From Escherichia coli (lineage in GTDB: Bacteria > Pseudomonadota > Gammaproteobacteria > Enterobacterales > Enterobacteriaceae), in the NCBI RefSeq assembly GCF_003334765.1, contig NZ_QOWT01000002.1: DNA of 64,000 nucleotides. One strand, 5' to 3'. The position numbers and the translations under genes were made by a program. Below the pieces are notes generated by a model. The model worked only from the letters and a program-made list of their open reading frames with translations. It was not told the origin of the DNA and made no database searches. How positions within the stretch are numbered: the first letter of the stretch is position 1; the number at the start of each line of letters is the position of its first letter. Shown here piece after piece: positions 1 through 64,000 of the stretch.

Positions 1-1458
1 AATCCGCGCGCCCGTTTTCATGATGGTTCGCCCATTACTGCCCGCGATGTAGAGTTTACTTTTCAAAAATTTATGACCGAAGGCGTGCCGCAATTTCGTC
101 TGGTCTACAAAGGCACCACCGTCAAAGCCATTGCACCGTTAACCGTGCGCATTGAGTTAGCTAAACCCGGCAAAGAAGATATGCTGAGTCTGTTTTCGCT
201 GCCGGTATTTCCAGAAAAGTACTGGAAGGATCACAAACTTAGCGACCCGCTCGCCACGCCTCCGCTTGCCAGTGGTCCGTACCGCGTTACGTCCTGGAAA
301 ATGGGGCAAAATATTGTCTATTCCCGTGTGAAAGATTACTGGGCAGCAAACTTACCGGTAAACCGTGGACGCTGGAATTTCGACACCATTCGCTACGATT
401 ATTACCTCGATGATAATGTCGCCTTTGAAGCATTTAAAGCAGGTGCCTTTGATTTGCGTATGGAAAACGACGCCAAAAACTGGGCCACGCGTTATACCGG
501 TAAAAATTTCGATAAAAAATACATCATCAAAGATGAGCAAAAGAACGAATCAGCCCAGGATACGCGTTGGCTGGCGTTTAATATCCAACGTCCGGTATTC
601 AGCGATCGCCGGGTCCGGGAAGCTATCACTCTCGCCTTTGACTTTGAATGGATGAACAAGGCGTTGTTTTACAATGCCTGGAGTCGCACGAACAGTTATT
701 TTCAGAATACCGAATACGCGGCCAGAAATTACCCCGACGCCGCGGAGCTGGTGCTTCTGGCACCAATGAAAAAAGATCTACCGTCAGAAGTCTTCACACA
801 AATCTACCAGCCGCCGGTATCCAAAGGCGATGGCTACGATCGTGACAACCTGTTAAAAGCCGACAAACTTCTCAACGAAGCGGGCTGGGTGCTGAAGGGT
901 CAGCAACGCGTTAATGCCACAACGGGTCAGCCACTCAGCTTTGAATTATTGCTTCCCGCAAGCAGCAATAGTCAGTGGGTATTGCCGTTCCAGCACAGCC
1001 TGCAACGGCTGGGTATCAACATGGACATTCGCAAGGTGGATAACTCGCAAATCACTAACCGCATGCGCAGTCGCGACTATGACATGATGCCGCGCGTATG
1101 GCGGGCGATGCCGTGGCCCAGTTCCGATTTACAGATTTCCTGGTCATCGGAATATATCAATTCCACTTATAATGCCCCCGGCGTGCAAAGCCCGGTTATC
1201 GACTCGCTGATCAACCAAATTATTGCCGCGCAGGGAAATAAAGAAAAATTACTGCCGTTGGGGCGAGCACTGGATCGCGTATTAACGTGGAATTATTACA
1301 TGCTGCCAATGTGGTACATGGCGGAAGACCGTCTCGCCTGGTGGGATAAATTCTCCCAGCCGGCCGTGCGCCCCATCTATAGCCTCGGTATCGATACCTG
1401 GTGGTATGACGTCAATAAAGCGGCCAAACTGCCGTCCGCCAGCAAACAGGGAGAGTAG
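1..1458 (+). CDS. yejA: Periplasmic oligopeptide/microcin C-binding protein of the YejABEF ABC importer (5'-truncated by window edge; frame continuous from position 1)
   Basis: ORF 73..1458 is in frame with position 1; family-5 solute-binding protein-like sequence; immediately followed by two permease genes and a double-ATPase gene. Confidence 0.9.
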
Positions 1459-2553
1459 ATGGGCGCTTACCTGATTCGCCGTCTGTTGCTGGTGATCCCA
1501 ACATTATGGGCGATTATCACCATCAACTTTTTCATCGTGCAAATTGCGCCTGGCGGTCCGGTCGACCAGGCCATCGCCGCCATTGAGTTTGGTAATGCCG
1601 GAGTATTACCCGGCGCAGGCGGTGAAGGTGTTCGTGCCAGCCATGCGCAAACGGGTGTCGGCAATATCAGCGACAGTAATTACCGTGGCGGACGCGGATT
1701 AGATCCAGAAGTGATCGCTGAGATCACTCATCGCTACGGTTTTGATAAGCCGATCCACGAACGTTACTTCAAAATGCTCTGGGACTACATCCGCTTTGAT
1801 TTTGGCGATAGCCTGTTTCGCAGCGCCTCGGTGCTGACGCTGATTAAAGACAGTCTGCCGGTTTCCATCACCCTCGGATTGTGGAGCACGCTGATTATCT
1901 ATCTGGTGTCGATTCCGTTAGGCATTCGCAAAGCTGTTTATAATGGGAGCCGCTTTGACGTCTGGAGTAGCGCATTTATCATCATCGGCTACGCCATTCC
2001 GGCCTTTTTGTTTGCCATCCTGCTGATTGTCTTCTTCGCGGGCGGCAGCTATTTCGACCTGTTCCCTCTACGCGGCCTGGTTTCCGCTAACTTTGATTCG
2101 CTGCCGTGGTATCAGAAAATCACCGATTATCTGTGGCATATCACGCTGCCGGTGCTGGCGACAGTGATTGGTGGCTTTGCGGCGCTGACCATGCTGACAA
2201 AAAACTCATTCCTTGATGAAGTGCGCAAGCAATACGTGGTGACCGCGCGTGCGAAAGGGGTAAGTGAAAAAAATATTCTCTGGAAACATGTGTTCCGCAA
2301 CGCCATGCTGCTGGTGATTGCCGGTTTTCCGGCGACGTTTATCAGCATGTTTTTTACCGGCTCGCTGCTGATTGAGGTGATGTTTTCACTCAATGGTCTG
2401 GGCTTACTGGGCTACGAAGCGACCGTCTCGCGCGATTATCCTGTAATGTTTGGTACCTTGTATATTTTCACCCTGATTGGCCTGCTGCTGAATATTGTCA
2501 GTGATATCAGCTATACGCTGGTTGATCCGCGTATTGATTTTGAGGGACGTTAA
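1459..2553 (+). CDS. yejB: ABC transporter permease
   Basis: 364 aa, multi-TM permease; start 1 nt after yejA stop; operon context. Confidence 0.93.
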
Positions 2554-3578
2554 TGTCGCGACTCAGCCCCGTCAATCAGGCCCGTTGGGCGCGTTTTCGT
2601 CATAACCGTCGCGGCTACTGGTCGTTATGGATTTTCCTCGTCTTGTTTGGTTTGAGTTTGTGTTCTGAACTTATCGCCAACGATAAACCGTTGCTGGTGC
2701 GTTATGACGGCAGTTGGTATTTCCCGTTATTGAAAAACTACAGCGAAAGCGATTTTGGCGGCCCGCTGGCAAGTCAGGCTGATTATCAGGACCCGTGGCT
2801 GAAACAACGGCTGGAAAATAACGGCTGGGTACTGTGGGCACCGATTCGCTTTGGTGCTACCAGTATCAACTTTGCTACCGATAAGCCCTTCCCTTCTCCA
2901 CCCTCCCGGCAAAACTGGCTGGGAACGGATGCCAACGGCGGCGATGTGCTGGCACGCATTCTCTATGGCACGCGGATCTCGGTTCTGTTTGGCCTGATGC
3001 TGACTCTCTGTTCCAGCGTGATGGGCGTGCTGGCGGGGGCGCTACAAGGCTATTACGGCGGTAAAGTCGATCTCTGGGGACAACGCTTTATTGAAGTATG
3101 GTCGGGGATGCCGACGCTGTTTTTGATTATTTTACTTTCCAGCGTCGTACAGCCTAACTTCTGGTGGCTGCTGGCAATTACTGTCTTGTTTGGCTGGATG
3201 AGTCTGGTCGGCGTGGTGCGGGCGGAGTTTTTACGTACTCGTAATTTCGACTACATTCGTGCGGCACAGGCGCTTGGCGTCAGCGATCGCAGTATCATCC
3301 TGCGTCATATGTTGCCTAATGCCATGGTCGCGACCCTCACCTTTTTACCGTTTATTTTATGTAGTTCGATAACCACCCTGACCTCGCTCGATTTCCTCGG
3401 CTTCGGTCTACCGCTCGGTTCACCGTCACTCGGTGAACTGCTGTTACAAGGGAAAAATAACCTTCAGGCCCCGTGGCTTGGGATCACCGCCTTCTTGTCG
3501 GTGGCGATATTATTGTCTTTGCTGATCTTTATTGGTGAAGCCGTCCGCGACGCATTTGATCCTAATAAGGCGGTGTAG
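2553..3578 (+). CDS. yejE: ABC transporter permease
   Basis: 341 aa; start overlaps yejB stop by 1 nt; hydrophobic permease sequence. Confidence 0.93.
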   Translation: MSRLSPVNQARWARFRHNRRGYWSLWIFLVLFGLSLCSELIANDKPLLVRYDGSWYFPLLKNYSESDFGGPLASQADYQDPWLKQRLENNGWVLWAPIRFGATSINFATDKPFPSPPSRQNWLGTDANGGDVLARILYGTRISVLFGLMLTLCSSVMGVLAGALQGYYGGKVDLWGQRFIEVWSGMPTLFLIILLSSVVQPNFWWLLAITVLFGWMSLVGVVRAEFLRTRNFDYIRAAQALGVSDRSIILRHMLPNAMVATLTFLPFILCSSITTLTSLDFLGFGLPLGSPSLGELLLQGKNNLQAPWLGITAFLSVAILLSLLIFIGEAVRDAFDPNKAV

Positions 3579-3579
3579 C

Positions 3580-5169
3580 ATGACGCAAACTCTGTTAGCG
3601 ATTGAAAATTTGTCGGTGGGTTTTCGCCATCAGCAAACCGTACGTACAGTAGTCAATGATGTTTCACTACAGATTGAGGCTGGCGAAACGCTGGCGCTGG
3701 TGGGTGAGTCAGGTTCAGGCAAAAGCGTTACCGCGCTGTCAATTTTACGCCTGCTCCCTTCCCCGCCGGTTGAATATCTCTCCGGCGATATTCGTTTTCA
3801 TGGCGAATCGCTGCTTCACGCCAGCGATCAAACGTTGCGCGGTGTACGCGGTAATAAGATCGCCATGATTTTTCAGGAACCGATGGTGTCGTTAAATCCA
3901 TTGCATACCCTGGAAAAACAGCTTTATGAAGTGCTTTCACTCCACCGCGGGATGCGTCGGGAAGCGGCTCGTGGCGAAATTCTTAACTGCCTTGATCGCG
4001 TTGGTATCCGCCAGGCGGCAAAACGGCTGACAGATTATCCGCATCAGCTCTCCGGCGGCGAACGGCAGCGGGTGATGATTGCGATGGCGCTGTTAACGCG
4101 ACCGGAATTATTAATTGCCGATGAACCGACCACCGCACTGGACGTCTCTGTCCAGGCGCAGATTTTACAGCTGTTGCGCGAACTGCAAGGCGAGCTGAAT
4201 ATGGGCATGCTGTTTATTACTCATAACCTCAGCATTGTCAGAAAACTGGCCCACCGCGTGGCGGTAATGCAAAACGGTCGCTGTGTCGAGCAAAATTACG
4301 CCGCTACGCTATTTGCATCACCCACTCATCCTTACACACAAAAGCTACTCAACAGTGAACCGTCAGGCGATCCAGTGCCGTTGCCAGAACCTGCCTCAAC
4401 GTTGCTGGATGTTGAACAGCTTCAGGTTGCCTTCCCCATTCGCAAAGGGATTTTGAAGCGCATTGTGGATCATAATGTGGTGGTGAAAAACATCAGTTTT
4501 ACGCTACGAGCGGGTGAAACACTGGGTTTAGTGGGCGAGTCCGGTTCCGGGAAAAGTACGACGGGACTGGCGCTGCTGCGACTGATTAATTCTCAGGGCA
4601 GCATCATCTTTGACGGTCAGCCACTGCAAAATTTAAATCGCCGCCAGCTGTTACCTATTCGTCATCGCATTCAGGTGGTATTTCAGGATCCAAACTCCTC
4701 GCTCAACCCACGACTCAACGTTTTGCAGATTATTGAGGAAGGCTTACGGGTTCACCAGCCGACGCTTTCTGCCGCACAACGCGAACAACAAGTGATAGCC
4801 GTGATGCATGAAGTGGGATTAGATCCTGAAACACGCCACCGTTATCCGGCGGAGTTCTCTGGTGGTCAGCGACAACGTATTGCGATTGCCAGGGCATTAA
4901 TTCTTAAGCCCTCGCTGATCATACTTGATGAACCGACATCATCACTCGACAAAACGGTACAGGCGCAAATATTGACGCTATTGAAATCATTGCAACAAAA
5001 GCATCAACTGGCCTATTTGTTTATCAGCCACGATTTGCACGTTGTCCGCGCGTTATGTCATCAGGTTATCATACTGCGACAAGGGGAAGTAGTGGAACAA
5101 GGACCGTGCGCGCGCGTGTTTGCCACACCGCAGCAGGAGTATACGCGTCAGCTACTGGCGTTGAGCTGA
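3580..5169 (+). CDS. yejF: ABC transporter ATP-binding protein with two fused ATPase domains
   Basis: Two Walker A motifs GESGSGKS and two signature motifs LSGGERQR / FSGGQRQR; ATG at 3580 (MTQTLLAIENL) is 1 nt after the yejE TAG; the ORF-track start at 3532 is rejected as an extension. Confidence 0.93.
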   Translation: MTQTLLAIENLSVGFRHQQTVRTVVNDVSLQIEAGETLALVGESGSGKSVTALSILRLLPSPPVEYLSGDIRFHGESLLHASDQTLRGVRGNKIAMIFQEPMVSLNPLHTLEKQLYEVLSLHRGMRREAARGEILNCLDRVGIRQAAKRLTDYPHQLSGGERQRVMIAMALLTRPELLIADEPTTALDVSVQAQILQLLRELQGELNMGMLFITHNLSIVRKLAHRVAVMQNGRCVEQNYAATLFASPTHPYTQKLLNSEPSGDPVPLPEPASTLLDVEQLQVAFPIRKGILKRIVDHNVVVKNISFTLRAGETLGLVGESGSGKSTTGLALLRLINSQGSIIFDGQPLQNLNRRQLLPIRHRIQVVFQDPNSSLNPRLNVLQIIEEGLRVHQPTLSAAQREQQVIAVMHEVGLDPETRHRYPAEFSGGQRQRIAIARALILKPSLIILDEPTSSLDKTVQAQILTLLKSLQQKHQLAYLFISHDLHVVRALCHQVIILRQGEVVEQGPCARVFATPQQEYTRQLLALS

Positions 5170-5172
5170 CGC

Positions 5173-5517
5173 TTAAAAAGGATTGTAGTTTGAAAAGGGT
5201 TCGGCAATTGCCACACCAAAATTTTTCAATCGGCATGTTGCAGCAAACTCGTCCTGGCGATTTACAAACAGGCACGGCTCACCTTCACACTCCAGCACCG
5301 AACATGGAACTTCGATGTCGCTTAACGCCTGGCTTAGTTTATACATCACCGACCATGCATTATCACCATCCGGGCTAAGCAATTTAAGCGCCACCAGGCT
5401 GTTGTCACCGCACGGTCCATTTTGCGGAATCGGTTCAACCTTCGAACCTGCGAAACCAGCAGACCAGCGATAGTTCTGCGGCAGTCGATGGACGATTGAG
5501 AGTTGTAATGAAGTCAC
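5173..5517 (-). CDS. yejG: Small conserved protein of unknown function
   Basis: 114-aa ORF convergent on yejF; matches my memory of YejG. Confidence 0.8.
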
Positions 5518-5811
5518 TTATTTTCCCCGGAAGCACATTCACTTCACAATTTGTTTACATCAATTTTAACACATCATCAACAATCCGTCTTTATACAGAT
5601 CGTAAAGATTGATGCCTCGCCTGCGTGGCCTCTATGGCTCTGATTTAAGTAATATCTGCGGGCGTGGTCACGTTTGCGGGGCTATATGTACCCGTTTCTG
5701 CGATCTAACTCAACCTTTTTAACTACAATGATGTGACTTTTTACATAAATTGATTTTACATAAAATAAACATATATCGGGGGAATGATAGATTTGTGGTT
5801 GACATGCATCA

Positions 5812-5835
5812 ACAAAGGAAGCCTTTTAGCTTCCT
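5812..5835 (-). terminator. Putative rho-independent terminator downstream of bcr
   Basis: Hairpin ggaagc-ctttta-gcttcc followed by T-rich tract on the minus strand, just 3' of the bcr stop. Confidence 0.5.
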
Positions 5836-5849
5836 CGTTGTGCAATAGA

Positions 5850-7040
5850 TCACCGTTTTTTCGGCCGACTGGCGTACAGACAGAAGAGAATGGAGCTGGT
5901 TGCGCAGAATGCAATTGACCAAATCATCGGCCATGCAGAGTTAAAGGTCGCAAGAGAAAGCAATGCGCCAACAATTGCCCCTATGCCAAAACGGAAGGTT
6001 CCTGCCAGCGAAGATGCCGTTCCCGCCATATGGGGAAACTCATCAAGAATGACCGCCATCGCATTGGATGACACCATCGACACGCAGCCCACAAACGCCG
6101 CAACGCCAACCACCAGCGACCAAAATCCCAGCCCCAGCAGCGCACTGATGACCATCCACGCTGCCATAATAAATTGTATCCACAACCCCGAGCGGAACAT
6201 ATTTAACGCGCCAATGCGGCGGACGAAGCGGCTGTTAAAGATGGTCATCACGAACAGAAAAACAATGTTTAGCGCAAAGTAATAACCAAAGTTTTCCGGC
6301 GCGACGTGGTTAATTTCAATATAAACAAACGGTCCGGCGCTTAAGAATGAGAACATCCCGGCAAAGCTGAAACCACTGGCAAGCATGTAGCTCAGGACAC
6401 GTTTATGGCGGAACAGCGCCGCAAAGTTACCAATAGTGGTACGAATGTGAAATGGCTGACGACGCTCCGGTGGTAAGGTTTCTTTAATCAGGAAGAAAAT
6501 CATTGCCGAAGCCAGAATCGCCGCTAATGCCAGGATCCAGAAGATGTAATGCCAGCTCAGCCACACCAGCACCCAGCCGCCAACTATCGGTGCCATCAGC
6601 GGTGCAATGGTTGTCACCAGCATGACAAACGACATCATCCGCGAGAACTCTTCTTTCGGGTAAATATCGCGCATCAGGGCGTTAATGACCACGCTGGCCG
6701 CAGCCGCAGCCAGCCCGTGGAAGAAACGCATCACAATCAGCTGATCGATGGTGTTTGCCAACGCACACGCCACCGCGGCGGCGGCAAACACCAGCGTACC
6801 GCCGAGCACCACCGGCTTACGCCCGAAGCTGTCTGCCATCGGCCCGTAGATTAACTGCCCCAACGCAAAGCCCAGAATATAAGTACTGAGGGTCATCTGC
6901 GTACTGCCCGCCGGTACGCCAAACTGCGCTGAAATTACCGGTAGCGCGGGCAGATACATATCAATCGACAGCGGCATCAACATGGCCAGCAGGCCAAGGA
7001 TAAAAACAATAGCAAACGACGAATGCTGTCGGGTGGTCAC
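5850..7040 (-). CDS. bcr: MFS efflux transporter (bicyclomycin/sulfonamide resistance)
   Basis: 396 aa, 12-TM MFS profile. Confidence 0.92.
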
Positions 7041-7067
7041 AACGGGCTCCTGAAAGTCATTGAAAAG

Positions 7068-7763
7068 TTAGACGACGCTGGCAATTTCTTCTTCAGTTAA
7101 CGGACGATATTCACCGGGGGCTAAATCAGCATCCAGCGTAATACCGCCAATACGTTCACGATGCAGCTCAACCACGTGGTTACCCACGGCGGCGAACATG
7201 CGTTTCACCTGATGATAACGCCCTTCGCTGATGGTCAGACGAACCTGCGTTGGGGTAATCACTTCCAGCACCGCAGGCTTAGTGAGATCTTTTTCGTTAT
7301 GCAGCTGCACGCCTTTAGCAAATTGCTCTGCCGTATCGTCAGCTACAGGTGATTCCAGTGTCACCAGATAGGTCTTCTCGCAATGATGGCGCGGAGAAGT
7401 AATGCGGTGCGACCACTGACCATCATCAGTCATCAGCACCAGACCGGTGGTATCAATATCCAACCGCCCCGCCGCATGCAGTTTCCACGCTACCGGTTCA
7501 TCAAGAAAATAGAGCACCGTTGGGTGATCAGGGTCGTCCGTGGAGCAAACATAGCCCTGAGGCTTATTGAGCATGAAGTAACGTGGACCGTGTTGCTGCG
7601 CCAGCGGGTTGCCATCGTAAGCGACATCATGTTCAGGAAGCAGTTTGAACGCTGCATTACGGACGATTTCGCCATCGACGGTGACACGATTGCCGCGGAT
7701 TTCACGCCCGGCAATAGCACGGCTAACGCCGAGTTGCTGTGCGATAAATTTATCAAGTCGCAT
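7068..7763 (-). CDS. rsuA: 16S rRNA pseudouridine(516) synthase
   Basis: 231 aa; N-terminal S4-like region and catalytic motif GRLDIDTTG. Confidence 0.93.
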
Positions 7764-7911
7764 GTGTGTGATTTTGCCTGTAAAAACGGAGGTCGGGCAT
7801 TGACCCGAAAATCTGAACTGTTGTCTGCCCAGTATAGCGGTCTAATAACATCCCTCAAGGGAAAAAGATCCATGGCATACTATTAGCAGAATAATCTACC
7901 TACGCGAGACC

Positions 7912-9672
7912 ATGATTTTTACACTTCGCCCATATCAGCAAGAAGCCGTGGATGCCACGCTCAACCATTTTCGTCGTCATAAAACCCCTGCCGTTATCGT
8001 GCTGCCCACCGGCGCAGGTAAAAGCCTGGTGATAGCGGAACTGGCACGGCTGGCTCGTGGTCGCGTGCTGGTGCTGGCACACGTTAAAGAACTGGTGGCG
8101 CAAAACCATGCAAAGTATCAGGCGCTGGGGCTGGAAGCCGATATTTTTGCCGCCGGGCTAAAGCGCAAAGAGAGCCACGGTAAAGTGGTATTTGGCAGCG
8201 TGCAGTCTGTCGCCCGTAATCTTGATGCCTTTCAGGGTGAATTTTCGCTGTTGATTGTCGATGAATGTCACCGTATTGGTGACGATGAAGAGAGCCAGTA
8301 TCAGCAAATCCTCACTCACCTGACAAAAGTGAATCCCCACTTACGCCTGCTGGGGCTGACTGCCACGCCTTTTCGATTGGGCAAAGGCTGGATCTACCAG
8401 TTTCATTATCACGGCATGGTACGCGGCGATGAGAAAGCCCTTTTCCGTGACTGCATTTATGAGCTGCCGCTGCGTTATATGATTAAACACGGCTATCTGA
8501 CGCCGCCAGAACGACTGGATATGCCAGTAGTGCAATACGATTTCAGCCGCTTGCAGGCACAGAGTAACGGGCTGTTCAGCGAAGCCGATCTCAACCGTGA
8601 GCTGAAAAAACAACAACGTATTACCCCGCACATCATCAGCCAGATTATGGAGTTTGCTGCAATGCGCAAAGGGGTGATGATTTTTGCCGCGACGGTTGAA
8701 CACGCAAAAGAGATTGTGGGATTACTGCCTGCCGAAGATGCAGCACTGATTACTGGCGACACCCCCGGCGCTGAGCGCGATGTGTTAATTGAAAATTTTA
8801 AAGCCCAGCGTTTTCGCTATCTGGTCAACGTCGCGGTACTGACCACCGGATTTGACGCCCCGCACGTCGATCTTATCGCCATTCTGCGCCCTACCGAATC
8901 AGTGAGTCTTTACCAACAAATTGTCGGGCGCGGTCTGCGTCTCGCTCCGGGCAAGACTGATTGCTTAATTCTTGATTATGCGGGTAATCCTCACGATCTC
9001 TACGCGCCGGAAGTTGGTACACCAAAAGGCAAAAGTGACAACGTTCCGGTACAGGTTTTCTGCCCTGCCTGCGGTTTTGCCAACACCTTTTGGGGGAAAA
9101 CGACCGCCGACGGGACATTGATTGAACACTTTGGTCGTCGCTGTCAGGGATGGTTTGAAGATGACGACGGTCATCGCGAACAATGTGACTTCCGTTTCCG
9201 TTTTAAAAATTGCCCGCAATGTAACGCGGAAAACGATATTGCCGCCCGCCGCTGCCGCGAATGTGACACCGTACTGGTTGATCCGGACGATATGTTAAAA
9301 GCGGCGCTACGACTGAAAGACGCGCTGGTATTACGCTGTAGCGGCATGTCTTTGCAACATGGGCACGACGAGAAAGGCGAATGGTTGAAAATCACCTATT
9401 ACGATGAAGACGGCGCGGATGTGAGTGAGCGTTTCCGTCTGCAAACACCTGCCCAGCGTACCGCCTTCGAGCAGCTTTTTATCCGCCCGCATACGCGCAC
9501 ACCGGGCATCCCGCTGCGCTGGATCACCGCCGCCGATATCCTCGCCCAGCAAGCCTTATTGCGACACCCGGATTTTGTCGTCGCCCGCATGAAAGGCCAG
9601 TACTGGCAGGTGCGTGAAAAAGTGTTCGATTACGAAGGTCGTTTTCGTCTGGCGCACGAATTACGCGGTTAA
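7912..9672 (+). CDS. radD: Superfamily-2 DNA repair helicase RadD (YejH)
   Basis: 586 aa; Walker [13 protein letters not shown] box ([10 protein letters not shown]), C-terminal Cys-rich zinc-finger-like CPACG/CPQCN/CRECD. Confidence 0.92.
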
Positions 9673-9688
9673 TGGTAGTTTTGATTGA

Positions 9689-10081
<393 letters not shown>

Positions 10082-10103
10082 TTGCTGAATAAGTTGTAAA
10101 AAA

Positions 10104-10126
10104 CCCCGCTCCGGCGGGGTTTTTTG
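10104..10126 (+). terminator. Rho-independent terminator of rplY
   Basis: GC hairpin ccccgc-tccg-gcgggg followed by TTTTTT. Confidence 0.85.
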
Positions 10127-10170
10127 TATCTGCAGATTATGCCTGATTACGGTATTGCTATTTTTTGCAG

Positions 10171-10200
10171 GCCAGATAAGGCGTTCACGCCGCATCTGGC
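10171..10200. repeat. REP palindromic unit
   Basis: gccagataaggcgttcacgccgcatctggc, the canonical enterobacterial REP sequence, in the convergent rplY/yejK spacer. Confidence 0.8.
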
Positions 10201-10219
10201 ATTCAGAACACAAAACCGA

Positions 10220-11227
10220 TTAATTGCCGCCAGACGTCCGGCGCTGCAATTGGTCGCGCAAATTCGGCGGCGTGCCTTTAATGGTCAAGGTATCGGTTGC
10301 TGGATCCCAGAAGATGCGTTCACCTAACAGCATCGCATCAAAGTTAATAGTCAAGCCACCGCCGCTACCGGCAAACTTCGTCAACTGACGCAGTGTGCTA
10401 CGGTCTGCCGGGAAGCTCTCTTCCAGTTCGTAGCCTTTTTCAGCCGCAAACTCCGTGAAGCTCACTTCGCTTACGCCTGCCAGCTCTTTCGACAGCGATT
10501 TCAGTTCGATCTCTTCGCCTGCCTGCAGCTGCTCATTACAGTAGCTATAAACCTGCTGGCGCACGTTCTGTCGCTCTGCTTTATCCAGTTGTGCTTCGGC
10601 AGTGAAATCATCAACCGCTTGCAACAGCCCACGGTTTTGCGCTTTCGCGTTTAACCCTTCGCTGGCCCCGAGGAAATCCATAAAGAAATCCGCCACTTTG
10701 CGCCCTACTCGCCCTTTCAGGAAAGTGAGATAGCGGGTGGACTCTGGATTGGTTTCCCATTCGGTTAAATCGATACGCGCAACAATATCCGCATGATTGA
10801 TATCAAGATAATGGGTTGGGTTGATGTCGAGATTTTCGTTAACGCGCATACTGCTCAGGTTGCTCAGAACTGCCACCAGCAAATACTCCACCGCCAGATA
10901 GCGATAGTGGCAAAACAGCACGAATCCACCGTCAGCAAAAGGATATTTCGCTAATTCGTCACGCAGGCGGCCGGTTGCCGCGCGGCTAAATGCCAGGAAG
11001 TCCTCTTCGCCCTGACGCTGTAAGCGCAGCGTCTGCGCCAGTTCACTCTCTTCGCTAAACAAGCCGTAAGCTTTATTTTTGGCGCTATAGACCCGATGCA
11101 GTTCTGCCACCATCTCAACGACGGTTTCTGTCGGTTCCAGCAATGAATCGCGCAACACCAGCTCAAGGTTCTGCTCATCACGCTTGATAAGCTGGTGCAG
11201 AGCAATCTGGTTGATATCCAGACTCAT
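10220..11227 (-). CDS. yejK: Nucleoid-associated protein NdpA (YejK)
   Basis: 335-aa ORF; sequence recognised. Confidence 0.92.
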
Positions 11228-11408
11228 GATAAACTCTCCTTTAAGACCGGGCGGTATTCAACCACCGCCGGTTAAGCGACGCAATAAAAGATGGCGGTCA
11301 TTTTACAGAAGGCAGCGTAACGAGAATGATTTAACGCATAAAAAAGCAGAAAAAAAACCGTTGCTACGGTAATATGTTGCCCTTTCATCAACTAACTGAT
11401 TTCGATTT

Positions 11409-11636
11409 ATGCCACAAATTTCCCGCTACAGTGATGAACAGGTTGAACAATTGCTCGCAGAGCTGCTCAACGTACTGGAAAAACATAAGGCTCCGACCGA
11501 CCTTTCCCTGATGGTGTTAGGCAACATGGTCACTAACCTTATCAACACCAGCATTGCCCCGGCCCAACGCCAGGCAATTGCCAACTCTTTTGCCCGCGCC
11601 TTACAGTCCTCTATCAACGAAGACAAAGCGCACTAA
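11409..11636 (+). CDS. yejL: UPF0352 family small protein
   Basis: 75-aa ORF directly upstream of yejM. Confidence 0.85.
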
Positions 11637-11655
11637 GGGAAACAGATAACAGGTT

Positions 11656-34658: not shown

Positions 34659-35309
34659 TTATTCTTTTTTACCTGCCTGACGGAATGTCAGGTTGTAGCG
34701 GCAGTCGATGGTGAGTGGATGAAACCCCGCTTTCAACGGTTGAATACCGTGATAAAACAGCCGCGATTCACCGCCCCATACCACCACATCGCCATGTTCC
34801 AACAACAAACGTTTGAGCGGATCATTTCGTTTCAGGCCGCCAAATTGAAAAATCGCGGGTAAGCCCAGAGAAACAGAAACAATTGGCGCGCGCAGATCCG
34901 GTTCGTCTTTATCCTGATGCAGCGACAGTTTCGCGCCAGGAGCGTAGCGGTTGATAAGACAAGCATCTGGCTGGAAATCTGGATAGCCCGCCGCCGTAGC
35001 CGCACGTTGACATAAATTATGAAAACTCTGTGGCATGGCGGGCCACGGTTTATTTGTTTGCGGATCAATGGGCGAATAGAGATAACCTTGCCGATGGGTC
35101 GTCCAGCCCAGATGCCCACAGTTGGTCATCGCCACCGACATGGTATATCCCCCGGGGGTGACCATCTGGCGAAACGGCGACTGGCTGGCAACGTCATTAA
35201 TATCGCGGATCAGTTGCTCCGCAGCGTTAAAAGCAAAACGCCGTAAAATTACCGCACCAGCCGCCAGTGGCTCTTGCCACGGTTCAGCATCGGCAAACAG
35301 ATCCAACAT
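34659..35309 (-). CDS. alkB: Fe(II)/2-oxoglutarate-dependent DNA/RNA demethylase AlkB
   Basis: 216 aa; HQDKDE (His-x-Asp) and RLFYHGI motifs; start overlaps the ada stop. Confidence 0.95.
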   Translation of the reverse strand: MLDLFADAEPWQEPLAAGAVILRRFAFNAAEQLIRDINDVASQSPFRQMVTPGGYTMSVAMTNCGHLGWTTHRQGYLYSPIDPQTNKPWPAMPQSFHNLCQRAATAAGYPDFQPDACLINRYAPGAKLSLHQDKDEPDLRAPIVSVSLGLPAIFQFGGLKRNDPLKRLLLEHGDVVVWGGESRLFYHGIQPLKAGFHPLTIDCRYNLTFRQAGKKE

Positions 35310-36373
35310 TACCTCTCCTCATTTTCAGCTTCGCGGCGCAGCAGTTGCGCTTTACGCGACACGCCCCAGCGGTAACCGGAAAGTGTGCCATCACCACGGA
35401 CCACCCGATGACAGGGTATTATGATAGCCAGCTTGTTGGCGGCACAGGCGCTGGCAACGGCCCGTACCGCTTTCGGTTTGCCGATGGCGTTAGCCAGTTG
35501 CTGATAACTGACGGTTTCACCGCAAGGTATCGTGCGCAGTGCCTGCCAGACTTGTTGCTGAAAAGCAGTGCCGCGAATGTCCAGCGGTAACGTCAGCGGC
35601 GTATCGCGTTGATTGAGGCTGGCGATCACTTCACGCACATGTTGCTGAAACATCAGATCGGCAGGCGCGTTGTCGGCAGCGGGAAACATCTGCTGCAACT
35701 CGCTGATTAGTGTCGCGTCATCATCGCCCAGCAATATCGCGCAAATCCCCCGCTCGCTTTCTGCCACCAGGCAACGACCCAGCTCACAATCAGCCAGCGC
35801 GTAACGCACCGCCAGATTTTCGCCACCGTGACGGAATTGTTTAGCCGTCATGCCCAGCGTTTCGTCAGCTTTGCGATAGTAACTGCTGCTGTCGGGGAAT
35901 CCGGCGTTAAGAATAGACGTCGTCACGCTCTCCCCTTTCGCCAGCGATTCGCGCAAACGGCGAGCGCGCCAGGCCTGTTGCCAGGCTTTAGGCGTCATTC
36001 CGGTAGTCGCTTTAAACAACCGATGTAGATGAAATGGACTCATCGCCACCTGGTCGGCTAAGGCTTCCAGCGTTACAGGCGTTTCCTGTTCCAGCAGTCG
36101 ACACGCGTGGGTGATTTTATCCAACCGATGTTGCTGGGCATTGGCTTTTTCTGGCTGACAACGTTTGCAGGGGCGAAAGCCAGCGGCGAGTGCCTCGCTG
36201 GCATTTGCGTAGAAGGAGACGTTTTCCCGCAAAGCATGTCTGGCGCGGCAAGACGGACGGCAAAAGATGCCTGTGGTACGCACGGCGAAAACGAATTCGC
36301 CGTCGGCATTCGGGTCGCGGGCTAAGACAGATTGCCAGCGTTGATCGTCAGTTAAGCATGTGGCTTTTTTCAT
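35309..36373 (-). CDS. ada: Bifunctional Ada: methylphosphotriester methyltransferase/transcription activator and O6-methylguanine-DNA methyltransferase
   Basis: 354 aa; N-terminal Cys cluster FRPCKRCQPE; AraC-type HTH; C-terminal active site PCHRVV. Confidence 0.95.
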   Translation of the reverse strand: MKKATCLTDDQRWQSVLARDPNADGEFVFAVRTTGIFCRPSCRARHALRENVSFYANASEALAAGFRPCKRCQPEKANAQQHRLDKITHACRLLEQETPVTLEALADQVAMSPFHLHRLFKATTGMTPKAWQQAWRARRLRESLAKGESVTTSILNAGFPDSSSYYRKADETLGMTAKQFRHGGENLAVRYALADCELGRCLVAESERGICAILLGDDDATLISELQQMFPAADNAPADLMFQQHVREVIASLNQRDTPLTLPLDIRGTAFQQQVWQALRTIPCGETVSYQQLANAIGKPKAVRAVASACAANKLAIIIPCHRVVRGDGTLSGYRWGVSRKAQLLRREAENEER

Positions 36374-36440
36374 AATCAGCTCCCTGGTTAAGGATAGCCT
36401 TTAGGCTGCCCGGTCACCATCACGCAAAAACCAACAATCT

Positions 36441-36455
36441 TGCGCTTTAATTTTT
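36441..36455 (-). promoter_or_regulatory. Ada box of the ada promoter
   Basis: Minus strand reads AAATTAAAGCGCA (consensus AAANNAAAGCGCA) about 70 bp upstream of the ada ATG; overlaps the last codons and stop of apbE. Confidence 0.75.
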
Positions 36456-37502
36456 TTCGCTGACAAGGAAGCTTTTAAACTGTGGTGACATCCAGGTTTT
36501 AAAGCTATCGCCTTCTTTGGTGATCATATAAACCGCCAGCCCTTCCCGGCGAACAACCTCTTTAGCTTTCTCCGGCCCGAGTACCATCAAGCCAGTATCC
36601 CAGGCATCGGCTTCCAGCGCCGTCGGAGCAATCACCGTCACGGATACCAGATTGTGTTCGATGGGACGCCCGGTTTGCGGATCGATAACATGGGAAAGAC
36701 GTTTGCCGTCCAGTTCGTAATAGTTACGGTAGCTGCCAGAGGTGCTAATCCCATGACCGTTGATATCCACCACAGCCTGAACCGCGTTTTCTTTATCGGT
36801 TGGTTTTTGAATCGCTACCCGCCACGGCAGGCCTTCACCGTTCATACCACGGCTGTTCAGCGCGCCGCCCACCGACACCAGATAGCGGGAAATCCCTTCC
36901 TGCTCCATCAAGCGTGCCAAATGATCGGCCGCATAGCCTTCGCCGACGGTGGAGAGATCGACATATAAATCCGGCAGGTCTTTTTGCAGATATTGCTGAT
37001 GCGACTGATTGATGACCGTCAGGTGCTGTAAGCCGGTTTTGGCTTTCATCGCATCGATCTGTTCCTGGCTCGGAATTTGAACCGGCTGTTGTTCCGGGCC
37101 AAAGCCCCACAGATTCACCAGCGGCCCGACGGTTATATCCATCGCGCCATCGGTCTTCGCGCCAATGCGCAGCGAGGTGGTGACGATATCGGCCATCGCT
37201 TCACTTACCGGCCACGGCGATAAACTTTGCGAGTCGTTAAAGCGCATCAGCGCGGAATCTTTTTTATAGGTCGAAAGCAGCTGATCGTCGGCGTCCAGTT
37301 GGGTCTGAATCTTTTCTTTAAGTTCGGCGCTGCGTTTGGCGTCAATGCCCGGGATGCTGGCACGCCAGAAGGTACCCATAGTTTTGCCTTCAAGAACGGT
37401 AACTTCAGTAGCGTGGGTTTTGGCGGGTTGTGGTTTTTGATCGCAACCAACAAAGAAGAGCGCGGCAGCCAGCAGTGCCACGCGGGTAAAGCTTATTTCC
37501 AT
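36447..37502 (-). CDS. apbE: FAD:protein FMN transferase ApbE (lipoprotein)
   Basis: 351 aa; lipoprotein signal with lipobox LFFVGC. Confidence 0.93.
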   Translation of the reverse strand: MEISFTRVALLAAALFFVGCDQKPQPAKTHATEVTVLEGKTMGTFWRASIPGIDAKRSAELKEKIQTQLDADDQLLSTYKKDSALMRFNDSQSLSPWPVSEAMADIVTTSLRIGAKTDGAMDITVGPLVNLWGFGPEQQPVQIPSQEQIDAMKAKTGLQHLTVINQSHQQYLQKDLPDLYVDLSTVGEGYAADHLARLMEQEGISRYLVSVGGALNSRGMNGEGLPWRVAIQKPTDKENAVQAVVDINGHGISTSGSYRNYYELDGKRLSHVIDPQTGRPIEHNLVSVTVIAPTALEADAWDTGLMVLGPEKAKEVVRREGLAVYMITKEGDSFKTWMSPQFKSFLVSEKN

Positions 37503-37571
37503 ACGTGATTATCCTCATGCGAACGGTCGCAAGAGTACACCAAAAAACTGAGTTTGTACGCTGAAAACAAT

Positions 37572-37593
37572 GAAAAAAGGGCCCGCAGGCCCT
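37572..37593 (-). terminator. Rho-independent terminator of ompC
   Basis: Hairpin gggcc-cgca-ggccc preceded on the plus strand by AAAAAA, which is a T-tract after the hairpin on the minus strand. Confidence 0.85.
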
Positions 37594-37613
37594 TTGTTCG
37601 ATATCAATCGAGA

Positions 37614-38732
<1,119 letters not shown>

Positions 38733-38832
38733 TTATATGCCTTTATTTGCTTTTTTATGCCACTGCATACTGATTAACCCTCATTAATCAGTCGGCAAGT
38801 CCATTCTCCCCAAAAATGCAGAATAATCCAAC

Positions 38833-38896
38833 ACGAATATGATACTAAAACTTTTAAGATGTTTCATTTATCGCTATAGATGTTTCAAAATGTAAA
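38833..38896 (-). promoter_or_regulatory. OmpR-binding boxes C1-C3 of the ompC promoter
   Basis: Minus strand reads TTTACATTTTGAAACATCTA / GATAAATGAAACATCTTAAA / AGTTTTAGTATCATATTCGT, three tandem 20-bp OmpR-type sites, about 115-180 bp upstream of the ompC ATG. Confidence 0.75.
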
Positions 38897-39051
38897 TGCA
38901 AGGGAACTTTTTAAGATTATTGCGGAATGGCGAAATAAGCACCTAACATCAAGCAATAATAATTCAAGGTTAAAATCAATAACTTATTCTTAAGTATTTG
39001 ACAGCACTGAATGTCAAAACAAAACCTTCACTCGCAACTAGAATAACTCCC

Positions 39052-39144
39052 GCTATCATCATTAACTTTATTTATTACCGTCATTCATTTCTGAATGTCT
39101 GTTTACCCCTATTTCAACCGGATGCCTCGCATTCGGTTTTTTTT
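39052..39144 (+). ncRNA. micF: MicF antisense sRNA (represses ompF translation)
   Basis: 93-nt sequence GCTATCATCATTAACTTTATTTATTACCGTCATTCATTTCTGAATGTCTG...CGGATGCCTCGCATTCGGTTTTTTTT ending in an intrinsic terminator; divergent from ompC. Confidence 0.9.
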
Positions 39145-39455
39145 ACCCTTCTTTACACACTTTTCATTATTCTGTGCTACCACAGAAAAACTATAACGCT
39201 TGTTAACTATTTCACAAATAATTAACATCCGCATAATTTCCAGCAATCTTTGTTTATTTGCAATTATTTTTGTTGGGCTTTTTGTAGGTTATTTGTACAG
39301 CAAAATGGCGCTTGTACATCTATTTCCCCCAATGCAGGATGATAAATATCACGGGAGAATAGAGAATCATCAATCAGGTAAGAGTCTGGAATTTCACACT
39401 GTACCCTTTATACTGCCCTATCACTTCGCGAAGTTTTAACAGGTCATAAACACGA

Positions 39456-42128
39456 ATGCGTCAGAAAGAGACAACGGCCACGACCCGCTTTTCACTCCTA
39501 CCGGGGAGCATTACCCGCTTCTTTTTACTGTTGATCATTGTGTTACTGGTGACGATGGGTGTAATGGTACAAAGCGCCGTTAACGCCTGGCTGAAAGATA
39601 AAAGTTACCAGATTGTCGACATTACCCATGCTATCCAAAAGCGCGTCGATAACTGGCGTTACGTGACCTGGCAGATCTACGACAACATTGCCGCGACGAC
39701 CTCCCCCTCCTCCGGCGAAGGTTTACAAGAGACGCGCCTGAAACAGGATGTCTACTATCTGGAGAAACCACGCCGCAAAACGGAAGCGTTAATCTTTGGC
39801 TCTCACGACAACTCAACGCTTGAGATGACTCAGCGGATGTCCACTTATCTGGATACATTGTGGGGCGCAGAAAATGTACCGTGGTCGATGTATTACCTGA
39901 ATGGTCAGGATAACAGTCTGGTGCTGATCTCAACCCTACCCCTTAAAGATCTCACCTCCGGATTTAAAGAATCGACCGTCAGCGACATTGTTGATTCACG
40001 TCGTGCAGAGATGTTGCAACAGGCCAACGCCCTCGATGAACGCGAAAGCTTTTCTAACATGCGCCGCCTGGCCTGGCAGAACGGTCATTACTTTACATTG
40101 CGTACTACCTTTAACCAGCCAGGACATCTGGCAACGGTCGTGGCTTTTGATCTGCCGATTAATGATTTGATCCCACCGGGTATGCCGCTGGACAGTTTCC
40201 GCCTTGAGCCAGACGCGACGGCAACGGGAAACAATGATAATGAGAAAGAAGGGACGGATAGCGTCAGTATCCACTTTAACAGTACGAAGATTGAAATCTC
40301 CTCGGCACTCAACTCTACCGATATGCGCCTGGTCTGGCAGGTTCCTTATGGCACCTTATTGCTGGATACGTTGCAAAACATTCTGCTGCCACTGCTGCTG
40401 AACATCGGTTTGCTGGCGCTGGCGTTATTTGGCTATACCACATTCCGCCATTTCTCCAGCCGCAGTACAGAAAACGTCCCCAGCACGGCGGTCAATAACG
40501 AATTGCGCATTTTACGGGCAATCAATGAAGAGATAGTCTCACTGCTGCCGCTCGGCCTGCTGGTTCACGATCAGGAATCGAACCGCACTGTCATAAGTAA
40601 CAAAATTGCCGATCATTTGCTGCCGCATTTGAATCTGCAAAACATCACCACCATGGCGGAACAGCATCAGGGGATTATTCAGGCGACGATCAATAACGAG
40701 CTGTATGAGATCCGCATGTTCCGCAGCCAGGTCGCGCCGCGCACACAAATTTTCATTATTCGCGATCAGGATCGCGAAGTGCTGGTAAACAAGAAACTCA
40801 AGCAGGCGCAGCGTCTGTATGAGAAAAACCAGCAGGGGCGGATGATCTTTATGAAAAACATTGGCGATGCGCTGAAAGAACCCGCACAGTCCCTGGCGGA
40901 GAGCGCGGCTAAACTCAACGCCCCGGAAAGCAAACAACTGGCGAATCAGGCAGATGTGCTGGTGCGGCTGGTTGATGAAATACAGTTAGCGAACATGCTT
41001 GCGGATGATAGCTGGAAAAGTGAGACGGTGCTGTTATCCGTGCAGGATTTAATTGATGAAGTTGTGCCTTCAGTGTTGCCTGCCATCAAGCGTAAAGGTC
41101 TGCAACTGCTGATTAACAATCATCTGAAAGCACACGATATGCGCCGCGGCGATCGCGATGCCTTACGACGTATTTTGCTGCTACTGATGCAATATGCCGT
41201 GACCTCAACGCAATTGGGAAAAATCACCCTTGAGGTTGATCAGGATGAGTCCTCCGAAGACCGCCTGACGTTCCGCATTCTGGACACGGGAGAAGGCGTA
41301 AGTATTCATGAAATGGATAATTTGCACTTCCCGTTTATCAACCAGACCCAAAACGATCGCTATGGCAAGGCGGACCCGCTGGCATTCTGGCTGAGCGATC
41401 AACTGGCACGTAAACTGGGCGGTCATTTAAACATCAAAACGCGGGATGGGCTTGGTACACGCTACTCTGTGCATATCAAAATGCTCGCAGCTGACCCGGA
41501 AGTTGAAGAGGAAGAAGAGCGTTTACTGGATGATGTCTGCGTAATGGTGGATGTTACTTCGGCAGAAATTCGGAATATTGTCACTCGCCAGTTAGAAAAT
41601 TGGGGTGCAACCTGTATCACACCCGATGAAAGATTAATTAGTCAAGATTATGATATCTTTTTAACGGATAATCCGTCTAATCTTACTGCCTCTGGCTTGC
41701 TTTTAAGCGATGATGAGTCTGGCGTACGGGAAATTGGGCCTGGTCAATTGTGCGTCAACTTCAATATGAGCAACGCTATGCAGGAAGCGGTCTTACAATT
41801 AATTGAAGTGCAACTGGCGCAGGAAGAGGTGACAGAATCGCCTCTGGGCGGAGATGAAAATGCGCAACTCCATGCCAGCGGCTATTATGCGCTCTTTGTA
41901 GACACAGTACCGGATGATGTTAAGAGGCTGTATACTGAAGCAGCAACCAGTGACTTTGCTGCGTTAGCCCAAACGGCTCATCGTCTTAAAGGCGTATTTG
42001 CCATGCTAAATCTGGTACCCGGCAAGCAGTTATGTGAAACGCTGGAACATCTGATTCGTGAGAAGGATGTTCCAGGAATAGAAAAATACATCAGCGACAT
42101 TGACAGTTATGTCAAGAGCTTGCTGTAG
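39456..42128 (+). CDS. rcsD: Phosphotransfer intermediate protein RcsD (YojN) of the Rcs phosphorelay
   Basis: 890 aa; N-terminal TM segments and periplasmic domain; C-terminal HPt-like region; directly upstream of rcsB. Confidence 0.93.
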   Translation: MRQKETTATTRFSLLPGSITRFFLLLIIVLLVTMGVMVQSAVNAWLKDKSYQIVDITHAIQKRVDNWRYVTWQIYDNIAATTSPSSGEGLQETRLKQDVYYLEKPRRKTEALIFGSHDNSTLEMTQRMSTYLDTLWGAENVPWSMYYLNGQDNSLVLISTLPLKDLTSGFKESTVSDIVDSRRAEMLQQANALDERESFSNMRRLAWQNGHYFTLRTTFNQPGHLATVVAFDLPINDLIPPGMPLDSFRLEPDATATGNNDNEKEGTDSVSIHFNSTKIEISSALNSTDMRLVWQVPYGTLLLDTLQNILLPLLLNIGLLALALFGYTTFRHFSSRSTENVPSTAVNNELRILRAINEEIVSLLPLGLLVHDQESNRTVISNKIADHLLPHLNLQNITTMAEQHQGIIQATINNELYEIRMFRSQVAPRTQIFIIRDQDREVLVNKKLKQAQRLYEKNQQGRMIFMKNIGDALKEPAQSLAESAAKLNAPESKQLANQADVLVRLVDEIQLANMLADDSWKSETVLLSVQDLIDEVVPSVLPAIKRKGLQLLINNHLKAHDMRRGDRDALRRILLLLMQYAVTSTQLGKITLEVDQDESSEDRLTFRILDTGEGVSIHEMDNLHFPFINQTQNDRYGKADPLAFWLSDQLARKLGGHLNIKTRDGLGTRYSVHIKMLAADPEVEEEEERLLDDVCVMVDVTSAEIRNIVTRQLENWGATCITPDERLISQDYDIFLTDNPSNLTASGLLLSDDESGVREIGPGQLCVNFNMSNAMQEAVLQLIEVQLAQEEVTESPLGGDENAQLHASGYYALFVDTVPDDVKRLYTEAATSDFAALAQTAHRLKGVFAMLNLVPGKQLCETLEHLIREKDVPGIEKYISDIDSYVKSLL

Positions 42129-42144
42129 CAAGGTAGCCTATTAC

Positions 42145-42795
42145 ATGAACAATATGAACGTAATTATTGCCGATGACCATCCGATAGTCTTGTTCGGTAT
42201 TCGCAAATCACTTGAGCAAATTGAGTGGGTGAATGTTGTCGGCGAATTTGAAGACTCTACAGCACTGATCAACAACCTGCCGAAACTGGATGCGCATGTG
42301 TTGATTACCGATCTCTCCATGCCTGGCGATAAGTACGGCGATGGCATTACCTTAATCAAGTACATCAAGCGCCATTTCCCAAGCCTGTCGATCATTGTTC
42401 TGACTATGAACAACAACCCGGCGATTCTTAGTGCGGTATTGGATCTGGATATCGAAGGGATCGTGCTGAAACAAGGTGCACCGACCGATCTGCCGAAAGC
42501 TCTCGCCGCGCTGCAGAAAGGGAAGAAATTTACCCCGGAAAGCGTTTCTCGCCTGTTGGAAAAAATCAGTGCTGGTGGTTACGGTGACAAGCGTCTCTCG
42601 CCAAAAGAGAGTGAAGTTCTGCGCCTGTTTGCGGAAGGCTTCCTGGTGACCGAGATCGCTAAAAAGCTGAACCGCAGTATTAAAACCATCAGTAGCCAGA
42701 AGAAATCTGCGATGATGAAGCTGGGTGTCGAGAACGATATCGCCCTGCTGAATTATCTCTCTTCAGTGACCTTAAGTCCGGCAGATAAAGACTAA
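42145..42795 (+). CDS. rcsB: Response regulator RcsB
   Basis: 216 aa from MNNMNVIIADDHPIV; receiver domain plus LuxR-type HTH; the ORF-track start at 42100 is rejected. Confidence 0.95.
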   Translation: MNNMNVIIADDHPIVLFGIRKSLEQIEWVNVVGEFEDSTALINNLPKLDAHVLITDLSMPGDKYGDGITLIKYIKRHFPSLSIIVLTMNNNPAILSAVLDLDIEGIVLKQGAPTDLPKALAALQKGKKFTPESVSRLLEKISAGGYGDKRLSPKESEVLRLFAEGFLVTEIAKKLNRSIKTISSQKKSAMMKLGVENDIALLNYLSSVTLSPADKD

Positions 42796-42800
42796 TCACC

Positions 42801-42994
<194 letters not shown>

Positions 42995-43000
<6 letters not shown>

Positions 43001-45844
43001 ATCCCGCGATTTCCTGACCCTCTCGGCATATAACGTCAGCGTCTGTTTTATCACATCCAGCGTTACCGGCTTCGACAGGCAGCTGTCCATACCGGACTCC
43101 AGACACCGCTGCTTCTCTTCAGCCAACGCATTAGCAGTTACTCCGATTACCGGCAACGTCAGTCCCAACTGACGAATGCGTTGCGTCAAGCGGTAACCAT
43201 CCATATTTGGCATGTTGACGTCGCTAAGCACGATATCAATATGATTCTTGCTAAGTACATTAAGCGCATCGACGCCATCATTCGCGGTTTTACATTGATA
43301 GCCCAACGATCCCAACTGATCTGCCAGCAAACGCCGGTTAATCGGATGATCATCCACGACCAGAATCATCATATCGTCATTATCGCTGACCGCTTTGTCC
43401 GTTGACGGCAGAGCGTTAGCAGGATCGTCGCTCTCCATCTCGATCAAATAAATACGCGCCAACAATGCCGGTAGCTCATGCGGAGCAGCCACACTGTGTA
43501 CCCACTCCCCTGGCGCTTTCTCCAGCGGAATACCAATATGGCGACGACAGAAGGTCACTACCGCTCTGCCCTGCCATTTTTTACTCACTACCTCGTCAGT
43601 GATCAACACATCTTCGGGAGTCGGTTCCTGCCCTTCGTATGTTGTAACGACGATGCCGCTGCGCTGCAAACTGGTTTCCAGGAACTGACAGAGCGACGCA
43701 TTGCGGACCGCCAGCCAGCAGCGTTTACCACTCAACCCTTCCACGCCTTTTTTCTGCGGGTACTGAGCGCCGTACAACGGAATACGCACGGTAAACTGGC
43801 TGCCCATTCCCGGTTCTGAATCTACCGAGATATCGCCGTCCATCATGCTGATCAGTTTTTCACAAATCGCCAGACCCAGACCGGTCCCCTGGAAATTACG
43901 CTGTACGCCCGTTCCGACCTGGAAGAAGGGATCAAACAAGCGCACCACTTCTTTCGCCGGTATCCCCACGCCGGTATCGCGAACACGGATAGAGAGATAA
44001 TCGCCATCCGCGCGAACATGCAAAACTATACAGCCGGTATCGGTAAATTTTATGGCGTTACTCAACAGGTTGGAGATGACCTGCTGTAAACGCATCGGGT
44101 CGCCATTTAAGGCCACTGGCACATCCGGTTCAATAAAGCAGTACAAGCCTAACTGCTTGCGTACCACCAGCGGTAAATAGTTGGCGGTGATGTGGTTCAT
44201 CACTTCACGCGGTGAAAACTCACGCGGTTCGATCTTCAACTGTTCCGATTCAATCTTCGAGAAATCGAGAATATCGCTGATAATTTTCAACAACAGGCTG
44301 GAAGAGTTGTTCATTGCCGTCACCAGCCGATCGACGCCTTTCGGTAACTCTTTGGTTTGCAACAGATCCAGGTTACCGATAATGCCATACAGCGGCGTTC
44401 GCAGCTCATGACTGACGGTGGCAAGGAACATCGATTTTGACTGGCTCGCCTGTTCCGCTGCTTGTGCCATCTCCTGCAACGACTCTTCCATCTTCACGCG
44501 CGAAGAAACATCCACCAGCACACAAATGGCCACGTTTTCATTACGATAGCGCGAATGGACGAAGCTGATTTGCAGATTGGTATTGTTGCTGGTCAGGACA
44601 TCAACAAAATTGACCTGCTGCCCACAGATAATTTGCGTCAGTCGTTGGCGGTCCTCATGCGTAAGCATATTGAGATAGGTATGCGCCAGTTCGTTACTTA
44701 AAATATTGACGCCATCAGCGGTACGCAAAATGCAGATACCCACTGGCGCGGAGGCGACAATCTTGCGATTGAACTGCTCATGTTCTTCCAGTCGCAGGGC
44801 GTCGCTTTCCGCCGGAATGAAAATACGTCGCTCGTACATCCGTGCGAGAGTAAACAATGCAGCTCCGGCAAGCACATTCAGCAAAATTGCGTTAAGGATC
44901 AACATGCGAATGCGTTCCAGCACCTTATCAACCGGCACCGAATACACGATGCTTAGCGATGAGGGTGGCAGATTTTTCTTCAGCACCAGCTCCCGGAACC
45001 CTTCCGTATAGCCAAACCAGGAGCGTTCCTGCATCCAGCGAGGATCGCCCTTAATTTTACTTTCTGGTCCGGTAAGCGAAATCAGGGTATGACCATTTTC
45101 ATCAAGAATGGTAACCCCCATCGGCAACGTACCCGGTAAGAAAAAGTTCTCCATCCGGATGGTCTGCTCGACACCCAAAAGCGCCTGCAACCGGTTCGCC
45201 AGATAAACTGGCGTCAACGCGTAAAAATACCCGACGCCAGGGCGCGGACCTTCGCTGATCCAGTAGAGGTTACTGCCGCTATCATCTTGTGGTGCATTTC
45301 GATATTTATTGATGCGTTCATGCAAAGCTTTCAACGCGGTATCGCGTTCCACTGGCATATCACGCAGACCGAAATTGGCCATGCAGAGGTTATCGCTGCC
45401 GATTAAAAATACCCGGTTTAGATCGTAAGCCGCAGAAAAATTATCGCGCCAGTAGCGCATAAACCACGCCAATGACTCCAGAGAACCTCGCCAGGTGTTA
45501 CTCATTGCGGAACAATCGGAGTCGGCAAACAGCGGTTCAAACGCAGGCACATCCGCCTGCGTTTCTCGTCCACGCGGGGAAAGCACACCGTTTTCTGCCG
45601 ATAAGCGATTTTCGGCGATGTACTTCAGCTCTTTCATCACATCAGAGGTGCGTTGAATAAAGCGCTGAGCCTGATCGGAACTCAGATTAAATTCCTGACG
45701 AATTTCCGATTCTCGCTGATGTAACGCATTAACGATGTAAAAAACGGATGAAAAAGCAATCAACAGCCAGAGCACTAACGCCAATGCTCTGAACATGTAG
45801 CGCGAGGCTTTCAGGGTTGTACGAAAAGAAGCAAGGTATTTCAA
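42995..45844 (-). CDS. rcsC: Hybrid sensor histidine kinase RcsC
   Basis: 949 aa; two TM segments; H-box SHELRTPL; HATPase region; C-terminal receiver VVDDHPINRR...DVNMPNMDG. Confidence 0.95.
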
Positions 45845-46010
45845 AGGGGCGAAGCTCCGCCTCAGGTGACCGATGGAGTGTGGTTAAGGTAGCGGTAAAA
45901 GCGTGTTACCGCAATGTTCTCTCTTCTCTGGAATATGATACACCGCCGAGAAATCATCACCTTAACCTCTGATAATCGTCATATACCGGACAAGACTAGT
46001 GGATTTCAGC

Positions 46011-47837
46011 ATGCATTATATGAAGTGGATTTATCCACGCCGCTTACGCAATCAAATGATCCTGATGGCAATCCTGATGGTCATTGTCCCAACGCTTACT
46101 ATTGGTTATATCGTAGAAACGGAAGGACGTTCAGCAGTCTTATCTGAAAAAGAGAAAAAACTTTCTGCCGTGGTCAACCTGCTTAATCAGGCACTAGGCG
46201 ATCGCTATGATCTCTACATCGACTTACCACGTGAGGAGCGTATCCGCGCATTAAATGCAGAACTTGCCCCCATTACCGAAAATATCACTCACGCCTTCCC
46301 TGGCATCGGTGCTGGTTATTACAACAAAATGCTGGATGCGATAATCACCTACGCGCCTTCAGCGCTATATCAGAATAATGTCGGCGTTACCATTGCCGCA
46401 GATCACCCTGGTCGCGAAGTGATGCGTACAAATACCCCTTTAGTTTATTCAGGCAGGCAGGTGCGCGGCGATATTTTGAATTCAATGCTCCCCATTGAGC
46501 GTAATGGTGAAATCCTCGGCTATATCTGGGCCAATGAATTAACCGAAGATATTCGCCGCCAGGCCTGGAAAATGGATGTGAGGATTATCATTGTGCTCAC
46601 CGCTGGTTTGCTGATAAGCCTGCTGTTGATTGTCCTTTTCTCCCGTCGCCTGAGCGCCAATATTGATATCATCACCGATGGCCTCTCGACTCTGGCACAA
46701 AATATTCCCACTCGATTACCACAATTGCCCGGTGAAATGGGGCAAATCAGTCAGAGTGTTAATAACCTCGCCCAGGCACTGCGTGAAACGCGGACACTTA
46801 ACGATCTGATTATTGAAAACGCTGCCGATGGCGTCATTGCCATTGACCGCCAGGGTGATGTAACCACCATGAACCCAGCAGCAGAAGTTATCACTGGCTA
46901 TCAACGCCATGAACTGGTAGGGCAGCCTTACTCCATGTTGTTCGACAATACTCAGTTCTACAGTCCAGTACTGGATACGCTGGAACATGGCACCGAACAT
47001 GTGGCGCTGGAGATCAGTTTTCCAGGTCGTGACCGCACCATTGAACTCAGTGTCACTACCAGTCGTATTCATAACACGCACGGTGAAATGATAGGTGCTT
47101 TGGTGATTTTCTCTGATTTAACTGCCCGCAAAGAAACCCAGCGCCGCATGGCGCAAGCAGAACGCCTCGCCACACTGGGTGAGCTGATGGCTGGCGTCGC
47201 GCATGAAGTACGTAATCCGTTAACGGCTATTCGTGGTTATGTACAGATCTTGCGCCAACAAACCAGTGACCCAATACATCAGGAATATCTGTCCGTAGTA
47301 CTCAAAGAAATCGATTCAATTAACAAAGTTATTCAGCAATTGCTCGAATTTTCACGTCCACGCCACAGTCAATGGCAACAAGTCAGCCTCAATGCATTGG
47401 TTGAAGAAACTCTGGTACTGGTACAAACCGCCGGCGTACAAGCGCGGGTCGACTTCATAAGCGAACTGGATAATGAATTAAGCCCGATTAACGCCGATCG
47501 TGAACTGCTCAAACAGGTACTACTGAATATCCTGATCAATGCCGTCCAGGCTATCAGCGCACGAGGGAAAATTCGCATTCAAACCTGGCAATACAGCGAC
47601 TCACAACAGGCCATTTCGATAGAGGACAACGGCTGTGGCATTGATCTCTCGCTGCAAAAAAAGATCTTCGATCCCTTTTTCACCACCAAAGCCTCAGGAA
47701 CCGGGCTTGGTCTGGCGTTAAGTCAACGCATCATTAATGCCCATCAGGGTGATATTCGCGTCGCCAGTTTGCCGGGCTACGGCGCAACCTTCACGCTTAT
47801 TTTACCGATCAACCCGCAGGGAAATCAGACTGTATGA
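46011..47837 (+). CDS. atoS: Sensor histidine kinase AtoS
   Basis: 608 aa from MHYMKWIYPRR; TM segments, PAS-like region, H-box AHEVRNPL; the ORF-track start at 45999 is rejected. Confidence 0.92.
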   Translation: MHYMKWIYPRRLRNQMILMAILMVIVPTLTIGYIVETEGRSAVLSEKEKKLSAVVNLLNQALGDRYDLYIDLPREERIRALNAELAPITENITHAFPGIGAGYYNKMLDAIITYAPSALYQNNVGVTIAADHPGREVMRTNTPLVYSGRQVRGDILNSMLPIERNGEILGYIWANELTEDIRRQAWKMDVRIIIVLTAGLLISLLLIVLFSRRLSANIDIITDGLSTLAQNIPTRLPQLPGEMGQISQSVNNLAQALRETRTLNDLIIENAADGVIAIDRQGDVTTMNPAAEVITGYQRHELVGQPYSMLFDNTQFYSPVLDTLEHGTEHVALEISFPGRDRTIELSVTTSRIHNTHGEMIGALVIFSDLTARKETQRRMAQAERLATLGELMAGVAHEVRNPLTAIRGYVQILRQQTSDPIHQEYLSVVLKEIDSINKVIQQLLEFSRPRHSQWQQVSLNALVEETLVLVQTAGVQARVDFISELDNELSPINADRELLKQVLLNILINAVQAISARGKIRIQTWQYSDSQQAISIEDNGCGIDLSLQKKIFDPFFTTKASGTGLGLALSQRIINAHQGDIRVASLPGYGATFTLILPINPQGNQTV

Positions 47838-49219
47838 CTGCTATTAATCGCATCCTTATTGTGGATGATGAAGATAATGTTCGCCGTATGCTGAGCACCG
47901 CTTTTGCACTACAAGGATTCGAAACACATTGTGCGAACAACGGACGCACAGCATTACACCTGTTTGCCGATATTCACCCTGATGTGGTGTTGATGGATAT
48001 CCGCATGCCAGAGATGGACGGCATCAAGGCACTAAAGGAGATGCGCAGCCATGAGACCCGGACACCCGTTATTCTGATGACGGCCTATGCGGAAGTGGAA
48101 ACCGCCGTCGAAGCGCTACGCTGCGGAGCCTTCGACTATGTTATTAAACCGTTTGATCTCGATGAGTTGAATTTAATCGTTCAGCGCGCTTTACAACTCC
48201 AGTCAATGAAAAAAGAGATCCGTCATCTGCACCAGGCACTGAGCACCAGCTGGCAATGGGGGCACATTCTCACCAACAGCCCGGCGATGATGGACATCTG
48301 CAAAGACACCGCCAAAATTGCCCTTTCTCAGGCCAGCGTCTTGATTAGCGGTGAAAGCGGCACCGGGAAAGAGTTGATTGCCAGAGCGATTCACTACAAT
48401 TCGCGGCGGGCAAAGGGGCCGTTCATTAAAGTCAACTGCGCGGCGCTGCCGGAATCGTTGCTCGAAAGTGAACTGTTTGGTCATGAAAAAGGTGCATTTA
48501 CTGGTGCACAAACCTTGCGTCAGGGATTATTTGAACGAGCCAACGAAGGTACTCTGCTCCTCGACGAAATTGGCGAAATGCCGCTGGTACTACAAGCCAA
48601 ATTACTACGCATTCTACAGGAACGGGAATTTGAACGGATTGGCGGCCATCAGACCATAAAAGTTGATATCCGCATCATTGCTGCCACCAACCGCGACTTG
48701 CAGGCAATGGTAAAAGAAGGCACCTTCCGTGAAGATCTCTTTTATCGCCTTAACGTTATTCATTTAATACTGCCGCCTCTGCGCGATCGCCGGGAAGATA
48801 TTTCCCTGTTAGCTAATCACTTTTTGCAAAAATTCAGTAGTGAGAATCAGCGCGATATTATCGACATCGATCCGATGGCAATGTCACTGCTTACCGCCTG
48901 GTCATGGCCGGGAAATATTCGAGAGCTTTCCAACGTTATTGAACGCGCCGTCGTGATGAATTCAGGCCCGATCATTTTTTCTGAGGATCTTCCGCCACAG
49001 ATTCGTCAGCCAGTCTGTAATGCTGGCGAGGTAAAAACAGCCCCTGTCGGTGAGCGTAATTTAAAAGAGGAAATTAAACGCGTCGAAAAACGCATCATTA
49101 TGGAAGTGCTGGAACAACAAGAAGGAAACCGAACCCGCACTGCTTTAATGCTGGGCATCAGTCGCCGTGCATTGATGTATAAACTCCAGGAATACGGTAT
49201 CGATCCGGCGGATGTATAA
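47834..49219 (+). CDS. atoC: Sigma54-dependent response regulator AtoC
   Basis: 461 aa; receiver ILIVDDEDNVRRML; AAA+ Walker A GESGTGKE; GAFTGA sigma54-contact motif; C-terminal HTH; 4-nt overlap with atoS. Confidence 0.95.
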   Translation: MTAINRILIVDDEDNVRRMLSTAFALQGFETHCANNGRTALHLFADIHPDVVLMDIRMPEMDGIKALKEMRSHETRTPVILMTAYAEVETAVEALRCGAFDYVIKPFDLDELNLIVQRALQLQSMKKEIRHLHQALSTSWQWGHILTNSPAMMDICKDTAKIALSQASVLISGESGTGKELIARAIHYNSRRAKGPFIKVNCAALPESLLESELFGHEKGAFTGAQTLRQGLFERANEGTLLLDEIGEMPLVLQAKLLRILQEREFERIGGHQTIKVDIRIIAATNRDLQAMVKEGTFREDLFYRLNVIHLILPPLRDRREDISLLANHFLQKFSSENQRDIIDIDPMAMSLLTAWSWPGNIRELSNVIERAVVMNSGPIIFSEDLPPQIRQPVCNAGEVKTAPVGERNLKEEIKRVEKRIIMEVLEQQEGNRTRTALMLGISRRALMYKLQEYGIDPADV

Positions 49220-49230
49220 CACCAAAACTT

Positions 49231-49271
49231 GCTATGCAGAAATTTGCACAGTGCGCAATTTTCTGCATAGC
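49231..49271 (+). promoter_or_regulatory. AtoC-binding inverted repeat upstream of atoDAEB
   Basis: 41-bp palindrome gctatgcagaaatttgcacagtgcgcaattttctgcatagc (arms gctatgcagaaa / tttctgcatagc). Confidence 0.7.
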
Positions 49272-49353
49272 CGCTCATTCTCCTTATAAATCCCCATCCA
49301 ATTTATCCCTTCATATTCAATTAGTTAAATAACTAAATCCAATAATCTCATTC

Positions 49354-49369
49354 TGGCACTCCCCTTGCT
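49354..49369 (+). promoter_or_regulatory. Sigma54 (-24/-12) promoter of atoDAEB
   Basis: TGGCAC-N5-TTGCT with the GG and GC dinucleotides separated by 10 nt, about 45 bp upstream of the atoD ATG. Confidence 0.7.
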
Positions 49370-49414
49370 ATTGCCTGACTGTACCCACAACGGTGTATGC
49401 AAGAGGGATAAAAA

Positions 49415-50077
49415 ATGAAAACAAAATTGATGACATTACAAGACGCCACCGGCTTCTTTCGTGACGGCATGACCATCATGGTGGGCGGATTTATGGGGAT
49501 TGGCACTCCATCCCGCCTGGTTGAAGCATTACTGGAATCTGGTGTTCGCGACCTGACATTGATAGCCAATGATACCGCGTTTGTTGATACCGGCATCGGT
49601 CCGCTCATCGTCAATGGTCGAGTCCGCAAAGTGATTGCTTCACATATCGGCACCAACCCGGAAACAGGTCGGCGCATGATATCTGGTGAGATGGACGTCG
49701 TTCTGGTGCCGCAAGGTACGCTAATCGAGCAAATTCGCTGTGGTGGAGCTGGACTTGGTGGTTTTCTCACCCCAACGGGTGTCGGCACCGTCGTAGAGGA
49801 AGGCAAACAGACACTGACACTCGACGGTAAAACCTGGCTGCTCGAACGCCCACTGCGCGCCGACCTGGCGCTAATTCGCGCTCATCGTTGCGACACACTT
49901 GGCAACCTGACCTATCAACTTAGCGCCCGCAACTTTAACCCCCTGATAGCCCTTGCGGCTGATATCACGCTGGTAGAGCCAGATGAACTGGTCGAAACCG
50001 GCGAGCTGCAACCTGACCATATTGTCACCCCTGGTGCCGTTATCGACCACATCATCGTTTCACAGGAGAGCAAATAA
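49415..50077 (+). CDS. atoD: Acetate CoA-transferase subunit alpha
   Basis: 220 aa; family I CoA-transferase A subunit. Confidence 0.94.
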
Positions 50078-50727
50078 TGGATGCGAAACAACGTATTGCG
50101 CGCCGTGTGGCGCAAGAGCTTCGTGATGGTGACATCGTTAACTTAGGGATCGGTTTACCCACAATGGTCGCCAATTATTTACCGGAGGGTATTCATATCA
50201 CTCTGCAATCGGAAAACGGCTTCCTCGGTTTAGGCCCGGTCACGACAGCGCATCCAGATCTGGTGAACGCTGGCGGGCAACCGTGCGGTGTTTTACCCGG
50301 TGCAGCCATGTTTGATAGCGCCATGTCATTTGCGCTAATCCGTGGCGGTCATATTGATGCCTGCGTGCTCGGCGGTTTGCAAGTAGACGAAGAAGCAAAC
50401 CTCGCGAACTGGGTAGTGCCTGGGAAAATGGTGCCCGGTATGGGTGGCGCGATGGATCTGGTGACCGGGTCGCGCAAAGTGATCATCGCCATGGAACATT
50501 GCGCCAAAGATGGTTCAGCAAAAATTTTGCGCCGCTGCACCATGCCACTCACTGCGCAACATGCGGTGCATATGCTGGTTACTGAACTGGCTGTCTTTCG
50601 TTTTATTGACGGCAAAATGTGGCTCACCGAAATTGCCGACGGGTGTGATTTAGCCACCGTGCGTGCCAAAACAGAAGCTCGGTTTGAAGTCGCCGCCGAT
50701 CTGAATACGCAACGGGGTGATTTATGA
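50077..50727 (+). CDS. atoA: Acetate CoA-transferase subunit beta
   Basis: 216 aa; contains the SENG region typical of CoA-transferase B subunits; start overlaps the atoD stop. Confidence 0.94.
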   Translation: MDAKQRIARRVAQELRDGDIVNLGIGLPTMVANYLPEGIHITLQSENGFLGLGPVTTAHPDLVNAGGQPCGVLPGAAMFDSAMSFALIRGGHIDACVLGGLQVDEEANLANWVVPGKMVPGMGGAMDLVTGSRKVIIAMEHCAKDGSAKILRRCTMPLTAQHAVHMLVTELAVFRFIDGKMWLTEIADGCDLATVRAKTEARFEVAADLNTQRGDL

Positions 50728-52046
50728 TTGGTCGCATATCGCGTTTTATGACGCGTTTTGTCAGCCGGTGGCTTCCCGATCCACTGATCTTTGCCATGTT
50801 GCTGACATTGCTAACATTCGTGATCGCGCTTTGGTTAACACCACAAACGCCGATCAGCATGGTGAAAATGTGGGGTGACGGTTTCTGGAACTTGCTGGCG
50901 TTTGGTATGCAGATGGCGCTTATCATCGTTACCGGTCATGCCCTTGCCAGCTCTGCTCCGGTGAAAAGTTTGCTGCGTACTGCCGCCTCCGCCGCAAAGA
51001 CGCCCGTACAGGGCGTCATGCTGGTCACTTTCTTCGGTTCAGTCGCTTGTGTCATCAACTGGGGATTTGGTTTGGTTGTCGGCGCAATGTTTGCCCGTGA
51101 AGTCGCCCGGCGAGTCCCCGGTTCTGATTATCCGTTGCTCATTGCCTGCGCCTACATTGGTTTTCTCACCTGGGGTGGCGGCTTCTCTGGATCAATGCCT
51201 CTGTTGGCTGCAACACCGGGCAACCCGGTTGAGCATATCGCCGGGCTGATCCCGGTGGGCGATACTCTGTTCAGTGGTTTTAACATTTTCATCACTGTGG
51301 CGTTGATTGTGGTGATGCCATTTATCACCCGCATGATGATGCCAAAACCGTCTGACGTGGTGAGTATCGATCCAAAACTACTCATGGAAGAGGCTGATTT
51401 TCAAAAGCAGCTACCGAAAGATGCCCCACCATCCGAGCGACTGGAAGAAAGCCGCATTCTGACGTTGATCATCGGCGCACTCGGTATCGCTTACCTTGCG
51501 ATGTACTTCAGCGAACATGGCTTCAACATCACCATCAATACCGTCAACCTGATGTTTATGATTGCGGGTCTGCTGCTACATAAAACGCCAATGGCTTATA
51601 TGCGTGCTATCAGCGCGGCAGCACGCAGTACTGCCGGTATTCTGGTGCAATTCCCCTTCTACGCTGGGATCCAACTGATGATGGAGCATTCCGGTCTGGG
51701 CGGACTCATTACCGAATTCTTCATCAATGTTGCGAACAAAGACACCTTCCCGGTAATGACCTTTTTTAGTTCTGCACTGATTAACTTCGCCGTTCCGTCT
51801 GGCGGCGGTCACTGGGTTATTCAGGGACCTTTCGTGATACCCGCAGCCCAGGCGCTGGGCGCTGATCTCGGTAAATCGGTAATGGCGATCGCCTACGGCG
51901 AGCAATGGATGAACATGGCACAACCATTCTGGGCGCTGCCAGCACTGGCAATCGCCGGACTCGGTGTCCGCGACATCATGGGCTACTGCATCACTGCCCT
52001 GCTCTTCTCCGGTGTCATTTTCGTCATTGGTTTAACGCTGTTCTGA
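50724..52046 (+). CDS. atoE: Short-chain fatty acid transporter
   Basis: 440 aa, polytopic; 4-nt overlap with atoA. Confidence 0.92.
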   Translation: MIGRISRFMTRFVSRWLPDPLIFAMLLTLLTFVIALWLTPQTPISMVKMWGDGFWNLLAFGMQMALIIVTGHALASSAPVKSLLRTAASAAKTPVQGVMLVTFFGSVACVINWGFGLVVGAMFAREVARRVPGSDYPLLIACAYIGFLTWGGGFSGSMPLLAATPGNPVEHIAGLIPVGDTLFSGFNIFITVALIVVMPFITRMMMPKPSDVVSIDPKLLMEEADFQKQLPKDAPPSERLEESRILTLIIGALGIAYLAMYFSEHGFNITINTVNLMFMIAGLLLHKTPMAYMRAISAAARSTAGILVQFPFYAGIQLMMEHSGLGGLITEFFINVANKDTFPVMTFFSSALINFAVPSGGGHWVIQGPFVIPAAQALGADLGKSVMAIAYGEQWMNMAQPFWALPALAIAGLGVRDIMGYCITALLFSGVIFVIGLTLF

Positions 52047-52076
52047 CGGCACCCCTACAAACAGAAGGAATATAAA

Positions 52077-53261
52077 ATGAAAAATTGTGTCATCGTCAGT
52101 GCGGTACGTACTGCTATCGGTAGTTTTAACGGTTCACTCGCTTCCACCAGCGCCATCGACCTGGGGGCGACAGTAATTAAAGCCGCCATTGAACGTGCAA
52201 AAATCGATTCACAACACGTTGATGAAGTGATTATGGGTAACGTGTTACAAGCCGGGCTGGGGCAAAATCCGGCGCGTCAGGCACTGTTAAAAAGCGGGCT
52301 GGCAGAAACGGTGTGCGGATTCACGGTCAATAAAGTATGTGGTTCGGGTCTTAAAAGTGTGGCGCTTGCCGCCCAGGCCATTCAGGCAGGTCAGGCGCAG
52401 AGCATTGTGGCGGGGGGTATGGAAAATATGAGTTTAGCCCCCTACTTACTCGATGCAAAAGCACGCTCTGGTTATCGTCTTGGAGACGGACAGGTTTATG
52501 ACGTAATCCTGCGCGATGGCCTGATGTGCGCCACCCATGGTTATCATATGGGGATTACCGCCGAAAACGTGGCTAAAGAGTACGGAATTACCCGTGAAAT
52601 GCAGGATGAACTGGCGCTACATTCACAGCGTAAAGCGGCAGCCGCAATTGAGTCCGGTGCTTTTACAGCCGAAATCGTCCCGGTAAATGTTGTCACTCGA
52701 AAGAAAACCTTCGTCTTCAGTCAAGACGAATTCCCGAAAGCGAATTCAACGGCTGAAGCGTTAGGTGCATTGCGCCCGGCCTTCGATAAAGCAGGAACAG
52801 TCACCGCTGGGAACGCGTCTGGTATTAACGACGGTGCTGCCGCTCTGGTGATTATGGAAGAATCTGCGGCGCTGGCAGCAGGCCTTCCCCCCCTGGCTCG
52901 CATTAAAAGTTATGCCAGCGGTGGCGTGCCCCCCGCATTGATGGGTATGGGGCCAGTACCTGCCACGCAAAAAGCGTTACAACTGGCGGGGCTGCAACTG
53001 GCGGATATTGATCTCATTGAGGCTAATGAAGCATTTGCTGCACAGTTCCTTGCCGTTGGGAAAAACCTGGGCTTTGATTCTGAGAAAGTGAATGTCAACG
53101 GCGGGGCCATCGCGCTCGGGCATCCTATCGGTGCCAGTGGTGCTCGTATTCTGGTCACACTATTACATGCCATGCAGGCACGCGATAAAACGCTGGGGCT
53201 GGCAACACTGTGCATTGGCGGCGGTCAGGGAATTGCGATGGTGATTGAACGGTTGAATTAA
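52077..53261 (+). CDS. atoB: Acetyl-CoA acetyltransferase (thiolase II)
   Basis: 394 aa; active-site Cys in [10 protein letters not shown]; C-terminal CIGGGQG thiolase motif. Confidence 0.96.
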
Positions 53262-53262
53262 T

Positions 53263-53304
53263 CAATAAAAACACCCGATAGCGAAAGTTATCGGGTGTTT
53301 TCTT
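53263..53304. terminator. Bidirectional rho-independent terminator (atoB / yfaP)
   Basis: Hairpin aacacccgata-gcgaaagt-tatcgggtgtt with a T-tract on the plus strand and an A-run before it (T-tract on the minus strand). Confidence 0.8.
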
Positions 53305-53334
53305 GAACATCGACGGCGAAGGTAACCCCATTAA

Positions 53335-54111
53335 TCACCAGTCAAAACTTTTCACCAGCGTCAGCTCGCCAGCATTACGCATCGGTACAATAAATGTTTC
53401 CTGTTTCTCATTGACCGATCCTTCATCGGTGATCAGCGTCAGTTGGGCGGTGGTTAATTCCGTTTCGCTGCGCCCACCATAGTAGTTGATATACACCTGA
53501 TAGCGCCCGTGAATTGGCGCGGGCATGGCGAAAATCTCGGGTCCGTACCCCGTCGTGACATCCATATCCAGTGCACCACTGTTTTTCAGCACGGTGTTAC
53601 CGTACCAGGCGTGTTCGCCATCGGGCGTAACAACGTGAAGGTCGAGGTCGGTATTGTCCGTATCCCACGAGAGAACCAGCCGTAAACGTGCACGAATCGT
53701 TCCTGTACCCGGCGTTGAGTAAAACTGCATTTTTTGTCGGCTTTGCCCATCCGGGCTGATGACCTGCACGCTGTTGCTGCCTTCAGTGAAAATATAAGGG
53801 CGTGCAAATGAACCATCGGATTCAATTCTCTGCGGCATACTGGCACCGTTGACCACCAGCCGGCCCTGCTGAACTTTACCCGCCGCAGCATAATTCTTTA
53901 TTTTGCCGCGGATCTGCGCTGAGATATTTTGATCATCTGCCATGTTGACGGACGACGCCGGGTAATTGATCGATTGTGAAAAACTGGCATCTTCGCCCTC
54001 TGCCGGATGCCAGCCTGAGAGCGGTGCATCAATCTCGACTTCCTGCACACCTTCACTGTGAGCGACAGGCGAAAGCGCCACCAGTAACAACGGAAGAAAA
54101 ATCTTTCGCAT
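53335..54111 (-). CDS. yfaP: Secreted protein of unknown function, last gene of the alpha-2-macroglobulin-like cluster
   Basis: 258 aa; signal peptide MRKIFLPLLLVALSPVAHSE; ATG 4 nt after the yfaQ stop. Confidence 0.85.
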   Translation of the reverse strand: MRKIFLPLLLVALSPVAHSEGVQEVEIDAPLSGWHPAEGEDASFSQSINYPASSVNMADDQNISAQIRGKIKNYAAAGKVQQGRLVVNGASMPQRIESDGSFARPYIFTEGSNSVQVISPDGQSRQKMQFYSTPGTGTIRARLRLVLSWDTDNTDLDLHVVTPDGEHAWYGNTVLKNSGALDMDVTTGYGPEIFAMPAPIHGRYQVYINYYGGRSETELTTAQLTLITDEGSVNEKQETFIVPMRNAGELTLVKSFDW

Positions 54112-54115
54112 AGCA

Positions 54116-55765
54116 TTAGTCCATTAATAATTGTCGGGTCAGCGTTTCGATATAGTTCTCATCAAGCCCGGTGGGATAACCATCAAAGGCCAGGTGCAGA
54201 TACTCATGGGTTAAATCCAGCCGATCCTGAAGCGTAAAGAAGTTACGAATAAACAGCCGTTTCTGCTGCCGATCGGTATAGGGGAAACCTGAGACTAAAC
54301 GGCAAACCGCAAACACGTCTGGTTCGTTGTACCCCGTCTCAGCTTGTAATATACGCCGCCACTGCGGCATTTTTTTCGCCAGCCAGGCTTTCGCTTTGGG
54401 TAATAACTGGCAGGTTGAGCGTGGCGCTCCCCAGCGGCTAAGACTGTTGTCGGGATAAGCAAACGCGAGTATCTGATCGTAACGCTCTCCCTGCCCCGCC
54501 TGGGCCGTGGCTTGCCGCCAGAAAAGTGTCCCTTCGGTAGCGCGACTGCCATGATAATGAACCGGATCGCCTGCATAGATGAGATCCTGCGTCCAGGCGG
54601 TCATCGTTCGCGCCCCCGTGGTCGCTGGCGAAGCAGAAACACGCTGCGTGGCGCTGCTGTCGGGGATGGTCAGGCAATCGCCTTCCCGATTGGCGTTTTG
54701 CTGTAAAAAAGTGCGAATCGCCACGGTCATGGCTTTCGCTGCCTCAGGGGGCGTACTTTTCGCCTCGCGATCCAGAACTCTGGCAACGTACTCTTCACGA
54801 TCGAGATGCGACTGCAATTTCAGTTTGCCCTTTTCGCTCAGTAAGGTCGTCTCACCGTGGCTGACAAACGTAATGTGGTTACCATTAGTAAACGTCACAC
54901 GATAGCGCCCATTAAGTACGCCGGGATTTACTGCCGTCGTACTCTTTTCCGCTGTGATTTTCTTCAGCGGATAGCGGGCAAACAGCTCCACCTCTACACA
55001 TTGCCCACTGGCAACCTGCGTCGGCACTGGCAAAACCCGATTAAGCACCGTCGCATAACGGGTTAGTACCGTTTTGCTGGTGCCACTGCCAGTAACCCAC
55101 AGCGGTGTACCATCGGTTAACCAGCCAGCAAAACCACCCTGACGGATTTCCTGTTTATCATCGGCAAACCAGCTCCAGGTTTTCACCCGTACCCGACTAC
55201 CGAGCATGGATGCGACACCGATTTTCGCCTCGTCCAGCACCACATCCAGTAAGACTTCCTGAGCTTTGTTTTGCGCGGGTAACGTCGCTAATGAATCAAG
55301 CAGCGATTTAACCGTTACCGAGGTTTCTGGCTTCAGCGTAGTCAGAGACGCTAACCACGCAGGTGCCTGACGCTGTTGCCAGTATTGCCCCCACACATCT
55401 GCGCCAATATGCAACCGCTGCGGCGCAAAATAGAGCCCACAGGAACGTACCAGCGCGGTATCGCGCGTTATGCTCTCCCCAGCCTGACAACAATAAACCT
55501 CTTCCGGGGAGTTTCCGCGACACTGGTAGGGCTGCTCCGGTTGATGGGTATCCTCCAGCCAGGCGTAAACATACAGTTTCCACAAACTCCCTAACGGCGT
55601 GGTGAGCGAGTCAGGTAATGCTGAGACTTTGGTCACGCCTGATGACGACAGCTGATACAGTTGATCGTGCTGCGCACCGCGCAGCACCAGTTGTAACGGC
55701 GTCTCCTCCGCAAGTGTTGGCAGAGTAACCAACGCCAATAGCCAGACGATTCTGCGCCAGTTCAC
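54116..55765 (-). CDS. yfaQ: Secreted protein of unknown function, co-operonic with the A2M-like gene
   Basis: 549 aa; signal-like N-terminus MNWRRIVWLLALVTLPTLA; GTG start immediately after the yfaS TAA (the start codon is uncertain). Confidence 0.8.
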   Translation of the reverse strand: MNWRRIVWLLALVTLPTLAEETPLQLVLRGAQHDQLYQLSSSGVTKVSALPDSLTTPLGSLWKLYVYAWLEDTHQPEQPYQCRGNSPEEVYCCQAGESITRDTALVRSCGLYFAPQRLHIGADVWGQYWQQRQAPAWLASLTTLKPETSVTVKSLLDSLATLPAQNKAQEVLLDVVLDEAKIGVASMLGSRVRVKTWSWFADDKQEIRQGGFAGWLTDGTPLWVTGSGTSKTVLTRYATVLNRVLPVPTQVASGQCVEVELFARYPLKKITAEKSTTAVNPGVLNGRYRVTFTNGNHITFVSHGETTLLSEKGKLKLQSHLDREEYVARVLDREAKSTPPEAAKAMTVAIRTFLQQNANREGDCLTIPDSSATQRVSASPATTGARTMTAWTQDLIYAGDPVHYHGSRATEGTLFWRQATAQAGQGERYDQILAFAYPDNSLSRWGAPRSTCQLLPKAKAWLAKKMPQWRRILQAETGYNEPDVFAVCRLVSGFPYTDRQQKRLFIRNFFTLQDRLDLTHEYLHLAFDGYPTGLDENYIETLTRQLLMD

Positions 55766-62612
<6,847 letters not shown>

Positions 62613-62760
62613 TGCCACATTCCTTGTGTATAGCCAGCCATTTTTTACGGGCACAGCCAAACTTTACCGTGCCCTAATACGACAAAAGCCCAGACTTTGC
62701 AGCCTGGACTTTTCAATTCAAACAAGGGAGATAGCTCCCTTTTGGCATGAAGAAGTAAAA

Positions 62761-64000: not shown

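What the first reader, a model, noticed from the sequence alone, without database searches (positions are those of the whole stretch)
1..5169. yejABEF peptide importer with a double-ATPase subunit
This is a complete ABC importer operon (only the yejA 5' end is cut), with overlapping or abutting start/stop codons and a YejF carrying two full ATPase domains in one polypeptide. From established work this system imports microcin C and contributes to antimicrobial-peptide resistance, so it is relevant to antibiotic uptake studies, though not novel.
Basis: established knowledge. Interest (0 to 1): 0.25.

Follow-up and report, generated by a model that had tools for sequence, protein, structure and literature searches.

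The report
E. coli yejABEF microcin C importer
This stretch is the ordinary, well-studied Escherichia coli yejABEF peptide-uptake operon, almost base-for-base identical to the laboratory K-12 copy, so it is correctly identified and not new.

Summary
Window 1-5169 holds the last 485 of 604 codons of yejA, then complete yejB, yejE and yejF on the + strand.

- **Identity to K-12:** the DNA differs from E. coli K-12 MG1655 at 2 of 5169 bases. YejA (residues 120-604), YejB and YejF are 100% identical to K-12. YejE has one change, N110D, and D110 is the species-typical allele.
- **Distribution:** the stretch is found in 5426 of 5426 complete E. coli genomes.
- **Gene junctions:** they are tight: TAG|ATG (no gap), TAATG (1-nt overlap) and TAG-c-ATG (1-nt gap).
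- **YejF:** it has two complete ABC ATPase domains, each with Walker A, Walker B, signature and H-loop motifs. The two halves are 43% identical.

Two corrections apply. The mechanical ORF for yejF starts at TTG 3532, but the real start is ATG 3580. The antimicrobial-peptide-resistance role was shown in Salmonella, Brucella and Sinorhizobium, not in E. coli, and its mechanism is unresolved. The microcin C import role was shown genetically in E. coli itself. This is already known and of low interest. The physiological substrate of Yej remains an open question, but this sequence adds nothing to it.

The parts
1..1458 (+). yejA, the 3' part (codons 120-604 of 604, plus stop). It encodes a periplasmic cluster C, family-5 solute-binding protein. 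The signal peptide and the N-terminal extension that yields the self-peptide LGEPRYAFNFN are outside the window.
   Evidence: The frame-1 translation is open from base 1. It is 100% identical to K-12 YejA residues 120-604. Pfam SBP_bac_5 matches with E 5.7e-62. E. coli YejA has solved structures 7z6f, 8fsq, 8fsr, 8fss and 7atr.
1459..2553 (+). yejB, the first transmembrane permease subunit (364 aa).
   Evidence: NCBIfam NF011712 YejB scores 793 bits against a cut-off of 445, over positions 1-364 of 364. Pfam BPD_transp_1 matches residues 152-359. It is 100% identical to K-12.
2553..3578 (+). yejE, the second transmembrane permease subunit (341 aa). Its ATG overlaps the yejB stop by 1 nt. It carries D110, where K-12 has N110.
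   Evidence: NCBIfam NF011596 scores 781 bits against a cut-off of 439, full length. Pfam BPD_transp_1 matches residues 158-338 and OppC_N matches 12-44. It is identical to K-12 at 340 of 341 residues. The G2880 allele is in at least 4409 of 5426 genomes, against 355 for the K-12 allele.
3580..5169 (+). yejF, the fused double ATPase (529 aa) with two nucleotide-binding domains in one chain.
   Evidence: NCBIfam NF011713 YejF (equivalog) scores 1100 bits against a cut-off of 834, over positions 1-529 of 529. Pfam finds two ABC_tran domains. The motifs and 100% identity to K-12 are. The closest solved fused relatives are M. tuberculosis OppD (8j5q) and DppD (8wd9).
5145..5172 (.). A perfect 9-bp inverted repeat, GCGTCAGCT / AGCTGACGC with a 10-nt loop, straddling the yejF stop codon at the 3-nt convergent junction with yejG. 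It may be a 3'-end hairpin for one or both transcripts. This is inferred only.
   Evidence: Sequence and RNA fold are. No canonical stem plus T-tract terminator was found in 5000-6000 by the scan.

Best explanation
This is the chromosomal yejABEF operon of Escherichia coli, a binding-protein-dependent (type I) ABC importer of the oligopeptide/dipeptide/nickel (Opp/Dpp/Nik) family.

The proposed mechanism is as follows. Periplasmic YejA captures a peptide in an unusually large cavity and docks on the YejB-YejE heterodimeric membrane channel. YejF supplies both nucleotide-binding domains in one polypeptide and hydrolyses ATP to drive the peptide into the cytoplasm. Tightly abutting or overlapping stop and start codons are consistent with translational coupling, which would favour equal amounts of the subunits.

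The one firmly established substrate in E. coli is the Trojan-horse peptide-nucleotide antibiotic microcin C and its analogues, so the transporter determines sensitivity to that antibiotic. The physiological substrate is not known.

Basis for each step. Shown here: gene identity, domain architecture, motifs and junctions. Shown in the literature: the microcin C phenotype of each single deletion, the YejA structure, and RydC control of yejABEF mRNA expression. Inferred: translational coupling, the stoichiometry, and the alternating-access mechanism, by homology with the solved Opp/Dpp systems.
For: -: identical DNA in RefSeq E. coli genomes is annotated yejA/B/E/F, and the stretch is present in 5426 of 5426 complete genomes.
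- there are 2 nt differences in 5169 against K-12 MG1655, and the proteins are 100%, 100%, 99.7% and 100% identical.
- NCBIfam YejB, YejE and YejF models match full length at about 1.3 to 1.8 times their curated cut-offs.
- Pfam finds SBP_bac_5, two BPD_transp_1 domains (one per permease), and two ABC_tran domains plus oligo_HPY in YejF.
- the query, full-length K-12 YejA, matches the solved E. coli YejA structures; the window encodes residues 120-604 of that protein without change.
- YejF aligns end to end (residues 5-527) with the fused M. tuberculosis DppD of the solved DppABCD importer.
- (PMC3985669): the RydC sRNA controls yejABEF mRNA expression.
Against: Nothing contradicts the identification.

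- No experiment was done on this particular strain.
- The promoter, the 5' UTR and the first 119 codons of yejA are outside the window, so expression and the integrity of the yejA 5' end could not be checked in the window itself. They are intact in the 100%-identical strain H3.
- The natural substrate and the AMP-related role remain unresolved in the literature.
Confidence: 0.97

Rival explanations
1. The main physiological job of the system is not nutrient or antibiotic uptake but envelope defence or signalling. In one version YejBEF removes antimicrobial peptides from the periplasm or membrane independently of YejA. In another it imports a YejA-derived self-peptide as a periplasmic stress signal. 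Microcin C uptake would then be an exploited side activity.
For: (PMC10924461): in Salmonella the yejF deletion is AMP-sensitive but the yejA deletion has no phenotype. E. coli YejA co-purifies with, and selectively binds, peptides from its own N-terminal extension (LGEPRYAFNFN), and it showed no binding to the AMPs tested. Searches (PMC4994006 abstract; PMC10924461 introduction): the Brucella yej operon is required for polymyxin B resistance. One search also lists the Sinorhizobium NCR-peptide work (PMC8406287).
Against: This concerns the function of the known system, not the identity of the locus, and it is compatible with the best explanation. No E. coli AMP-resistance phenotype turned up in the papers read here. 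The self-peptide signalling idea is offered explicitly as speculation by its authors. Nothing in this window bears on it, because the YejA N-terminal extension is outside the window.
Confidence: 0.25
2. The locus is a different Opp/Dpp/Nik-family importer, such as a glutathione Gsi, nickel Nik or dipeptide Dpp system, that was mislabelled as Yej.
For:: YejF also hits GsiA (547 bits), which is likewise a fused double ATPase, along with Dpp, Opp and Nik ATPase models. The YejA fragment's only NCBIfam hits are weak ones to NikA- and OppA-type models.
Against: All of those hits fall below their curated cut-offs: GsiA scores 547 against 1077, and NikA 79 against 393. The Yej-specific models match full length above their cut-offs. 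The proteins are 99.7 to 100% identical to K-12 b2177-b2180. Synteny is that of K-12: pdeN upstream, yejG-bcr-rsuA-radD downstream.
Confidence: 0.01

Closest known systems
E. coli K-12 MG1655 yejABEF (b2177-b2180)
   Same: The gene order, lengths (604, 364, 341 and 529 aa), junctions and flanking genes are the same. The DNA is identical at 5167 of 5169 bases, and YejA (120-604), YejB and YejF are 100% identical.
   Different: There is one synonymous change in yejA (window 432) and one change in YejE, D110 here against N110 in K-12 (window 2880). The window's allele is the common one: at least 4409 genomes carry it against 355 for the K-12 allele. The window lacks the first 357 nt of yejA.
Mycobacterium tuberculosis DppABCD and OppABCD importers (PDB 8wd9 and 8j5q), whose ATPase is a fused double-NBD chain
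   Same: They are the same transporter family and have the same unusual architecture, with both nucleotide-binding domains in a single polypeptide. YejF aligns over residues 5-527 with M. tuberculosis DppD (E 6e-110) and in two stretches with OppD Rv1281c (E 1e-118).
   Different: They are distant orthologues or paralogues in another phylum with different substrates. M. tuberculosis OppD is longer (612 aa against 529).
E. coli DppBCDF and OppBCDF with separate ATPases (PDB 8z1v, 8z21), and GsiABCD with the fused ATPase GsiA
   Same: They share the Opp/Dpp/Nik family, the SBP_bac_5 binding protein, two BPD_transp_1 permeases, and ABC_tran plus oligo_HPY ATPases.
   Different: In Dpp and Opp the two ATPases are separate 327-336 aa proteins. 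The YejF halves are about 265 aa each and align only to about residues 2-263 of DppD and DppF. Pfam oligo_HPY matches only model positions 1-30 and 1-22 of 65. YejF therefore lacks most of the C-terminal extension of those ATPases. It has only four scattered cysteines, read from the sequence. From memory, that extension carries an Fe-S cluster in some family members; this was not tested here.
Salmonella, Brucella, Sinorhizobium and Agrobacterium Yej systems
   Same: They are orthologous operons with the same four-part architecture and act as promiscuous peptide importers. Substrates reported include AMPs, NCR peptides, phazolicin and peptidoglycan peptides (PMC4994006, PMC8406287, PMC10128002, PMC9790009).
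   Different: The phenotypes reported there (AMP resistance, virulence, symbiosis, cell-wall recycling with the alternative binding protein YepA) have not been shown for E. coli. S. meliloti YejA is only 38% identical to E. coli YejA.

Membership tests
E. coli YejABEF (microcin C ABC importer) | Near-identity to the genetically characterised K-12 proteins YejA, YejB, YejE and YejF | tested here: met
   Identities are 100% (residues 120-604), 100%, 99.7% and 100%, with 2 nt differences in 5169.
E. coli YejABEF (microcin C ABC importer) | Scores above the curated NCBIfam cut-offs for the Yej-specific models | tested here: met
   YejB scores 793 against 445, YejE 781 against 439 and YejF 1100 against 834, all full length. 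No Yej-specific NCBIfam model matched the YejA fragment. It is identified through K-12 identity and the PDB entries.
E. coli YejABEF (microcin C ABC importer) | Chromosomal context of the K-12 locus: pdeN upstream and convergent yejG, bcr, rsuA and radD downstream | tested here: met
   The upstream side was seen only in the identical strain H3 and in K-12, not in the window.
E. coli YejABEF (microcin C ABC importer) | Loss of any one of the genes confers microcin C resistance | not testable with these tools
   This is shown for E. coli in the literature (Novikova 2007 via PMC10924461). It has not been tested in this strain.
Binding-protein-dependent type I ABC importer, Opp/Dpp/Nik family | A family-5 (cluster C) periplasmic solute-binding protein | tested here: met
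   Pfam SBP_bac_5 matches with E 5.7e-62. The signal peptide is outside the window.
Binding-protein-dependent type I ABC importer, Opp/Dpp/Nik family | Two distinct permease subunits, each with a BPD_transp_1 domain | tested here: met
   YejB residues 152-359; YejE residues 158-338, plus OppC_N.
Binding-protein-dependent type I ABC importer, Opp/Dpp/Nik family | Two nucleotide-binding domains with Walker A, signature, Walker B and H-loop motifs, here fused in one chain | tested here: met
   One search finds two ABC_tran domains. One search finds the motifs in both halves. The second signature reads FSGGQ (translation).
Antimicrobial-peptide resistance transporter (Sap-like or Yej-like role) | A deletion increases sensitivity to cationic AMPs in the organism in question | not testable with these tools
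   This has been reported for Salmonella, Brucella and Sinorhizobium only. No E. coli phenotype was found in the papers read, and E. coli YejA did not bind the AMPs tested.

The most novel reading that the evidence does not exclude
The most novel reading not excluded is that the E. coli Yej system has a still-unknown primary function, with microcin C uptake as a hijacked side activity. Candidates are import of a YejA-derived self-peptide as an envelope-stress signal, or YejA-independent handling of antimicrobial peptides by YejBEF. This is an open question about a known system. Nothing in this window's sequence distinguishes it from the K-12 reference, and the YejA N-terminal extension needed to examine the idea lies outside the window.
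Probability: 0.2. Interest if true: 0.45.

Novelty: already known. Interest (0 to 1): 0.07.

Why it matters
It matters only as context. YejABEF is the inner-membrane entry route for microcin C and for engineered Trojan-horse peptide-antibiotic conjugates, so its universal presence in E. coli (5426 of 5426 complete genomes) is relevant to the target spectrum and to resistance by loss of function. This copy tells us nothing that the K-12 reference does not already. The one small point of note is that K-12's YejE N110 is a minority allele, and this window carries the common D110.

Tried and rejected
1. I considered that the locus might be another fused-ATPase peptide importer, such as Gsi. I rejected this because the GsiA, Dpp, Opp and Nik models all score below their cut-offs while the Yej models score above theirs, and because identity and synteny with K-12 are essentially complete.

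2. I considered the longest yejF ORF, which starts at TTG 3532. I rejected it in favour of ATG 3580, which gives the 529-aa K-12 and NCBIfam length and sits 1 nt after the yejE stop.

3. I looked for an intrinsic terminator after yejF and for internal promoters. Scan counts were at the level of shuffled sequence (7 against 6.7 and 7 against 7.1) and none lay at 5100-5600. Only a 9-bp inverted repeat over the yejF stop was seen.

4. I looked for a promoter in the pdeN-yejA spacer of K-12, which is outside the window. No consensus match was found, so whether yejA has its own promoter could not be judged from sequence.

5. I tried to read the primary paper, Novikova 2007 (PMC2168686). It is not held, so its results are cited second-hand through PMC10924461.

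6. I looked for E. coli AMP or colistin evidence in PMC9687012. It contains only a rydC table entry and no yej phenotype.

7. The Rfam scan of the whole window found no RNA element inside 1-5169.
Full report
**Observation**

Listing ORFs over window 1-9000 shows four long co-directional reading frames on the + strand. The first is a frame open from base 1 to a TAG at 1456-1458. The others are 1459-2553 (364 aa), 2553-3578 (341 aa) and an ORF ending at 5169. Frame 1 translates without a stop from base 1, so the first gene is cut by the window edge.

Reading the junctions gives three tight joins:
- yejA/yejB: gagTAGATGggc, stop and start abutting.
- yejB/yejE: cgtTAATGtcg, a 1-nt overlap.
- yejE/yejF: gtgTAGcATGacg, a 1-nt spacer.

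Each start is preceded by a purine-rich Shine-Dalgarno-like motif. One correction is needed: the mechanical ORF for the last gene starts at TTG 3532, whereas the real start is ATG 3580 (529 aa).

**Identity**

Megablast of window 1-5600 against all complete RefSeq E. coli genomes found the stretch in 5426 of 5426 genomes. It was always chromosomal, at 95-100% identity, and annotated yejA, yejB, yejE, yejF and yejG. In the 100%-identical strain H3 the annotated coordinates map exactly to window 1-1458, 1459-2553, 2553-3578 and 3580-5169. Full-length yejA is 1815 nt, so 357 nt (119 codons) lie upstream of the window.

Against K-12 MG1655 (b2177-b2180) the 5169 bases differ at two positions, 432 and 2880. 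YejA residues 120-604, YejB and YejF are 100% identical. YejE differs by N110D.

Thirty-one-base probes centred on position 2880 matched at least 4409 of 5426 genomes for the window's allele and 355 for the K-12 allele, the latter including K-12 derivatives such as MG1655 and C600. The window therefore carries the species-typical residue and K-12 is the outlier.

**Family tests**

- NCBIfam: the curated Yej models match full length, well above their cut-offs. YejB NF011712 scores 793 against 445, the YejE-type NF011596 scores 781 against 439, and the YejF equivalog NF011713 scores 1100 against 834.
- Related models (GsiA, DppD/F, OppD/F, NikD/E, Sap) all fall below their own cut-offs.
- Pfam: SBP_bac_5 in YejA, BPD_transp_1 in YejB and YejE, plus OppC_N in YejE, and two complete ABC_tran domains in YejF at 25-185 and 302-454.
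- Motifs in YejF: both halves carry Walker A (GESGSGKS at 42 and 319), Walker B (LLIADE at 177, LIILDE at 446) and an H-loop (211, 480). The signature is LSGGE at 157, and the C-terminal half has FSGGQ (read from the translation). The halves are 43% identical over 245 columns.

The 'double ATPase' claim is correct.

**Structures**

E. coli YejA itself has been solved (7z6f, 8fsq, 8fsr, 8fss, 7atr). For YejF, the closest solved chains are the fused ATPases of the M. tuberculosis OppABCD (8j5q) and DppABCD (8wd9) importers. Next come the separate DppD/DppF and OppD/OppF chains (8z1v, 8z21).

Each YejF half aligns only to about the first 260 residues of those 327-336 aa ATPases, and Pfam oligo_HPY is matched only over its first 22-30 of 65 positions. 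YejF therefore lacks most of the C-terminal extension found in Dpp and Opp ATPases. It has only four scattered cysteines, read from the sequence. Whether this relates to the Fe-S clusters that I recall being reported for some family members was not tested.

**How it works**

By homology and architecture this is a type I, binding-protein-dependent ABC importer. YejA binds the peptide in the periplasm, YejB and YejE form the channel, and YejF provides both ATP sites.

The literature read here (PMC10924461) reports the following:
- Larger microcin C analogues are also carried, with a tentative range of 7-13 residues (Vondenhoff 2011).
- YejA has an exceptionally large cavity and co-purifies with peptides from its own N-terminal extension.

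RydC, an Hfq-dependent sRNA, controls yejABEF mRNA expression (PMC3985669). That target region lies upstream of the window.

Translational coupling through the abutting and overlapping codons is an inference from the sequence.

**Qualification of the AMP-resistance claim**

[quoted passage not shown] In Salmonella the yejA deletion had no phenotype, and E. coli YejA showed no binding to the AMPs tested. The authors conclude that the simple 'YejA delivers AMPs for import' model is not correct. I found no E. coli AMP phenotype; the colistin TraDIS paper mentions only rydC.

**Surroundings**

The window is collinear with E. coli strain H3 over all 64 kb, with 4 mismatches. Downstream of yejF lie convergent yejG, whose stop is 3 nt from the yejF stop, and then bcr, rsuA, radD, rplY, yejK, yejL, yejM/lapC and tRNA-Pro.

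No canonical terminator follows yejF. A perfect 9-bp inverted repeat at 5145-5153 and 5164-5172 spans the yejF stop. Rfam found no RNA family inside 1-5169.

**Novelty and verdict**

This is a textbook E. coli locus, essentially identical to the reference strain in which its function was defined. It is already known, and interest is low, around 0.07. The open questions about Yej (its natural substrate, the YejA self-peptide and the AMP mechanism) are real, but they belong to the system in general and this sequence does not advance them.

Noticed in passing
window 5145-5175: The yejF stop (TGA, 5167-5169) and the stop of convergent yejG (5173-5175 on the - strand) are only 3 nt apart. A perfect 9-bp inverted repeat, GCGTCAGCT / AGCTGACGC with a 10-nt loop, straddles the yejF stop. 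There is no T-tract on either strand, so it is not a canonical intrinsic terminator. Where the two convergent transcripts end is unclear.
   Followed up: partly
window 2880 (YejE codon 110): The window encodes YejE D110, where K-12 MG1655 has N110. A 31-nt probe with the window allele matches at least 4409 of 5426 complete E. coli genomes, and the K-12 allele matches 355, including K-12 derivatives such as MG1655 and C600. The reference strain used to characterise Yej therefore carries the minority allele.
   Followed up: yes
window 13670-16261 (- strand): The autotransporter gene yejO, next to tRNA-Pro (13491-13567), is intact here (2592 nt). In K-12 MG1655 it is a pseudogene split by IS5K.
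   Followed up: yes
window 30501-31035 (+) and 42805-42995 (-): Rfam naRNA4/CssrE gives five tandem hits spaced about 113 nt apart in the eco-mqo intergenic region, and two more between rcsB and rcsC. From memory, these are REP/BIME-type repeat arrays. I did not analyse them further.
   Followed up: no
window 32940-34583 (- strand): yojI is annotated as the microcin J25 efflux ABC transporter. It lies about 28 kb from the microcin C importer yejABEF, so one window holds an ABC exporter that protects against one microcin and an ABC importer that sensitises to another. I see no evidence of a functional link.
   Followed up: no
window 39051-39144 (+), 9750-9775 (+): The MicF sRNA lies upstream of, and divergent from, ompC (114 bits). 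The L25 ribosomal-protein leader lies upstream of rplY (47 bits). Both are expected K-12-type features.
   Followed up: no
NZ_CM173464.1 (strain E423), hit H4; not in the window: In this cloacal-swab isolate the match to window 1-5600 is split into two pieces spanning 6672 bp, with an IS30-like ISApl1 transposase annotated inside the yej region. This would be a natural insertional disruption of the microcin C importer locus. I did not determine which gene is hit.
   Followed up: no
L002 4284-4364 (K-12, upstream of the window): The pdeN-yejA spacer is only 81 nt and has no sigma-70 consensus match. A 9-pair stem followed by a T-rich tail lies inside the start of yejA (L002 4451-4473), in the codons for the YejA N-terminal self-peptide LGEPRYAF. 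It is probably a chance match but sits in the 5' part of the mRNA. I did not locate the RydC pairing site.
   Followed up: no

Follow-up and report, generated by a model that had tools for sequence, protein, structure and literature searches.

The spacer between yejG and bcr contains an 11-nt direct repeat and, some distance further on, a palindrome of the FNR type, which raises the question of whether these elements control a gene or are products of chance. An earlier note on this DNA had described both and knew of no regulation at this place. The window (the whole stretch of DNA that was analyzed, 64,000 nucleotides) is Escherichia coli K-12-like DNA, and its yejG/bcr region is identical to that of MG1655. 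Published positions in U00096.2 were converted to NC_000913.3 by adding 1978 and then to window positions by subtracting 2,272,720; the position of the palindrome and the coordinates of yejG served as checks. For simulations, the yejG-bcr spacer was taken at its length of 332 bp.

yejG is read on the minus strand, and the 75-bp stretch that holds both elements is the upstream half of its oxygen-responsive control region. Both the repeat and the palindrome exist; they are regulatory DNA upstream of yejG with strong conservation and are already contained in published genome-wide tables. What is new in our analysis is the conservation of the palindrome. The function of the small protein YejG is not known; its gene is induced when cells pass into stationary phase and falls into the same cluster as the fad genes. 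An Rfam scan of positions 5100-6300 at E <= 1 found no known RNA family; a sub-threshold match to a eukaryotic lncRNA (21.7 bits versus a gathering score of 80) is meaningless.

Promoters and oxygen response of yejG

Two sigma-70 promoters of yejG, P1 and P2, have been mapped by primer extension (dPeak paper). They lie at or near the following features.

5677 to 5714, minus strand: promoter P2, with a putative -35 TTGAGT (5714 to 5709), an 18-bp spacer, a putative -10 TACATA (5690 to 5685) and a start near G5677
5540 to 5583, minus strand: ArcA site 'yejG1', four direct-repeat elements, over promoter P1

The P2 start was placed at U00096.2 2,276,419 by primer extension, and a sigma-70 binding event was predicted by dPeak at 2,276,432; the P2 hexamers TTGAGT and TACATA are our own reading of the sequence. 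The P2 block is conserved to about 0.94. At P1, which has TGTGTTAAAAT as an extended -10, transcription begins at 5556/5557 and 5545 (2276298 and 2276287 in Kim 2012; 2,276,299 in the dPeak paper).

Site yejG1 extends from -26 to +18, with a ChIP enrichment of 8.2-8.5 and a box of 18.8 bits (Park 2013). Our ArcA position weight matrix (PWM), built from 114 published ArcA boxes with a training median of 16.5 bits, scores it at 19.7 and 19.4 bits. In an arcA deletion strain, yejG is derepressed 11.9-fold, and it is classed as directly repressed under anaerobic conditions in the tables of that study, the main text of which does not mention yejG (Park 2013). ArcA ChIP-chip under fermentation and nitrate respiration also scored yejG as 'Repression' (Federowicz 2014), and in Salmonella the expression of yejG changes in an arcA-dependent manner.

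Occupancy of yejG by sigma-70 is strongly oxygen-dependent. The ChIP values are 1461.69 versus 56.14 in a row labelled 'Aerobic' (Myers 2013, PLoS Genet 9:e1003565, Table S2); from this row label, and not from the column header, we take the first as the aerobic value and the second as the anaerobic one. The expression ratio of 4.0 for yejG (Myers 2013, Table S12) is likewise taken as aerobic over anaerobic, not from the header but because in that column the nap genes have values under 1 and the nuo genes over 1. The earlier statement that no regulation is described here thus has to be given up: two promoters, ArcA repression and two ArcA ChIP regions have been published, as have the oxygen-dependent sigma-70 occupancy and a match in CRP genomic SELEX.

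The direct repeat and ArcA site yejG2

The repeat and the second ArcA site upstream of P2 overlap as follows.

5739 to 5749, plus strand: direct repeat copy 1, outside any high-scoring ArcA box; weaker half of a putative CRP-like site
5754 to 5764, plus strand: direct repeat copy 2, TTTTACATAAA, sense strand TTTATGTAAAA; direct-repeat element 2 of an ArcA box
5742 to 5772, minus strand: ArcA site 'yejG2', ATGTTTATTTTATGTAAAATCAATTTATGTA, covering copy 2 and most of copy 1

The two copies of the exact 11-mer TTTTACATAAA are separated by a gap of 4 bp, that is 15 bp from start to start and not 16 bp as first given. When the 332-bp spacer was simulated 3000 times with a Markov-1 model, 21 of the simulated spacers contained an exact 11-nt direct repeat within 60 bp. 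The block that holds the repeat hardly varies between genera, and neither does TTTTATGTAAAAT at copy 2.

Copy 2 is the second direct-repeat element of the yejG2 ArcA box, so that for the repeat, too, a description existed in print. The core box ATGTTTATTTTATGTAAA (5755-5772, minus strand) consists of element 1, TGTTTA, and element 2, TGTAAA, 11 bp apart. It scores 18.5 bits with the ArcA PWM and is among 5 window matches of at least 14.4 bits. In vivo, a ChIP-seq peak at 2276488 with an enrichment of 1.9 and a box of 17.6 bits was resolved from the strong yejG1 peak (Park 2013, Tables S1, S2, S4). The ArcA motif TTACATAAAATAAAC was independently listed at 2276498-2276512, which is 5756-5770 of the window, and the ArcA ChIP-chip region 2275985-2276585 includes the yejG2 site (Federowicz 2014). 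Among the 76 orthologous spacers, 73 have an ArcA box of at least 12 bits. All that characterizes an ArcA operator, namely repeats at 11 bp, in vivo occupancy and arcA-dependent expression, is found here, the expression effect being known for yejG as a whole.

The two TTTTACATAAA copies could instead be the tandem site of another response regulator (CpxR with GTAAA-N5-GTAAA, PhoP with TGTTTA-N5-TGTTTA, or an OmpR-like protein). TGTTTA-N5-TGTAAA presumably resembles a PhoP box, as far as can be judged by eye, and GTAAA recurs. However, the spacing of GTAAA is N10 and not N5, ArcA has been cross-linked here experimentally at a box with a high PWM score, and the literature searched links yejG to none of these regulators. 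We consider such a tandem site extremely unlikely and retain the ArcA box as the reading of copy 2.

Copy 1 is a different matter. No ArcA PWM match of at least 8 bits covers it, and its distance to ArcA element 2 is 15 bp, not 11 or 22 bp, which puts it out of the ArcA register. In many genera copy 1 reads TTTGTGTAAAA; there the 11-mer repeat is inexact and the match to a CRP site is better.

A CRP-like site upstream of P2

Together with a conserved TCACA 6 bp downstream, copy 1 may form a CRP-like site at about -62 from P2.

5729 to 5750, minus strand: candidate CRP-like 22-mer, TATGT-AAAAAG-TCACA (sense), with TGTGT in many species

We infer this putative CRP site from its sequence. With 5677 (+/-1) as the start of P2, its centre at 5739.5 corresponds to -62.5 (or -61.5). 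The match to TGTGA-N6-TCACA is 8/10 in E. coli, a level reached 21 times in the window versus 25 expected and so not above chance, and rises to 9/10 (TGTGT...TCACA) in many genera. TCACA is nearly invariant except in Klebsiella, where both CRP halves are lost. A CRP genomic SELEX-chip peak lies in the yejG-bcr spacer, for which the authors chose other boxes, and the Crp ChIP-exo supplements contain no entry for yejG. A position of about -62 is that of class I activation, which fits yejG as a CRP SELEX target and as a gene induced by carbon starvation.

The FNR-type palindrome

Upstream of the repeat, in the sense of yejG transcription, the following features adjoin each other.

5774 to 5798, minus strand: spacer of fixed length (25-26 nt), variable in sequence, mean conservation 0.54
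5799 to 5812, no strand assigned: FNR-type palindrome, TTGACATGCATCAA, yejG-sense strand TTGATGCATGTCAA, centre 5805.5
5816 to 5838, minus strand: hairpin consistent with the bcr intrinsic terminator, GAGGAAGC-UAAAAG-GCUUCCUU, with a U-rich tract behind it that extends into the palindrome

The palindrome begins 34 nt after the second repeat copy and matches TTGAT-N4-ATCAA at 9 of 10 positions; the near-perfect site noticed earlier at 5799-5812 is present. Its placement directly after the bcr terminator was also correctly described. 'Far upstream' of yejG does not apply in functional terms, as the repeats are at -62 to -87 of P2. A CRP site had been considered as well, and this reading of the palindrome is unlikely because the halves are TTGA/TCAA and not GTGA/TCAC.

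We scanned the window with an FNR PWM built from 63 ChIP-bound FNR sites, the median bound site having 15.2 bits. In this matrix scan, one of the checks proposed in the earlier note, the palindrome reached 15.5 bits, above the median of the bound sites and the best match in the 64-kb window. By chance, a palindrome with at most one mismatch occurs in 100 of 3000 simulated spacers; the window has 5 such palindromes versus 2.45 expected, which is not significant.

The site has been listed before, at U00096.2 2276541 with a PatSer score of 14.14 and ln p of -12.62, as a high-scoring predicted FNR site without FNR ChIP-seq peak, termed 'silent' (Myers 2013, Table S6). FNR ChIP-seq and ChIP-chip in glucose minimal medium gave no peak at yejG, which is also not among the FNR peaks unmasked in the hns/stpA double deletion strain (Myers 2013). 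The Fnr tables for fermentative and nitrate conditions do not contain yejG either (Federowicz 2014, Tables S3, S4). Altogether, the second check, for an FNR ChIP signal, found none in two studies and three anaerobic conditions, all in K-12. Comparisons of wild type and fnr deletion strain (Tables S8 and S10) lack yejG, which appears only in the oxygen-dependent Tables S2 and S12 (Myers 2013). Federowicz 2014 has a further table labelled as Fnr motifs (Table S6); for yejG it repeats the ArcA-motif rows and is not Fnr evidence.

The centre of the palindrome is at -128.5 from the P2 start and at -248.5 from P1; a value of -28.5 is obtained only for a putative promoter TTGATG-17-TATCAT. FNR acts from about -41.5 at class II promoters, from -61.5 to -92.5 at class I promoters, and by overlapping the core promoter in repression. 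The position of the palindrome matches no standard FNR geometry of activation or repression. A class II promoter with the site at -41.5 and a start near 5764 was considered and rejected, as the -10 region needed at 5776-5771 is not conserved and no such start has been reported.

Conservation and spacing of the palindrome

We compared 76 enterobacterial sequences. The palindrome is perfect in 38 and has one mismatch in another 24, so that 62 of the 76 have it with at most one mismatch, as do 22 of 31 lineages; the check for conservation in Enterobacteriaceae thus came out in favor of the site. In relatives the consensus is mostly perfect, and the N4 centre varies. Conservation of the half-sites is 0.90 and 0.87, compared with 0.67 for N4 and 0.54-0.66 for the flanks. 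Over the half-site columns, the majority-base frequency is 0.89. In a sliding-window comparison, none of 118 windows from non-conserved parts of the same spacer reached this value (mean 0.55, maximum 0.79). A perfected palindrome in some E. coli strains was considered and rejected, since the perfected 66-mer had no match among 5,426 complete genomes.

The spacing is conserved, too. In 65 of 69 sequences, the palindrome is 122-123 bp away from the P2 -10 block, and in one the distance is 112 bp, even though the 25 nt between them are free to vary. The upstream palindrome is missing from three sequences, those of the two Superficieibacter species and of the MAG UBA5654; in these, a perfect TTGATGTGAATCAA overlies P1, and a site of 13.8 bits overlies the P2 -35. 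Taken by itself, the E. coli sequence is weak evidence for the repeat as for the palindrome, and it is conservation that lifts both motifs above chance.

Beside the palindrome lies an invariant block of about 95 bp, which includes the P2 spacer.

Conservation bears directly on the possibility that the palindrome is a non-functional 'silent' match, retained because the region diverges little and not because of selection. Such a match would account for the missing ChIP signal and the missing fnr-dependent expression, and in E. coli alone the palindrome is within chance for a 64-kb window. However, the flanks diverge freely in the same set of species (0.54-0.66 versus 0.89 for the half-sites), no control window is as conserved, and the spacing is fixed. 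We regard a silent match as quite improbable; the palindrome is probably functional, with FNR as its putative binder.

Alternative functions of the palindrome

Conservation might also stem from the neighboring terminator. The hairpin folds at -19 to -22 kcal/mol (-19.2 to -21.6; z = -5.2), and none of 200 shuffles was as good. Nearly all genera retain a hairpin here, with differing sequence (GGAAGC/GCTTCC, GGGGGC/GCCCCC, GGAGGT/GCCTCC). The palindrome could then be conserved as part of the terminator, as U-tract and extended stem, and not as a protein-binding site. It always follows the hairpin by 0-4 nt, and the minimum-free-energy fold of the E. coli sequence pairs UUUGUUGAUGC with an upstream GCACAAC. 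Since the T-tract and TTGAT pair in this extended stem in E. coli, the left half could partly be conserved for termination. Against this, the RNA would end within the U-tract, which leaves the distal half-site (5799-5803, 0.87 conserved) without a role, and the partner GCACAAC is not conserved outside close relatives. Moreover, the hairpin sequence varies freely while TTGAT/ATCAA does not, and the fixed distance of 122-123 bp to P2 stays unexplained. A purely terminator-related role is very unlikely in our judgement. An RNA hairpin of the palindrome itself was rejected: alone it folds at -4.5 kcal/mol (z = -1.95), it is absent from the larger fold, and the one-sided changes in relatives do not look compensatory.

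In a promoter scan, TTGATG (5812 to 5807) pairs with a -10-like TATCAT (5789 to 5784), and the palindrome could thus provide the -35 of a third sigma-70 promoter of yejG, TTGATG-17-TATCAT with a start near 5777, its FNR symmetry being incidental or FNR simply occluding the promoter. The scan match is 9/12, and the same hexamers are listed for an RpoD-holoenzyme SELEX peak in the yejG-bcr spacer (Shimada 2014). Yet TATCAT is confined to Escherichia, some Citrobacter and Salmonella (there as CATCAT), whereas the palindrome is present in more than 20 lineages, and a -35 role does not explain why the second half-site, ATCAA(C), is conserved. Experimentally, dPeak resolved only two sigma-70 events, primer extension only P1 and P2, and there is no start near 2276519 in Kim 2012. 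A third promoter with the palindrome as its -35 is unlikely, and we continue to read the palindrome as a putative operator. In the other direction, a plus-strand promoter antisense to bcr with TTGACA at 5799-5804 was rejected, as an acceptable -10 is missing at 16-19 bp, where the variable terminator lies.

A functional palindrome need not be bound by FNR. E. coli has a third member of the CRP/FNR family, YeiL, with unknown target, and YeiL or a nucleoid protein such as Fis may occupy the site. FNR ChIP signal is missing despite a PWM score above that of many bound sites, and Fis ChIP-seq enrichment overlaps the palindrome (Myers 2013). Another protein at the palindrome, for example Fis, would explain the missing FNR signal. 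On the other hand, conservation falls precisely on the FNR-discriminating TTGAT/ATCAA and leaves N4 free, and the replacement sites in lineages without the palindrome also have the FNR consensus. Fis in particular lacks a symmetric 5-4-5 motif of this kind, and its ChIP-seq data come from aerobic cultures. We give a binder other than FNR a small probability.

Other motifs were compared by eye with consensus sequences. None of TyrR box, CpxR, PhoP, OmpR and Fis fits the spacing or the conservation; a PurR-box-like CGCAAACG near the P2 start is restricted to Escherichia, and an NsrR motif (GATGCAT) is not kept in relatives.

Proposed control of yejG

The published data show that yejG is transcribed from the sigma-70 promoters P1 and P2, and that phosphorylated ArcA directly represses it under anaerobiosis, with occupancy of the strong four-repeat site over P1 and of the weaker site at 5742-5772. 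The palindrome would be an operator for FNR or a protein of FNR-like specificity; it is maintained immediately behind the bcr terminator, with constant spacing to the ArcA box and to P2. Its most likely role is to supply P2 with a second anaerobic input. We favor joint repression with ArcA, or an occluding effect on the -35-like TTGATG, which is lineage-specific, and this input would act in conditions or species beyond the K-12 ChIP sampling. We lean modestly towards the whole model, in which established ArcA repression is combined with a putative CRP-like site at copy 1 and a putative FNR-like operator at the palindrome.

A more far-reaching proposal, which we put forward tentatively and rate somewhat short of probable, is that this silent FNR motif, for which all K-12 ChIP experiments to date show no occupancy, is under strong purifying selection as a conditionally used operator, and that the 95-bp block holds at least one further undescribed regulator site. 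FNR could be unmasked there once ArcA, Fis or another occupant leaves, or the operator could serve a CRP/FNR-type protein such as YeiL.

As a discovery, the two motifs have little weight, both being in supplementary tables of E. coli regulon studies. The control region of yejG is unusually constrained, with two ArcA sites, a CRP-like site, an FNR-type site and an invariant promoter spacer, and this constraint may help to work out the role of YejG. Many high-scoring motifs that lack a ChIP signal are dismissed as silent. The palindrome, whose phylogenetic footprint is clean and whose spacing is fixed, lends itself well to testing whether silent sites are masked, condition-specific operators or noise.

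Comparison with known systems

Site yejG2 resembles the ArcA operators with multiple direct repeats (yejG1, mqo, rcsD; Park et al. 2013, PLoS Genet 9:e1003839) in its TGTTA/TGTAA elements with 11 bp from centre to centre, in its ChIP occupancy, and in the repression of a gene of the carbon-oxidation or starvation type. It differs in being located upstream of P2 (-65 to -95) and not over the promoter core, in its weak ChIP enrichment (1.9), and in a poor third element (1.4 bits).

For the CRP-like site, the pertinent comparison is with class I promoters of the lac type, where the CRP site is centred near -61.5. The putative site upstream of yejG is likewise centred at -61.5 or -62.5 from a mapped start, that of P2, upstream of an A-tract and the -35. 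It differs in that the match in E. coli is only 8/10 and that binding is known at SELEX-chip resolution only.

The ndh promoter is an example of FNR-repressed promoters with upstream or multiple FNR sites; FNR binding and repression have been demonstrated there, and the sites lie within about 100 bp of the start. Like ndh, yejG is expressed aerobically and also controlled by ArcA, and a site with the FNR consensus precedes its core promoter. In contrast to ndh, the centre of the palindrome is at -128.5, and neither FNR binding nor an effect of fnr has been seen.

Finally, the palindrome is literally one of the 'silent' FNR sites of Myers 2013. In that study, silent sites were treated as masked or unused, without regard to conservation, whereas the site upstream of yejG is kept at a fixed distance from P2, mostly with the perfect consensus.

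Promoters and oxygen response of yejG

Window 5100-5900 has the same sequence as E. coli K-12 MG1655, and published positions were converted accordingly (window position = NC_000913.3 position - 2,272,720; U00096.2 + 1978 = NC_000913.3). As yejG and bcr are both encoded on the minus strand, the spacer between them is the upstream region of yejG.

5173-5517, minus strand: yejG
5518-5849: yejG-bcr spacer, 332 bp
5850-7040, minus strand: bcr

The spacer is present in 5,426/5,426 complete E. coli genomes with 95-100% identity. When one genome per species was scanned, yejG was located at 80 loci, with the bcr-yejG order retained and a spacer of about 330 bp in most. In Salmonella, 45-60 bp are inserted between the bcr stop codon and its terminator, whereas in the Enterobacter asburiae group (spacer ~277 bp) and in ENT03 (spacer 220 bp) part of the poorly conserved stretch from promoter P2 to promoter P1 is deleted. 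All of these variants retain an intact palindrome, ArcA box and P2 block (see below).

Regulation at this locus has in fact been described, contrary to the earlier note, in the form of mapped promoters, ArcA regions, a CRP SELEX target and a tabulated entry for the palindrome itself. Upstream of yejG, the dPeak study (PMC3798280) distinguished two sigma-70 binding events and demonstrated two starts by primer extension, P1 at U00096.2 2,276,299 (window ~5557) and P2 at 2,276,419 (window ~5677). Kim et al. (2012) reported yejG starts at window 5556 and 5545. In the yejG entry of Table S2 of Myers et al. (2013; PMC3688515), with the row label 'Aerobic', sigma-70 occupancy is 1461.69 versus 56.14, which we read as aerobic and anaerobic values, respectively. 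For expression, their Table S12 reports a yejG ratio of 4.0, taken as aerobic/anaerobic because that column has values under 1 for nap genes and over 1 for nuo genes.

The direct repeat and the ArcA sites

The sequence TTTTACATAAA has exactly two exact copies in the 64-kb window, at 5739-5749 (copy 1) and 5754-5764 (copy 2). The repeat noted earlier is thus present, with a start-to-start distance of 15 bp and not 16 bp. Of 3000 simulated spacers, 21 contained a direct repeat of 11 nt within 60 bp. Park et al. (2013; PMC3798270) demonstrated ArcA occupancy in two regions at yejG.

5540-5583: region yejG1, four direct repeats, -26 to +18 of P1, enrichment 8.2-8.5
5742-5772: region yejG2, ATGTTTATTTTATGTAAAATCAATTTATGTA, enrichment 1.9, box of 17.6 bits

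In their arcA deletion strain, yejG was 11.9-fold derepressed, and it was placed among the directly repressed operons. Independent ArcA ChIP-chip regions at yejG, scored as repression, were found under fermentation and nitrate respiration by Federowicz et al. (2014; PMC3974632), with an ArcA motif at window 5756-5770. arcA also affects yejG in Salmonella.

With a matrix built from 114 published ArcA boxes, excluding yejG1, ATGTTTATTTTATGTAAA (5755-5772, minus strand) scored 18.5 bits (training median 16.5). Only five matches in the window reached at least 14.4 bits: this box, two boxes at yejG P1, and the mqo and rcsD sites. The highest scores in the window, 22.1 bits (39211-39228) and 21.3 bits (32782-32799), both on the minus strand, belong to the published rcsD and mqo boxes.

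Copy 2 lies inside the ArcA site, as the second direct-repeat element (TGTAAA) of the 5755-5772 box. Copy 1 is 15 bp off, outside the 11-bp ArcA register, and no ArcA-matrix match of at least 8 bits covers it. Together with a conserved TCACA 6 bp downstream, copy 1 forms the CRP-like element TATGT-AAAAAG-TCACA, whose centre (5739.5) is at about -62 relative to the P2 start. Many genera have TGTGT-AAAAAG-TCACA, where the 11-mer repeat is inexact and the CRP match improves to 9/10; Klebsiella has lost both halves. yejG is a CRP genomic-SELEX target (Shimada et al., 2011). Because the E. coli match (8/10) is by itself not above chance, and yejG is not among the entries of the Crp ChIP-exo supplements, we treat the element as a putative CRP site, suggested by its sequence. 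The CRP boxes proposed by Shimada et al. (2011) lie elsewhere: TGTGCAATAGATCACC (5839-5854) runs across the bcr stop codon, and TGCGATCTAACTCAAC (5699-5714) overlaps the -35 and spacer of P2, being the P2-core element that scores as FNR-like in Klebsiella and Superficieibacter.

A block of ~95 bp (5680-5773, minus strand) shows almost no variation among over 25 enterobacterial genera. The 18-bp P2 spacer TAGATCGCAGAAACGGG, in which a GATC occurs, and the GC-rich sequence following the -10 both belong to it. Its constraint exceeds the needs of a sigma-70 promoter, an ArcA box and a CRP-like site, and the P2 spacer is conserved beyond what known sites account for. A 22-nt unit beginning CTTTTTA is repeated at 5715 and 5737 (5715-5758, 73% identity), so that A-tracts recur at an interval of two helical turns immediately 5' of the P2 -35; these are possibly UP-element-like or bending DNA. 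Elsewhere in the window, TGTGAAGTGCTCCACC occurs four times with a 113-bp period (30593-30947), which points to a tandem repeat array.

A conserved FNR-type palindrome

5799-5812: palindrome TTGACATGCATCAA, FNR-type TTGAT-N4-ATCAA site

The palindrome was found where the earlier note had placed it. The E. coli sequence alone is weak motif evidence, as palindromes with at most one mismatch arose in 100/3000 simulated spacers and number 5 in the whole window (2.45 expected). Against a matrix of the 63 ChIP-bound FNR sites in Table S6 of Myers et al. (2013), it scored 15.5 bits, above the median bound site (15.2) and the best match in the window. The same table lists it (2276541, PatSer 14.14, ln p -12.62, gene yejG) as one of 124 "silent" predicted FNR sites; an FNR ChIP-seq peak is absent there, and Fis ChIP-seq enrichment overlaps it (PMC3688515). 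The Fnr tables of Federowicz et al. (2014; PMC3974632) do not include yejG; the yejG rows of their Table S6 ('Fnr motifs') are the same as those of Table S5 (ArcA motifs), look duplicated and carry no Fnr evidence. Table S6 of Myers et al. (2013; PMC3688515) also includes, again as unoccupied predicted FNR sites, two further FNR-like 14-mers of the window: ATGATTGATATCAA, inside yejK (10793-10806), and TTGTTCGATATCAA, at apbE (37594-37607).

Conservation was assessed in 76 sequences from 31 lineages. At the homologous place, TTGAT-N4-ATCAA was perfect in 38/76, with one mismatch in 24/76 and two in 7/76, so that 62/76 retain it with no more than one mismatch. The N4 centre differs between sequences (GCAT, GTAC, GTAT, ACAT, AAAC).

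Majority-base frequency by element
Palindrome half-sites: 0.90 and 0.87
N4 centre: 0.67
Variable spacer: 0.54
Terminator hairpin: 0.61

In 118 comparison windows drawn from non-conserved parts of the spacer, conservation peaked at 0.79, below the half-site value in every case. The distance from palindrome start to P2 -10 block is 122 or 123 bp in 65/69 and 112 bp in one. Neutral conservation of the palindrome is contradicted by its divergent flanks, the following 25-26 nt diverging freely.

The single E. coli mismatch to the FNR consensus is GTCAA (yejG-sense strand), and it appears fixed in this species: the 66-mer 5775-5840 is exact in 4,392/5,426 complete genomes, and its version with the consensus base matches none of the 5,426. 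E. albertii, Citrobacter, Salmonella, Klebsiella and Kluyvera mostly have a perfect palindrome, Klebsiella with a P2-core variant in addition. The upstream palindrome is missing from both Superficieibacter species (L044, L052) and the MAG UBA5654 (L057). Two other sites occur in these lineages: a perfect TTGATGTGAATCAA that covers the P1 start, at about -46 relative to the yejG start, and TTGTTTTAGATCAC (13.8 bits) that covers the P2 -35, at about -199. This pattern looks like FNR-site turnover.

Possible roles of the palindrome

The hairpin immediately before the palindrome (5816-5838; -19 to -22 kcal/mol, z = -5.2) is the bcr terminator. The palindrome might be part of it, as the E. coli left half pairs in an extended stem, but the upstream pairing partner is not conserved, and neither the distal half-site nor the fixed spacing to P2 would be explained. 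As an RNA hairpin of its own, the palindrome folds at only -4.5 kcal/mol and does not form in context.

It might also supply the -35 element of a third yejG promoter. Shimada et al. (2014) predicted an RpoD promoter, TTGATG-17-TATCAT, in the spacer, and our local promoter scan recovered the same hexamer pair. However, the -10 is lineage-specific, no start was mapped at that place, and a -35 leaves the second half-site unexplained.

The palindrome is centred at -128.5 from P2, where no standard FNR geometry fits, and FNR occupancy and fnr-dependent yejG expression were sought by others and not found; we therefore do not class it as a demonstrated FNR site. Binding by a protein other than FNR is possible. 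We infer a selected operator with FNR specificity, in register with the ArcA/P2 module. In the reading that we prefer, it would serve as a second, conditional anaerobic input acting together with ArcA; alternatively, in the Escherichia/Citrobacter/Salmonella group, its occupancy may occlude the -35-like TTGATG.

The repeat and palindrome are real and functional-looking, and they are already known as catalogued parts of an ArcA-repressed, oxygen-responsive control region. Modest interest remains in the ~95-bp invariant block (5680-5773) and in the conserved but unoccupied palindrome; what is new relative to the published region is that an FNR-type site published as silent proves deeply conserved and is kept at a fixed spacing.

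Follow-up and report, generated by a model that had tools for sequence, protein, structure and literature searches.

An Ada operator that shares the last codon and stop codon of apbE upstream of ada-alkB in Escherichia coli

The promoter of ada-alkB in Escherichia coli lies so close to the end of the upstream gene apbE that three connected questions arise: how much of its Ada operator is shared with apbE, what has kept the shared bases as they are, and whether transcription of apbE runs on into ada. The window analysed here, a 64-kb stretch (64,000 nucleotides) of E. coli DNA, carries on its minus strand the gene order ompC, apbE, ada, alkB, yojI in the ORF listing. The apbE coding sequence (36447..37502, minus strand; 351 codons plus stop; NCBIfam NF007774 ApbE equivalog, 725 bits, and K-12 annotation) is named ftp in the current K-12 annotation, its product ApbE being a FAD:protein FMN transferase. 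It is separated by a spacer of 73 bp from the ATG of ada at 36373 (ada CDS 35309..36373, minus strand; NF011964 Ada equivalog, 751 bits), and ada in turn overlaps alkB (34659..35309, minus strand; NF011930 AlkB equivalog, 380 bits) by one base, the stop of the former and the start of the latter meeting at 35309. Window positions 34268..39168 are identical to E. coli K-12 MG1655 2308300..2313200 (0 mismatches in 4,901 bases; a K-12 coordinate minus 2,274,032 gives the window coordinate), so that the published work on the ada promoter applies directly to this DNA. The apbE-ada junction itself was found in 5,422 of 5,426 complete E. coli genomes. A search for known RNA families found none at the junction, the only matches in 34000-39500 being to MicF.

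The Ada operator at the end of apbE

On the minus strand, positions 36455..36441 read AAAAATTAAAGCGCA. They contain the classical Ada box AAATTAAAGCGCA (36441..36453, minus strand), which is an exact match, running from 36453 to 36441, to the consensus AAANNAAAGCGCA quoted in the literature (PMC6505713, PMC3788762). It is the sole match on either strand of the window, where chance would give 0.10, and 10 of 100 shuffled windows had at least one. This older 13-mer has been superseded by a bipartite definition, AAT (the A box) and GCAA (the B box) placed 6 nt apart (PMC6505713, PMC3788762, PMC4437013), and the window has this form as well: AAT at 36452-36450, TAAAGC, and GCAA at 36443-36440, an arrangement present in 79 of 80 orthologous loci. 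Since AAT-N6-GCAA occurs eight times in the window, the short motif is not significant on its own; an Ada site is indicated by where the motif lies, by its identity to K-12 and by its conservation. Could the 13-mer nevertheless be a functionless chance occurrence? The shuffles and the eight short matches leave some room for this, but the site lies at the expected place upstream of ada, its sequence is that of the experimentally studied K-12 promoter and, in the form described below, it is invariant across 80 species. Position and conservation refute a chance origin, and we give it practically no weight. The first-pass annotation, which had taken this motif for the Ada box of the ada-alkB promoter, was right.

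How far the operator reaches into apbE can be read directly from the minus-strand junction, ...GTC AGC GAA AAA AAT TAA AGCGCAAGATTGTTGGTTTTTGCG... The AAA is the Lys350 codon (36453..36455), the A box AAT is the last sense codon, Asn351 (36450..36452), and the stop codon TAA (36447..36449) opens the 6-nt spacer that separates the two boxes, making up half of it and belonging to the A/T run that is read by Ada. The B box GCAA (36440..36443), followed by G in all 80 loci (GCAAG), is intergenic and extends one base past the interval 36441-36455 that had been annotated as the box. Counted on the classical 13-mer, 7 of the 13 bases lie within the apbE ORF including its stop codon (the last base of Lys350, the AAT of Asn351 and the TAA), 4 of them in sense codons; the remaining 6, AGCGCA, are intergenic. 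The earlier claim that the box sits on the last codons and stop of the co-oriented apbE therefore holds for these 7 bases and fails for AGCGCA. Likewise, the idea that the promoter is embedded in the end of apbE is correct only for that half of the operator which lies upstream, made up of an A-tract, AAT and the A/T pairs contributed by TAA. Everything else is in the spacer, outside apbE: the B box, the conserved -35 region, the -10-like hexamer (36408..36403) and the start site as inferred below.

The operator described here, like the ada-alkB promoter to which it belongs, was known before; its overlap with apbE is real, partial and conserved. The searchable open-access papers make no mention of the overlap with the apbE stop codon, and none of them covers both the ada promoter and apbE. 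It follows directly from the annotated coordinates, and the arrangement is ordinary in kind; textbooks cover both the Ada box and the ada promoter, and no new kind of element is involved. Binding by methylated Ada and alkylation-responsive activation are documented in the literature for the identical K-12 sequence (PMC4437013, PMC3788762, PMC6505713), and the contacts are known: Ada Arg45 touches the A box and the adjoining downstream A/T pair, Arg71 touches the following two A/T pairs, and GCAA is read by the helix-turn-helix residues F114, H115 and R118 (PMC6505713, PMC3788762, PMC4437013). We are accordingly highly confident that this is the operator through which methylation induces the ada-alkB promoter, its upstream half being placed on the AAT and TAA of apbE. 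In this mechanism, Ada becomes methylated on Cys38 when it repairs a methylphosphotriester; the methylated protein then binds AAT-N6-GCAA, its N-terminal domain reading AATTAA and its helix-turn-helix reading GCAA, and brings RNA polymerase to a core promoter whose -35 is poor and whose CAnnnT -10 lies 31 bp past the B box. With only 73 bp between apbE and ada, AAT and TAA carry the upstream half of this operator, and these six bases have a double duty: they terminate ApbE and they form the A/T run read by Ada. They are thus frozen in evolution, and we infer that the cause of the codon constraint is Ada binding.

Conservation among the Enterobacteriaceae

A scan with the Ada protein, limited to one genome per species, gave 80 loci whose Ada is 64-96% identical to the query. 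They come from genera that include Escherichia, Citrobacter, Salmonella, Kluyvera, Trabulsiella, Kosakonia, Enterobacter, Lelliottia, Leclercia, Klebsiella, Raoultella, Pseudocitrobacter, Superficieibacter and Yokenella, among others. In every one of the 80 species apbE is directly upstream of ada and co-oriented with it, and a single [A/C]ATTAAA..GCAAG is found at the apbE stop codon. In 79 of them this is AATTAAA, the exception being Enterobacter asburiae (locus L035), with CAT TAA. The stop codon is TAA in 80/80 and the last sense codon AAT in 79/80, AAC never being used at this place; as the 80 species are related and such counts are not independent, the argument for a constraint is the contrast with variable neighbouring sites. 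Phenylalanine codons a few positions upstream in apbE vary freely between TTT and TTC (53/27, 39/41 and 24/55), the other listed asparagine codons of the apbE tail are AAC, and the residues that precede the final asparagine differ widely (SEKN, SDKN, GGKN, REQN, GEPN and others).

A cause at the level of the protein might be imagined, a C-terminal asparagine being required by ApbE itself. In the wider ApbE family, sampled as 128 full-length proteins from clusters of <50% identity, the C-terminal residue is asparagine in only 8 of the 128, and the tails differ in both length and sequence; on this ground and on that of the exclusive use of AAT, such a cause was rejected. No ada follows apbE at two distant loci (ApbE 49% and 46% identical), one of which retains the upstream porin gene. 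The simplest reading is that AAT TAA is probably held in place by a need for Ada binding at the DNA level and not by the ApbE protein. With AAT TAA fixed in 79 of 80 enteric species, the junction offers a small example of a regulatory site that constrains both synonymous-codon and stop-codon choice.

The conservation of AAT TAA also favours the bipartite definition of the box, with its A and B parts, over the 13-mer. Only Escherichia and a small number of other loci have the classical core AAAGCGCA, most genera having AAAAAGCAA instead, so that the 13-mer consensus is not itself the conserved unit; this distribution agrees with the A box/B box definition.

Several loci depart from the common pattern in other respects. 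The apbE-ada gap is 227 bp in Citrobacter sedlakii (L023) and 234 bp in Klebsiella indica (L078), against 72-83 bp elsewhere, the excess in both being an insertion of about 155-160 bp downstream of the box and the hexamer and before the ada ATG. In Leclercia adecarboxylata NCTC13032 (L081, 1370..2425) the apbE frame is apparently broken, tblastn covering only residues 1-213 in one frame, and the C-terminal junction ...GCG AAT TAA AAAGCAAG is intact; this could be a pseudogene or an assembly error.

Core promoter, transcription start and related Ada-dependent promoters

Downstream of the operator, an alignment of the junction from 78 species resolves into a series of conserved blocks: the invariant AATTAAA, GCAAG, a GG followed by a T5 tract, CAnnnT (36408..36403), TA..CTT (36396..36390) and the GGAG of the ada Shine-Dalgarno sequence (36380..36383, minus strand). 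The GG and T5 tract belong to a conserved GATTGnnGG + T5 segment (36426..36439, minus strand) that includes the poor -35 region and gave no sigma-70 hit. The distance from GCAA to CAnnnT is exactly 31 nt in 79 of the 80 species, and the K-12 aidB promoter has the same design, AAT-GTTTTA-GCAA, 31 nt and then CATACT. Because this spacing is fixed in 79/80 species and shared by aidB, we assign CAGCCT (36403..36408, minus strand) as the -10-like hexamer. With a -10 of CAGCCT, a -35 region of GTTTTT and no match to a sigma-70 consensus promoter anywhere in 36000-37800, the core promoter is weak and activator-dependent. Such an absence is expected, since RNA polymerase binds the ada promoter only together with methylated Ada (PMC4437013).

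The start of ada transcription would then fall at about 36396 (36394..36398, minus strand), 6-8 nt downstream of the conserved hexamer and roughly 23 nt before the ATG. The classical box would then span -56..-44, with the A box occupying -56..-54 and the B box -47..-44. Landini et al. 1998 reportedly placed the Ada site at approximately -60 to -40. The database start of ada presumably corresponds to window 36401, 5 nt from ours; the overlap with apbE is the same whichever start is taken. In published tiling-array data the non-induced apbE segment ends at U00096.2 2308447 (PMC6505713), so that, after conversion of the coordinates, the boundary between non-induced and induced signal is at window 36393/36392, near the inferred start. 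The sequence TATCCT (36396..36391) was also considered as a -10 and rejected: transcription would then start within the Shine-Dalgarno sequence, leaving the Ada site near -62, whereas CAnnnT has the fixed 31-nt spacing. A full-text literature search with the promoter sequence string returned no match.

The fourth base of the hexamer (window 36405) is polymorphic. CAGCCT is the sequence of K-12 and of the window; CAGACT is carried by further E. coli strains (MB53, CP52E, O157) and by other species of the genus. Searches specific to each allele matched 1,187 of the 5,426 genomes with C at this base and 4,088 with A. The single-cell studies of noisy Ada induction considered here were done in the K-12-derived strains AB1157, MG1655 and MC4100.

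The K-12 MG1655 ada promoter, at the same locus, with 100% identity over 4.9 kb and with both forms of the motif, is no different as an element from the one described here. Like ada, aidB, the other Ada-dependent promoter of this design, has AAT-N6-GCAA and a hexamer of the CAnACT type exactly 31 nt past the B box, and it follows a co-oriented gene (yjfC) whose end lies right at the box; unlike ada, its box begins 2 nt past the TAA stop of yjfC and hence abuts the gene without overlapping it. The base before GCAA is A in aidB and C in ada, and this A has been associated with an approximately 10-fold lower affinity for Ada (PMC3788762, citing Landini and Volkert). The aidB site (L085 140..156, equivalent to K-12 NC_000913.3 4414189..4414205) thus makes aidB a second Ada-dependent promoter that is packed against the end of the preceding gene. 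Its -10 hexamer is contained in an imperfect 12-bp inverted repeat, GGCAGTGACCAT ... ATGGTGACTGCC (L085 180..207). At alkA, the Ada site overlaps the -35 region. This gene has the same regulator and belongs to the same regulon as ada, and its core AAAGCAA resembles the AAAAAGCAA of most non-Escherichia ada loci, but the mode of action of RNA polymerase and Ada differs there (PMC4437013). The Salmonella ada box, quoted as GAATTAAAACGCA (PMC3788762), is placed on the same AAT TAA junction of apbE, two Salmonella enterica subspecies (L024 and L025) reading gat aag AAT TAA AACGCAAG; its core is AACGCA, compared to AGCGCA here, and the Salmonella Ada has been reported to be a weaker activator (PMC3788762). 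More generally, the junction is like other promoters of compact bacterial arrays in that a regulatory site shares the end of a co-oriented upstream ORF with no terminator between them, and unlike the general case in that the shared bases are the last codon and the stop codon only.

Read-through from apbE and other interactions between the two genes

The first-pass annotation had seen no terminator between apbE and ada, and in this it was borne out: a pattern scan found no intrinsic terminator between the apbE stop and the ada ATG, and no stable hairpin abuts the T tract of the spacer. The only convincing terminator of the ompC-apbE-ada-alkB array is the one after ompC, upstream of apbE (37576..37595, minus strand), with an 8-bp stem AAAGGGCC/GGCCCTTT followed by a T run; in the scanned region as a whole there were 4 terminator-like sites, with 2.2 expected by chance. 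A weak pattern match, TCGCCGGGAAGGGCTGGCGG followed by TTTATATGAT, forms a terminator-like hairpin inside apbE (36533..36552, minus strand), about 85 nt before the stop codon. The conserved G and T5 tract was itself a candidate for an apbE intrinsic terminator. It was rejected, there being no stable abutting hairpin in E. coli or in 73 of 74 species: the best E. coli hairpin in the 40 nt before the tract has -4.7 kcal/mol and ends 8 nt short of it, and a hairpin abutting the tract and at least as stable as -8 kcal/mol was found in 1 of the 74. Folding of the 197-nt junction was not unusual in comparison with shuffles (z = -1.56). As no intrinsic terminator separates the two genes, read-through is physically possible.

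Does it then contribute meaningfully to ada-alkB expression, as had been proposed? Transcripts from the apbE promoter would have to cross the stop codon and the ada promoter, and besides the interval free of terminator-like sites there are two observations in favor of this: the apbE tiling-array segment continues 54 nt beyond the stop codon, to window 36393 (PMC6505713), and published models assume a basal expression of P_Ada whose source was left unchecked (bioRxiv 551911). The array boundary, however, may simply mark the switch from non-induced to induced signal, and Rho-dependent termination or RNA processing could stop read-through transcripts. The supplements of SMRT-Cappable-seq and of the Adams 2021 3'-end mapping have no apbE or ada entries. 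Against a meaningful contribution stand the protein levels, basal Ada being about 1 molecule/cell with 20-30% of cells having none, and about 80% of cells lacking AlkB (PMC8643705, bioRxiv 551911). Since the ada ribosome-binding site is predicted by folding to be largely open in the E. coli read-through RNA, efficient read-through from a constitutive gene should yield far more protein than this. Nor do the two genes co-vary in published data, in which MNNG induces ada, alkB and yojI together and leaves apbE unchanged: apbE RNA went from a log2 of 10.34 to 9.98 and ada was among the most strongly induced genes (PMC6505713). We therefore regard a meaningful share of ada-alkB expression from apbE as unlikely. 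The proposal that read-through could feed ada-alkB survives insofar as the sequence permits it and loses its force with regard to yield; such read-through may occur and, on the published data, would be small at best. On the far side of the operon, one MNNG-induced tiling-array segment spans ada, alkB and yojI (PMC6505713), and a minus-strand terminator-like site was not found in the alkB-yojI spacer (34583..34659).

A basal Ada of about one molecule governs the cell-to-cell variation in mutation rate under alkylation stress, and the terminator-less junction means that the origin of this basal Ada could be tested against apbE read-through. The rare basal ada-alkB expression seeds the positive-feedback adaptive response and determines its stochastic delay. 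That it may stem from occasional read-through, and not from the unactivated P_ada, is a speculation to which we assign somewhat less probability than to the proposal of a meaningful share. If it were true, transcription of a neighbouring gene would determine how noisy the alkylation response is, and the conserved apbE-ada junction would be a functional coupling in addition to the shared operator and stop codon.

Interference could also operate in the reverse direction, with Ada and RNA polymerase bound at the box hindering the polymerases that are finishing apbE and giving less ApbE or non-stop mRNAs. The bound site lies on the last apbE codons, so that a roadblock would precede the transcription of the stop codon, and the apbE signal after MNNG is, as noted, slightly lower. 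However, that change was classed as 'similarly expressed' by the authors of the study (PMC6505713) and activators are usually displaced by elongating polymerases, so this reading seems to us quite improbable. Less probable again is that ada translation is insulated from apbE by an anti-Shine-Dalgarno segment of the spacer, pairing with the ada ribosome-binding site in read-through RNAs only; complementarity of this kind is present in several genera. Accessibility of the ribosome-binding site was computed from partition functions for read-through RNAs, for RNAs started at the promoter and for shuffled controls. The predicted unpaired probabilities for the window are 0.44 in the read-through RNA, 0.49 in the promoter-started RNA and 0.38 in the shuffled controls, and the medians for all species are 0.38, 0.46 and 0.41 (the last with shuffled upstream sequence). 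With no effect either in E. coli or in the cross-species medians, insulation of this kind was rejected for E. coli. What speaks for it comes from six Kluyvera loci, in which the promoter spacer and the ada ribosome-binding site can pair in a long perfect helix (e.g. UUCCUCCUUUUGG / CUAAAAGGAGGAG). In the read-through RNA, and there only, this lowers the predicted unpaired probability of the site to about 0.0-0.04, compared to about 0.5-0.65 otherwise; weaker cases occur in Pseudocitrobacter and Klebsiella. The Kluyvera helix (L026, L030, L033, L036, L040 and L066) lies some 25-70 nt past the apbE stop codon and is lineage-specific.

Follow-up and report, generated by a model that had tools for sequence, protein, structure and literature searches.

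How is the atoDAEB operon of Escherichia coli switched on, and which parts of the DNA between atoC and atoD carry the signals for it? This question is raised by a 195-bp intergenic spacer that lies within a 64-kb stretch of E. coli DNA (the whole stretch analysed, hereafter the window). Our analysis indicates, with a probability of about 95%, that this spacer corresponds to the sigma-54-dependent promoter region previously described for E. coli atoDAEB. Both the promoter, atoDp, and the AtoC enhancer upstream of it were already known, and what is added here is a cross-genus footprint of the spacer, a proposed position for the IHF site and a number of side observations on the locus and its surroundings.

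Genes flanking the atoC-atoD spacer

The 351 bases around the feature match E. coli K-12 MG1655 with 100% identity, and the annotation there reads rcsC / atoS-atoC / atoD-atoA-atoE-atoB / yfaP. Of 5426 complete E. coli genomes, 3924 carry the segment. The spacer of 195 bp separates the atoC stop codon TAA (49217-49219) from the atoD start codon ATG at 49415. On its upstream side, atoS (45999-47837, + strand) was assigned by the NCBIfam AtoS equivalog (997 bits against a cut-off of 646) and by the RefSeq annotation of the identical K-12 DNA; its open reading frame as listed begins at GTG, and the RefSeq start lies slightly further downstream. The adjoining atoC (47834-49219, + strand) encodes a 461-aa response regulator of the NtrC family of sigma-54 enhancer-binding proteins. 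AtoC matched the NCBIfam equivalog NF008469 over its full length (1-461) with 1004 bits (cut-off 714), and all other enhancer-binding-protein equivalogs scored below their own cut-offs. Further Pfam analysis revealed a Response_reg domain (7-115, 1e-31), a Sigma54_activat domain (145-311, 2e-75), an AAA_lid_14 domain (317-393) and an HTH_8 domain (415-454, 3e-14). A Walker A motif, GESGTGKE, is located at aa 173, and the GAFTGA motif at aa 220-225 (nt 48491-48508). The domains, the equivalog score and the motif all agree with the sequence-only reading, in which AtoC had been taken for an NtrC-family sigma-54 activator carrying GAFTGA.

On the downstream side, open reading frames, NCBIfam matches and RefSeq annotation define the atoD-atoA-atoE-atoB operon (49415-53261, + strand). 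Its products are the alpha and beta subunits of an acetate/acetoacetyl-CoA transferase, a TIGR00366-family membrane protein and a thiolase, and AtoD reached 445 bits with its NCBIfam equivalog (cut-off 315).

Conserved blocks in the spacers of Escherichia and Citrobacter

When one genome per species was scanned with AtoC, orthologues were obtained from a divergent Escherichia (90% AtoC identity) and from five Citrobacter species (83-86%), and the resulting footprint set comprised seven orthologous atoC-atoD spacers from Escherichia and the five Citrobacter species. After alignment of these spacers, mean pairwise identity was computed for each block. It was 0.90 in a palindrome at 49231-49271, where 31 of 41 columns were invariant, 0.49 in spacer segment A, 0.75 in the ATTCAAnnnnTTA block at 49315-49327, and 0.47 in spacer segment B. 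Further downstream, the identity was 0.81 in the -24/-12 element (with GG, GC and their spacing invariant in the seven orthologues), 0.90 in the first 18 nt of the 5' UTR (49381-49398) and 0.84 in the Shine-Dalgarno region (49399-49414).

The geometry of these elements was kept in the seven orthologues despite the drifted spacer sequence. The distance from the palindrome centre to the GG of the -24 element was 104-107 bp, that from the palindrome centre to the IHF-like block was 64-66 bp in 7/7 spacers, and that from the -12 element (TTGC) to the ATG was exactly 46 nt in 7/7 orthologues. Similarly, the differences among E. coli alleles down to 94% identity were confined to the spacer segments, the N5 and a single base (49373), and there were none in the palindrome, the IHF-like block or the GG/GC.

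The palindrome downstream of atoC as the AtoC-binding site

The palindrome begins 11 nt past the atoC stop codon TAA and consists of two 20-nt arms, complementary at 18 of 20 positions (90%), around one central base. The 41-bp inverted repeat that had been claimed between atoC and atoD is therefore confirmed to the base, at 49231-49271. In the 64-kb window, it is the sole inverted repeat with 20-nt arms, at least 18 of 20 matches and a loop of 0-5 nt; 200 random sequences from a first-order Markov model contained none of such quality, and 6e-4 would be expected analytically per window. The inverted repeat is clearly far beyond chance. Moreover, when at most 3 mismatches were allowed, the half-site consensus GCTATGCAGAAWWTTGCRCA matched the two arms alone in the window (0.06 expected). 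Among 84 loci, it was found only in the ato loci of Escherichia and Citrobacter, always as an inverted pair. The 73 loci whose enhancer-binding proteins are more distant (L008-L080, AtoC-like, at most 56% identity) all lacked it, so that they contribute no footprint information. Position 12 of the half-site is A in Escherichia and T in Citrobacter; as it is changed in both arms, the dyad is kept.

The protein that binds this site is known from published work. The left arm, GCTATGCAGAAATTTGCACA (49231-49250, + strand), is AtoC half-site 1 of the enhancer, or upstream activating sequence (UAS), and the right arm, TGCGCAATTTTCTGCATAGC on the + strand and GCTATGCAGAAAATTGCGCA on the - strand (49252-49271), is half-site 2. 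Table 5 of Pilalis 2011 (PMC3118216) gives GCTATGCAGAAATTTGCACA (+, -184 to -165) and GCTATGCAGAAAATTGCGCA (-, -163 to -144), counted from the atoD start, as ChIP-positive AtoC sites. With the ATG at 49415, these offsets translate exactly to 49231-49250 and 49252-49271, and the letters are identical. AtoC binding to the palindrome, as proposed in the sequence-only reading, is thus upheld, both arms being published ChIP-positive sites (PMC3118216), and AtoC occupancy of the half-sites is established in the literature. In addition, a passage of that paper describes an experimentally verified 40-bp palindrome, citing Matta 2007 for binding and ChIP, and attributes footprinting and mutagenesis of the palindrome to the same study. 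According to this passage, which again cites Matta 2007, inducibility by acetoacetate, binding of AtoC and sigma-54-dependent expression are all under the control of the palindrome.

A strong inverted repeat just behind a stop codon could also function chiefly in the RNA, where a 3' stem-loop would terminate the atoSC transcript or make it more stable; the repeat would then not be a protein-binding enhancer. Indeed, the RNA fold of 49231-49271 is stable (-23.3 kcal/mol, z = -5.8, with 0 of 200 shuffles as good), and the stem starts at the same short distance of 11 nt beyond the atoC TAA. However, no T-run follows the stem (CGCTCATTCTCC), and a terminator scan finds none on the + strand there; a terminator reading of the palindrome was rejected on these grounds, although the hairpin is stable. 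The conservation also goes beyond what pairing would demand, since the repeat centre and two non-complementary positions are kept too, and the A/G asymmetry of GCACA versus GCGCA is retained in 7/7 orthologues. Moreover, the ChIP and footprinting data described in the relevant passage of PMC3118216 assign the palindrome to AtoC. A mainly RNA-level role is therefore considered very unlikely, and the palindrome may serve as a 3' hairpin in a secondary role.

The binding protein could also be a repressor or another dimeric regulator, with the palindrome as its operator and not as an activator site. A perfect-dyad site of 41 bp is equally typical of repressor operators, and the sequence alone names no binding protein for it. 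However, because the palindrome is located ~105 bp upstream of the -24 element, it is unable to occlude the polymerase. It lies directly downstream of atoC and co-occurs only with atoC orthologues, and the acetoacetate-inducible AtoC ChIP signal maps exactly to both 20-mers (PMC3118216). The probability of a repressor operator is close to negligible, and the palindrome is best regarded as the activator site of AtoC.

The sigma-54 promoter upstream of atoD

The -24/-12 element of atoDp, CTGGCACTCCCCTTGCT (49353-49369, + strand), contains an exact TGGCAC-N5-TTGCT on the + strand (TGGCACTCCCCTTGCT, 49354-49369, 0 mismatches), composed of TGGCAC (49354-49359), TCCCC as the N5, and TTGCT (49365-49369). 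The -24 GG at 49355-49356 and the -12 GC at 49367-49368 are exactly one helical turn apart. The core had been claimed as the second element between atoC and atoD; it was found there as an exact match and is also a published sigma-54 ChIP-seq motif. Over the whole window, such an exact core is only suggestive, as 0.14 occurrences are expected on both strands by chance and 13 of 100 shuffled windows contained one. For the 195-nt spacer on the atoD strand only, the expectation scaled from the window figure is ~2e-4.

Scoring against a sigma-54 position weight matrix (PWM) had been suggested as a check, and it gave a divided answer. When 41 published intergenic ChIP-seq motifs of sigma-54 (Bonocora 2015) were used for a leave-one-out PWM, atoDp ranked first in the window with 13.9 bits, which accords with the call; a score of at least 13.9 bits was found in 91% of random 64-kb sequences, which leaves the check undecisive alone. 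Moreover, 36 of the 41 training sites scored higher, the score of atoDp being lowered by its C-rich N5 (TCCCC). By the PWM alone, atoDp is weak and not above window-wide chance, and the PWM was rejected as stand-alone proof; the call rests on position, conservation and published ChIP. For genome-wide searches, this means that a sigma-54 PWM alone would miss a weak promoter such as atoDp, and that context and conservation are needed.

As a separate observation, the whole window contains fewer high sigma-54 PWM scores than first-order Markov random sequences of equal length: its best score was 13.9 bits, while the maxima of the random sequences averaged 16.1 bits. Spurious -24/-12 sites may have been selected against, or the small matrix may have produced the deficit artificially.

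Published binding data bear directly on the promoter. In Bonocora 2015 (PMC4591121), the in vivo sigma-54 ChIP-seq peak OS21 carries the motif CTGGCACTCCCCTTGCT with atoD as the downstream gene, and OS21 bears the flag 'C', which denotes experimental confirmation in EcoCyc. The peak is modestly enriched (FAT 5), and its PSSM score is likewise modest (9.39; PMC4591121). Further, genomic SELEX with the RpoN holoenzyme placed a peak in the atoC>atoD spacer (Shimada 2021, PMC8743547), and a passage of PMC3118216 citing Matta 2007 describes atoDAEB expression as sigma-54-dependent. Sigma-54 occupancy of the promoter is thus established in the literature.

Could the TGGCAC-N5-TTGCT nevertheless be a chance or non-productive sigma-54 site, with atoDAEB transcribed from another promoter? 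The window-wide figures given above, namely a PWM score within chance and low among known sites and an exact core in 13% of shuffled windows, would allow it, and many sigma-54 binding sites are transcriptionally inactive (Bonocora 2015, PMC4591121). However, atoDp is in the right spacer, on the right strand and 46 nt before the ATG, a coincidence of ~2e-4 by chance, and in Escherichia and Citrobacter alike neither its GG and GC nor the distance between them changes, in contrast to the variable N5 and flanks. No sigma-70-like promoter was detected in 49100-49500, a region that includes the spacer, and the neighbouring gene encodes a sigma-54 activator. The EcoCyc flag marks a confirmed promoter, and sigma-54-dependent expression of atoDAEB is on record in the passage of PMC3118216 mentioned above. 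A chance or silent site is exceedingly improbable, and these data point to atoDp as a productive sigma-54 promoter of the operon.

IHF-like sites between the enhancer and the promoter

The gap between the palindrome and the promoter, estimated at roughly 80 bp in the sequence-only reading, measures 82 bp and contains 69.5% A+T. Within it, the ATTCAAnnnnTTA block forms an IHF-like site, ATTCAATTAGTTA (49315-49327, + strand), with 1 mismatch to the consensus WATCARNNNNTTR and a conserved position, and the E. coli alleles examined show no variation in it. The consensus is loose and, with 1 mismatch, has 117 matches in the window. The conserved position of the block suggests that 49315-49327 is a bending site between enhancer and promoter, and the IHF-assisted looping that had been considered for this gap would fit such a positionally conserved IHF-like site. 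IHF is reportedly critical for AtoC-mediated induction. No further literature statement on IHF or on an inverted palindrome at the ato promoter was found, and neither a biosensor paper nor a MinDE paper contains details of the cis elements.

A second IHF-like match, AATGAGATTATTG (49340-49352, - strand, 1 mismatch), directly abuts the -24 element. It lies in spacer segment B (0.47 identity) and is less conserved than 49315-49327.

Predicted transcription start and 5' UTR of atoD

Two routes lead to an approximate transcription start at 49377-49380 on the + strand. The start predicted in PMC4591121, 35 nt upstream of the atoD start, corresponds to 49380 in the window, which is the motif centre +19. 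A start at 49380 would place GG at -25/-24 and GC at -13/-12, in good agreement with the -12 element having been read at about 49368. By the second route, the palindrome is said to be placed at -146 to -107 in the abstract of the 2007 study, and the start would then presumably be 49377-49378. In that case GC would fall at -10/-9 or -11/-10, which is 2-3 nt off the canonical position and the motif-based prediction but would still be compatible with the -12 element at about 49368. Over this range of starts, the palindrome is centred at about -126 to -129.

A short 5' UTR (49381-49414, + strand) follows, in which a conserved block of 18 nt (49381-49398) precedes a Shine-Dalgarno region with AGAGGGA. 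The predicted atoD mRNA begins with this block, GTACCCACAACGGTGTAT, which is conserved between Escherichia and Citrobacter to the same degree as the palindrome. A hairpin at 49381-49398 has a predicted -3.8 kcal/mol (z = +0.49), no better than shuffles, and the hairpin was therefore rejected as a demonstrable RNA structure. The conservation could be due to downstream contacts of the polymerase, to mRNA stability or to translation control.

Either of the conserved ends of the spacer might be taken to add a second layer of control, in which the palindrome is also the 3' stem-loop of the atoSC mRNA or 49381-49398 is a post-transcriptional element. An atoSC stem-loop of this kind would couple the stability or termination of the regulator mRNA to AtoC occupancy. 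Such a layer is superfluous for explaining the data and is considered unlikely; enhancer-dependent sigma-54 transcription remains the preferred reading of the spacer.

Proposed activation mechanism of atoDAEB

Starting from the observed elements, their non-random occurrence and conservation, and the domain architecture of AtoC, a mechanism can be proposed for this promoter. It is modelled on the established enhancer-dependent sigma-54 systems of the NtrC/NifA type. In the uninduced state, sigma-54 RNA polymerase would bind 49353-49369 as a closed complex that is unable to open alone. Acetoacetate would be sensed by AtoS, which would then phosphorylate AtoC, and phosphorylated AtoC would oligomerise on the inverted half-sites at 49231-49271, with their centre at about -126 to -129. 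Looping would take place in the A+T-rich stretch of 82 bp, the bend being most likely made by IHF at ATTCAATTAGTTA, about -60. In the loop geometry envisaged here, the AAA+ ring of AtoC would meet sigma-54 through its GAFTGA loops, and ATP hydrolysis would open the promoter, with transcription probably starting ~35-38 nt upstream of the atoD ATG.

The locus analysed here and atoDp with its AtoC palindrome in E. coli K-12 (Matta 2007, J Bacteriol 189:6324; Pilalis 2011; Bonocora 2015) are the same, with no differences. At glnAp2 (NtrC) and nifH (NifA and IHF), dyad activator sites are located ~100-150 bp upstream of a -24/-12 promoter, and a phosphorylated REC-AAA+-HTH_8 activator reaches sigma-54 through a DNA loop; promoters of the nifH type have an IHF bend between the activator sites and the -24/-12 element. 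The ato system shares with glnAp2 and nifH the upstream dyad site and the REC-AAA+-HTH_8 activator. In contrast to the NtrC systems, its signal is acetoacetate via AtoS, not nitrogen status, and its half-site sequence differs. AtoC also has one composite 41-bp palindrome, whereas the NtrC/NifA systems have several separated sites. AtoC reached 476 bits with the NtrC equivalog, below the cut-off of 559.

The closest analogue of atoDp is the prpBCDE promoter. Both prpBCDE with PrpR and ato are catabolic operons for short-chain fatty acids, with an adjacent enhancer-binding protein, sigma-54 and, in ato probably, IHF, and the -24/-12 17-mers of prpB (GTGGCACACCCCTTGCT) and atoD (CTGGCACTCCCCTTGCT) differ at just two positions. 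In Salmonella, prpBCDE depends on sigma-54 and IHF (Palacios & Escalante-Semerena 2000, as cited in a passage of PMC2965739). Unlike AtoC, PrpR has another sensory domain, senses 2-methylcitrate directly without a two-component kinase and is transcribed divergently, and AtoC scored far below the cut-offs of the PrpR models.

Because atoDp is a promoter of textbook type that was mapped experimentally in 2007 and confirmed by sigma-54 ChIP-seq in 2015, the discovery value of its recognition here is small. The locus serves rather as a calibration case, both cis elements having been recovered at their exact coordinates from sequence without tools. In addition, the annotated map of UAS, IHF-like site, -24/-12 element and 5' UTR could aid the design of acetoacetate biosensors based on the atoDAEB promoter (e.g. 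PMC7618054).

Allelic variation and other features of the window

Among the complete E. coli genomes, the atoC-atoD spacer is missing from 1502 of 5426. The remaining alleles fall into classes of at least 99% identity (1989 genomes), 95-99% (1140), 90-95% (778) and 80-90% (17). The one variable base outside the spacer segments and the N5, position 49373, is just downstream of the -12 element, at about -5 to -7 from the start. It is G in K-12 (ATTGCC) and C (ATTCCC) both in the four other E. coli/Escherichia alleles that retain the position and in 5/5 Citrobacter.

A 9-bp direct repeat links the promoter to the coding region, as TGGCACTCC, part of the -24 element (49354-49362), recurs 147 bp downstream inside atoD (49501-49509). 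In E. coli strain CUVM53 (locus L081, 2501-2760), a 147-bp deletion lies exactly between the TGGCACTCC copies. The start of atoD is lost in it together with the 5' UTR and the -12 element, and the annotation of this strain lists atoD as a pseudogene. The allele is a natural null that arose from slippage on promoter sequence.

Elsewhere in the window, the second-best long inverted repeat is the A+T-rich TCGCTAACTGATTAATTATAAATCAGTTAGCGA at 13402-13442 (17/20), ~50 nt upstream of a tRNA gene (13491-13564), where it may either terminate the upstream gene or regulate the tRNA promoter. Five REP/BIME-type elements are arranged in tandem at 30501-31075, with Rfam naRNA4 at 30501-31035, and the array ends with a further REP-like hairpin, CACATCCGGCATACCATGCCGGATGTGG, at 31034-31074; two more naRNA4 copies are located at 42805-42995 on the - strand. 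Rfam also detected the MicF antisense RNA gene at 39051-39144 (114 bits) and an L25 ribosomal protein leader at 9750-9775 (47 bits), both of which are expected in this part of the K-12 chromosome.
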